Shown here: positions 1-64,000 of the stretch, piece by piece
Numbering within the stretch: position 1 is the first letter of the stretch
Layout of the letters: the number at the start of each line of letters is the position of its first letter
Assembly (NCBI GenBank): GCA_905331295.1
Contig: CAJNYD010000065.1
Coordinates: 124,001 to 188,000, forward strand
Origin: Rotaria socialis
Lineage: Eukaryota
Direction of reading: 5' to 3'
Length of the DNA: 64,000 nt
Made by a program: the position numbers and the translations under genes
Notes under the pieces: model-generated
What the model saw: only the letters and a program-made list of their open reading frames with translations
Told to the model about the DNA's origin: nothing
Database searches by the model: none

Positions 1-920
1 ATAGCTGAATCTCGTACTATTCGTCGCACTCAAATAGAGGATATCCGTCTGATACTCAATCGTTTTTTACAGCAATTTCCAATTCTTTATTCACCCAGAA
101 ATAATTCTCAATCTGTACATAGTATACATCATGTAGCTGCATCTGTTTTAGAATATGGCTCATTGAGCAATTATTCCACCTTTAACTTTGAAAATATTCT
201 AGGTACAGCTGATCATTAAATTATCCACTATTTTATTTTATATCTTACGATATCATTTTTTTTATTTACTCAGGTTTAATTACTTCCACCGTTCATTCTA
301 CTCGTCGACATGCGTGCGAAATTCACAACAACTTGAAACTACTTCGCTTGGCTTTAATTGAATTTGATCGTCCTTCATTTAACAACAATTTAAAACATTT
401 TATTAACAGCTGCCAGTCGACTAAACGTCCTGTTGTATCATTCTTAATGAATGAAAATCAAATGGTTCATTTTCGACAGGAAGACGTTAACAAAGCCACG
501 CTCAGCGAACTTCAACATCTACTTCGTCAACAGGATATTAAATTGTTTAAAATTTGCTATATTTTTACAAATCGTTTCACTATCATCCGATATCGCTCTT
601 CAGGTCAAAAGGATGATAGTTGTTTATTGTTCTTACTTGGTGGTCAACCATGTATTGGATTTATACAGAATATCATTCAAGTTCGTCGTGTTGAATTACT
701 TTTACGTATTTGCAAAGTAAGCGTAAAAGATCAATTGTGTCTTAATTTTAACAACACAAAATTATCTTGCCCGAACATCTTCTATGGAGATATCGATATG
801 CACAATAGCAACGTTTTCATAAAAGCTGAGGCCATCATCGAAAAGATTATATATGTGTACAATAAACAGTTGAAATGTTATGTATTTTCACGTATACCTA
901 ATCTTTGTGAATCCTCATGA
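1..920 (+). CDS. CACTA/EnSpm-type transposase, 3' part (5' end outside window); exons <1-202 and 274-920
   Basis: Frame +1 reads ...SVHSIHHVAASVLEYGSLSNYSTFNFENILG, the H-x2-H...G-x-L-x2-YSTF-x-FE motif of CACTA/EnSpm transposases; GT-AG intron 203-273 joins in frame to ORF 333..920. Confidence 0.75.
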
Positions 921-1925
921 ATACACTTTATCTATTTGCTTTATCTAATAAAATACAAAACATAATCAACCATCAGTTTCCACAAATTGAATATCTCCCG
1001 GTGTCATTCATTGTAAAAATAATGCTCATAATAATTTTTCTGCTAAGAAACATTATATTGCCATCGTTGTTTTTTATTTCAATGATTTTCATGCTATATT
1101 TTTATATTCTTAATAATTAACATTCGTTTTATTTGCATTACATTCTTCGATTTGTTTCTTAGCTTAAACATTTACGGATATAATTCATCGATAGCGATTG
1201 TTCCTGATCTTATTTATATGAAAACTAGGATAAAACAATCGAAATTCTTCAATATCTCTACAATAGTGATAGACAAATAAATGTATTTTTGGAGCAGAGA
1301 GTTGGCCAACTGTAGATCCAGAAAATTTAGCTATGTCAATGAGATCGACAATTGATTTAGACAGCTCTTCTAATTAGAAACTTTGATAAAATGAAACATA
1401 ATTTTTTACTTTCAAAAATATTGTTTCCCAGAAAAATTGAGAAAACAATACTATCAATTTAATTCAAGCGAATTTTTACCACATATGATAATTTAAGTTT
1501 TGATTTGAGAATAGATCCATCAGTTGATTTAATGAAATTACGATCATTAAAGAGAATTTCTGTCTTTTAGAGAGTAAATTGAAAAGCCTACATTCCTGAA
1601 TATTAAATGCATCTGGACGAAGTCATTGGTCAAAACGCATTCAACTGCATTTTTAACTGAAAAAGTTTCAAACGCGTTACTGTTTGAGATGCGTCTGAAA
1701 GAAATCATTTGTCAAAACGCGTCTAGATGCGTTTTTAACCAAAAAAGACTCATACGCGTTATTAATTTAGATGCATCTGGACGCGGTCACTAATTTAAAC
1801 GCATCGAGACGCATCCATGGAACGCATTTGGACGCGTTTCAACACTGACTTTGAACAAAAACGCATCTCAACGCGTCTATAAACGCGTTCACATGCATCT
1901 GGTCTGCGTTTCTGTTTCACATGGG
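1..1925 (+). mobile_element. Right part of a CACTA/EnSpm (CMC) DNA transposon
   Basis: Transposase followed by dense subterminal ACGCGT/ACGCAT/GATGCATCTGG repeats (~1605-1910), ending ...TTTCACATGGG at 1925 (CCC-type terminus on the minus strand). Confidence 0.65.
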
Positions 1926-2505
1926 TATTGTGCGGCACTGTTTATTTTGAGCGTCAAATATAAAACACGCTTGGGTCCACAGATTTGCATGACAGAATTT
2001 ATGTTTTAAGGTGTAAAACGCCAAATTTTTCGAGTCACAAAGGAAATAGATACTGAACATAACATTGTGGATAATCAGTACTGCGTAATCATCACAGTCT
2101 CGCGAGCTGCAGACACTGTATCCCTTCAACTTTCCCTTGGCTAGTAAGACATGGCAAATATCCGTAGCCACGTTGCTGGTTAACTTTTCGGTATGTTTTG
2201 AACACATTACATGAAACGGGTTAACCAAATTTCCAGGAGAGCCACGACGCGCTTTTGAAAACCGAAAATAAACTTTTCAGAACGGCAACTAAATCTTACA
2301 CCCTCAAACCAAAACAGCAGCAACAAAGACTTCGCGAGACAGTATAACTTCCCAGAGACATTTACAGCCGGTAGCTAACACAAACCAGGCCTCTCTATCA
2401 ATGTGTCAAAATGACAGCCCATCGCACGGACTATCCATGTCACTGCCACAAAAAACCGGAATAATATGGAAAACCATCCAAACATGCACCGCTCAATTCT
2501 CCCAA

Positions 2506-2593
2506 CCACGAAAGAACTATAACATCATGCCTCTTAGTGTGGGTGCCACGAAAGAACTTTAACATCACGACTCTTAGTGTGGGTGCCACAAAA
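2506..2593. repeat. 40-bp tandem repeat, ~2.2 copies
   Basis: CCACGAAAGAACT(A/T)TAACATCA..CTCTTAGTGTGGGTG at 2506-2545 and 2546-2585, plus a partial third copy. Confidence 0.9.
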
Positions 2594-3019
2594 GGTCTCC
2601 AATCTTATCATGATAATGACGCGTATTATCCGCTTTATTCGGGTTTGGGATCAATTCTGAATTCTGAGTTAAATGTTTTTCAGGGCTGACACTGGGTTAT
2701 TTTAACCTCGGAGAAACGGTATATTCCTTAGAGAAGAATGTCGAGATGATACGTCACATAGGTAGGTGTTGCGCGTGTTTCGAAGAGAGTCCCTTTGATA
2801 GAAGTCGTATTGATATATTTGTATTCTGCATTATTATGAACGTTTCCTTGCAGTTGTGCTAATTTAGTGGTATCTTGGATGCGGGCTGCCGTAGTGGTAT
2901 TTGGTCACTGGTAAACAGTTACACAGTTTTACACGCCATAGAGAGTTTTCTTCCAGACAACAGCACATTTTGGTGTTGCATGAATTCTACGTAGTCTTTG
3001 CAAACTTAGGTATGCTTAG

Positions 3020-3305
3020 ACTGGACCGTGTAGATCCTGGTAAATTTCAATAGTGAAATTTATTCATAAAATTATTTGTAGACGCAGGTACACCCAGGTA
3101 AATATAAAAGAATGAAAATAGTATATAAACATTATTGTATACCCCAGTAGATCCTGGTGGACTCTGGTAGACCTTGGTAGACCCTAGTAGACCCTGGTAA
3201 ATTTAAAATAATGAAAATAATATATAAGAATAATTGTAGACCGTAGTAGACTTTGGTAGACTCTTATACATCCTTTCCGACTCCTGTAAACTCTTATAGA
3301 TTCTT
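3020..3305. repeat. Compound repeat of ~10-bp GGTAGACCCT-like units alternating with AT-rich ~45-bp units
   Basis: Recurrent GTAGA(C/T)(C/T)(C/T)TG units separated by three GGTAAAT...GAAA(A/T)...TTGTA-type spacers. Confidence 0.75.
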
Positions 3306-4848
3306 AATGGCGTCTGTTACGCCTTGTGAACCTTTATGGCCTTGGGAAATGTCGGAGACACACAAGGAAACCGTTTGGTATCGCATAGTTGGTCATGCCT
3401 TGGTCAATGATTAATGATTGGAGTTGGTTCGTTAGCAACACATGATACTCTGTTCAAGTATGCATTTACTATAGTTTCATTGAGCTTGGTATGCTTTATA
3501 GATACAGAATTGAATTTGATGCTACGCTGTTGTATGTATACATTTTGAATTACTTTGTAATTCAGTTGCGTCATGAAGTCAATGTGCATGAGTCATTCGA
3601 ATTATAAGATAAATATTTAGGTTTTATTCACTGTAATTTTATATTTATTTAACGGAATAAAACTTTACTTGAATAAGTTCATTGTTTCAGTTTTTCTTTT
3701 CTGTCGACTTAATTAAACTCAATGATATATTACGAGGTATCGAAAACCAGTGAAGGATAGATACAGAGAGTTCATGTCTAGAACAATTAGCAGAGAAGAA
3801 AGCTTAAGCAAACCAGCAAAGTAATATTAGAGACGATGTGCCCATGATACACGAGGAGGACATCTCTTCTACGTGGAAAAGTGATGCAAAAACCATGACT
3901 TTCGATCTAGGATGGGATGAAATGAAGTAAAGCTAGCCATCATTCCTTCTGTCACACTCGACAGCAATTGAGATCCTCGTCGAGCACTTACTCTGATATC
4001 ATGATTTGAACCCTATGTTATTTTTCTAAATAATCTTTTCTAATATTATCTTTTTGGATCATTAGCAAGTACAGTAATGATCTTGAAAACTGTCATCTTC
4101 AGACAACTGTCGATATGATAAAGATAAAGCTAAAAGAACTAAAATACTCCATCATAGCTATAAATAGTGCAAATCTGTGAATGAGATAAAAGTTCTAAAA
4201 ATCTATATCATCTTCAGTTCGGTTTGCGAAAATGCCACTGTTTCTTGGTTAAGTTAATCTAAAAAGTATGATTTTAATATTTTTCAACAAAAAAGTAGTT
4301 GTTAGCAATCAAAAAGTTCGAATCAGATCCGCATTCGCATTATTGCTCTAGTTGAGATCACGTAATATTTGTCTAGTACATTTATACCGCCATCTTATCG
4401 TTTTTCTCATTGGTCAAAATACGAATTATACTGACAAATAGGAATTTTTCTTGCGCTTTTTTTCTTAGCGGCTTATTTTTTTCTAAATTCTACCTAACAT
4501 CATTATAGAGAGAGATAGGATTTGCTAAAGTGTTAATTCAATTCTTTCTTTTCACTAGATTTTAATGTACTTAGACTTACGTCAAAAGAATTCAAATGTA
4601 ATCATGTTAGAAGAGACAATAGATTCATTTTATAGTTGAAAAAGTTAATTGGTTTTTCCTCAATTACCGCTTTAATTTTTACCAAAACCATGACTGAGTA
4701 TGAANNNNNNNNNNNNNNNNNNNNNNNNNNNNNNNNNNNNNNNNNNNNNNNNNNNNNNNNNNNNNNNNNNNNNNNNNNNNNNNNNNNNNNNNNNNNNNNN
4801 NNNNTGTGAAACACGATAAAGCTCGTTTTCTGGAATCCGTCTACCACG

Positions 4849-5085
4849 CACTGTAAAAAAAATCCGTAGAATACTAAACCCAATAAGGGTTGATGAAAGT
4901 GCAACGTATAATAAACCCTTTTTACCTTTTTAAAAATTTTCATAAACCCTTGAAGGGTATTTTCCACATAATCATAAACCCTTCAAGGGTTTATGAAAAT
5001 TTTTAAAAACGGAAAAATGGTTTATTATACGTTGCACTTTCGTCAACCCTTAAGGGTTTAGTATTCTACGAATTTTTTTACAGTG
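4849..5085. mobile_element. CACTG...CAGTG foldback MITE (CMC-like, non-autonomous)
   Basis: Ends CACTGTAAAAAAAATCCGTAGAATACTAAACC and GGGTTTAGTATTCTACGAATTTTTTTACAGTG; ~110-bp near-perfect inverted arms; no coding capacity. Confidence 0.85.
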
Positions 5086-5783
5086 TGGGTAGCTCTCTCT
5101 GAACTATACCTGAGATTCACTATATTAGAATGGTTTTTATCTCGTTCTGTACAAAATTTGGTGCTCTTCCAGATGAAACTATTTACAACCAGATAAACAA
5201 ATCTTTTTGATCAAATAGGTACATCAGGATATTACGGAAATAGAGATCACAAAACTTTCTACTAAACGTTTCAATTTCGATAACAAAAAATTTGACGTAT
5301 AAATTATTACATCACAGTCTGCTTACTTCTTACTCTAAATCTAAAATGTCGATCGGCCAGGTTACCTTTTGTTATTCGAATTATGATCTGTAAAAAATTC
5401 ATCTAAAATAATTGTGTTTCATAGAAAAGATATTGAAATGAAAGAAATAATAAGTATTCGTTTAATAAAAGAAAACATATCTCATTAATTTAAAAATTAA
5501 TAAAATTTTATTTTCATTTGTAGTAAATAAAAGCAAAATAAATATTTTAATTTAAGATTTTCTCTCAAATGAAACATATTAAATTAATCAGAAAAACATA
5601 AAAGCGGTTATTTTAATTTTTTTTAAACAGTTAATTTACACAGATTTATTTCGTTCAATTAAAATAAACTTTAACACAATATAATTTGAATAGCAAACGA
5701 AAATTTGTTTCTTATGTGTATTGATTGTTAATAATCATAAATAATTTTTCACAAAATAAAATCCAAGTTGATATTATTTTCTT

Positions 5784-6443
5784 TTACATCGTTGAGATTC
5801 TCACCAGTAAATAAATACTAATTGTCAACGCTGTTAAAGAAAACAATCCAATTATGATTACAATTATAATAAATAATCCAGTTGGACATGCTCTGTCTCT
5901 TTTATTATCATCATTTGAATTTTTCCTGAAAATTTCATATAAGCCATTATCATAATTAGATGGATAACCATGGGCTGAATATGAATTTCTTGGAATAATA
6001 TCTCCACTATTATCTTTCAGTGGTTCATGATACATACGATTTCTATTTTAAAAAATGTTTATTTTTTTTTCTTTTTCCTTTAATTAATTATTTAACAAGT
6101 AAACAAACTTTGTTCGTCCATTTAATGAATTATCAATGCTATTTGAGACAATTGATTGATTCGACATAGGAATTTCTTGATGATTCATTTCATTATTCAT
6201 TATTTGTGCTCTTGTTGATAATGGTGGAAAATTCATTGAACGACTTTGTATTGTTGTTGGACTTACGTAACGACTCGGGGGATAATTATCAGCATATTGA
6301 TGTCCTTCGTCGATCATTGGAATTTTCTTTAAAAAAATAAGATGAGTCTTTTAATTTCTATTGATGAAAAATACCTTGGATGAATATTGATTTGGAAGAA
6401 TTCGTGGAACAACAGATGCATAAGGAGATACATACGGATCCAT
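5784..6443 (-). CDS. Hypothetical Pro/Ser/Tyr-rich protein with a C-terminal transmembrane helix (3 exons)
   Basis: Exon 1 6443-6375 (MDPYVSPYASVVPRILPNQYSSK) splices in frame through GT-AG introns to ORFs 6084..6317 and 5784..6035; hydrophobic LFIIIVIIIGLFSLTALTISIYLLV near the end. Confidence 0.75.
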
Positions 6444-7569
6444 TTTTTCTCTAGTTTAATTCGATAAAATGAAGAATAAAATTCACTAAAGAATATTGTT
6501 TTTTTCTTTTGTTCTTTACTTTTTCGTTGTTATTGCTGACTTTTCGAAAGAAATTCTATTTGTGAGATGAATCAAACTCAATGAAACCTTTCTCATATTC
6601 ATCAGAAGTCTATTTGGTTGGCTTTTAATTATAAATAATAATGTTTCACAATGAAAACAAAATTTCTGCAGTAAGATCCAAAGGAAAATCTGTCATGAAA
6701 AAGTTTTAAAAATTTCGTTTGATGATTTATCTAATTATATTTTTTTAAAGTCATTTACATTTTATTTATTTGATTAGATAATAATTTTAATTGCTCACTG
6801 TCAAAGATTTATCAAACGAAAAATAATTTAATCTTCAACTTAATTCTTCTATTGAAAACGAAAAAGAAAAAGAAATTGAGAAGAAACACTACAATTTCTG
6901 ATTAATTTTATTCTACACCCAAAATACCTCTTTGTGATTTTGCAGAGTCAATAACGGTAACACTTTTTTTCAGCAATATTTTCTCGACTTAAAGTTTTAC
7001 TAGTTTAAGAAGAATAATTTAATATATACAATAAACAATAAATAATAATATTTCTTATCGAATGATTTTTTGATCATTTTTTATTTCATACGACAAGTTA
7101 TTTCGTCTGATATATTTTTTCGTTTATTTTCTCTTTTCAGTCAATCATCAATAATATTATTAATAGATGACTGATCAATCATTCTGTTTTTTTCTTTTAT
7201 AACTGAAAATATCGATAAAAGATGAAACTTCGAAATAATAATTTTTACTCATCAGTTTATCTTCATTAAGTTTCTATCTAACTAAAACAAATTCATATAA
7301 ACATTAAATATATTAAGAAGATGTGTTTTTTGTATTCTTAATGTTAATGAATTTGATATGAACTATTCGTTTTAGATTAATAATGAAATATTAAATGTAT
7401 AGAAATCAATCGAATAAATTTATTTACTTCAATTTGTTCATCGATTAAGTCGAAGTTTATTTCAAGAAAAAAAATCTATTCATTTTGGCGAGAAAATATT
7501 TATTATTTAAAAAAAAGAAATGAAAGTTAATTGTGAAATAATTAATCGATTGAAATATTCCAAGGAAAA

Positions 7570-7986
7570 CTAAACAGAACGCATGAAAGAACCAAATTCC
7601 CCTTGATCAATTCTTCCATCACTATTGACATCAGCAAAATGAAACATAGCAGCTGCTGGATCATATTGATTACTTGTTCTTGCAACGTGTGGTGCACCAA
7701 TACCAACGTCTGGACCAACACCATATGTATGACCTTTGGTTGAATTTGCAGATTGAGTATATTTTTCATATTCAATAGGATTTTGTGTAAAACCAGCAAC
7801 AGCAACGTCGAGACCAATTTCATATGTTAATGTTTCAGTTGGACCAGCAGAGTCTGCAGACTTTTTTTTGGAGAAAAGATTTTAAAGATTTTACTTAAAA
7901 AAATATTAACTTACAGAAAAAGCTTCACCATTATGATTTGTATCGGCGTGATGAAAGCTTGATCGATGATTTCCTTCAGAACTCAT
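7570..7986 (-). CDS. Small EF-hand protein, 120 aa (exons 7986-7915, 7860-7570)
   Basis: Manual splice gives MSSEGNHRSSFHHADTNHNGEAFS/SADSAG...AAAMFHFADVNSDGRIDQGEFGSFMRSV*; canonical EF loop DVNSDGRIDQGE; this frame is absent from the ORF track. Confidence 0.8.
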
Positions 7987-10964
7987 GTTTAAGCTGCTTT
8001 TTTTAATAGTAACTACAATAATTAATCGAACGAATATAGCTATTTTTCACTAGCCTATATACTTGTTTTACTCAACGTTCATTCTTACTCAACCGTAAAA
8101 AATACTTTTGATATTTGTTTTTATTTTTTATATCATAAAAGAAAAGAAAATTTTCGAATATTCTCGACTCATTAATCAACATTCCTTTTCTCTTATATTT
8201 TTCTCGTCGTTATTCTAATTTTACATACGCAATTATAGATGATTATCAACATGATCATGTCAAAATATTTTTCTGTATCGATAAATATTAGAAAAACAAC
8301 AACAAATAAATGTTTATCAAGTACATGCATATTTTTTTCACAATCACTCTATGATTCGATGTTATTATTTACTTTAAATAATAACAAATAATATTTAAAT
8401 TCAATCTCTGAATTTTTCTCTTTCAGAAAATATTACTTATAATTTGATTCACAATCCAAAAAGGATCTCTTCATTGTTGTAGTTGTTGTTGTTCGATGCG
8501 AAGTAATATAAATCTAACTGAAAAATTTGATTCAAAACAACATTTCGTTTACAATACTATCAACTGAATTCAAATTTCTCAATGATTCTTTAGTAATAAT
8601 TGGATATAATATTAAAAAAAATTATCGAAAATATGACTTAATAAGCCTTGATAGAAAAAAAAAGAATATTTGTATTCATGGACATATTGAGAACAGTCAT
8701 TATGACCTTCTCAGATGCCGGTACAGAGCTACAGATCATGACGTGAATTTGGGTAGTTTAAGACACGCTTTTAATAAGGGATTACAACAGCATGAACAAT
8801 TTAAAATCAAATCTATTTCTTANGGGTAGTGTAAGACACGCTTTTAATAAGGGATTACAACAGCATGAACAATTTAAAATCAAATCTATTTCTTACCAGA
8901 TTGTAAGCTAGTAAATACTCTCGTACATGGCGAGATGGAAATATATTTTAAGGAAGAGAGAGTTTCTCATAATAAAAAGGACCACAGTTTCTTGTTTCTT
9001 TATTTCTATTTTTAACAACGGATGAAATTTGTAACTAGTAAATTATTTTAACTGTCTGTGATCGAAATTATCTAAAGTTTCAACTAATTGAAGAATTTGA
9101 TTGACATATGATTGTTCTTTTACTGATTGCATGAGAATTGCAAACATGGTTTTGAAATGTATCGCGCTTTTCCCTAACCTTGCATCCAGGATGTGTGGGA
9201 GACAAAGAAAGCATCTTTTTTCTTTTGACAAGGGCATCGTTTTGATTTTCAGTTATGGTAATTTCCCGGTCAAGCTTGTATCCAAGAGATTGTAGTGCAA
9301 GTTTCGTTCTCATTCAGCACGACGCTCATTGTGAGACTTAGTAAGAGATTTTTTCAATTGTCCTAAAAAAAGTCCGATGGATCATCTTCTTTTGAATTAA
9401 ATTCATCAGCGGATGTGTCATCGAATTCTGTTTCAACATCTAAATTTCTCTTTAGATTTGGTTTACTTGCCATTTTTTAGAATTCAGTACCTGTCGAGCT
9501 CTACAGACGGAGAGTTGACATTTTTCCAGGCAAGAAAATCCGAGAACGGTCATCATAACCAATATTACTGGTAAGAATATTTTCATCAAGAGGTAGCAAA
9601 ATCATTCGAACACATGACAATAGTATTCGAATCACTATTGGAAGTGAGCAATTAACGAATCATCTGAAAAATAAAACCTAGAAACGATAGATGGCAGGTT
9701 ATAAATAGGTAACAGTCATATGTAACACGAAGGACAGTAGTGGGTCCATGTGGACCTACCTTTCATTTTTTGTCTCTTGAGACTTTTATGTACAATACGA
9801 TATGGTCTATGGCTCTCACTAGCAGACTAGCGATTAGAAAATGAAATAATAGGAGAATGAAAATTATTTATTCATTTCTCTTAGTTGTGATTAATAGAAA
9901 TAGGATTTTTTTTCAAAAAAGAACTTATTGGAATAAAAAGTTTTGTAATGACAATTTGTAACTGTCTTATCTCATTCAAATGGTAATTAACTAAACGATA
10001 TATATTTCTTTCGTTTTATTTATCTTCCGCAAAGATAATATTAGAAACTGATATGTTTCCGAATCGGTTATAACGTTGACTATCAGCATGTGATAGAAAA
10101 AGACAATGACGATTTATTCAAGTGATCTTTCTTACTTCTACATCTGCTGTGCATCATTTCGTTGAGTAATAAAGTTAAAAAACTAAGCAAATACAATTGA
10201 ATTTAATCTTATCGTAGCCTCACATATTCTCATCTCCATAGAGAATATTTAGCACTAGAAGTATCGATAATGTGTGACGAAATGATCTTTCTTTAACATC
10301 ACACGACCTATTGTGCGGTTATGTAAGACTAGACGTAAAAGAGAATACATTTGTACGATTATCAGTTAGTAAAACTTAACATGAATATTTTCATTAGTAT
10401 AAGTTGAATAATTCTGAATGCAACTTCTCTACAAAGCATCAAGACTCATCGTGATATTCATTGAAATAGAAAGAAGAAAAATGAATCGATGAAGATTTTA
10501 TTATTTTAATAAATTTAAATATATATTAATTCTTTTTGATAAACATATAAATTTCATTTTACTTTCTTCTTTTTCATTGTGATTCTATTTAGAAAATAAT
10601 CATGTCATCGATGATTTAGCTTTTTTTTGTGAATACTTATAGTACTATACTCATATTGTATTCATCTTATTGGCGAAAAAAAAAAGAAAGAATAAGAGAT
10701 AATTCCAAGATGAAGGGTATTTCTTCTCCATACTGATAAAATAAAAGACTGAGCATTATCCGTTCTTAGATATATTCTTTTCCAAGAAAGAACAGAACAT
10801 ACGAATCTATGCACTTTTGCAGCTAGATGTAGATGCAGATGTACATTGACCTCTCTCTCTTCCTCTCGTCTATTTCTATTCGAGAGAAGAGAATATATTC
10901 TATGTTATAACAGAACACATTTTTTTTCTCATTGATAATATTTTTGTTTTAGTTTTAGATTAAA

Positions 10965-11500
10965 ATGAAGACAAATCGAATGAATATTTTATTATTAATT
11001 TTAATAAATTGTATTTTTCCATATGTATTGTCATTAGCTGAAGAAAAATTACAAGTAATGACAACAAAAAAAATTGAAAATTGTAATAGAAGATCAAAAG
11101 TGGGCGATACATTATATATGCAATATACAGTAAATTTTTTCTCACTTTTTATTTTTATGATTTATTTTTCAAATAAAATGCTTAAAGGGTATTTTGAAAT
11201 CTAATGGCCAAAAATTTGATTCATCATATGATCGCGGTCATCCATTTGTTTTTAAAATTGGTTTTCAACAAGCTATTAAAGGATGGGATCAAGGTTTACT
11301 CAAGTAAATACTTTATTTTTATTAGCAAATTCATTTTTTTCTCTTTTCTGTTTCCAAGTATATGTGAAGGTGAAGAACGTAAATTAATTATTCCTCCATC
11401 GTATGCCTATGGAGATGTTGGTGCTGGTGATGTTATTCCGCCTGGTGCAACTCTTCTTATGGATGTTTTATGTGAAAAAATTGAAAATGATTCGAGTTAA
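10965..11500 (+). CDS. FKBP2: Secretory-pathway FKBP-type peptidyl-prolyl isomerase, FKBP2-like (3 exons)
   Basis: Signal peptide, then [73 protein letters not shown]...IPPGATL; introns 11130-11187 and ~11304-11358. Confidence 0.85.
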
Positions 11501-11901
11501 TTATTTTAGTCATCTTTTTATCATCAGTTTTTAACAAGATTTCTTTTTCTTCCTTTGCTTCTTCCTTATTCATTCAACTATTTAATAAAATTCTTATAGT
11601 ATTTAAATATAATTATTAACTTATTCGTTATTACTTACGTTAGTTACAACTATCTAGTAACTGATGAATAGTTGTTATTTAATGTGATATTCAGCATTTG
11701 ACTAAAAGCTGATAAAGTATAATATATTATTTCTTTTGGATAAATAATTCTCTTATTTGAATGATTAGTTTTAATAAAATCATTTATTGATATAAAATCT
11801 ACGTGAATGACAGATTTATTTAAAAAATAACAGAAAAAATCAAACTATAAAAATAAAAGCAAAAAAATAGCGGAAGATTCATTCGCTATAAATCTTACTT
11901 G

Positions 11902-12927
11902 ATGATATTATTTTTATTTTTATTATTATTATTCAATATTCCAAAAGAAATTTTTGGAATATATTGTATTTATTCCGAAGATTCATTCGAATGGTCATTA
12001 GATGATTTTAATGATGATAAATTTCAAGAAAAAATAAATGATTTTCCAGTTTATGATTATAAAGATGATAATGTTGATATGTGTAAAGTTGAAATTTTTA
12101 TTGATTATAAATCTCGTTTACTTATTATTAGTTTTGGAGATTCGTTTGAATGGAAACAACTTGACCACGGAGAAGGACGTCTAGATCTTTTAATTATGTT
12201 TAATGAAAGTAATACAGACGCAGAAATTTATCATGTTTTAGAATATAGTTGTTATGATCGAAATAAATGTAATGAATTATTTGTTTTCAATCATATTCAT
12301 TGGCTTCGACAAGTTAATTATACTTCATTTCAAACAAATTTAAGATCAATACTTTTTAATAACTCGGATAAAACAGGTCTTTTTCTCTCTCTTTCGCTCT
12401 GTATATACATTTAGCTACTCTATTTAGAAAGTTGTTTTAACGATAAAGTTCATTTATTAAATTGTTCAAGTAATGTTTGTTCAGGAAAATATTCAACTTA
12501 TCATAAAAATTATTTATTTCAATGTCATCAAAATTCGAAAGCATCTATTGAAGTTCATATAATAACTAATATGATTGTTATTGAAGAAAATTATTCGAAT
12601 GATATTTATATTGGTGAATATAGAATTATCAGTTATACATGTAAATTTAATCAATGTAACAATCAATTATTAACTGATAAATTAATTGACATTGTTGAAA
12701 AAGAATATCAATTATTATCAATGAAAAATATACTTTTAGAATCTTATTCATTAAATAAAATTCAAACAACATATTCGAATATGTTCGATTTTACCTATAA
12801 AATGAAATCAACAACAGCAAAAAATAAATTTTCACCATCAAAAACATATTTTTTTCATAATAATGCAAAAACAAATTCTTATTTCTCTCATTTCATTCAT
12901 TTTATTGTTTTTATTTATTTTATTTAA
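11902..12927 (+). CDS. Secreted or membrane-anchored Cys-rich hypothetical protein (exons 11902-12376, 12428-12927)
   Basis: Hydrophobic N-terminus, two Cys-rich halves ending in C-x4/5-CN motifs (CYDRNKCN, CKFNQCN), hydrophobic GPI-like C-terminus; in-frame GT-AG intron 12377-12427. Confidence 0.7.
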
Positions 12928-13427
12928 TAATAATAAATATTTAAATATAATAGATCATTTTTTTTCTTTTATTAACAATAATGCTTATTTCTTAGAATTA
13001 ATATGAATATCATGTTCGATCATCATAAATTTTATGCTTGAAATATTTATTATGTTATATATGATCTATTATAGTTAATTAAAGTTTTATTTAAGAAAAT
13101 TTCTTAACGTATAGAATCTTCTTCTAGAAATGTGAACTACTAAAAGACAAATTTTATTTCATTGATTACGTTGTATTCTTCCATTCGATAAATTTGAATT
13201 AAAAATAAAACGACAAAGAATTATGTTAATCAAATTCATACATGATTAGTATTATTTTTTAAATTATCAATATTTGAAAGAGAAAAAAACGACCAATTGA
13301 ACTATTTGACGATAATTTAATTATTTTATCGTTTTATTTAATAATAAATTTATATAATATTACAAAAAAAACTGTAAAGTTTTAAACTTGATGATATTAA
13401 AATGGAAATACAATAAAAAAAGAAAAT

Positions 13428-14193
13428 TTATTTTTTTTTAATAGCAGTGGGTCTTGTGGGTCGACTATCTTCAACAGCTCTTGATAATTCACTTATTCTA
13501 ATATCTTTTAATTGAAGAACATGTTCAAGACGACGAATTTTCGCATGAAGAATTTCAATATCTTCTTGTTGTTTTAAACATTGTTGTTTTATTTCTTCAT
13601 AATCAAGACGAGATATATCTTTTTGTGGTAAATTATTTATTTTAGCTGATTTATTTGTTTGATTTATTTTTGATATTGATCTTGTTGTTGTTGAATTTGA
13701 TGTTATATGTGAAAGAGATGATTGACGTGGTGTTATTGTTGGATTTTGTTGATGTTGCTGTTGCATTTTTTGTTGTAATTCTAATTCTTCATCGATTTTA
13801 AGTCTTAAATTAAATAGAAGGACTTCAATAAGACCTGGTTTCCCATTAGAAAGACCATTTATAATAACATCTGGTAAATCGAGACCAAAATTTGATAAAA
13901 TTTTCTTATTTAATATTCCCCAATTAGCTTTTTTTTGTTGTAAAGAATTAGCTGGTGTATAATTATGCATTTCAACTAAATCAGGTAAATAGTAACGAAT
14001 GATTTCAGCAATTAATAAACCTTTGATAATTATAGAAATTAATTCAAATTAATTCGAAAATTTAAAAAAATTGAGAATTACCATCAGAAAAATCTCGTTC
14101 AATTCTTTTCTTTGGTCTTGATAACGGAAGACTATCAATCCATATATATAAGTCTTCTAAAAGACTTTCATCTAATTCCATTTCCCATGACAT
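13428..14193 (-). CDS. SPEF1: Sperm flagellar protein 1 (CH domain plus coiled coil), 2 exons
   Basis: LEDLYIWIDSLPLSRPKKRIERDFSDG/LLIAEIIRYYLPDLVEMHNYTPANSLQQKKANWGILNKK and C-terminal KIRRLEHVLQLKDIRISEL; intron 14081-14021. Confidence 0.92.
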
Positions 14194-14729
14194 ATTTCTA
14201 TTGTTGAATAAATAATTGCGTTGCTATTGATGACAACGATAACTTACTTGTTTCTCTTCTTCTATTATTATGATTAAAGAGCAGAAGAAAAAAAGAATTT
14301 TTCTTTTTCTTGTTCTTGTTCTCTTTCTTCTTCTCGTTACCTATGAGAATAAGTGATTGCTGCTGTTCAAGAAAACAGAAAAGAACTTAACAACAATATA
14401 TAAAGACAATCATCGATGGCAACCTTTTACATTGATTTTATTCCACGCGAGAAGAAAAAACCAACATAAACAAGAGTAAACGTCTTTTTAGTTTCAAATT
14501 CTTCTCGTTTTTTTCTAGAAAATCAAATTTCTCTTTTTTCCTCAATTACAAAAACAAAAAAACAAATAAATAAATAATATTGAATGAATTTCGTTTTCAA
14601 TAAAACTAATAAAAAAGAAATAAATATTAAATATTTGATTATAAAATTCATATTTGTTTCTTTAGAGTTAATCATATTAAAATAAATCGACAAAAGACTT
14701 AACTTTAATCAAATTATTATAATAAATAA

Positions 14730-15250
14730 ATGTGGAAACTTCGGATTTCATCCGAGAGCTATGTGTACTGCAAAAAATGTATGCGACATATGAGTCATTC
14801 TAGAATGCCTGAACACGAAAATTATCATGAGAAACTAGACAATTTGATTTCTGGATGGAGTTTTTGTGAATTTTGAGACGTTTTTCAGGCGATGTTTCGT
14901 TAGAAAGCTATGACTTAGTTCAAAACTAATATCAGATTTAGAATCAGCGTTAAAAACTGAGTCGATTTATATATGTTGTGAATAATTCTGAGAAAATTGT
15001 TTTTTTGAAAAATCCCTGTACTCCCCCTCAGGGATGGTCTGATCAAAAATGACAATTTTTTCGACAACTCAGCCATTTCTTGACGGATCCTTCTCATCTT
15101 CGAACTCGACCTAGATATTGATAAGACAATTCTGTGCACAAAATTTCAGCTCAATCGAATGTAATTGTGAAGAGTTATCGAATAAACGGACGGCCGGACA
15201 CACTGACCGATTCTATAGTGTACTCTTTTTTTTTTTTGAGTACACAAAAA
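14730..15250 (+). mobile_element. Non-autonomous Helentron/DINE-like (HINE) element, 3' end; left boundary approximate
   Basis: CGGACGGCCGGACA motif, CTATAGT, then terminal hairpin GTGTACTC-(T)n-GAGTACAC (15218-15245) and an A run; higher GC than the flanks. Confidence 0.5.
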
Positions 15251-16308
15251 ATGATTGTTTATCTTTGTCTTATTCTTTTGATAAAAACTCGTACTTTGCT
15301 TTTCTATGAATATTTTATCATCTCATTTTATTCATTTATGAAAATAATCAGAAAAATAAATTTCATTAAATATCGAAAGTCTATTGAACTTCGATAAACT
15401 ATTGAAATAACACGCGATATGCCGATGAAAGTGTATTCAATTTTTATTATCTGTTACGACAAATTAAATAGTTTCATAGCAAACATCAATAATATGCTAA
15501 GTTTTTTCTTGTAGCTGTTGAAAATCTTCCGTTCATAAAATTGTTTTTCTTTAATCTTAGAAAAATGTCTCTCTTCGTTGATTAATAATTGTTTAGTTAC
15601 GATTAAATGAATATATATTTTTATTCTTTTTAATCAATTCTGTTGAAATAATATTTGAAAAAAACAAATTTTTTTCAATTATATCGATTTCAAATTTCAT
15701 AGTTGTATAGATGATTTTTAATAGATATTCTATTCTATAGATCAACTTTTCTTCAGCTCAACATGTTTAGTAATAATTTACCGTTGTTATTTTTACTTAG
15801 AAAAGAAAATTTGTTGAACAATAATTTCTTTAGCATAATAAAAATTATTTGTTTGTTTTTTTCCAATGAAACTTTTTTTCATTTCATTGTAATCTACTTT
15901 TGAGTTTAGACATTGTCTGTTCAATGTGAGATTGACTAATAAATATGAACAAGACGCATAATTGACGTAAGATATAAATGTTCATTGTTACGGTTGAATT
16001 GTCATTGCATAGTGTTCACTCAAAGACGGACAATAATGATAGATGAGACACATGAGATGGTACATACATTAAATTAGAGAGTATTGACAAGAGAGACCTA
16101 TGTAATAGTGCAATAGAGCGTGACTGAACAACGAAAAAAGAAAGAAAAAGAAGAAAAAAGAAAGATAGTGAATAAAATATTGTTCATTTATTCATTTAAA
16201 TTTGTGTGTCTATTCAGTTCGATTGTGTGTTCATCATAAGACAGACTGGCCGCTGATAATAAATCTTCGTCTCCTAGTACAGCAAGTAGTGTCGAAATAT
16301 ATACAGTT

Positions 16309-16788
16309 ATGGGTTTATTTAATAGTGGAAAAAATGAAAAAGTTGAGAAAGTGAGTAAATATGAACGACATTATAATGTTCCAAAAAATTCATCACATCG
16401 TCGTTCATCAAAACATCGTTCAAATCAAGGTGAATCTGCTCCTCCCGTTCGAGCTATGTCTCAACCACCATTAATGCGTTTTGGTGCTGGCTATTTTCCA
16501 CCAACAAATGTATTTAATCCAGCTATGGCTCCTAATGTTCTATCTCAAATGCGATATCCAATGACACCTTATGATTTAAGCAAATATCCATCACCAACAA
16601 CCTATTCAACGAATCCATTTAATGGTGCTCAAATGGCGCCAATCAATCTATCACCTATTTGGAATAATGGAATGCCATTAGTTAATAATCGATCGGCATT
16701 TCAACAACCATTAAATGATTATCAACAAGTAGCTTGGCCTTTAATGACTCCATCAAATAATGGATATATGCAACCTATGCAATTTTAA
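16309..16788 (+). CDS. Hypothetical 159-aa protein with basic N-terminus and Pro/Met/Asn-rich C-terminus
   Basis: Uninterrupted ATG-initiated ORF with coding-like composition in AT-rich DNA; AATAAA shortly downstream. Confidence 0.65.
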   Translation: MGLFNSGKNEKVEKVSKYERHYNVPKNSSHRRSSKHRSNQGESAPPVRAMSQPPLMRFGAGYFPPTNVFNPAMAPNVLSQMRYPMTPYDLSKYPSPTTYSTNPFNGAQMAPINLSPIWNNGMPLVNNRSAFQQPLNDYQQVAWPLMTPSNNGYMQPMQF

Positions 16789-17875
16789 ACTTATTTCAAT
16801 CTTCGCTTTTTTCGTTTTCTTTTTCTTTTTCTTTTTTGAACACTTATTCTAGTAGATTTTCATTTAAATAAAACAAGATAGTTTAAAAAAAAATATGCAT
16901 TGAACCTTGACGAGTGGCCTCTCTTTTTATTTTAATTAGAAGAAAAAAGAAAAGAAAATGAGAATACGATAAATGTTTGATGATTATTATAGTTTAAATT
17001 TGACATTTATTTGTACCGATTTCGAATAAAAGAAAAAACTGTCCATTATTGAGAACATTATTCAATAGAAATGATCAATTAAATAAATTTTGATGCTTTT
17101 ATCATATTCTAACGAATATTTCTTTCAACGGATATTTACAATTTATCATAATTAACCAACAGAAAAACGAAAACCTTGTACAAAAATACTAAAAGAATGT
17201 TTATCCATAATTTCATAATGAAGAATATTATAATAATTATTTCTTTGTTATATACCTCTCGACAGATTATACTTTTTAACATAAACTATTTGTCATTAGT
17301 AAGAAAAGTACGTAAATAGAATAATTTAAAAACAAAATCCAAGTTTTATAACTTTAGAAGCAAACACATCTGTTATAGTATATAGATTATAAAGAATAGT
17401 TCCTGATATTGTTACATAATTTATATCGCAAGATTTTCATCTATACATTGAAATAAAATTTTAAACCGCACAGTATTTTAACTGTTTTTCATAATATAAA
17501 TTTTAAATTTTAGATTTTTTGTGGAAATTAATTCGATAAATAAATTTTATATTGTAGAAAATAGTCTATAGAATAATTTATGAAAATTTAATTGATATAT
17601 AGCATAACCATTGATTTCTTCTTTAAAATTAAATTGTGGAGAAAAGCAAATAACAAATCAACAACGTTTTTAAGTAGACAAACTAATTTTCTATGGAAAA
17701 CAGTTTATCAATAGTAATATATTGAAATAAAAATCTGAATTGTTTTAACTAAAAAAAGATACTAACTAACTATTAAATGTTTCAATTTGAAGAAAATATT
17801 TTTTTTCCATAGAATCAAAATAAATATTTATTTAAAAGAGAAAAAATAAATAAAATGAATAAAATATGAATTGTT

Positions 17876-20800
17876 TTAATGTAAAGTCGAAAAGGGTATG
17901 GACAGAGATTTTTTAATTTGATTTTCAATTGAATTTGACTTTGGCGCAGTTAGATAATTTCGTGAATAATTTTTTAATTTTTTTTCTTCATGTGAAAATT
18001 TTCTTCGTGATGAATTTAAAGGATTTTTAATAAAAGATTTTTTAAATTCGTCATGTAAATGTGATAATGAAGATTTAAAATCAATTTTACGATTTGGATT
18101 CGAACATACTGATGATGAATCACTTTCAGACGATTCATCACTTGATGGTTGAGGTGTTGCACGATCGATTATGTCTTTTAATACAGCTGCATCACGTTTT
18201 AAATCGTATCTTGTTGATATTATTGAAGGATTTTTTCCTAATTTATTAAGTCTTTCAGCAGCAACAGATTCCATTGTTCTCCTCATTAATGGATACGATT
18301 CAAGAACTCGTTCAAATTGACTTGAATCTAAAGAATATAAATTACAATATGTTACGCAACGAACACCAGCTGTACGTTTAGCACGTGTTAATAAACAGAT
18401 TTCTATTTAAAAAATAAAAGAATTTCAATAAAGAATTTTAAAGAAAAATAAATGAAAAACCTCCAAAATAAGATCCATCCGATAAAGTTGTTAAAACTTG
18501 TCCATCGGATTTAATAATATCAACAACACCTTCTTGTATAAAATACATTTTATTTCCAATAGTTCCTTCGCAAATAATTTGATCACCAGGTTGAAATACT
18601 TCGAAATGTAATTGTGTAACAACATCAGAAACAAAATTTGGATCAGCGTTTGAAAAAAATGGAACTGATGATACAAGTGACCGACAATTATAATTAACAA
18701 CATCCTTTTTAATTTAAAATAAAAGATATTTATTTTTCAATATTAAAGAGAAAACAAACCAATCTTAATCTTTCTGAAAGTTCATGTAAAATTGAATCTT
18801 CATGAAAGATTTTTCCTTGATAACGATGTTCATAATAATCGGATATTCTATTACGCATTTCACGAGGTAATTTTCTCCATGCCATATATTCTTCAACTTG
18901 TTTAAACTAAATATTTACTTCTTCTATCTATTTGTATTCATCAATAAAATACAAAAAATTACTTTTTCATTATATAAACGTCTCGATGTATCGAAGCTTT
19001 GAACAAGTGCTGAAACATGTCCAATTGTAACTGCATAACACATGGCTCCAATAACTAAATAATATCCAAGAAAAAATAAAAAATAAAAAAATAAATTCTT
19101 AGCAGAATAATTTACCCATGGAAAGCATAGTTAACCACATATCAACATAACTTTGAGGTGGATATCGACCGTAACCAATACATAACATATGTGAAAGTGC
19201 TTTAAACAGAGCAACTGTATATTGTTCTGTCCATGGAGCTTGTTGAAGACCATTGAGTGCAACCCAACAGTCGGATGGAAAATTTTGAAACATTGGAATC
19301 ATAAATTGTAAACATCCATTCCAATGTGCCAATAATATAATTAATGCAATTAAATTAAGAATACGCATAACCATACTAGCTATTGATAAAAACTAAACAA
19401 ACAAATAAATTTTTCATTGATTTCCGGTAAAAATAGTGTTTATAAATATATATTAATGAAACGTGATTGAACATATTTTTCGAATAAACTACTAAAGAGA
19501 CAAACCTCTTCCCATTGATGAATATATCGAACAAGACGTGATAATCTAAGTAATCTTAATAATGAAAGTAATTTAACAAGTCGAAGAACTTTAATAGCTC
19601 GACCAGTTCTCGCTATGCTATAACCACCTGAATGATCACCAGTATCAAAAAATAGAAATAAATAATCAATTGGTAATGAACTAAGTAAATCAACCACAAA
19701 CCAAGTTTTAATATAATGCATTGCTATTAAACGTGGTTCAAGTATAATTTCATCAATATAATCATTTCTTAATACACCTAATAGAAATCGAGAAGAAATT
19801 TAATTTTTTTAGATAAAAATAAAAACCTGTTCGAAAATTGACAACAATATCAAAAAGAAAAAGAGCATCAGAAATAACATTAAATATAATCCAGCGTGCT
19901 GAATTTATGTCTTCACTAAAAAAAGCAATAGCGACTGGTAAAACAATAACATTCGTTATTAATAATATTAACATAACTAAATCCCAATAAAAACTAAACA
20001 ATTAAAAAGAGAAAAAGAAAATACGAGAAAAAAGAAAGTAATGATATATTTACCGAAAGTTTGAACATGGATGTATTATACAATGACCTGATCGTTGTTG
20101 TCTTAAACGTTCTTTGAGTACACCTTTTTTACTTCCAAATAATTTCATAGCTAATTTATTATCGCTTGGTTTTAATAGATCCATAAAATAATTAACTATT
20201 GTTGATGTACCTTTTAATGATGTATCTAGACTAGATCGTTTTTTGTTAATTATATGAACATGATCAGGTGAATAGATTTGATCATCATGTAATGAATTAT
20301 CTTTTTGAATCAATTCATTTATTGTCGATTGAGGTTGAATTGTAACTGTTATTGGAGGATTTGTTGGTAATATAAATTCACCTTGAACTGTATTTTGATT
20401 GATATCATTTTTATTTTCATAACGACGACGATTATTTAATCCAGCTGTTAATAAAGGTAAACTTAATTTGATTTTTGTTGTTGCTGTTCGAATTTGTTGT
20501 TGATTAAATTTAAATAAATTTGAATGATTATTTTCGTATAAATATTGATTTGGACAATGTTCTTTAATTATATCAATTGATTGATGACTTGATAAATTTT
20601 TAAAAGAAATTCCTTTTTTCTCAATAGAATTATCATTCAATTTTTCATTTGTTCTTTTATCGAATGGAAAAGATTTTTGGGTTAATAATTTTCTTTTTGA
20701 ATGTTTTACTGTGGATAAATTATTAAGAGACGAATAAGATTTAAATAATCTTTTATTGGAAAGAGTTTTTTCTTTATTTGATGATACATCTGGTAAAACT

Positions 20801-21222
20801 ACTAATGAAGAAAAATAAGATCGTGCAATATTTTTTCTCAATGATGATGATGAGGAAATATCACAGATGTTTTCACTTCTATTATCGTTCAAGTCTTTTT
20901 TACTTTTAATCGTTTCCATATTATGATTTTGACCAGTTTTATTTTTACCTAAAATATTAATCGTTAAACTTCGGCTTTTAATAAAATTGAATAATAAAAA
21001 ATTCTAACCTGTTTGACTATTTCTATAACGTTCATTGGAATCTATTGATAAATTTCTATTGTTATTATTTTCAATAGAATCTTCAATCATATTTGATTGA
21101 TCATTTAATACAATAAGATCATTTTCTATATTAAATTTTTCATTGTTTAATGATTCATATTGATTCATTTGTTCAAATTCTTGATTGTTTATTATTGATC
21201 CACTAGATGATCTTTGAGACAT
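17876..21222 (-). CDS. HCN: Hyperpolarization-activated cyclic nucleotide-gated cation channel (multi-exon)
   Basis: [33 protein letters not shown]4 segment [16 protein letters not shown], pore HMLCIGYG, C-linker and [26 protein letters not shown]; an upstream acceptor at ~21232 suggests a further 5' exon. Confidence 0.95.
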
Positions 21223-21414
21223 CAACGAAACCTAAAATAGACTCATTAGATTCCCAAGAGTGTCATTCGATTTTTGCTCTCTCTCCCTCTCACTAGAGTC
21301 TCTCTCTCTATCGCATTTCTAAGATAAAATGTTGTCGGTTAACGCTTTCACTAGAGTAGTGATACTTACTGATGCATGGATGTGTGCATGTCTTTTTTTT
21401 CTTCTTCTTCTCTC

Positions 21415-21418
<4 letters not shown>

Positions 21419-21452
<34 letters not shown>
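21419..21452. repeat. (AT)n microsatellite
   Basis: Run of AT dinucleotides. Confidence 0.95.
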
Positions 21453-21454
<2 letters not shown>

Positions 21455-23155
21455 TATTTCGGGTTTTCCCTATGTTATAATTGATGTATATGGATGTGTG
21501 TTTGTGTGAGTCTACAGGCTAAAAACATGTTTCTGCTTTTTCCTCTTGATATTTCTATGAGAGATAAATATGAGGTAGCTATAGATGATCTAGTAGAGAT
21601 CATTTTCATCAATAGAAATATATCTATGAAAAAAAAACAAAGAAGACCAATGAAATAATTCGATTAACAATCGAAGAATAAGCAACAGCTGACTTCCGGC
21701 ACTTGTTTGTCACGCACTAATAGAAAGTAGAAAAGCATATGTCATTAATTTCAATAACTCATCCGAATATGAAACATTAGAGAAAAACAAAACTAATATC
21801 GATTTTCTTTGTCCTAGTTTCTATACTAAATCAAATATGTCACCTCTATATACGTCTATATATTCTATTGATTTCTCTTTTGCTGATTGTAAATAAGAAG
21901 AAGAAAACAAAACCAACATCCTAATTGAATATTTCAAATGACATGAACACAATGTAATCAAGCAAACTAAACTCACTAATTTGTAATCTTCTACTACTCA
22001 TGATCATCATCTAGTTTTTCATTATAAGCAATAGGAAAAAGCTCGTTTCTCTCTAGACTTTGTCGGGAACCAAACACTAAAATCATCATCAAGCTTGTTC
22101 CTTGTCATTTCCGCTTTAATTGTGTTTTGAACGAGGAGAATAACGATGATGATGATAATGATAATGATGAGATAATGAGAGATGATGATGACGACGGCGG
22201 CGGCAACAGAACACCAATTCGAAGCTTACAAATAACAACAAAAAAAAGCAGAAGAAGCAGATGAAGAAGAAGAAAAAAAGAGAGAAAAACGCAGAAGATG
22301 AACAATTAAACGAGTCGTCAATCATTTACTCAGTGAAGTAAAGCAACTAGTTCAGACAACATGTTTTTCCTGTCTAGTTTCTTTTTTTTTCTTTTGATAT
22401 GTTAAAATAAAAAGAAAAGAAGAAACAAAAAGGAAAAAGAAAAAGAAACAGAAAAAAAAGAAAGAGATGATGTTGGATAGGTGATGACAGCAATAGCTAA
22501 AATAAGATCTTCGACACCTCTTACATTGAATCATGTAGATGACAGATAAAGTTATAATACTCTAGAAAATCATCTAGATTTAACTTAAATAATATTAGAT
22601 TTTATCGTAAGTTTTATCAGGCAAAGAAAAAGAACAGAATTTGGATCAAAACGAAATATTTGAAACAAAACTACATATTCTATGAAAATCTAAAAGAAAT
22701 TTTCAATAACTTTTTACCTGTTACCGATAATAAGAATATGTTTTTGTTCTTTATTTTTTCAATGTAATTCAAATGATTCCCGATCGTTATTTCTCGTCTT
22801 TCGATTGATGAATGAGAAAGAAAAAAGAAACAAGAAACAAGAAGAAAACTGAGAATAGTTCTTTTTTTGCTTCCGTGACATTCCCAAATCGGATTGCATG
22901 GCGAATATTTTTCATGATAGAATCTCTACAAATTGTTTAATGTTTTTTGACACTACCGGAACTGAATCTTTTCATGAAGAGAGAAAGAAAAAGTTCTTCA
23001 TTGTTTTCATAAAGAAAGACTCATTTTCAATTTAATATTTTCACTATTTGTATTTCTAATTAATAACGCCAATTTGTCAGACTAAATAATCAGCTGCTTG
23101 TTTATTTAAAACAGAAAAACAAAAGAAAAAAACTTTAATTTAACGAATTTTTTGT

Positions 23156-23605
23156 TTAAGCACAAGTAAAAACTTGTTTTCCAACGCCTTTTCCACAACC
23201 ACCAGCATTATATTTATGAAGGACTTTTGAACCTTTGATGATTTTTCCGCAACCTATTTTAAGAAGAAAAAGAAAAAGAATAAAATGAAAATGAAGATGT
23301 GAAACTATTTGTGTATTAGCCTGTATTAGCATAATTTTGAACCATATCTTGGCATGCTTTTTCACAATTGATCATTGCTGGATTGTTACATGTACAAAAT
23401 GCACAACTTGAAACTTTCCATGTATGAAATGGAAAATGAACTGTATCAGAAACAGCTTTACATTCACATCTATTGTAAATAAATTTTAAAAAAATAAGAA
23501 AAAAATTAATTATTAAAAATCTTACGTGCGTCTCATTCCACCCAGAAAAGATTTTGCTGGTAAAAAAACTCCAGCAAAAAGAATACACAAGAATAAGTAA
23601 TGCAT
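23156..23605 (-). CDS. Small secreted Cys-rich protein, 108 aa (exons 23605-23526, 23469-23321, 23253-23156)
   Basis: MHYLFLCILFAGVFLPAKS signal peptide and 10 Cys in the mature part (CECK...SCAFCTC...NCEKAC...GCGK...GGC...FTCA); second intron requires a GC donor. Confidence 0.75.
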
Positions 23606-23790
23606 ACTTAAAGGTTATTTTATTGTAAATGCATCTCTCTTGTGATATACGATATTTATACATATGAAGAGTATTTCTTATCTTTCAATCAATCTGACAT
23701 GACAAGTTTTTTTTTTATTATAAGATAACATTCTTTTCTCGTTCGACGTTTTATTTTTTTCTCTGTTCGCTTTTCTTGCATTGAATATCA

Positions 23791-24099
23791 ATGAATCAAC
23801 GACTAGTATATCTTTTGATTATTTTTATCGCTATTGAACAAGTTATCAATATTCAAATAGAACGTAAATATTCGTTTATTTGAAACTAATATTTTCTATA
23901 GGAAAATAATCTTTTTTTTTTATCTTAAGATCGATTTCGTCGTGAAACAGTATGGAAAACAACACAAGTTCTGAATTGTATTCGACGACTTCGATCAATT
24001 ATAATTCGCCCTTCAAAACTTGATTTATCAACAGAAATGTTAAATTGTCTTCAACAAACGAAAACAAATAAATCGAATAAGAAGCTAAATAAAACTTAA
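23791..24099 (+). CDS. Putative secreted prepropeptide, 80 aa (exons 23791-23863, 23930-24099)
   Basis: MNQRLVYLLIIFIAIEQVINIQIEHRFRR-ETVWKTTQVLNCIRRLRSIIIRPSKLDLSTEMLNCLQQTK...; 66-nt GT-AG intron keeps frame; signal peptide, RFRR site, 2 Cys. Confidence 0.6.
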
Positions 24100-24683
24100 T
24101 TTCTATTCTATTCTTTTATATGAATTATAATTGCGTTGTGTTCCTTTTTCATTCAATTAGTTTAGTATTGAATGATATCTTATTATTTGCTTTCTGTTAG
24201 AAATGAATCTAATAGAAATAGATACATAATACTTTACAGTTCATTTTATCCGATCGTGCTTTATCTTAATACACATCTTGAAATATGAATTTATTAAATA
24301 ATTTTAAATAAATATTAATATTTTAGAGTGATTCGATGCATAGTGATTAAATTTATTAAATTTATCCATATGAATAAAGTTGCTATCTAGATAGAATCAA
24401 CTCGATTGAAAATAATGATTAATACTTCGATAAAGATAAATTTTTTAGTTTCTCAATTTCATTTTTTGTTTATTCAATAAGAATTATTAAAAAGAAAAAT
24501 GGTTGTTTACTTTATTTTTAACAAAAAAATCAATTTTCAAAAGAAATCTTTGAAAAACTATTATAAAGAAAATCTTTCGAAATAGAGATATATCTTATGT
24601 ACTTAATTAATTATGGTAAACATTTGTTTCATTCGATTAAAAATATAATTCTATTGTAAATAATTAATTAAGATAAAAATCAA

Positions 24684-26090
24684 TTAAAGTGAATTAATAA
24701 TGTATTGTGCAAATCTTTGTCCAGCCTCAATAGCGCCTTCAATATAAGTTATCCATTCTAAAGCACTTTCAGTACTAGCTAACCAGATTCTGTTATTGAT
24801 CAACGATTGATTTCTATGAAACCATTTCGAAGATAAACTTGGCGAATAAATAGCAGCATAACAACCTTTACTTAAACTTTCTTTTGGCCAATATTGTATA
24901 AATGTTTTTAATGGTTTTTCATTAATGTTATAAAGTAACTGATATTGTTCAATAATTGATTGAATAAGTTCATTTTCATTTTTATTCAGCCATAACGAAC
25001 AGTCATTTCCTAATATTAATCCAATAAGTCCATGTGGATTTTTTAATTCAAATATATTTGAACAAGGTCCTTGTTTATTCGACTGATTTATTTTTCTATC
25101 TTTCCAATAAGGTTTAGAATAAATAAATATTGTTTTAATACATTGCCCCGCTATCATTGAAGAAGATAAATAATCTAATTCGATATTTGGAATAAATTTT
25201 ATTGGTGAAATTAATGTTGATGAAAATGCAAGAAGAAGACGTTGACATATTATTTGTTTATTTGAATTAAATTTTAAAAGAATTTTATCATTTAAACTAT
25301 AATCAACTGATATAAGTTGTTCGTTAAAACGAATCTCTTGGTTATTAGCTAATTTTAAACAAAGACTTTCAGTTCCATATTTTATTTTATATTGTTGTGC
25401 GCCATTGAAACCATCATCAAGTGTCTTTAATCCACCAGGTATTGAACGAATAAATATTAACCAATATAATAATGAAACATTTTCACAATCACATGCTTTT
25501 AAGAAAAAAATAAAATAAATGAAAAACAAATGTTTTTAGTTACATATTTTACCTGTTAATGTTAATATTTGAAGTTTTAATTCTTGCTTGATTCTTAAAT
25601 CATTAACTAGTTCATTTTGTTCAATAAATGTTTTTAAAGAAATTTTATCCCATTGTGAAGATTTTTCATATAATAATGCATTTTCTACGTTTTCAAATTC
25701 TAAAGCCATACTATCCCATTGATTGTAAATTTGATTAATTATATCTAATTGTTCATTATTTAAAGGTTTTAAACCAATTAATTGACCTAAATAATTTGGA
25801 TTTTCATTAAACCACGTTTGTTCAATTAAATCAATACTATATTCTCTAATAAAAGAAAAGATTCTCTTTTGATTTTCTGTAATCCATTGTCCACCTAAAT
25901 CAATTATTAAGTGATTATTATCATCATCATCATCACATATTTTCTTAGTTAATGTTCTACCACCAAGACGTGATCGACCTTCAATTATTACAGATTTAAT
26001 TGATTTCGACAAGAAGTATTTCGCAGCTGAAAGACCAGTAAAACCAGCGCCAACAATAACAATATCAATATATTCTATAGAATTCATCAT
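24684..26090 (-). CDS. Flavin-containing monoamine oxidase-like protein, 449 aa (exons 26090-25553, 25495-24684)
   Basis: FAD motifs IVIVGAGFTGLSAA, EGRSRLGGR, DLGGQW; SKGCY matching the MAO SGGCY motif; ASTESA..W..YIEGAIEAG; 57-nt GT-AG intron. Confidence 0.9.
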
Positions 26091-26337
26091 TGTTTTTTAT
26101 TCGAATACATGACTAACTTTCTCTATCCTCTAAACATGTTTATCGTTGTCTATCTTATAAAAAGAAATGAAACGTCTCGTGGTGGTGTTCTTCTTCTTCC
26201 TTTTCTCCTTCTCCTCTTGAATAAAAACAAATCTTTATATTTACATATATTATATTCAATTTTTTATATTAAAAAAGAAAAAATTCTAGGTTTTTGTTTT
26301 TGGAATGATTAAAAAACGGTAAAAATAAAATAAAATT

Positions 26338-26352
26338 GGACAGTTGCATCAT
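26338..26352 (-). promoter_or_regulatory. Distal arm of putative long-range RNA duplex, copy A 3' UTR: AUGAUGCAACUGUCC
   Basis: Lies 17 nt after the terminal TAA; perfect complement of the segment starting 8 nt after the internal UAG. Confidence 0.6.
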
Positions 26353-26369
26353 AAACTAATAGTGCAGAT

Positions 26370-29118
26370 TTATAAATTTGAAGATGAAATTAAACTAAAA
26401 TTATTAATCGATCGATTTTTATTTGATGACATTGAACGAGCTAAATTAGCTTCCAGTCTTGAACGTATTAATTGATAAATAAGTGCAGATTTTGTTAATC
26501 TAGGTGTAAAACCAAATTGATTAAATGTATTATTATTATTGTTCTTATTATTTTCAAATGAATTTAACTCTTTTATTATTGATACTGAATAAGGTCTTGT
26601 TATATTTAATTTTCTTCTATGATGTATATTTATTCGATGACGATTTGTCGTTATTGTTGCTTTAGATAATGATGATGACGACGATGATGATGATGTTAAC
26701 GATAATGATAATGTTGTTTTTTCAGCTTGCTTAAAAAATGTATCTAAAATAAACAAATAAAATTTTTTTTGTATCTTCAATAAAACTAGTTCAAACCAAT
26801 TGTTGTTGTATGAAGAATAGCAGTTTGTCGTCCATTTCGCAATGAATTGTGATGATTGTCGGTGAATGATGCAACTGTCCCATGTCCCTATGTTTGAAGA
26901 GGTTGAATAGATTTATTTCGAATTGAAGATTTCGAAATAAGTACAAGAGTTTTTGAACCTCCGATAGAAAGACGAGTTTTTTGTATTTCATCTAAATTAT
27001 TCCATTCTTCAGCAATAACTGTTGCTGGTTTTAATATTTCAAAATTCGTTCGATATCTTTGTATTGTTTGATATTTCATTATCATTGGATCATTATCTGA
27101 TGATAAACAATTATTTGCTCTATTTGATGTGGACAATTTTTCATTAGTATGAAAACAAGTTTTATTTTCATCTTTTTGACGTATCGTATAGGAAATAACT
27201 GGTTTTTCTATTGATGAATTTTGCTGATCGTTGGATTTGGGCACTTGTTTATTTAATGAACGCGAAGGAAAACAAGAAATAGGTGTTGCATTAACTTTAC
27301 GTATATTTGGTAATGATGATATAGCACGTTTTTGTTCAATAAAAGGTAAACTATTTTTTCGTTCTAATTCATTATAAATACATTTATACCCTTTTAAAGA
27401 TTTTAATGGAAAAATTTTTTGTCCATGACGAATTTTATCAAAACATTCAATTGATAATACTTTTTTTTTTGTTTTCAAGAAAAGAAATATAAAGTATAAT
27501 AAAGAAATATAAGAAGAAGACGAAAACTTACAAATAGATTCTTTAACAACAGGTGGAATAGCTTGAACAAGTGTATTTGTATTTGTTGTTAATGCTGGAT
27601 TAACATTTATTTCAATTAGCCAAACTTTCATATCTTGATCAATCATAAAATCATAACCATACAGACCAAAACAACCAACACGTCTTTTTAATCTCATGCG
27701 AATACTTTCAATTACATTTAACATAATACGTTGAATGATTTTCTTTAGAAAAAAATTCATTTAATTTTTGTTTTCAGAATTCCTTAATGAAATATTTTAA
27801 CTTACTGGTAAAACATTTAAAATCCAATCTTGTTCAAGATTTTTATTTAATGCAACATTTTTATTAATATAATCACTAAATATATAAATAAAATAAAACC
27901 GAATGAATATATTTGAATAAGCATACTTGAATTGTTCCATTGTCCATGCTGTTTCTTCTTTAAGATCATAATATTTCGGATCTTTTTTTTGCATATACTA
28001 AGGATTTAATAAAATAGATAAAAGAATTAACTTTTTCTGATAAATTTTTATAAAGAAAATTAAACCTGATTAGTCAAATGTGTAAGAAGATTTTCATCAT
28101 TATTATCAAAATCAAACATTGAAAGTCTAATATAACCAGAATGATAAAAAATAAGAAGCGGTTTCACACTTGATATGAGCATATAACATCGAATATCAAA
28201 TTTTTTTCCATTAATTAATAATGGATTCATAATATAACTATTTAAAAAGAACAATTGAAAAGTTAATTAAACAAGGAAAACTAAAGATCAAACTGTTGAA
28301 CAATTCTTTTCATTGGTTTAATTAATATTTGTTTTTTCTTTTCTAATGAATCGATTTCTGAAAATTTTTCTTTTAACTCTTCAATATCACGAACAAGATA
28401 AATCCCTTTTCCTATTTCAAAAAATGAAAAACAAATAAGACAGACTTTCTTTGCATATTAATTAACAAACCTTGATTAAGTCCACTTGGTTTACAAATCC
28501 AAACATCACCAGCTAAAAAAAAACCAAAGAGAAATATATACGAAGAATTCTAATTAACAAACGTTTATGTATATTAAAAAATGCATCTCGATCATTTTTC
28601 TCATCCAATTTAAATGTTTGTGGAACATATTCATTTAAAGATAAAAATTGTTGTGGACGTTTCTGCATTGTCATTGACATTTTTTCATAAGTTTGTAATG
28701 ATTGACATAATTGTACTTTAGTTGTAAAATAATCTTCACCTTGAATATGATTGACCATTTGTTCACCATCTTTAAATAAATTCCAATTTATACTTTGAAT
28801 GCATTGAACCCATTTTATTTTAAAATCATCAATTTTTTCCAATTGACGTTCATAACCAATTGATGTTAAAATATTTTCTATTCTATTCAAATAGAAAAAA
28901 AGAATTCATTGAACAAAACAAATAAAAACAAAACTTCTTTACAATTCTGAATTATTTCCAGCCCCGATATAACATTTTGATATTGGTTCAGGATAAAGAG
29001 AATTTTCCTTGTGAATTTCATTTTTCTTAACATGATTAACTAGTCGACTTTCAACATTTGATGAATTTGATGTTGTCGAAGGATCAGTTTTATTTCGTAA
29101 TAAATTTTCTTCAGTCAT
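26370..29118 (-). CDS. TTLL10: TTLL10-like tubulin glycylase, copy A; first in-frame stop TAG 26890-26888, in-frame extension to 26370
   Basis: WICKPSGLNQGKGI, YIMNPLLINGKKFDIRCY, HLTNQYMQKKDPKY..LKEETAWTMEQF, FGLYGYDFMIDQDMKVWLIEINVNPAL; GEQMVN and NQYMQKK are TTLL10-type motifs. Confidence 0.88.
26866..26890 (-). promoter_or_regulatory. Proximal arm of putative recoding RNA element, copy A: UAG GGACAUG GGACAGUUGCAUCAU
   Basis: 15 nt (26880-26866) are the exact reverse complement of 26352-26338 on the same transcript. Confidence 0.6.
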
Positions 29119-30112
29119 TTAACTAAAATATTTAATTCTTTTTTTATTATTAAATTCTTGCCAATAAATATGATTAAATCAAATGATTTTATTATTTTTC
29201 TTTTATTTTCATTATATGATTTAAATTAAAATGATAAAAAAAGTAAAAACCTCGACGGTCAATAAAATTTATTAAAATTAAAGTTTGACTTATTTGTTCA
29301 AAATAAACAAATAAAAATCAATATAATATTATTTTCACTTTCTTTCTTTCTTCTTTTTTTCGTTTTACCTATAAAATAAAATGAAATAAAACGAAGTGAA
29401 CAATCAAGAGTATTGTTACTTACTTATTACTTTTCTTTTCTCTTTTCTTTTCTTTGGTATCCTATTCTAGAACATACTATTCTTAACTTGCTCTCCGTTC
29501 TTCTCTTTTTCATCAACAAAAAACATTGATGTTAATAACAACCAAGCTAATTCTGATTCTTCTTTTTCTTCTTTTTGTTTTAATTTAAATTTAGAATTAG
29601 ATCAATTTTCTTTTTGTTTTGTTTTGTTTTTTGAAAACGACATTTCTTTCTTTTCATTAGCAAAGGATCTTCTAATAAATTAAATTAATTCCATAAAGAT
29701 TCCATTTTATTCATAACCTATCGTAGAAAATTTAGCTCAGAAAGAATAAACAAAATCTATATTTTCATTGTTCTACTCGAAAATTAATAAAAAGCACTTG
29801 AAAAAAGGAAAATATTCATCGATGAGAATGTCTCACTATTTAATAAACACATTCAAATTCTTTTGAATTTGTTTTTATTCAATATTATTTTATTTTATTA
29901 TTAACTATTTTCTTTTACTTTGACGACGAACAAAAACAAATATGTTTATTTTCTTTTTATTTCAATTTATTGAAAATATTGAAATTGTAAGCATATTGAT
30001 AATTCAGTATGTTATAAACTGAACTTGAAAAGAATACATTTCTTTTAATATAGTTAGAATAATTGTAAAAAGAACGACTCTTGCCGTTGAAATGTACACA
30101 ATTAGCCATTAA

Positions 30113-31913
30113 GAGAGGGTCCGCGGAACCACTTGCTAGGAGTCGGCCGCCGGTAAAATTTTGATTTTCGGTTTAACTATTTTAAATTTAAGGTCTAGTC
30201 AAACCATAAGTGAATCCAAAATATTCGATCTTTCTGATGGGCCGGAGAAAAAAACCAGCGTTTGCAAGTTATACACCATTTATATTTGGTCAAAAAATGA
30301 AGTTTTTAGAGTGTCAGTAGTATTTTATACTTTCCTCCGCGTCTGCTCAATCGTTTGACTTCGGAAATGTCTCAAAAGATAGAGAAATGTTTTCTCTACA
30401 AAACCTATTCAATGATTTATTTATCCAGAGTCATATATCATTAGATATTACCGATATACAGACAAAATTTCGATTGGTTAAAATGAGGATTTCTCAGTAG
30501 TTTGACAATACCCACGTTGGATCATGTCATCCCAAATTAGTTTGCATATTTTCTGAAAGCCCTTGAAATTCTGCATCTGCTATGGTATTTCTTATTCAGA
30601 TAAAAGTTGAGCGAAAATAGTTAGTCTACACCACAAATGTTGACATTGGATAGTTTTCTCTGTTCAATCGGATGCAAGATCAGTTGAGTATATTCTGTAT
30701 GATTTTTCAAATACAAGATATGATTTCAGATTCGTAATCAGCACGAAAAGTTGATCACAAAAATATTATTTGCTTGATTCCAAAGTTATTTCAGCTGAAA
30801 TAGACCTACAGCGTAGCAACAATTTGAAGCATTTTTTCGAATACTTTCTGGTATGTCTATTTAATCATTGAGTCAGAGACCTAGAAGTAAGAATTTGGCT
30901 TTATTTAGAATCTCTGAACATTTAGCTTGAAAATCTGCTATGTAACTTTCTCGGTTCATGCTTTGTCGTTGAGCAAATTAAACTTTTCTCGATGCTGTCG
31001 AAAATCGATATAAATGAGTTAGAATTGCTATCATTTATCGGTGCTTTTATCATCACAGGTTGTCTTGATAACAAAATGATTTACATATTTAGAATCAGCG
31101 TAGGAAACTACGTGGATTCATGTAGTTTTTGGAAAAAATATTTGTTTTTCTAAAAACTACTCGATTATACGTAGTTTCATACGCTGATTCTAAATATGTG
31201 AATCATTTTGTTATCTGGATAACCGGTAACAATGGAAGTACCAATAAATAATACCAATTTTAACGGATTTATATGAATTTTCGACAACATCGAGATAAGT
31301 TTAATTAGCTCAACAATAAAATAAAACCCGAGAAAAGTAAATAGCAGGTTTTGGTGTGCCGTAGAAAGACCGAAAGGAAAAATGTCGAAAGGGAAAAATA
31401 TCGAAAGGAAAAATATAGAAAATGACCAAAGGAAAAATGTCGAAAGAAAAATGTCGAAGGAAAAATATCGAAAGAAAAAATATCGAAAGGGAAAAATGTC
31501 GAAAATTTGCATTAAGATATTTTTATTCTTGAAATCATAATAGCATCATAGCATAAATCATAGATAAATAAGAGTTATAAAGAAAAATACACATATCCAA
31601 TATTTACTAGTTGTTGCTGTTGTATTCAGNNNNNNNNNNNNNNNNNNNNNNNNNNNCATTTCCGAAGTCAAACGATTGAGCAGACGCGGAGGAAAGTATA
31701 AAATACTACTGACACTCTAAAAACTTCATTTTTTGACCAAATATAAATGGTGTATAACTTGCAAACACTGGTTTTTTTCTCCGGCCCATCAGAAAGATCG
31801 AATATTTTGGATTCACTTATGGTTTGACTAGCCCTTAAATTTAAAATAGTTAAACCGAAAATCAAAATTTTACCGTCGGCAGACTCCTAGCAAGTGGTTC
31901 CGCGGACCCTCTC
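30113..31913. mobile_element. TTAA-flanked non-autonomous DNA transposon with long TIRs (Kolobok-like termini), containing a nested insertion and a gap
   Basis: TTAA at 30109-30112 and 31914-31917; TIR GAGAGGGTCCGCGGAACCACTTGCTAGGAG... about 255 bp near-identical (identical spurious ORFs 30161+ and 31668-); purine-purine termini. Confidence 0.85.
31370..31506. repeat. ~15-bp tandem array GAAAAAT(A/G)TCGAAAG, ~9 copies; probable subterminal repeat of a nested element
   Basis: Directly visible; begins where the internal palindrome of the host element breaks off (~31355). Confidence 0.85.
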
Positions 31914-32820
31914 TTAAGACGTTCTAAATTGGCTAGACTAACTGTTAAGCAAGTTTTTCCTTTCAATTACTATAAAAAAAGTTTATTAGCTTTTTCTTTT
32001 GAAAGATAAACAAGTAGAATTTGTTCTCTTCGATATAATAGATAAAAAGACGTGTAAATATAAAAATTTTCATTAAATTGAATGATACGTTTTTTGGATA
32101 TTTTATTACAGAAACATTTTATCAAATAAATTAAAAAGAAAATATTCATTTAATTCAAGATAATATTATAAAATATGGTTGTCAATCAAAAATGAATTGA
32201 TTACATTGGCGCCCTCTTTTTCCTTGACCGATCATAAGTAAATAGGTAAGCGAATAAAATTTATGAAGATATTTCATTGGTTTAAAATTCTAATCTTTGT
32301 TTATATATTTAAAAAGTTGCTCTTGAATCAATCACTCAATGGAAGAGAAAAATCAATGAATTTGTTAATTGTTATTCTTCTGAATATTTGTAGAATTGAC
32401 AGTTCCAAGCTCGTAAGAGAAGAAATGAAAAAGATTTTCTATTTCAATATAAAATAAATACTCTAATATTTAATTTTTTTTCTCAGATAAATTTTCTGTG
32501 AATGAAGGTAAATAATTTAGTCGTATAGAAATAATCAAATTAAACATATTTAAATAGGAATTTCTAGAAAATGGAAAAGTTGTTCGATCAATAAATTCTA
32601 TCAATTAATATTCTACTGATAATTCAAATGAAATAGTTTCTTTTTGTTGATCTTAAAAAAGCAATAGCAGTTCTATTGAATTAGTAATCTAAATCTTAGA
32701 TACGAAATTTGAAAACAGAAAAATAAAAAATTCTTAATTGAAATGTTTGTGATAATATTTTCACTATTTATTTTAATAAATTATTAAATATTTAGATAAA
32801 AAAAAGTAAGAAAAGAAAAG

Positions 32821-34975
32821 ATGCTAAAATGTGATTATTGTTGCTGTCGTCCATCATCATTAATAATAAATTGTTTAAAATGTAGTCCATCTCGCTCAAT
32901 AAATATATGTTTTAAATGCTCATTATATGTTAATCAATTACGTGAACATGCAAAACATCATTCACTAGCAACATATAAATTAAATGATATTCCATTGGAT
33001 GAAAACAATATAAGTGAATGGTTATCAAATGATGAAATTAATTTTATTGAAATAATTGAATCGTGTGGATTAGGAAATTGGAATGATATTGGTTTAAAAA
33101 TGTCGAAAAATTCATTTGATTGTCAAAATCATTTTGAAGATATCTATTTATCACGTTCAACAAGTTCGTATTCGATTTATTTTCAATCATTTCTCAATAA
33201 TAAAAAATTATTCGGTGAAAATCAAATCAATGAAAGTTATTTTAAAATCAAATCTTTAATTTATCCACCAATGTTAATTGATAGTGAACAACAAAAAATT
33301 TTAACTTATATGCCATACAGAGATGAATATGAAAGAGAATACTTGAATCAAGCTGAAAATCGTCTTCCCTTACTAAATAACGATCATCAACAACAACAAT
33401 TTCAACAAATTGAACAATCCGAAGAACAACAAGATGGTTCAACTATTTTATTGCATAAAGCTAAATTATCACTTTTACGTTCTTATGCACAAATATTAAG
33501 AAGAAGATTACAATTAAAAGACTTTATTAGAGATTACGCTTTAGGATTTAATTATTCGCCTGATCAACAGTTAAGGATATTTTCTTGTCTTTTCTTTAAT
33601 AATTTAGTTTCTATTTAGAATGGATCTTCATCAAATAAGTCGTTTTCTTTCTGCTGATCAATATGAACGACTTATTTTTAATCATCGACGTTAGTTTCAA
33701 CGTTTTTTCTTTTTCATATTCAATCGATAGAAATCAATTTTTATTAGATTTAATATTGCTTTTTTTCTTCTTCTATTTTTATCAAAGGTATTAGAAATTT
33801 ATTAGAAGAACTTGGTTGTTCAACATCTTCAAATAAAGATAATGATCAATCTCAGCCAAGTAAAGTTTTATTGTTTTCTTTTTTTTCAATAAATTCATTT
33901 CGTATTAATAATAGGAAAAAAGGCTTCATCAATAAATAGTGAAAAACGTTCTCGACGTCGAGCTTTGTTAGTTAAAATAAAATTTTAATAAATATTATTT
34001 TTTTTAATTAAAGATCAAATATAGTTGATGAATCTTCATCGATATCAGATAATGAATCAAATTTATCCTTACCATCTTCGTCATCATCTTCGTCTTCATC
34101 GTCGTCTTCATCATCAACGAAGTCAATCTCGAAATCTTCGAAATCAACTAAATCATCTTCATCATCGTCATCATTAAATAGTCGAAATGATGAATTACAT
34201 TCTAGCATAAGACATCGTTCTGTTCGTCGCGTTTCATCATCATCAACAAATACATCAATAAAAACATCAAATATTAAAGAAAGACTTTATACAAGACGAA
34301 GAATAAATCCACCAGACAATAATGTTAATATTCTATTGATAGAAACAAAAGAAAATGAAAATTTATTTTTATTTTTAGAATTATTCTCAACGAATGACAC
34401 GTTCCACTGGAAATCAATTGACAACGTCAGAGTACGTTTTTTTTTCTATCCTATATTTGTTTAATATCGTAATGAGAAAAACGTTTATTTAGTATAAGTT
34501 GGGATTCAACAGATGATGAATTAAATAATTTATCTGATAATAATTATGAAAATATTAAAAAATCAACAATTGCTTCAAGAACACGAAGTCATACGCCACC
34601 ACATTATCATTTCGATAAAAAACAAACTGTTGGTGAAAATATTTTTTTTCTTTTTTTTACTCTTGATCTCTGTTTTTAGAGAAATTCACCAAATGGAAAA
34701 CGAACAACTAATCATATAAATGGTTCAACAAAGTAAAAAATAAAATTTATTTAAATAAAAAATTTATTTGTTTTAATATAATTAAAAGAAGATATTTATT
34801 TGATCAAAATGATGAATGTGTTTCTCGATCGGGATCAACATCAACGCCGAAAATGAACCGAATGTTAACACGACATCAACTTGTTGTGCAACAAACATCA
34901 CCAAATAAAAAACGAAAATTAAATTCAAATTCAAATTCGAATTCAATTGATGATCAAAATTATTCTATTAATTGA
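32821..34975 (+). CDS. TADA2: ADA2/TADA2-like transcriptional adaptor (ZZ finger, SANT, Ada boxes) with a Ser-rich multi-exon tail; 3' exon boundaries partly uncertain
   Basis: CDYC..CLKC..ICFKC..H..HH, EWLSNDEINFIEIIESCGLGNWNDIG, YMPYRDEYEREYLNQAE, KLSLLRSY..LRRR..KDFIRDYAL. Confidence 0.8.
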
Positions 34976-35882
34976 CTGATTCCTTTTTTTCCTCGTCGAT
35001 TTACTATTAAAAAATTTCATTTGAACAAATGTATTAATACATTGAATTATCGTTTTCTCATAAAATATATCAAATTATTATATTAAACTTTCTATTTATT
35101 AAAAAAAAATCAGCATGTACTATTAGCAAAAGAAACATTTTTTTTTTCATCAATATGAATTTTAAATTCGACAAATATTTCAGTTCGAGATAAATATTAA
35201 ATTCTAATTAATAAAAACATGAAGGAACTGTCATTAGGGATTGTTTATACGCTCATGTCTCTAACAGTGACAGAGGATAGTTGTTAATGTCTGCAATAAT
35301 AGTGCCCCTCCCCGTGGTTCCTACTATCTGTTAATGGGCAAAATTTTAAACTCATTAGTGTCTGTAATGTGGCGCGGGGGACGGGACGGAAGAGCAAAAA
35401 TATTGCTTTTAAATTTACAATGTATTTATTAAAATAAAATACATTTGAAAAGGCGAGATGTCCCATTGTAAACTCTGGCTTAAGCCGAAGTTTGTTCTAG
35501 TTTGACCAATAACTGATACTTAATTTTGATGGTCACAGTAGTTGCATTAATATCAACGATTGATTTTTTCTTGTGTGAACTCAACTATGCAAGTCAGTTC
35601 ATACTGGAATAGACAATTGAAGTTCACTGTTTTGTAGTTACTATTTATTAAATTGTATTTTTTTGCCGATGTACTAAAAAAGTCTATTTAAAATTTGAAT
35701 TTTTCGAACAGCTATTGCTTGATGATAAATATTTTAATTAATTTGATAAAATTGGAAGAATTTCATTGATAGTTAAACGAAGAACAAAAAAACCTTTATT
35801 GAAATAAAAGATAATTGTTTTGTTTGAAAAAAAGAAACGATGAAATACATATTTGACAAAAACGAGACACGAAATAAATTTA

Positions 35883-38326
35883 TTAAGATGACGATGGATT
35901 TTTAGCTAACCATTGTTTTCCTTGATTAATTGTTCCAACCAATGAAGAGAAAATAGAATTTTTTGCTTGTCCAAGAACTTTACTTGCTGCTCGGGATTTA
36001 TCTCCCATAAATTGAGATGTATCTTCTAATGCATTTTTTAATTTCCGACCTGTTTCAGTATCGTCAAGAGCACTTTTTAAATTAAAATTAAAATTTCTGT
36101 TATTAAATTGAAAAAAATAAAAAGCAACATACTGTGCAACACGTAATTTCACATCAGTTACATTGAGTTGTCCTGATTGTGGATGTCTAAATAAATATAT
36201 TTATTCCTAAAGATTAGTGATTTAAAAATAGAAAGTAAACCTTGCAGGAATTTGATCCATATGCGGATAAGGTCCTTTCGATTGCCATAAATGAAATGCA
36301 TTTGTTGATTGAAATGATTTCATAAATGATGAGTTAAAATCATTTATTCCTTGATCATCTTTTAGGAAAAAAATCAAAAAGAAAAATTTTTATGAAAAAA
36401 TTTACTTGGTGTTCGAGCAACAGATAATAACGATAAAAAATAAATTTTAAATAAACGACGAATTTCCTCTTCAGTTTTAACATCTAAAATAAAAATAACT
36501 TCTTCAATTATTTTGTTGTTTTTAAAAATAAAAAAAAGCCAACTTGATTGGGAATCTTCAAATAATTGAGTAAATCTTAGATCAGCTGTTGTTAATTGAA
36601 GTTGTTGTTTTAATTCGGATGAAAGAATTTGAAAATCTTCATCATTGTCAATTAAAATAAAATCTAAATTATTTTGTTGACGAAATAATCCGTTACTTGC
36701 ACCAATTATATAAGAATTAACATTTTTATTATTTATTATATCGAGACTATGAATCGATAAATACGGATAAAGAAGATTATTCTAAATTATCATTTTCAAT
36801 AAACGTTTAAAAATAGTTAAAATCTCTATTAATCAATACCTTTTTAAATAATTCATATGAAAATTGGCATTGATCAAAAGAAGCAAAATTTTCTTCATTA
36901 TTTATTTCGATTGACACAGAATTATTTGTTGTTAAACGATTAAATGTATCTGTTAATTTATTTGTTATGGATGTTGCTCGTTTTAATAAATTTATTTTAT
37001 TATTTTTAATTTCATCTTCTTCATCGTCGTCGTCGTCGTCTTCATCTTCTTCTTCCGGTTCATTATTATCCGATATTTTTAATGTTTTCAATTTAATATT
37101 ATCAAAATCTAATTGCTTATTAATATTTCTATCGAAAACAATATCTTCATTTTCATTTAATTCAAAATTATTTTCAATATAATTTTTATCATCAATAAAT
37201 GTACATTCATTTAATCCCGTTTCAATTATACCTTAATATAAAAGAATATTATTTAAATTTAAATTTCGCTCTTTCCTGAATTATTATTCGAATAAAAACA
37301 CACAATTTGTCAATATCAAAACTGTGAAATCAAATAAAAATTCATACTGATTGTCAAATTTATATTTGAAAGTAGAGAGAGAGAGAGAGAATGATTTTAG
37401 TTTATAAATAAAATAAAATATTCAATGAACTTTTCAAGACAATAAGAAAGATGTTCATCAACATACCAGGAATTAAAGAGACTAGATTCATTATGGTTTG
37501 TACTAAATTTTGAATAGGTGACAATATAAATAATACCTAAATATAAATATATAATAATAAATAAATAAAAATAAATAAATCTAAACCTTTCTTTGTAATA
37601 AAATAAGTTTAAAAAGAATAAGTGTTCGACGCCGATAACGAATAACAAGATCACGTGCTGAATAATATTTTAAATCAAATTCTGGAGGATTTTTATTTAA
37701 CTTATCGACAAAATCTTCAAATGGTTTTCTTTCATTAAAGTTTTTCTCTTGAAAATATTTTTCAGTTAACATTTCAAGTTCTTCGCTAATATTCCCATAA
37801 ACAGGCTAAAAATGAAGTTCTTTGTTTTTAAGAAAAATCTTTGTTTTTGTTTACTACTTTACGTAAAATAAGACAAACACTTTTTTGAATTGAATTTCTT
37901 GTTACATCAGCTTCTTTATTAATTACAGTCTAAATTAATAAAATAAAACATTAGAATAATTAAATGTAAAATGACAACAAACATTAGCATCAATTTGTCT
38001 ATATGAAGCAATACCAAATAATGTTTTATTTGAATATTGATCTTGTTCAATCGATGGAACATGAAAGTAAATCAAATCTTTATTTCTGTTATGTGCACCA
38101 TCTGGCAAAGCTAAACCGCCAATATTTGACCAACGTTCATCAATTTGTTCATTTAATAATGGATAACTATATTCAATCTAAATTTCATTGATGTTATTCT
38201 ATTTAATTTATCTCTTTAAGATAAAATAGTATTCAATACCTGATGACCTTTTTTATGATGGAATCCAATTATAATTAAATGAACTACGAAAGATTTTTCA
38301 CAGGAGAGATTTTCTTCGTTAAGCAT
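35883..38326 (-). CDS. AVL9: Late secretory pathway protein AVL9 homolog (multi-exon)
   Basis: VVHLIIIGFHHKKGHQ/IEYSYP..LALPDGAHN..LFGIASYRQIDAN..TRNSIQKSVCLI..ILFKLILLQRKVLF..PYLSIH..IIGASN..LTTADLRF. Confidence 0.93.
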
Positions 38327-41185
38327 TTTCTTGTTCTAATAATAAATCAAATTGATTATCATTTTACTTGTGGTTTTCAGTTTTCGTTTTAATCCATAAA
38401 AGGAACAATTTTTTCATAGATTAAATTAATGTAAGAATAATAAAATATTTAAGTATTATCTAAAATAGAACTTTTTATGTCAATGTTATTTCACAATAGA
38501 ATCACAACAAAAAAAAAACAAAGAGAATAATCAATCCAATTAAAAAGAAATCATTTTTAGAAAAGAAAAATAAAACAAAATACGTTAGTATATGATTCGT
38601 CTTGTATATTACTTTTATTTTTTTAAATAAAAATTATCCAAGAAACGCGAGTGACAACAGTGATAGTGATAGATAGATGTGCAGTAACATGTCATTAGAC
38701 GTACGCTCGTCGTGTCATTCTACATTCTACCGATACATGTGTCGCTAGCGTGTCAGAGTAACATATGCGTGAGATCGGAGAGTAGAGGACACTCGGTGAA
38801 TGTGATTGGCGAAGCCGACACTACTCGAGAGGTGCTCTCCTTTTTTTCTGTATTATATTACAGAGGCTTTTTCAATCATAATCATTTCAATGCATAGTAC
38901 TTCTCTTACCCTGCAACGCAAATGAGATCGATCTAATAATATTCAAATTGATAATAATCCTGGAGTGTAAGAACGCTTCAGTTCATCCCTTGTGGAACCT
39001 TTAAGATATAGTGTATTTTATTAGGGTGCCTTCAAATAATATAACAATTACACAACTCACGAAAAACCAATGAAACAAAAACAGTAATTTTCACTGTCTT
39101 CTCAAAGATGCATGAAACCGAATTAAAGATCTTCCCTTCGAGGAGCGATGCAGTGAACTTATGAAGTTCCATCACCACAAAAAGCTTACGGCTGGTGTCA
39201 GATTGAAAACTGATGACTAAGGAACTTCTTCAAGATGATGGGATACGACATTCTCTTCGTCATTAAAAATTTTCTCATACTTTCACATACAAACAACGGA
39301 AACATAGTACGGTCATTGCAATGTACGTTGCCGTTTCATTTCGAATTTGTTTTCATAGGAAGTGAGTGTAGCAATGTTGCATCATCAAGTGCTTTTTTTG
39401 CATGAAACCACTAACGAGCTCAAAAATATCTTTTGCATACACTAAAAGAACATTAATAAAAGATGTTCATGATTCGTTTCGAAAACTTTCTCTCAAAGTG
39501 AAAATGAACCTTCAGAAGCATTAAACAAAAACAAAAATGATCCAGGAGTTCTCGACACCAATATAATTTGAATACAATTGTCATCATTTTCGTTCTTCTA
39601 TCGAGCTGTATTTTTAGTTATGATGTACCTTTTTCAATTCATTTGAAACTTGTTAAATTGGTTTTATTTTTATCGATACATAATAATCGTTATGGTCTAT
39701 TTTTTTTCATCTTTCAGAATTCAAAAGACTTTTTATCAGTTTGTACTTTCCTATTACGAAATGTTTCAGTGCAATGTATGCATTATCGATGGCAAATTCG
39801 AGTTTGTTATTTTATACAAGAACTTCTTCGTTTAAGATTTATTTTACGATAAAGCCAGAGGATACCATCGGAAATGATTCTTGAATTCGAAAATGATATT
39901 TTGCTTTTGATCAACGTAAAAAAAGAACTAAAGTAAACAAATAAGTAAGTAAGATTTAATAACTTTTCTACTGACCATGATGAATAAGCTAAGATTGAGA
40001 AAAACAAATATTTTATACTTTCCACTGTATGATCAAATAAAAAAGCATCAGAATTGATAATCGAGTAAAATAATATTCACTGAAAAACTTCGAGAGAATA
40101 TCAGCGTTTCTTTTTAATCTAGTGACATATAAAATAAATATCTCGATGTATATATATATACACCGTGTATCAGTGTTGTTTCCCTTGTCAATTTAACAAA
40201 ATCTTTGATTATTTATGAATTAATACATTCTAGATTTGAAGTCAAGTTAACCGGAGATATGTAAACTGAAACAATACTAATATATTTTGAGTCAACATAA
40301 ATAGTAATGTACTATGGAAAAGGACTTAATAAATACTTAGCGTTTTAGATAGTTAGTATTGCTAAAGACATAAAAGCTTCTGCTAGTCTTTCATCAGAAG
40401 AAAGAATACATTCAATAGAATACATAGATGTTGTTATTATTCGTTCTAATGATAAATTTATTGTTGATTTCAGGTGAATCAAAATCATCAATGAGATAAT
40501 GTGGCTTTAGAATTTGATAATATTGAAAATGCTTTGTCGTATGAAAACTCCTCAATTGAACAACATCCACGAAGTATCTCATCGAGATAGGAAACGTCGC
40601 TATTAATATCAAATCAAAGTAAATTGATTCATATGTAATTTTTAATTTAAAATACAATAGAAAGAAGAGAATTAAATAATGTCAAATTGATTTTAATATA
40701 AATACAAAGAAATGGATTGTTCATTGAATGGATAGAACACGAAAACTATCATGAGAAGAACTGATTTTAAAAATAAAAATCTGAATTTGAAATATATCTA
40801 ATTGAATAGTATGTCAAATTTCATTCAAGCATATCGTTTTTCTCCTCTCATTGTCTAACTTTCGTTTTGTCGTAATAGAAATCAATTTATATTCGATCTC
40901 TTTTCTAATCATTTGTTCACTCTTGTATTATTTAATTTAAGTGACAATCTTCCTTTGATTTATTAAAAGAATCTGTTTTTGTAGGATCTTTTATAGCCTT
41001 ATTGAATTAAATAAGCAGAAAATAATAAAATAATTAATGCCCAAGCAAATATTCTTTTATTTTATTTTAAATTTCTAACAAAATTTGATCTTTAAATTGA
41101 CTATTAAACAACTCTGATGATTACGCAAAATTGGTAAACTAATTATTAAATTCGAGAATTTGTTTGTTGGTTCTATGATGAATTA

Positions 41186-42838
41186 TCAATGACAATTATA
41201 ATTGGCACATAAATCTCTTTCTTTAAATACATCCAAAATCGTTAATATAAATATGATGAGAGCTCCAGTAAAAGCTCCAGCTTGTGTTAAAAGTCCATAC
41301 CAAAATAGACCTCGATGACCTGATGTATTATTGAAATAATTTCCGAGAGCAATTCGTTCATAATAGAATACTAAATAAACAATTGCCCATACAATTGCCT
41401 AAAACAGTCAAGAATTTGTTTCTTTTTAAATCAAATAGTTTTGTTAAAATCATATATTTACAATTATATATTTTCCACTTATTTCATCAACCAAAGGTGA
41501 GCATGGTGATAGATAAGCTTTAAAGAGAAGAAAAAAATGTTTGTTTTTACTTTCAATACAAATAATCTTTTTAAATAAAAAGCAGACCTGTTAGAAATAT
41601 ATAAAAACATGCTAAACTTCCTGATATAGTTGAAATAGTGATTCCAATAGTTGATACATTAAATAGACTTGGAAAAAAAGTTGCTATGCATGAAACAAGT
41701 GGATAACAACATTGACCTTTAAATAAAATATAGATTTTGTTTTTAAAATAAAACTAAAATAGATTTACATAAAATGATAACATAATGAAATGTTGTTGCT
41801 CCATAAGGATTAAGTGAATATGAATTAATTGATGGAATACATCCAATTAATAGAATACTTGTCCAAAGTATAATTAACAAATAAACAATTGTTCTCGTTG
41901 TAAAATGTTCTTGTTTATCATTTTCATCTTTAACAATTATTTCATCATTATTATAAGTTAATAATGAACTTTGAGCATTTTCTCCAATAATTATTTGTAC
42001 AGCTGGACTTTTTTCTGTATCTTTTTTTTCTCTTTTCCAAAGAATAACAAATGCACAAAATGATATTAACATAATTATACTTAAACAAATTAAATATATG
42101 TTAACTGAAAATCGAGCTGGATGATATTTTGCTTCCTTTATTGCGGGATTTGAAGACGTTAAAACACATTCTGGTGCTTGACCAACACCCTTTTTATTTA
42201 GACATTTAAATTATTAAAAAACAAAAAAGGAAACAGTACTTTTTACCTGTATAAGACCAAGCATAGCTGGAATTAATGATGATAATGATTCACCACCAAA
42301 ATAAATATTCAACCATTTCTTATCAAAATGATTAACAAATGGAAGATATGTTACTGATGAAGTACAATTAACTAATGCAAGAAAAAAGCCCAGAATTAAT
42401 AAACAAACAGAGCGAGTTTTTCCAAATAATAATGTTTGTATTGACCATGTATATGAAAGTATCAACGGAACTGTTATACCAACTGCAAATATAACACATA
42501 TTGATGGGACTTCATACGATCGTGATTTACCAATTAAATGACGAATTAATGCTATTATTAATGGACCTATATTTGCTATATTACTTGCCATTCCTAATTG
42601 AGCTGATAATGCCCATCCTTCAGATAATTGAGGAATTAATAATGGTAGTTCAATCCATATACCATTTAAATTAAGCCATGTCCCAATACCAAATAATCTA
42701 TTGTTTGTTTTTGAATTTTATTTTTAAATAAATAATAAAATTAAAATAAACTTACAAAAATAATATATAACCAGTCAATCCTTTCATTTTGGATTGTTTG
42801 TCTTCATTTTTGTCGTAGTTTTTTTTCTCGACTTCCAT
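41186..42838 (-). CDS. SLC52A: Riboflavin transporter, SLC52 family (multi-exon)
   Basis: FGIGTWLNLNGIWIELPLLIPQLSEGWALSA, ANIGPL, LALVNCTSSVTYLPF, YFGGESLSSLIPAMLGLIQG, PSINSYSLNPYG, GLFWYGLLTQAGAF. Confidence 0.92.
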
Positions 42839-44182
42839 TCTAACTAAACGACGAAGTATATGAAACGGAGAGAGAGAGAGATTAATGTTTATTATAGAAA
42901 ATGATAAAATAATGCATGATAAAAATCAAATCCAGGGGCCTCTATTTAAATGAATACGTGAAACTATGTTATCTATTGTAATAATGTGTAGTGTGCAGTG
43001 TGTAGTTCTTTTCATTGATTGGTTATTATTTAACATCCATTCAAATATTAACAATTTTTAAATATAAACAATACAATGGCATTGTTTTTAGGCTTTTTCA
43101 GCGATTATAGATATTTATTATAGTATAAGAAATAAATACTCTTTAAGATATTATCATGAAAAGCAAAAAAATATAGAAATAACTATCTAAAAAAATTAAA
43201 GCAATATGAAAAATACAATGACATTAAATAATTTTTTCTTGATTTACTTTTATTCAAAATTAGCATAATATAATACATCAGTTAGAAAATATTATATATA
43301 TAAGAGCACCGCCTGTGGTGGGATAACAAAGAAAATCTCGTCCGATGGAATAGGATGAAATTGTCCCAATTTATCCGAAGCTCTGTTGTCAATGTCAATA
43401 AATATTAAAAGAGAGAACTTATACACACGCTACAACTTAACGTTGTTTCTATAGATTTCTAAGATTCCATGCCTTTTTCTCTGATTGTAACGAGTCTGTT
43501 GAATTTATTTGACTGATACATATATTTTTCTATAACATAATCAAATGCAACTGGTTAAATTAAAAGAAAAAATTATTTTATCAGGGAACAATAAATTTAA
43601 GCTAGAAGTTCCACTTGTTGGGTGTGGGTGTCAACTTCTAAATTTTCTGTCATGACTAAGATCAAAGTTATTTTAGATTTATTCACAAGAAAGTTTTACA
43701 TCGCTTTCATCTTTTTCGTTAACAGTTTCTCGCTTGTTGACTTCATTTTGTTTGTCCTAGCCTAGTCTCCTTTAGAAATCAAATCAATTTTAAGAAAAAA
43801 CTGCGGTTAAGAAAAGCGAAAGATTGCCGCTCAGTTGAATAATTCTATAATTCGACTAAACATTGATGATGGTGATACCTAAGTCGAAATAATAAGAATT
43901 CGTTCTTTAGAAACATCGAGTAAATGTTGTGGCAATGATGCGAATTTTTTCACATTGATTGGTTCTATGACGTACATCCATATCGATCAGTAAATGTTTA
44001 TTATCTGTCAGTTACAACTCTCGTTAGTAGAGGAATTCGTCGATCATCACCAGAGCTGTCCTGACAGCAGGTGTCTGGAGTATAACAACCCTAATATAAT
44101 CGAAATTTTCTTCTTTTAGTATAGTGAAAAGATGAAGAACAGTTAGAGTTCCATTTGAAATACACAGTATTATAGATGTGAG

Positions 44183-44280
44183 CAGAACTCCGAATGGAAC
44201 ATCTCCTTTTGGTCCATCCCATCCCATCTCATAGGTCATTCAAGAGAAAGTAACTTCGTTCCATCGCATTCGCAGCTCTG
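44183..44280. mobile_element. Degenerate hAT-like MITE remnant
   Basis: Imperfect inverted ends CAGAACTCCGAATG / CATTCGCAGCTCTG with internal CCATC repeats; a similar right-end fragment ends at ~43385. Confidence 0.35.
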
Positions 44281-46776
44281 GTCGCTAGACTTACATACAT
44301 GTAGAGTTCTTTCAGTAATACAATTTATTATGGCTACTATAATATTATCTAACACATTAGTAGTTCGATTAGTTTTTTCTCCGTATTTTCGACTTTTTCT
44401 TAGACTCGACTAGTGCTTTACGTTGCATTCCATATTCGAGTAAAATTTGAATTTGAATGTCATCTAGTTTACATTTTTACTATATGTAGAATGATTATTT
44501 TAGCGAAAACAGGAGAATCGACCATTTTTAATAGAAATTAGCGAAAAAAAAGTTAAACAAAAGAAAAGAAATCTCATCTTTGTCATAGATATCCTATGAA
44601 CATATTAATTTGAAAGCAAAACAAATAAAAAAATAATCATAGAAATATTTTATGAAGATTTAACCAATAGAAACACAAAGAAATTTGAAATCTGCACACA
44701 AAAAAACAAAGAACTGATTGAAAAGCTTCGGTTTTGTTTTCAAATATTTTTGTTCGTTTTATTTAATATTAAAAAAAATCTGTCAATCAAAACGCCTACT
44801 CTTTTCTCGATCTTAAAATCCGTTAAATTGAATATGGTGAGGGTGTTGACCACTTTTGATATTCACCTAAGACTATAATATTAAAAAAAAATCAGTCATC
44901 AAGATTCTTTTCGGTTTTGCTGAAAGATCTATTAAAATGATGTTTGTTTCGACAAAGAAAATAAATGAGATCTATAATAAATACTTTATATTATTTACCT
45001 AAAAAAATAGAGAAGCTTTTTGAACATTTTAACATCCTTTCGTTCTTTGCCAAATATTATTTTCATCGGATTTTCTTTTTGGACACGACTTTAATATGCT
45101 ATGCGCATCTTGACAGTTAATGTAATTATCAGTTTTAAACATTATTCATTCTTGTTTCTTGGTACATTATGTGTTTATGGATGTGAATAAATTTTAAGAG
45201 AAAGTCATGCACAATACTGATTCATTGATTGCATTAGCTTTGTGCTACTAGAACAATAGTCATTCAAGACAAAGCACATAGAAATGGTTTATTCACAATA
45301 AATTTTTAAAGATATATTACAATTGCGAATAAAGGCATCCAATTGATAGTAGGTGATGTTGTCGCAGAAGTAGTAGAAGAATCAAAATCAAATCCATTTT
45401 TTGAATGTTGTATTGGGAGTTTTGTTAGTGAAGGATCTTCATTTCTAAACATCGAAAGTGAAAAGGGAAGCGATTATTAGCCTTGGAATTGCTTGTTGAC
45501 AAAACAAAAACGATAGATATCACCACTGAAATAGACTGACGTAGGTTCATCTTTAATCTAACGCTATATAAATTATTGCCAAAATTGTAAAATTTAGAGA
45601 AAAAAGCAATATAATTATTTTATGTAACAAATGATGGTCCTAAATATCTATAGTGCATATCTGCTTTTCCTATAATTATACTAGCTAATATATCCTGACA
45701 CTATTGAAATTGACATGTATTTTATGTATTCGTTAAGAAAAAGGGAAACTATTGTTCAAATAAGATCAATATGTTTTTGAATTGATTTAGACCAAACTTA
45801 AACAAACCAAAACGAGTTCGATTCAATGTCCTTTTGTCAATCTTTGCAAACGATATTGTGACTCTGTTATAAATACTCTCGAAGACTTAGATAGCCTGTC
45901 GTCTACAGTAACGTTTGTTTTTTATATTCTTTGCTAGTTAGTATTTTCGAAAAAAATGTTTTTAATCATTTTTGTACGTTGATATATTCCTCTCGGCCTT
46001 CAAATTGTGAAACATACAGAAACTACTAATTATTCCGTAAATATCATTATAAATATAGTAATAACGAGCACAATGTTTTCACTAGCGAACTTAGAAATAA
46101 ATAATCACAATTTCTAAAATATGTTTTTAATCATTTAGAGAAATCATTTGAATTAAAAAATCGGTTAGAATTCTGGTTCTTCATTTCGAAAAAATTGAAA
46201 CTATCTGACTGTACATTTCACATAACTAAATTGATGAAAAATGCACTATTGAAAAATTCCAATCAATGCTTTTGCGATTTCCCTCATTGCACATCTACAC
46301 ACACGCAGCCGAATAAATTCGAATTCTAGTTATAGAAATCTGAATAATCGAGAGTTACTTCGAGAGAAACTACTGTTGATTTACATTCTAGTCTGAAAAT
46401 GTAATACGAAGAAGTTCATACTCAATCGTCTATACACTTTTTTTCTTTCGTTGTGTAACGACTGAATATATGAGTGAGAGAATAAACGAGCGAAGAATAC
46501 TCACCTGGTATTGCGACCGCCGTTTCAGACGAGTAACACAATGCAGCTATAGCAACAAACAGTCACCGCACGAATTTCTTTCCTGTTGTAGATCTAAAAA
46601 ATAATTTTTACGCGAAGAAAAACAATATATAATATGAATATGTCAATAGATATTTTTCCGTCGAATGACAATAACGAGAACAATATCATATTATATATAT
46701 TTATATATTCATAGATTGGAAATAGATGAAATTGAATAAATGAGAGCAACAATTATTACAAATCAACAACTTTAAT

Positions 46777-48542
46777 ATGAACGATATTCATATACTCGAT
46801 CTACCTGATGAAATGTTACGTATCATTTTTAATAAATTAAATGCAACCGATATGCTGTATTCATTGGTTAATGTAAATCAACGACTTGATCGAGTAGTAC
46901 TCGATCCTCTTAATGTAAAATATCTCGACTTCGTGACTAAACCATTCTATATTCGTAATCTCTCGATACATGCTCAGATTCTTCACAAAATGCGTGAAAA
47001 TATTTTGCCTCGAATTAAGGACAAAGTAAAAAAGTTGACTGTTGATCCAATTTCTATGAAATTTATTCTTGGTGTTGTTCGTTATTCTCAACTATATTCA
47101 TTACCATTAATCGATTATAAACCAAAAATACTCTTACAACATTTATCAAGTAGGATATTGAATTTCATTGTGTTTTGATGCCTTCATTTATATTATAGAT
47201 GATACCTCATTGCATCTTGTTATGAATCAAATAACCCATATGAATGTTGAAGGATTTCTTGACGACAACGAACTACTAGTCGAAGACGAATTAAATATAT
47301 TTGCAATGATACTATCATTCAGCAGATGTTTAATTGATTTGACTTATCGCATGCATTACTCAAGAAAATATTTCAGAATGCCATCTTTAATCATTTCAAA
47401 TACATGCTGTTTATCTAAAGCTCTCACTAAATTGACAATCTATGTTAATATTTTTGATGATTGTCTTTATCTTCTTAATGGATGTCTCGAATATTTATCT
47501 ACGCTGATCATTCGTATCAATAAAATTGACTGTTCGTCATTAAGCATAGATCGAACGGTGAGTAGATATGCGCGCATTAGAACTTGATAATAGTTATATT
47601 AAAAAATAGCAAGTTTTCGTTTATGCTTTCATATACGTTTAATTATTGAATATATATCTCATAATCATCACTATCTTTAAAGTCTTAAGATTTTCTTTTT
47701 TTCTTTAGAAAAAACTTTTCAAATTAAAATATTTCACTTTGACAACACCGCGCCATACAAGATCTTACAATGAAGAACTTGTTCCATTACTTCGTCGAAT
47801 GTTAAATCTAGAAGAATTAACGTTATATCTTTCGGTAGTAAGAAATAATTCAACCTATGTCGATGGTGATGAATTATATGATGACGTTCTTAAGTATATG
47901 CCACGGCTAAACAAATTTATCTTTAATATTCATACTTATGTTGCTGGTTATCGTTCAATCAATCTTCCATCGAATATTGATATTCGGAATAGTTTTATTA
48001 GAAGAGGATATCCATCTATCGATGCATGGGCTGATGAGAAATTTATACTTAGCAGAAACAACTGTCATGTTTATTCTCTTCCATATGGATTCGATGATTT
48101 TTTATTTATGACAAGCTGTTTTCAAGGTAGTCGATTCGATAAAGTTCGAAAGGTATCATTTTACGACGATTATTCACTTGAACACCAATTCTTCACGATA
48201 ATTTCAGAAGCGTTTCCTTTTCTTCAACACTTAATCATATATAATTCTTCACCGCTGATAAATAACCAAAATTATGCATCAAAGTCAATTTCATTCAACC
48301 ATTTGGCTGTACTCGATATTCTGGATGCACATATTGACTATGTTGTTCAGTTTCTTTCTGATAAAAATACTCATTTGCCTCATTTGGCGGATCTCGCAGT
48401 TAAATATGAAAAATTAGTCGTTGCGACAAATAATTTTACTAATAATACAACACGTCGTAATTGCACTAATATCAAATGTTTACGCACCATTGAACAATTT
48501 GTTCGCGCGGAAAACTTTGATTCCTATTTTCCATCTCTGTAA
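46777..48542 (+). CDS. F-box plus LRR/RNI-like protein, paralog 1 (3 exons, intact)
   Basis: ILDLPDEMLRIIFNKLNATDMLYSLVNVNQRLDR F-box; FDDCLYLLNG; LLRRMLNLEELTLYL; CHVYSLPY; ends FVRAENFDSYFPSL; introns keep frame. Confidence 0.85.
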
Positions 48543-49833
48543 CTATTTGTTGTATAAAGTGTTTGAATAAAAATAAATGTAATTACTAAGAAAGTTAATA
48601 TATTTCAAATACGATAAACTAGGAAGTAGTGCGCGAGTGATTGGTGACATTCTGTAAAAGTAGATAATGGGAATAATGATTAAAAATTTCATTATATAAA
48701 TGTAATTGAAATAATAAATATGGGTCTCAAGTTTAGTAACACAAATAATATGCACCTAGTATGTGAATGCTCCTTTTCTTGAAAATACCTTCTTCCTCCT
48801 CATTTTGGTGATGTTTTCCTCCTTTTTGATGATTTTGTGACGAAAATCAGCAGGAGCTACACTAGTAATATACAATTGGCGAGTATTATGATGTAGCGAT
48901 CATAATGATCTCAGGTCAAAATGATTCTGTAGAATTCCATTAGATTCTCTCTTATTGCGTCTAATCCTGTTTGCAGCTCGCACAATCTCATAATAGGACT
49001 GTTTCTCGTATGCTTTTAAAGTGTCACTTAGCTCAAAGCTCTCCGTGCGTCGAATTCGGCTTAACGCATACTATTTTGCGATGCCATCAACTTCAGACAC
49101 AATTCATCCAAATTTGACCGAATCCAACGACTTTCATGGGATGAGCAAAGGGTTGGATTATTTGCCTTGAGGTAGCTCTCCTTCTAGCTTCCTCTTATCG
49201 ACAACATATTTGTAATGAAAGCATCATGTCTCCAGTAGAACTGAGGTAAAGTTCTAGTTCAACGTCAAAACTTGTACCTTTGATAACAGCTCAACGCCAG
49301 ACTGATTTAGCTCGTGTCAATAGGTTCTTTTAGGTAGTTGAATACATTGTTAATTTAGACTTGTTTTTGGTCATATTGGAAAAATGTATTCTTTGAACAG
49401 AGACAAATAAAATTAAAAAAAGAGTTTACTGAGTAACAGTGTATTCCATAATGAATTGACTAAGAGACCTAAAAAATGAACAAATACCATACGTGTTATG
49501 CTCTCATTTTAGTTTTAACAGCTTTTTTCTTCTCTAGAAATAGCTTTGGGTACTTTTCTAAAATTTAGACGGAGCCAAATGTTTGATGATGGAATCAAAA
49601 CAGTCTGTTTTAATGCTGCTGTTTTTGTACCAGAATTATGCTGATATTGAATAAATCCCATGACAAGCTTACTGTTACGTGCTAGATGAGAATTACTTAG
49701 TCTTGCTGAGGTGTGGGTTTGAATGTTGGTGTCTTCTTCTAAGGCAACACCCACACCCACACACCCTTGTCTTGTATTAAATAAATGAGATTTGAATATG
49801 TTCATATTTTATTTATTCATTTTTATTTTCATA

Positions 49834-50043
49834 TGTTAAGAATAACGTGACTTTATTTTCTAATCGCTTGAGAGTAGAAAAAAACGCACTAACACACAAA
49901 ACAACAACTAGCTGAGGCCATATATGTCCCAGTCAGCATATATATGATGACTGAACATAAAAGAGGACCAAAAAGAAAGAACAACAAAGAAGAAAAAGAA
50001 AACAGAAATATATGATCTGGTGTTGTTGACACACATCACAACA
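49834..50043 (-). mobile_element. Solo LTR, 210 bp, with 5-bp TSD TCATA
   Basis: TGTT...AACA termini; TCATA at 49829-49833 and 50044-50048; AATAAA near its 3' end on the minus strand. Confidence 0.85.
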
Positions 50044-50048
50044 TCATA

Positions 50049-51377
50049 TTAATAAAATTGAGATATTTTCACATGAGGAAAGTACGCTTTGAAACGTTGA
50101 GATATTTTAAATTTAGCAGGAATCATTAGTTGAACTACTTTAGCACAATTGAAACGCATTGTATCTTTTTTAAAATTATTTGTCACTTTTCTTAATGGAC
50201 GATATTCAACACTGAGACATAGATTGTCCGATAAGAGTGTTTTCGTATTGTCTAAAAATAATTCAACATAATCTTTATGAATGTCGATAAGTTCGAGATC
50301 ATTCAAATGAGGATATTCAATGAGTGGATAATTCATTTTGCTATTCTTCAATTTTTGTCCTTTTCGATTGCTTAAAGATAATTTTCGTAGAGATGGAAAT
50401 GCTTGTGCAATTTCAATAAAAAATTCATATTCAAAAGGATGCTCATCATATAATGATATTTCACGAACACGTTTGAATAATCCACCTGGAAAATTATTTG
50501 TAATATTATGATAATAGTTTAGTGTATATGGATATGAATAAATATGACATTGACCACGTTTCATTTTTGGAAAATAATTAACACAAGATATAATTTGATT
50601 GCCTGTAAAATTTGAAAACGTCCGCTGAATATCATTATTTGAAAGTAAAGAAATCTGATCGTTCAGAGAAATAATTGAACGAATATTAAATAAAAATTTA
50701 TTTAATCGTGGCATATGATTGATAATATTCTTCTTCAAGTCATTCCCATCTATAAATCTATGAATATGATCGTGTGCAAGATATAAAGAAATACTCTCTA
50801 AATTCGGCATTCGATGCAGAAGTGGTATAATTAATTCATCGTAATAGTTCTGTTCTAATTGACAGGTCAGTGAGAAACATCTCAAATTAGGTAATTCTTC
50901 CTAAAAAAAGCAATATTTAATGATGAATATTCATATGAAACATTTGAATAATTCATTGAAAAAAAAACAATACTTGTTTAAATAATAATTGTTGTATTCA
51001 TGCAAAATAATTTACCTTGTTGCCGATCATTGCTGATGTAGGAAAAATGAACCCTATATTAACATATAAAACGCGAAGTTTATTGAATCGACCATCAAGG
51101 AGATAAAGACAATCATTTGAGTTTTCCAAATTGATGTGTAATTCCATCAGAGTTGAAGAGAAAAATGTCGAAAGTTCATCATTAAATGAAAATCGCGAAA
51201 AATACATATAATCAGGTGAATATATATTCAAATAGCGTAGATTGGTAAATACAGTAAAGACACGTGCGCAAACAGCTGTTATCGTATCTTCTGTTAGTCG
51301 TTTTCTTCCTATGTCCGGAATTGTAACAACCAAACTCCAAATCTGATTTTCGTTAATACGACTGAGTGGAGTTTTAT
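50049..51377 (-). pseudogene. F-box/LRR-like paralog 2; exons 2-3 open, F-box exon 1 not found
   Basis: NDCLYLLDGRFNKL, LLHRMPNLESISLYL, CHIYSYPY, YFPH match the paralogs; upstream DNA is unrelated or TE-like. Confidence 0.65.
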
Positions 51378-52096
51378 CTAAACATATATACAAACCTATT
51401 GACAAAAAAAAACATCGATTCTTCTATTGGCTTTAAAGAACCCTACATTGTACATATATGTTCTTTCTCAGAATTGAAAAATAATTCGAAGAAAATTGAA
51501 AATACTCTTAGCGCCATACTCCAATTGACTGTACTATCTAGCTCTACTTCAAGTTTTCTTTAATATAAACTTACCATAAAATCAATTTCTGAAAAAAGTA
51601 ATTGTTTATGCTGATAGAAGGTCATGTTATCTATGATTTTACATTTAGTAATCTTTTGACTTCCAAATAATTTGAATATTGAGATGTTAAACACATTCAT
51701 GGCGATTCAATTTTCTTTAAAAATACCTTTCAGAGATTCATTTTCGTGTACATCTACCTTCTGATAAACGCACTTATTGGTTTTTTTTGGTACATGTTAC
51801 CAGTTCTTTTGCTCTTTTTGTTTACATTTTTGCATAGACAATCCGTTTTCACTTCAAACAGAATAATTACTCAAGCTTGGTTTTTCTCTCTTTTATACTG
51901 AGCAGTAGGAACGAGATCAACGAAATGCGGTTTCGATTTTTTTCTTTTGTATTCTTTTGTAATGTTATTTTTTACTCTTCTCTCGCGTTCATAAAAACAG
52001 ATGCATTTTGCGATGCATTATTTCAGTGTGAATCACTTGTATCTTTTCTACAATCGTACATATAACGTGTACAATATGCATATAGATCTCTTCTTT

Positions 52097-52491
52097 CTAA
52101 AACCTAGCCCGAGACAACAATGAGCAAGTCGTTTGAAGTGTAAAATTGCGGATCACAAGCTCAAAGAAAAAGACGGACCTGCTAGCGATGTACGAAGACG
52201 CTGTGCTGACGGCTATAAAACTAGGCAACAACAACGAACAGAAGCAAGTGACATAGCAGCGAAGAGAATAAAAACTTTCTGTTCTGATTGTGACAAATAC
52301 TTTTGTCTTGATTGTTTCGATGAAAAACATTACTCAATATAATAAAGGATTCGAATACTGAACAAGACGAAGTAAATAAGGGAACGTGTGACACCCACTA
52401 CATAGAAAAAAAAGAAAAAGCAACTGTCTTTTGTTATTTTTCTTATAAAATATACCGGGAGCCATCGATAGCTTACATCTCTGCGAATGTG
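52097..52491 (+). mobile_element. piggyBac-like transposon 3' fragment (transposase C-terminal Cys-rich domain and right end)
   Basis: RRRCADGY...KTFCSDCDKYFCLDCFDEKH resembles the piggyBac Cys-rich domain with one Cys lost; ends ...GCGAATGTG followed by TTAA (52492-52495). Confidence 0.65.
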
Positions 52492-52625
52492 TTAAATAGC
52501 ACACACATATCTTACTAGTATCATATGTCTTCGAGTCAATTTCCAAAATATCGTCATCAATTCAGATGATACTATTTTTATAACAAGCCATTCAAACTTG
52601 CACACTGTAACATAATTGAAATCTA

Positions 52626-52876
52626 ACGGGTGGGCCATAAATAATGATGGTCTCCGTATTTCTGGAATATCTCCGCCAATTTTCATTCGTTAGATCTAAT
52701 TTTTTTTTGAACGATGAGTCATTTGATTCTCTACAAAAGTGGGTATTTGCTGTTGCGTTCGAATAGATCAGTTTCATTCGCGAAAATGAAAAATAAAGAT
52801 ATACAAAAACTTGTACTTTCAAAGTACGAAAATGGTGATGGACCGACAAAGATTTTTCGAGATCTCAACGGTACGC
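52626..52876 (+). mobile_element. Tc1/mariner-type transposon left end with transposase N-terminus, cut by a gap
   Basis: TA followed by ACGGGTGGGCCATAAATAATG terminus; HTH-like start MKNKDIQKLVLSKYENGDGPTKIFRDLNG. Confidence 0.6.
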
Positions 52877-52976
52877 NNNNNNNNNNNNNNNNNNNNNNNN
52901 NNNNNNNNNNNNNNNNNNNNNNNNNNNNNNNNNNNNNNNNNNNNNNNNNNNNNNNNNNNNNNNNNNNNNNNNNNNN

Positions 52977-54165
52977 AACCTAAATATTTAATTTCCTTCA
53001 CCCATTCTATTTTGTTATTTCCGCATTTCAATGCTATATCTGGATAGCCGATCGCTCTAGCAGAAAACAGTGCTTGCGTTTTGTTGTAATTAATCGGCTG
53101 TGCTGTTAGCGTGCAATAGTATTTCAAGTCTTTGAAAAAACTTGAGAGTTTTTTTTCAAGTTCAAGACATTGCAATGAATATTTTAACCCGATACCACCA
53201 CCCATTATCGCCGCAAGGTCACCTGTGAAATGGTGACTTAAACAGCAATTTAGAGTTTCTGTAAGATCGCTATGATAAGTAATAAACAGCAACGGTGTAA
53301 ATATTGAGCCTTGAGGTCCTCCTTTGCGTATGCGAAACCACTTCGAGCGTTCACCTTTTATTGCAATAAAAGCCCTCCTGTTCATCAACCAATTCTCTAT
53401 CCAGATCAAGTACTTTCTTGGAATTCCCATTCTTTTCAGCTTTCCAATACATCCCCGAAACCATAATTGATCGAAAGCACTCCGAAAATCCACAAATATC
53501 GTTCCCACTGGTGAACTATTTGCCATCAAACTTGAAATATGTTCGAAAAACAACAATACTCTTGTTTGTAGTCTGAATTTTGGACGAAAGCCACTTTGTG
53601 TATCTGGAAGAAGACCTCTTCTGTTCACGATGTTCATAAATCTAGTTTGGAACAATTTTTCGTTAACTTTGAGAAAGACGTCGAGTAATGATATAGGACG
53701 CGTCAATCCTGGGTTACATATAGGATCTTTTTTTGCTAGAAGTAGCATTCTACTATCTTTCCATCTATCTGGCATCGTTCCTTCAGAGAAAGAATGATTA
53801 AATATTTCCACGAGAAGCGACCAGTACGACAATGGGAGAAAATTGAAGGTGAAGTTTGATAAACCATGTGCATCTATTGACTTCTTCTTTTTGCGAGAAT
53901 TGACGATATCAATAACCTCTTCGGTTGTGCATAATGGAATTTCTTCATCAAAGTTTTCCCATTGAAGATCAGGACTATCAGTATATGGATGTGGTCGAAA
54001 TATTTCGGATTCACTGAAGAATTCTTCATAATGTTTGCACGCTTCTTCACACATTTTCGGACCGTCCTTGATGACCGTCCCATCGTTGAGCATAAATCCA
54101 TGTAAGGATGACGACGCAGATTTCATACATTTTTTAGCTCTAGACCAGAACACAATTGATCTTGG
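52977..54165 (-). mobile_element. Non-LTR retrotransposon reverse transcriptase, 5'-truncated, 3' end in a gap
   Basis: RPISLLD, QSGFRP, IFVDFRSAFDQLW, KGGPQGSIFTPLLF, HFTGDL (catalytic site altered), IKYLG. Confidence 0.9.
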
Positions 54166-54264
54166 TGTTGAACTGTTCAGTTCAGTTACTGTGAGAGAGA
54201 CATAATTTAATAAGAACACTTTTTTTTTAATATTTTGATCTTTCTAAGACATTCAAGACATTCA

Positions 54265-54323
54265 AATTTCATTCGGTTAATTTCGGTTCGGCTCGGAAAA
54301 AACACGAATCGATCCCAGCACTG
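54265..54323. mobile_element. hAT-like terminal fragment
   Basis: TTCGG repeats followed by ...GATCCCAGCACTG (CAGTGCTGGG terminus on the minus strand); partner end not seen. Confidence 0.35.
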
Positions 54324-54629
54324 TTCTCTACAATATCAATGAAAATCATAATAGAAACTAATCAGCTTCGTTGCTCTTATTAAAGTTATAATACAAATAG
54401 TTTTTTGTTGTTCTGATGTTTTATTTCTTCATTCTTACAAAGGAAAATGATGATGAAAAGATATCGAATGATTTCAACTTCTATTGTCATTATTATTGTT
54501 TAATAGAGGATAGTATCTCTCGAATCTACATTACAGTTAGATACATTTTCCAAAATCAAAGTTAATTAATAATAAATAAATTTTACATATAATTTGAATA
54601 ATTCAGTCAAATAGACTAATTTCTTGACG

Positions 54630-54968
54630 TTGGGGAAGTTAGCACAAGATTCGAGCTTTTCCAGCCCGGATTCGCCTATATGGTTGTGTTGAACTTCATT
54701 TTCGTTGTGTTGGATGCAGAATTTTGAGCTGAATCGAATGGTGTAATTTTTAAAGGGGGTTGCCGATCAAAATCTGGCGCTTTACCTGGAAATACTGCTT
54801 TTTCTGAAAATCTTATAGAAGTAATTCCAGCCCGGATTCGCTGCTGTAGCTGTGTTGGTTCTGAAAATGGTTGTGTTGAATTCAGAATGAAATTCTACAT
54901 CGAATGATGCTAAACTTGTATGGGGTCATCGATCGAAAAATTTCTGGTCTCACCCAAGTCATCCCTCT
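54630..54968. repeat. Repeat or TE fragment with internal direct repeats, abutting the large gap
   Basis: TTCCAGCCCGGATTCGC and TGGTTGTGTTGAA each occur twice (~54659-54693 and ~54825-54880). Confidence 0.5.
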
Positions 54969-56372
54969 NNNNNNNNNNNNNNNNNNNNNNNNNNNNNNNN
55001 NNNNNNNNNNNNNNNNNNNNNNNNNNNNNNNNNNNNNNNNNNNNNNNNNNNNNNNNNNNNNNNNNNNNNNNNNNNNNNNNNNNNNNNNNNNNNNNNNNNN
55101 NNNNNNNNNNNNNNNNNNNNNNNNNNNNNNNNNNNNNNNNNNNNNNNNNNNNNNNNNNNNNNNNNNNNNNNNNNNNNNNNNNNNNNNNNNNNNNNNNNNN
55201 NNNNNNNNNNNNNNNNNNNNNNNNNNNNNNNNNNNNNNNNNNNNNNNNNNNNNNNNNNNNNNNNNNNNNNNNNNNNNNNNNNNNNNNNNNNNNNNNNNNN
55301 NNNNNNNNNNNNNNNNNNNNNNNNNNNNNNNNNNNNNNNNNNNNNNNNNNNNNNNNNNNNNNNNNNNNNNNNNNNNNNNNNNNNNNNNNNNNNNNNNNNN
55401 NNNNNNNNNNNNNNNNNNNNNNNNNNNNNNNNNNNNNNNNNNNNNNNNNNNNNNNNNNNNNNNNNNNNNNNNNNNNNNNNNNNNNNNNNNNNNNNNNNNN
55501 NNNNNNNNNNNNNNNNNNNNNNNNNNNNNNNNNNNNNNNNNNNNNNNNNNNNNNNNNNNNNNNNNNNNNNNNNNNNNNNNNNNNNNNNNNNNNNNNNNNN
55601 NNNNNNNNNNNNNNNNNNNNNNNNNNNNNNNNNNNNNNNNNNNNNNNNNNNNNNNNNNNNNNNNNNNNNNNNNNNNNNNNNNNNNNNNNNNNNNNNNNNN
55701 NNNNNNNNNNNNNNNNNNNNNNNNNNNNNNNNNNNNNNNNNNNNNNNNNNNNNNNNNNNNNNNNNNNNNNNNNNNNNNNNNNNNNNNNNNNNNNNNNNNN
55801 NNNNNNNNNNNNNNNNNNNNNTTTTTTAATATTTTTTTAAACTAACTTGTTTCTATCACTTATCGTCATTCCTAGCTCATCTATACTCTTTCAATTAATT
55901 GATAAGTACTTCTCAATTATAGATTACGTTCAAATTAATTAGATAAGTCGATTAATTGATTGATAATCATTTGTTAAAATTGATAATATGTTAAATTAAA
56001 AGATAGAACATCTTTTAATTCAGACATGTAATTGATTTAAAAGATGTTTGACTACAAAATTAGATCAAACATTTTTTTAAAAGGTGTTGTTTCACCGAAT
56101 TAGATACTACTGTATTAATTTAGATATGGATTGCTATATTTTTAGATATTACATTAAATGCATGCCATTCTAATTTCCATTTATATTAAAAGTGAGAAAA
56201 ATTTCAGGCTGAAAAATAACATATGGCATTAATTATCACATAAATAACTGAGACTGAATTTTATTCTTCTCGCCGACGGCAGCGAGCATAATAATAAACA
56301 CATAAATACGGAAAGATAGAGACAGAGACAGTCGAAGATGAAGTTCAATCATTGACTGTAAACATTTAAAAT

Positions 56373-58034
56373 ATGGATTGTACTAGTATAGTTCAACTAC
56401 CAAATGAAATCTTACTTTATATTTTCAATAAACTGAATGTAATCGACGTATTTTATTCATTGGTTGGAGTAAATCAACGATTTGATCAATTAATATTCGA
56501 TTTTCTCGATATTGATAATATTCCAAGTATTTTTCATCAAAAATATATTAATGGTAAGTCTCAGCACGATTATATTCTCGATAAAATTTGTTTAAAAATT
56601 TTACCTCGAATAAATACGAAAATAAGAAAACTCACTATTGATCCATATTCTCTGAAACGTATGGTGAATGCCATTGATTTTCCTCAATTATATTCACTAT
56701 CATTGCTCGGTTATCAAATAGATACTATTTCAAGCGATCTAATTAGTAAGATAATAAATTTCATATTTTCTTTTTTACATAATTTATATTTTAGATGGTC
56801 CAATATCTGATCTTCTGATGAATAAAATTACTCATTTAACTATAGATCTTAATATTAAGAAAGAAATCACTCGTGAAAATAGCCCGATGATATTTGAAGC
56901 AATATTATTTTTTGGTAAATATTTAACTGATTTAAAATTTTATCAAGTATCTTCTGAAAGTAATTTAACATTTTTCTCTTGGAATAATCAAAATAAAGAA
57001 TGTTTATCTTCAACTCTTAATAATTTATCAATATACGTTAGTAACTTCGATGATTGTCTTTATCTTCTTGATGGACGTTTTCAATCATTATCAAAGTTAG
57101 TTATTCGTATTGAAATGATAACTCGTTCATTATCAAATATAAATAAAAAGGTAAATTTATTAAATTTATCTTTTAAATATTAAAACGATATTATTTTCTT
57201 TAGGAAAAATTAATTAAATTAAAATCTTTTTCATTAATATGCGAACAATGTACATGTTCTTATGAATCATCAATTGTTCCGTTATTGCGTCGTATGTCAA
57301 ATCTTGAAGAATTATCATTACAAATTTCTGTAAGAAGACTTCGATCAACTTATATTGATGGTTATCAATTATTTAATGATTTTCTTAAATATTTGACAAA
57401 ATTAAATAAATTTAATTTTAATATACATAGTTATATAATTAGTGGTATAGAGAATAATATTCTCAGTAATAATGATATTCGAAATAGTTTTATTAATATT
57501 GGATATAAATCTATTGATATATGTGCAGATGAAAAACTCACCGATTATAGAGCAAATTGTCATGTTTATTCTCTTCCATATTTATTTGATGAATTTTTAT
57601 TTATGAGTAATTGTTTTCAAGGTGGAAAATTTAATAATGTTAAAATATTATTCATGGTTGATAGAATTCCGTTTGAAAATAAATTATTCAAAATTATTTC
57701 TCAAGATTTTACTAATCTTAAAACATTAATTATACATAATTTAGAATCACAAGAAAGTCAAGAATGTTCATCAGCATTAATTACATTTAATAATTTAATT
57801 ACACTCAATATTATAGATGCACATTCAGACTATGCTATACAATTTCTCAATGAAAACATAACTTATTTACCATCTTTAGAAAAACTTATTACTACATATG
57901 ATACATTAACACACATAACAGGTTATTTTACGAATGACGAAACACGACGAAATTGTACGAAAATAAAATATTTAAGAACAGATATATCATTTGTTCGGCC
58001 AAAAAACTTTAATTCATATTTTCCTTCAATGTAA
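56373..58034 (+). CDS. F-box plus LRR/RNI-like protein, paralog 3 (3 exons, intact)
   Basis: IVQLPNEILLYIFNKLNVIDVFYSLVGVNQRFDQ; FDDCLYLLDGRF; LRRMSNLEELSL; CHVYSLPY; FVRPKNFNSYFPSM; same intron positions as paralog 1. Confidence 0.85.
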
Positions 58035-58246
58035 ATTTTTGTTTTCTAATATTAAATGCAAAACAATATTTTTCTTTATTACTTCTATAATATATTAGTT
58101 TTTGGATGAAATCTAACCAACTAATGCAGATCTTTTTAATTAATTTAATATATAAATGTTATCTACAAAATGGTATTTAATTAAAAAAGGTTAAAATTTG
58201 AATATGAAAAAAAAGGTTCTTATATAAAATTGGATTGAAAATCTTC

Positions 58247-58260
58247 GGACAGTCACATCA
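58247..58260 (-). promoter_or_regulatory. Distal arm of putative long-range RNA duplex, copy B: UGAUGUGACUGUCC
   Basis: Begins with the terminal TGA of the extension; complementary to the segment after the internal UAG. Confidence 0.6.
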
Positions 58261-61176
58261 TGTTGTTGTAGATGAAGACAATTTCTTCTTCTTATTTGAT
58301 CGATCTCTATTGGCTGATATGGATTTAGCTAAATTGGCTTCAAGTCTTGAACGCATTAGACGATAAATAAGAGCTGATTTAGTTAGTGGTTCTATTGAAT
58401 CTTGCTGAGAATTATAATCATCATATTCCCATGGATGCGTTCGATGAACTATTTCTTTAATTATTGAAGGTTTTTCAGGTAATAAACTATGACCACGTAA
58501 TGTTGCGGAATGTGAACGATTTTTATTTGATTTCTGTAAATTTGCCGATAAATTAGATGATTGAATATCAACACCAGTAGCTGTTATGGATGATGATTCA
58601 GATGAATTTGCCGATGAACAATTTGATGATTTTTCAATTTGATTATTTCTTTCATTGCCGTTTTCATCATCTTTGTCTTTGTCTTTTTGTTGTTGTTGTC
58701 TTTGTTTCAGCCAAGTTCCTGATATTAAAAAAATCAAAAAACGAATCAAAATTCTAAGGTAACAAACCAAGTGTTTTTGTGTCCACAACAGTAAGTTGTC
58801 TTCCAGTAACTAGCCAATTATGATCTTTTTGATAAGAAGAAGTTGATGCAACTGCCCCGTGTCCCTATGTTTGAACTGTTTGAATATGCTTTGTAGGAGT
58901 TGAAGATTTCGAAACAAGTACGAGAGCTTTAGGTCCTCCGATTGCCAAGCGATCTTTTTGTGTTCGATCTAAATTTTTCCATTCTTCAGCAATGACAGTT
59001 GCTGGTTTCAAGATTTCAAAGTTTGTTTTATATCTCTGAATAGTTTGATATCTCATCACCATTGTTTCATTAGATGAAGGATTAACTGCTGGAAATGAAT
59101 GATTTGTTGTTGTTAATGGGGATAATAACGAATCTGATGAACGATTTACTTTTGGACGATCGATATTGGAACGACTTGTACTCGATATAATATATTTTTG
59201 TGTTGCAGTTATTGACTGTTGTTGTTGCTGTTGTTGTTCATTTGCTTTATGGAAGCTTTTTGGAGAATTCGGTGGAGAACTATTCGAATTTGCTTTAGGC
59301 ACTGGCACTATTGGTGGAGCAACAATGGGAGCAGGCTTTCGAACATTGGGCGAAGATGATGTTGCTCGCCTTTGTTCAATATAAGGTAACGAACCTTTTC
59401 GTTCTAATTCATTATAAATGCATTTATATCCTTTTAAAGATTTTATTGGAAAAATTTTTTGTCCATGACGAATTTTATCAAAGCATTCAATTGATAATAC
59501 TTTTTTTTTGTTTTCAAGAAAAGAAATATAAAGTATAATAAAGAAATATAAGAAGAAGACGAAAACTTACAAATAGATTCTTTAACAACAGGTGGAATAG
59601 CTTGAACAAGTGTATTTGTATTTGTTGTTAATGCTGGATTAACATTTATTTCAATTAGCCAAACTTTCATATCTTGATCAATCATAAAATCATAACCATA
59701 CAGACCAAAGCAGCCAACACGTCTTTTTAATCTCATACGAATACTTTCAATTACATTTAACATAATGCGTTGAATGATTTTCTTCAGAAAAAAATTCATT
59801 TAATTTTTCTTTTCAAAATTCCTTAATGAAATATTTTAACTTACTGGCAAAACATTTAAAACCCAATCTTGTTCAAGATTTTTATTTGATGCCACATTTT
59901 TATTAATATAATCACTAAATATATAAATAAAATAAAATAAAATCGAATGAATATATTTAAATAAGCATACTTGAATTGTTCCATCGTCCATGCTGTTTCT
60001 TCTTTGACATCATAATATTTCGGATCTTTTTTTTGCATATACTAATTATTTAATTAAATAAATAAATAGAAACAAATAAAAGTTTTCTAATGAAATTTTT
60101 CTTAAGAAAACAAAACCTGATTAGTCAAATGTGTAAGAAGATTTTCATCTTTATTATCAAAATCAAACATGGAAAGTCTAAGATAACCGGAATGATAGAA
60201 AATGAGTAGTGGTTTAACACTCGATATAAGCATATAACATCGAATATCAAATTTTTTTCCATGTACTAACAATGGATTCATAATATAACTATTGAATGAA
60301 AAAAACATTTTGTTTTTTATTTTCTTAATTGAAATTATAAATCAAAAAAACAAACCGTTGAATAACTCTTTTCATTGGTTTAATTGATATTTGTTTTTTC
60401 TTATCCATAGCATCAATTTCAGCAAATTTACTTTTCAAACCTTCAATATCTCGAACAAGATAAATTCCTTTTCCTATTTTAAAATAAAAAACAAAACAAA
60501 TAAGAAAGAATTTCTTTCAATATTAATTAAAAAACCTTGATTAAGTCCGCTTGGTTTACAAATCCAAACATCACCAGCTGTAAAGGAAAAAAAAATGATA
60601 TATTTAAAATAAACCAGTAGAATTCAAATCAACAAACGTTTATGTGTATTAAAAAATGCGTCTCGATCATTTTTCTCATCTAATTTAAATGTTTCTGGAA
60701 CAAATTGATTGAGGGATAAAAATTGTTGTGAACGTTTTTGCATTGTCATTGAAATTTTTTCATATGTTTGTAATGATTGCCATAATTGTAATTTAGTTGT
60801 AAAATAATCTTCTCCTTGAATATGATTAACCATTTGTTCGCCATCTTTAAATACATTCCAGTTAACACTTTGATTACATTGAACCCATTTGAATTTAAAA
60901 TCATCTGTTCTTTCTGATTGACGTTCATATCCAATCGATGTTAAAATGCTTTCAATTCTATTCAAACAGTTAATTTTTTGATCTTTTATAGAAAAATCGA
61001 TTAGCTTACAATTCTGCATTATTTCCAGCGCCAATATAACATTTAGGTTGAGGTTCGGAATAAAGAGTATTTTCTTTTTGAAGTTCATTTTTTTTTGAAT
61101 GGTTTGATGTTTTTGTCTCAGGTAAAGAGACATTGGGATGATCAGATGTTGATGGTGAATGATGTTCTTCAGCCAT
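58258..61176 (-). CDS. TTLL10: TTLL10-like tubulin glycylase, copy B; first in-frame stop TAG 58867-58865, in-frame extension to 58258
   Basis: Same exon structure and TTL-domain motifs as copy A; start MAEEHHSPSTSDHPNV at 61176. Confidence 0.88.
58844..58867 (-). promoter_or_regulatory. Proximal arm of putative recoding RNA element, copy B: UAG GGACACG GGGCAGUUGCAUCA
   Basis: 14 nt (58857-58844) pair with 58260-58247 through 11 Watson-Crick and 3 G-U pairs. Confidence 0.6.
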
Positions 61177-64000
61177 CAATCTAATAGAGTATTCATTGAA
61201 ACATTATCAATATAAAAAATACAGCTGACATAGTTCGATTTTTTGTTTAATTAAAAGAAATCTTAAAGAAATTTTTCTTTTCTTTTTTTTCTTGTTGACA
61301 ACCAACTATGGCGTCGTAAAAAACAAAAAAAAATTTTTTTACTCCTTCTTTTTAAACAAATATTCCTAATTGAAAAAAAATATTAATCTGTCTCGAAGAC
61401 ATCTGTTCATGAGAATAAAAAAAAAGAGCGAAAAGCTAAGGTCAAAATGCGGTCATCGACATAACTACTCACAATTAATCAATCATATTAATTATTAGAA
61501 ATGCATCAATGTTTCCATAATGATTGATTCAGAAACAAAGAGAAATACACATTTGACTTGTTACTAATGTTGAAGTTGATGTTGTTGCTTGATAGAAGGT
61601 GAGAATGAATAAATGTGAAATATATGCGATAAAAAAGTCGGGGAGAAGAGACGAAGAAAAAAAGAAACTGTTCGTGCTTGTCCTTTTCTTTCTCGGTCGA
61701 TTTCTTTGGCATCCTATTCAAATACGAAGTCAATAACATAAAGAACATGCTCACCATCAACGTCTATAGACTTTTAAACAACAACAAAAACATCGCTGTC
61801 AATAACAACCTAACAATTCTCAGTCATTTTTTTTGTTTGAAGAAGAAAAAAGACTTCCACATCTTTTCAAAGATGCAATTAAACTGAAAAGAGTTTCATA
61901 TTTTCTTTTCTTGACACTGATAAAAAAAACATCAACCTTCACTAGCGAGTCGACAATGTTTGTCAAGGGAGAGAAAAAGGGGGAGGAGAAGGAGGAGACG
62001 AAAAGTGATCATTCTCAAACAAATTATTGACGAAGATTATTTAAAAATAGTACCAAAACAATATTCGACTGATTTTACTTGGAAAAGCCGTAAAACGATT
62101 CGAAAGTAGAACTTAATCATTAATTAGACGGTGTTTAATTCCGAAATTTGTTATAGTTAAACTTTTTGTAAATGTTTTCAACAATTGAAATAGGTTTTTG
62201 ATTTAATGGAAGATATTTTTTCTTAGAAAAAGAAAAAAAAACTAAAATGACCGACAAATGTTAAATTATTTCAATGTTGTGTTCAATTAAGAGAATTTAA
62301 GTAATTACAATGAATTATTGTGATAAAAATGAAAGCTTCATTTTTTTTATTTATTCTTATTTTCAGTGTCTAATAAATCTTTATTTTACGATTTTTAAAC
62401 AAGTTTCTCTTTAATTATTTGAAAATTAGAATAAATTAAAAATTATGTTCTCAATGAAATTTATCGAAAGAATAAAACGAGAAGTTTTCCATGAAGTATT
62501 TTCATTTTATTAAATATTTCAATGAATTCTAATTTAAGATTAAATCTATATGTAATTCATTTTTACAATAGAAATATGATTTTCTTTAGATGATTATTTT
62601 TCATTAATAGATTATTTTTCTAAAAATCAAGCAAACATTTATTTTCAGTTTGTAAAAAGTCGACAATAAATTTAATTTAGAATTCATTTTGTTCTCATAA
62701 TATCCTATTAACAATCTGGTACAATCATATGTTTATTCCTTGACTCATCGACATTTGTATACTCATTCCCTGACACATTCTCTCTACGTTCTCCTCTTTC
62801 TTCAATGATAAAGTTAGTTCAATCGTTATGGTACTTATTCGTTATTAATGTCAGAAAGGCACAGGGATCCCTAACACAACCAATAAAATATATCGATAAA
62901 TTCATTTTTATGAAATTCGATTAAAATGTTCGATTTTTAAAATTTGATCCAAAGTTTCTTCTTTATAGGATTTATTTCGTATTTAATGTAGAAAGAAAAT
63001 TTGCTAAAATACATATATTGAAACGGAAAATAAAATGTTTGATAGTATTATGAATGAGTTTTACTTGGATTTGATCGAATCACTATGATATCATCATGAA
63101 CTGAACCATTTAAATAATAATTAATTCGAATCGAGTAGTTAAATGTTTCGAATAAAATGACATAGAAATTGATACATATAAAACAAAGTTCATCAGATGT
63201 TAAGACTAATTGATGGGCTCAAATTTTTTATTCATCTATTAAATATTTTTTTGGTAATCGTTTAAAACGAGTCAACAAAAATTAAAATCTTACAACATTG
63301 ACAGCAATAAGTTACAACGAGTTTCTATTTAGAAGACAGAATATTTAAGAAGACTCAATCTTGTTCAAAAAAATAAAGTTATTATATTTGACTAGACTAT
63401 TTTTATTTGGAATACATACATATAATCTATCGAACTATTGGACTATTTCAGAGATGTTCATGACGGCATCCTAACGGCAAATTTTTCCAAAGACCACCGC
63501 AGTACGGTACCCACGAAAAGCTTTTTTTAAAGAAAAAAGGCGGTTTGCCCACTTGTAACTGACGTTTCGAAAATAGAGACTATTACCAATTGAAATCGTG
63601 CTGAGTTTTAATTTAGTTGCAAAATAATCTCAAGTCGTTTGAAATTCATCTATTAATTATCATTTTTCTTTTGAATCTGTATAACAGAAGATACTCGATC
63701 TAGCATAATGAAAGAGTGTATATAATTCATATTGATCGTTTTGTGATAGAAATTCAGGGCATTAATCGACAAAAATTACCACTGATTTTAGTTACGTTTT
63801 AACTCTGCTTTTGTTGATGAGCAACTTAAAGTGAAACTATAAAAAAATGTATTACTTCTTTAATAAATTAATTAAAATGGAAGATCTATAATGCAGACTA
63901 TTTCAAGAGAGTTGATTCATATCGTAGAAGGTTCATTCTATATAATATAAGCGAGCCACAAAAACCAAATAAAATTTTTGTTACGATGCTTTCAAAAGCC

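Follow-up and report, generated by a model that had tools for sequence, protein, structure and literature searches.

Among known cases of stop codon readthrough associated with RNA structure, alphaviruses and the fly gene kelch carry stems that begin 8-12 nt past the stop and close loops of 101-268 nt, and MuLV combines an 8-nt spacer with a pseudoknot (Firth et al. 2011, PMC3159437). Tombusvirids rely on a kissing interaction with a local stem-loop (PMC5893793), and the local stem of drifter is sensitive to its distance from the stop (PMC13170385). When the 3' half of the long-loop stem of kelch was deleted, readthrough was left unchanged (Hudson et al., 10.1101/2020.06.22.165522), which speaks against reading a function out of conservation. 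Comparative criteria for the recognition of readthrough were described by Jungreis et al., who searched for structure in 100-nt windows and whose main text, in the part available, does not mention rotifers (PMC5100048). Our own literature search, with most subscription papers outside its reach, found no report of stop codon readthrough in rotifers or bdelloids or in TTLL10 or other TTLL genes, and, with supplementary candidate lists likewise outside, no cellular case whose 3' arm coincides with the second stop or follows it.

The gene analyzed here (copy A) lies on the minus strand of a 64,000-nt stretch of Rotaria socialis DNA, referred to as the window (assembly GCA_905331295.1, contig CAJNYD010000065.1, positions 124,001 to 188,000). 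Its frame reads IQPLQT, meets a TAG, stays open for 91 nt, crosses a 53-nt GT-AG intron and ends with a TAA at 26372-26370. A first-pass annotation had proposed readthrough of this TAG together with an RNA duplex between the sequence behind it and the 3' UTR, and all its coordinates, the 53-nt intron, the 154-aa extension, the 7-nt spacer and the 15-nt complement were exact on re-check. The features of copy A are as follows.

26370..29118, minus strand: TTLL10-type gene, copy A, 10 coding exons
26888..26944, minus strand: 57-nt GT..AG segment, 18 codons plus the stop, retained in spliced contigs
26888..26890, minus strand: internal in-frame UAG in the context CAA-ACA-UAG-GGA, candidate readthrough codon
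26881..26887, minus strand: 7-nt spacer from stop to helix, of equal length in 15/15 sequences
26866..26880, minus strand: proximal arm, from +8 to +22, within the extension ORF
26744..26796, minus strand: 53-nt intron in the helix loop, 91 nt past the UAG, found as a joint in runs X1 and X2
26427..26498, minus strand: conserved coding block LTKSALIY..RSRLEANLA..S at the end of the extension, predicted helix
26370..26372, minus strand: final stop TAA
26338..26352, minus strand: distal arm in the 3' UTR

The arms of copy A (26880-26866 and 26352-26338) are perfect 15-nt complements, and the loop between the arms, 345-649 nt after splicing in the sequences compared, comprises nearly the whole extension. 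This arrangement resembles that of the alphaviruses and of SL1 of Drosophila kelch, whose stems of 11-14 bp likewise start 8-12 nt past the stop, enclose a long loop that is not conserved and show conserved synonymous sites, as in the rotifer gene; judged by the features of such extended stems, the rotifer stem starts at +8 in all sequences and synonymous conservation in the arm is enhanced. In contrast to those systems, the rotifer loop is longer and contains an exon junction, the 3' arm is found at or past the second stop instead of inside the extension ORF, and the stop is UAG-G or UAA-C, not UGA. Moreover, kelch possesses a local hairpin, whereas none is conserved in the rotifer gene, and kelch SL1 failed in the reporter test. 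With the type III signal of MuLV gag-pol the rotifer gene shares the UAG-G, a purine-rich spacer and a structure starting about 8 nt downstream, but it is a cellular gene, its helix is completed by a strand hundreds of nucleotides downstream, and no compact pseudoknot is predicted, although the folding programs used cannot predict pseudoknots. The PRTE-DRTE interaction of tombusvirids (PMC5893793) likewise links UAG readthrough to pairing with the 3' UTR; there, however, a bulge-loop of 6-7 nt bridges some 3.5 kb to dock onto a local stem-loop, whereas in the rotifer gene no stem other than the long-range pairing is conserved and a conserved local stem-loop is absent. Of the viral parallels drawn in the first-pass annotation, the position of the helix matches the spacers of MuLV and the alphaviruses, as it also does that of kelch and the distance-sensitive stem of drifter (PMC13170385), while the tombusvirid comparison fits less well than that with alphaviruses and kelch, because the long-range pairing here constitutes the stem itself and not a kissing contact. 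Drifter/vvl and headcase (PMC13170385; PMC3159437) are similar in being cellular animal mRNAs with a UAG or UAA and a stem just 3' of the stop, but their hairpins are local and lie within about 60-80 nt. Finally, the poly(A) foldbacks engineered by Eberle et al. (2008; PMC2689704) also bring the 3' end beside an early stop located upstream of an exon junction; theirs paired about 50 nt downstream of the stop, whereas the rotifer helix is natural, conserved and shorter (14-15 bp), begins at +8 and spans a coding extension.

Copy A encodes 583 aa up to the UAG and 738 aa with readthrough in the spliced frame, which contains no stops other than this UAG and the final TAA. All nine introns (9/9) are present as joints in assembled contigs, and the frame equals the database model P0014, bar 19 codons skipped in the model. 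The protein contains the TTL/ATP-grasp domain (PF03133); where it aligns with a Rotaria socialis protein the identity is 100%, and of the 13 protein matches in that search 12 were named Rotaria or Adineta. The name TTLL10 is carried by about 72 of the 120 listed full-length matches (175 in total; counted by hand) and by most of the best named non-rotifer matches. By its domain and its named relatives, copy A is therefore a bdelloid rotifer TTLL10-type tubulin polyglycylase, an enzyme of cilia. TTLL10 is described as elongating glycine chains on monoglycylated tubulin (10.1101/2024.03.31.587457). The rotifer gene has the intact TTL domain in common with the TTLL10 polyglycylases, its own polyglycylase activity being putative, and differs from them in a pre-stop block and an extension that, among the proteins examined, are limited to one bdelloid subclade. 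In a structural model of the homolog L010, read through the stop, residues 45-433 form the TTL domain with a confident fold, and the tail is disordered apart from a single helix close to the extension end. Profiles of the pre-stop block and extension gave no significant match in 111 other proteins, including Brachionus and acanthocephalan ones, and weak matches of the extension-block profile to TTLL10 of other animals (E 0.6 or worse) were dismissed as chance upon inspection. A third bdelloid TTLL10 type, from Adineta (P0071-P0074), is without the pre-stop block and the extension and offers a natural control.

A metagenome scan provided 13 confirmed homologous loci out of 184 candidate stretches. 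The stop occupies the same codon in copies A and B and in 13/13 of these loci, where it is TAG in ten and TAA in three, and it is therefore conserved in 15/15 sequences representing 10 distinct groups, with the UAG-G context in 12/15. At the TAA loci (L003, L005 and L006) the context is TAA-CGA-GGC, the +4 base having changed from G to C. These three contigs are 99-100% alike and constitute one lineage, known from metagenome contigs and nested among the TAG sequences. In this lineage the AG of the 57-nt segment has been lost, the stop has been kept, a 195-aa extension is open, and the sole remaining in-frame GT..AG options have acceptor scores of -8 and -15. Retention of the stop upon loss of the AG suggests that selection maintains the stop and not a splice site, and this comparison is the strongest single argument for selection on the stop, drawn from one lineage. 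Selenocysteine insertion or a reassigned code is excluded, the codon being UAG or UAA and not UGA; TAG occurs a single time among the 739 codons of copy A, which uses TAA as its final stop. Frameshifting was rejected, as the extension continues the frame of the gene and a slippery heptamer is absent ahead of the helix, and so was reinitiation, since an ATG near the stop exists in copy A alone and is out of frame. The protein P0011, which has Q at the stop, was set aside, and P0192 shows W at the position of its final TGA; alternative-code gene calling may explain both residues, and neither was used as evidence. An Rfam search returned two matches, both far under threshold, and none of 89 candidates from a viral collection and none of 40 from a prokaryote collection was confirmed.

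The extension varies between 122 and 212 aa among seven distinct sequences (154 aa in copy A) and is open in six of them, and 18 further database proteins match it. Over its whole length pS is 0.46 and pN 0.34, whereas the block at its end has a pS of 0.37 and a pN of 0.08 over 22 codons (pN/pS about 0.2), with identities of 0.87/0.97/0.70 at the three codon positions. This block corresponds to the helix at residues 798-821 of the L010 homolog model (pLDDT about 74-81) and is, to judge from its substitution pattern, under purifying protein-coding selection. At codon 131 of its extension L004 has a second in-frame TAG, again followed by G, where its relatives have Trp; this could be a nonsense allele, an assembly error or a case of double readthrough.

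A paralog with the same exon layout, copy B, is located 32 kb from copy A.

58258..61176, minus strand: copy B, exon layout as in copy A
58921-58865, minus strand: 57-nt segment of copy B
58865..58867, minus strand: internal UAG of copy B, bridged by contigs of 4/4 runs
58844..58857, minus strand: proximal arm of copy B (+8 to +21)
58719..58767, minus strand: 49-nt intron within the helix loop of copy B
58247..58260, minus strand: distal arm of copy B, its first three bases being the final UGA, with three G-U pairs

Copy B encodes a short form of 601 aa and a long form of 787 aa (arithmetic from model P0025), and the 49 nt of its loop intron are absent between contig pieces in X1, X5 and X6. 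The two copies are 95-100% identical, introns included, at 27930-27430 versus about 59960-59450, but only 62-81% identical across the stop and extension, and the high identity likely reflects recent gene conversion between the paralogs.

The distal arm had initially been placed just past the final stop. This applies to copy A, where its start lies 21 nt downstream of the TAA's first base (34 nt in L010), but not to five of the seven distinct sequences (L002, L003, L004, L007 and copy B), in which it begins at the final UGA itself; the arm is thus found either at the second stop or 21-46 nt past it. It is present in 8/8 loci that reach that far and in copies A and B, with an identity of 0.96 compared to 0.35 in the flank before it and 0.52/0.36 after it, and the X1 contig carrying the UAG of copy A also covers the distal arm without differences. 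In the proximal arm, pairwise identity at 4-fold sites is 0.92 versus 0.60 upstream, and its synonymous sites are conserved. The window contains two places with perfect inverted repeats of at least 15 nt, a GC content of at least 40% and a distance of at most 1 kb: the arms of copy A and a palindrome at 4841-5092. Shuffled versions of the window contained 0 such places in 20/20 cases. When the proximal arm was compared with 10,464 windows of the minus strand, it paired best with the two distal arms, that of copy A and that of copy B. After shuffling of the 100 nt surrounding a distal arm, a partner with at least 13 of 14 pairs arose by chance 5-35 times in 20,000, depending on the arm. The complementarity of the copy A arms is not due to chance. 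A scan for a stop, a spacer and a 13-bp helix also gave other hits in the window.

In a pairing table of 9 sequences (L006 was left out, being near-identical to L005) and 16 pairs, 97.2% of the 144 cells are paired. Ten of the 16 pairs are invariant, three vary on one side via G-U, two end pairs vary on both sides and one shows a mismatch only. The covariation score was reached by 21 of 500 shuffles, and the pair at +6 was picked after inspection of the alignment, so that covariation of the arms, with its two two-sided end pairs, is suggestive only. Of the two properties for which the first-pass annotation had looked to an ortholog alignment, the other, conservation of the stop, holds throughout. 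Pair +21 is broken in L007, and L001 has an A at +9 that would mismatch the common distal arm, its own contig stopping short of that arm. RNAalifold recovered the 15-bp helix unaided. Pair probabilities are 0.92-1.00 (0.99 with the first 7 nt past the stop masked), and the duplex is more stable in the sense than in the antisense orientation in 7/7 comparisons (-22.7 versus -12.9 kcal/mol for copy B). No conserved local hairpin was detected after the stop in 10 sequences (z -0.9 to +1.2). A lower helix including the stop was predicted in some sequences, but was rejected since its partners differ between them. The tails of P0191 and P0192 (MMQLSE and WCNCP) match translations of the distal arm and hint at its presence in two more sequences.

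In the surroundings of the two copies, a flavin amine oxidase gene closely follows copy A at 26096-24684 and is syntenic in L002:1087-1608. Just upstream of copy A, at 30109-31917, lies a TTAA-flanked element with 261-bp terminal inverted repeats (98% identical), a palindrome in its interior and a short run of N, which is likely a non-autonomous DNA transposon. The element at 4841-5092 is a 250-bp, MITE-like palindrome, and a perfect inverted repeat around a single N at 8751-8895 is likely an assembly artefact. An ORF for a reverse transcriptase (PF00078) with an N gap is found at 52819-54243, between F-box-like copies at about 46.7 and 56.4 kb that are 66-68% identical, and six long ORFs at 54880-55845 result from an 853-N gap at 54969-55821.

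Taken together, our preferred reading, to which we assign a probability of roughly 0.6, is that the conserved internal stop is read through at times and that this is stimulated by the 14-15-bp helix 8 nt downstream. Readthrough itself we consider very likely; the role of the helix is less certain, though it is probably the stimulator. Most ribosomes would terminate at the UAG, yielding the 583-aa enzyme, whose TTL domain is complete. The RNA helix, which would lack a local partner and form only with the 14-mer at or just past the second stop, may, when at the mRNA entry channel, hamper release-factor action or stall the ribosome, and a near-cognate tRNA would then be accepted now and again, adding 122-212 residues whose end comprises the conserved protein helix followed by a tail of largely basic character. 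The constant length of the 7-nt spacer favors such a ribosome-linked role of the helix. Candidate functions of the tail, all of them guesses, are microtubule binding, targeting and autoinhibition.

The stop could, alternatively, belong to an intron that is mostly retained, the 57 nt being spliced out in a rare tissue or stage and the helix beside the acceptor governing retention. The transcript data consisted of assembled contigs from four runs of four studies, from which rare splice forms and edits drop out; the RNA origin of the runs is presumed, and the contigs are without introns. In copy A, spliced contigs bridge the 57 nt and the stop in 3/4 runs (X4 does not cover the stop), those of X1 and X2 also carrying the joint of the 53-nt intron, and in copy B the segment and stop are bridged in 4/4 runs. 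No joint seen in the contigs of either copy removes the 57 nt. A further joint listed for copy A leads from 28901 to 26267, the single listed joint of copy B is unrelated to the segment, and for X6 two joints located at a repeat were discarded. The metagenome contigs L010 and L011, which span the full length and are likely transcript assemblies, possibly retrocopies, have none of the nine introns but retain both the 57 nt and the TAG. Of the three findings named in the first-pass annotation as speaking against readthrough, none was made, and its reading is supported: constitutive splicing of the 57 nt is contradicted by their retention in spliced and intronless contigs, transcripts ending before the last exon by contigs extending into the last exon and the distal arm, and homologs losing both the UAG and the pairing by the preservation of stop and complementarity alike. 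The in-frame GT..AG is present in 12/15 sequences, its acceptor score (1.2-6.7) falls within the normal range of 25 real introns (6.2 +/- 4.4), and 37 of the 55 database proteins covering the site, out of 70, splice out the 57 nt. However, 17 others skip the stop via five other junctions, as is usual for gene finders near a real stop, one reads Q and none ends there. If the stop is indeed read through, public models of these genes likely contain a false intron. The donor is poor (-2.4 to 1.3 versus 6.3 +/- 2.7 in the 25 real introns, with a minimum of -0.55), GC content is higher (0.25-0.33 versus 0.18 +/- 0.05), the 3' end is T-poor, and in L003, L005 and L006 the AG is lost though extension and helix are intact. 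The segment is 48, 57 or 60 nt long, always a multiple of three (as are 10/25 real introns), and its pS of 0.31 and pN of 0.18, with an identical result in frame +1, give a coding signal that is weak and not frame-specific. The intron alternative, already raised in the first-pass annotation, is weakened by the donor, the missing joint and the TAA lineage, and in the form of rare splicing we regard it as improbable. Still more improbable is A-to-I editing guided by the duplex, by which the stop would become a Trp codon. A single edit would convert UAG to UGG, a double-stranded region is nearby, and stage-specific editing could be lost in contigs; but the stop lies outside the conserved helix, its predicted partners vary between sequences, UAA would require two edits, letters other than the stop number 0 at this site in X1 (both copies), X5 and X6, and L010 and L011 read TAG.

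A different function of the helix is conceivable if readthrough were due to the stop context or a trans factor, and the helix folded the poly(A) end back to counter nonsense-mediated decay or favored termination. A stop upstream of the last exon junction is a classic trigger of decay, although this is not known for rotifers. In 13 intron-bearing sequences the stop precedes the last exon junction by 91-154 nt, and the distal arm invariably lies at the start of the 3' UTR. Engineered 26-nt foldbacks suppressed decay in human cells (PMC2689704), and the long stem of kelch was dispensable for readthrough (10.1101/2020.06.22.165522). Nevertheless, a foldback needs no fixed 7-nt spacer, which is constant in 15/15 sequences, and no conserved local hairpin that might act as an alternative stimulator was seen in 10 sequences. 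We consider this explanation unlikely, though it is the main rival of the preferred reading. Slightly less doubtful, though still tentative, is a combination in which one helix couples both stops, stimulating readthrough, holding the poly(A) end near the early stop and thereby evading decay; each ribosome that reads through and arrives at the second stop would melt the helix, a built-in feedback that would set the ratio of short to long enzyme. The arms might, on the other hand, be an inverted DNA motif or a relic, and the extension merely leaky or dead sequence. The arms resemble what we take to be a C/EBP-ATF site, the arm core barely varies, which leaves covariation thin, and the extension of L004 contains a nonsense codon. 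Yet differences between arms give G-U on the mRNA strand where the other strand would have A-C, the motif is broken in copy B while pairing is kept, and the end block of the extension is under purifying selection; we consider this explanation very remote.

If readthrough stimulated by the helix is true, programmed readthrough would be added to rotifers, and with it a cellular readthrough signal made solely of a long-range helix. Such a layout would escape screens in which the first 60-100 nt past the stop are folded, and similar signals may therefore be overlooked in other genomes. The gene would provide a small natural test case for whether readthrough in animal mRNAs is promoted by long-loop stems, as it was not by that of kelch, and for whether a natural 3' UTR foldback shields early stops from decay. 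Should the coupling of both stops by one helix be correct, it would represent the first case of recoding in rotifers together with a natural 3' UTR foldback. In bdelloid rotifers, an enzyme of the tubulin code may thus exist in two lengths that would be set at translation.
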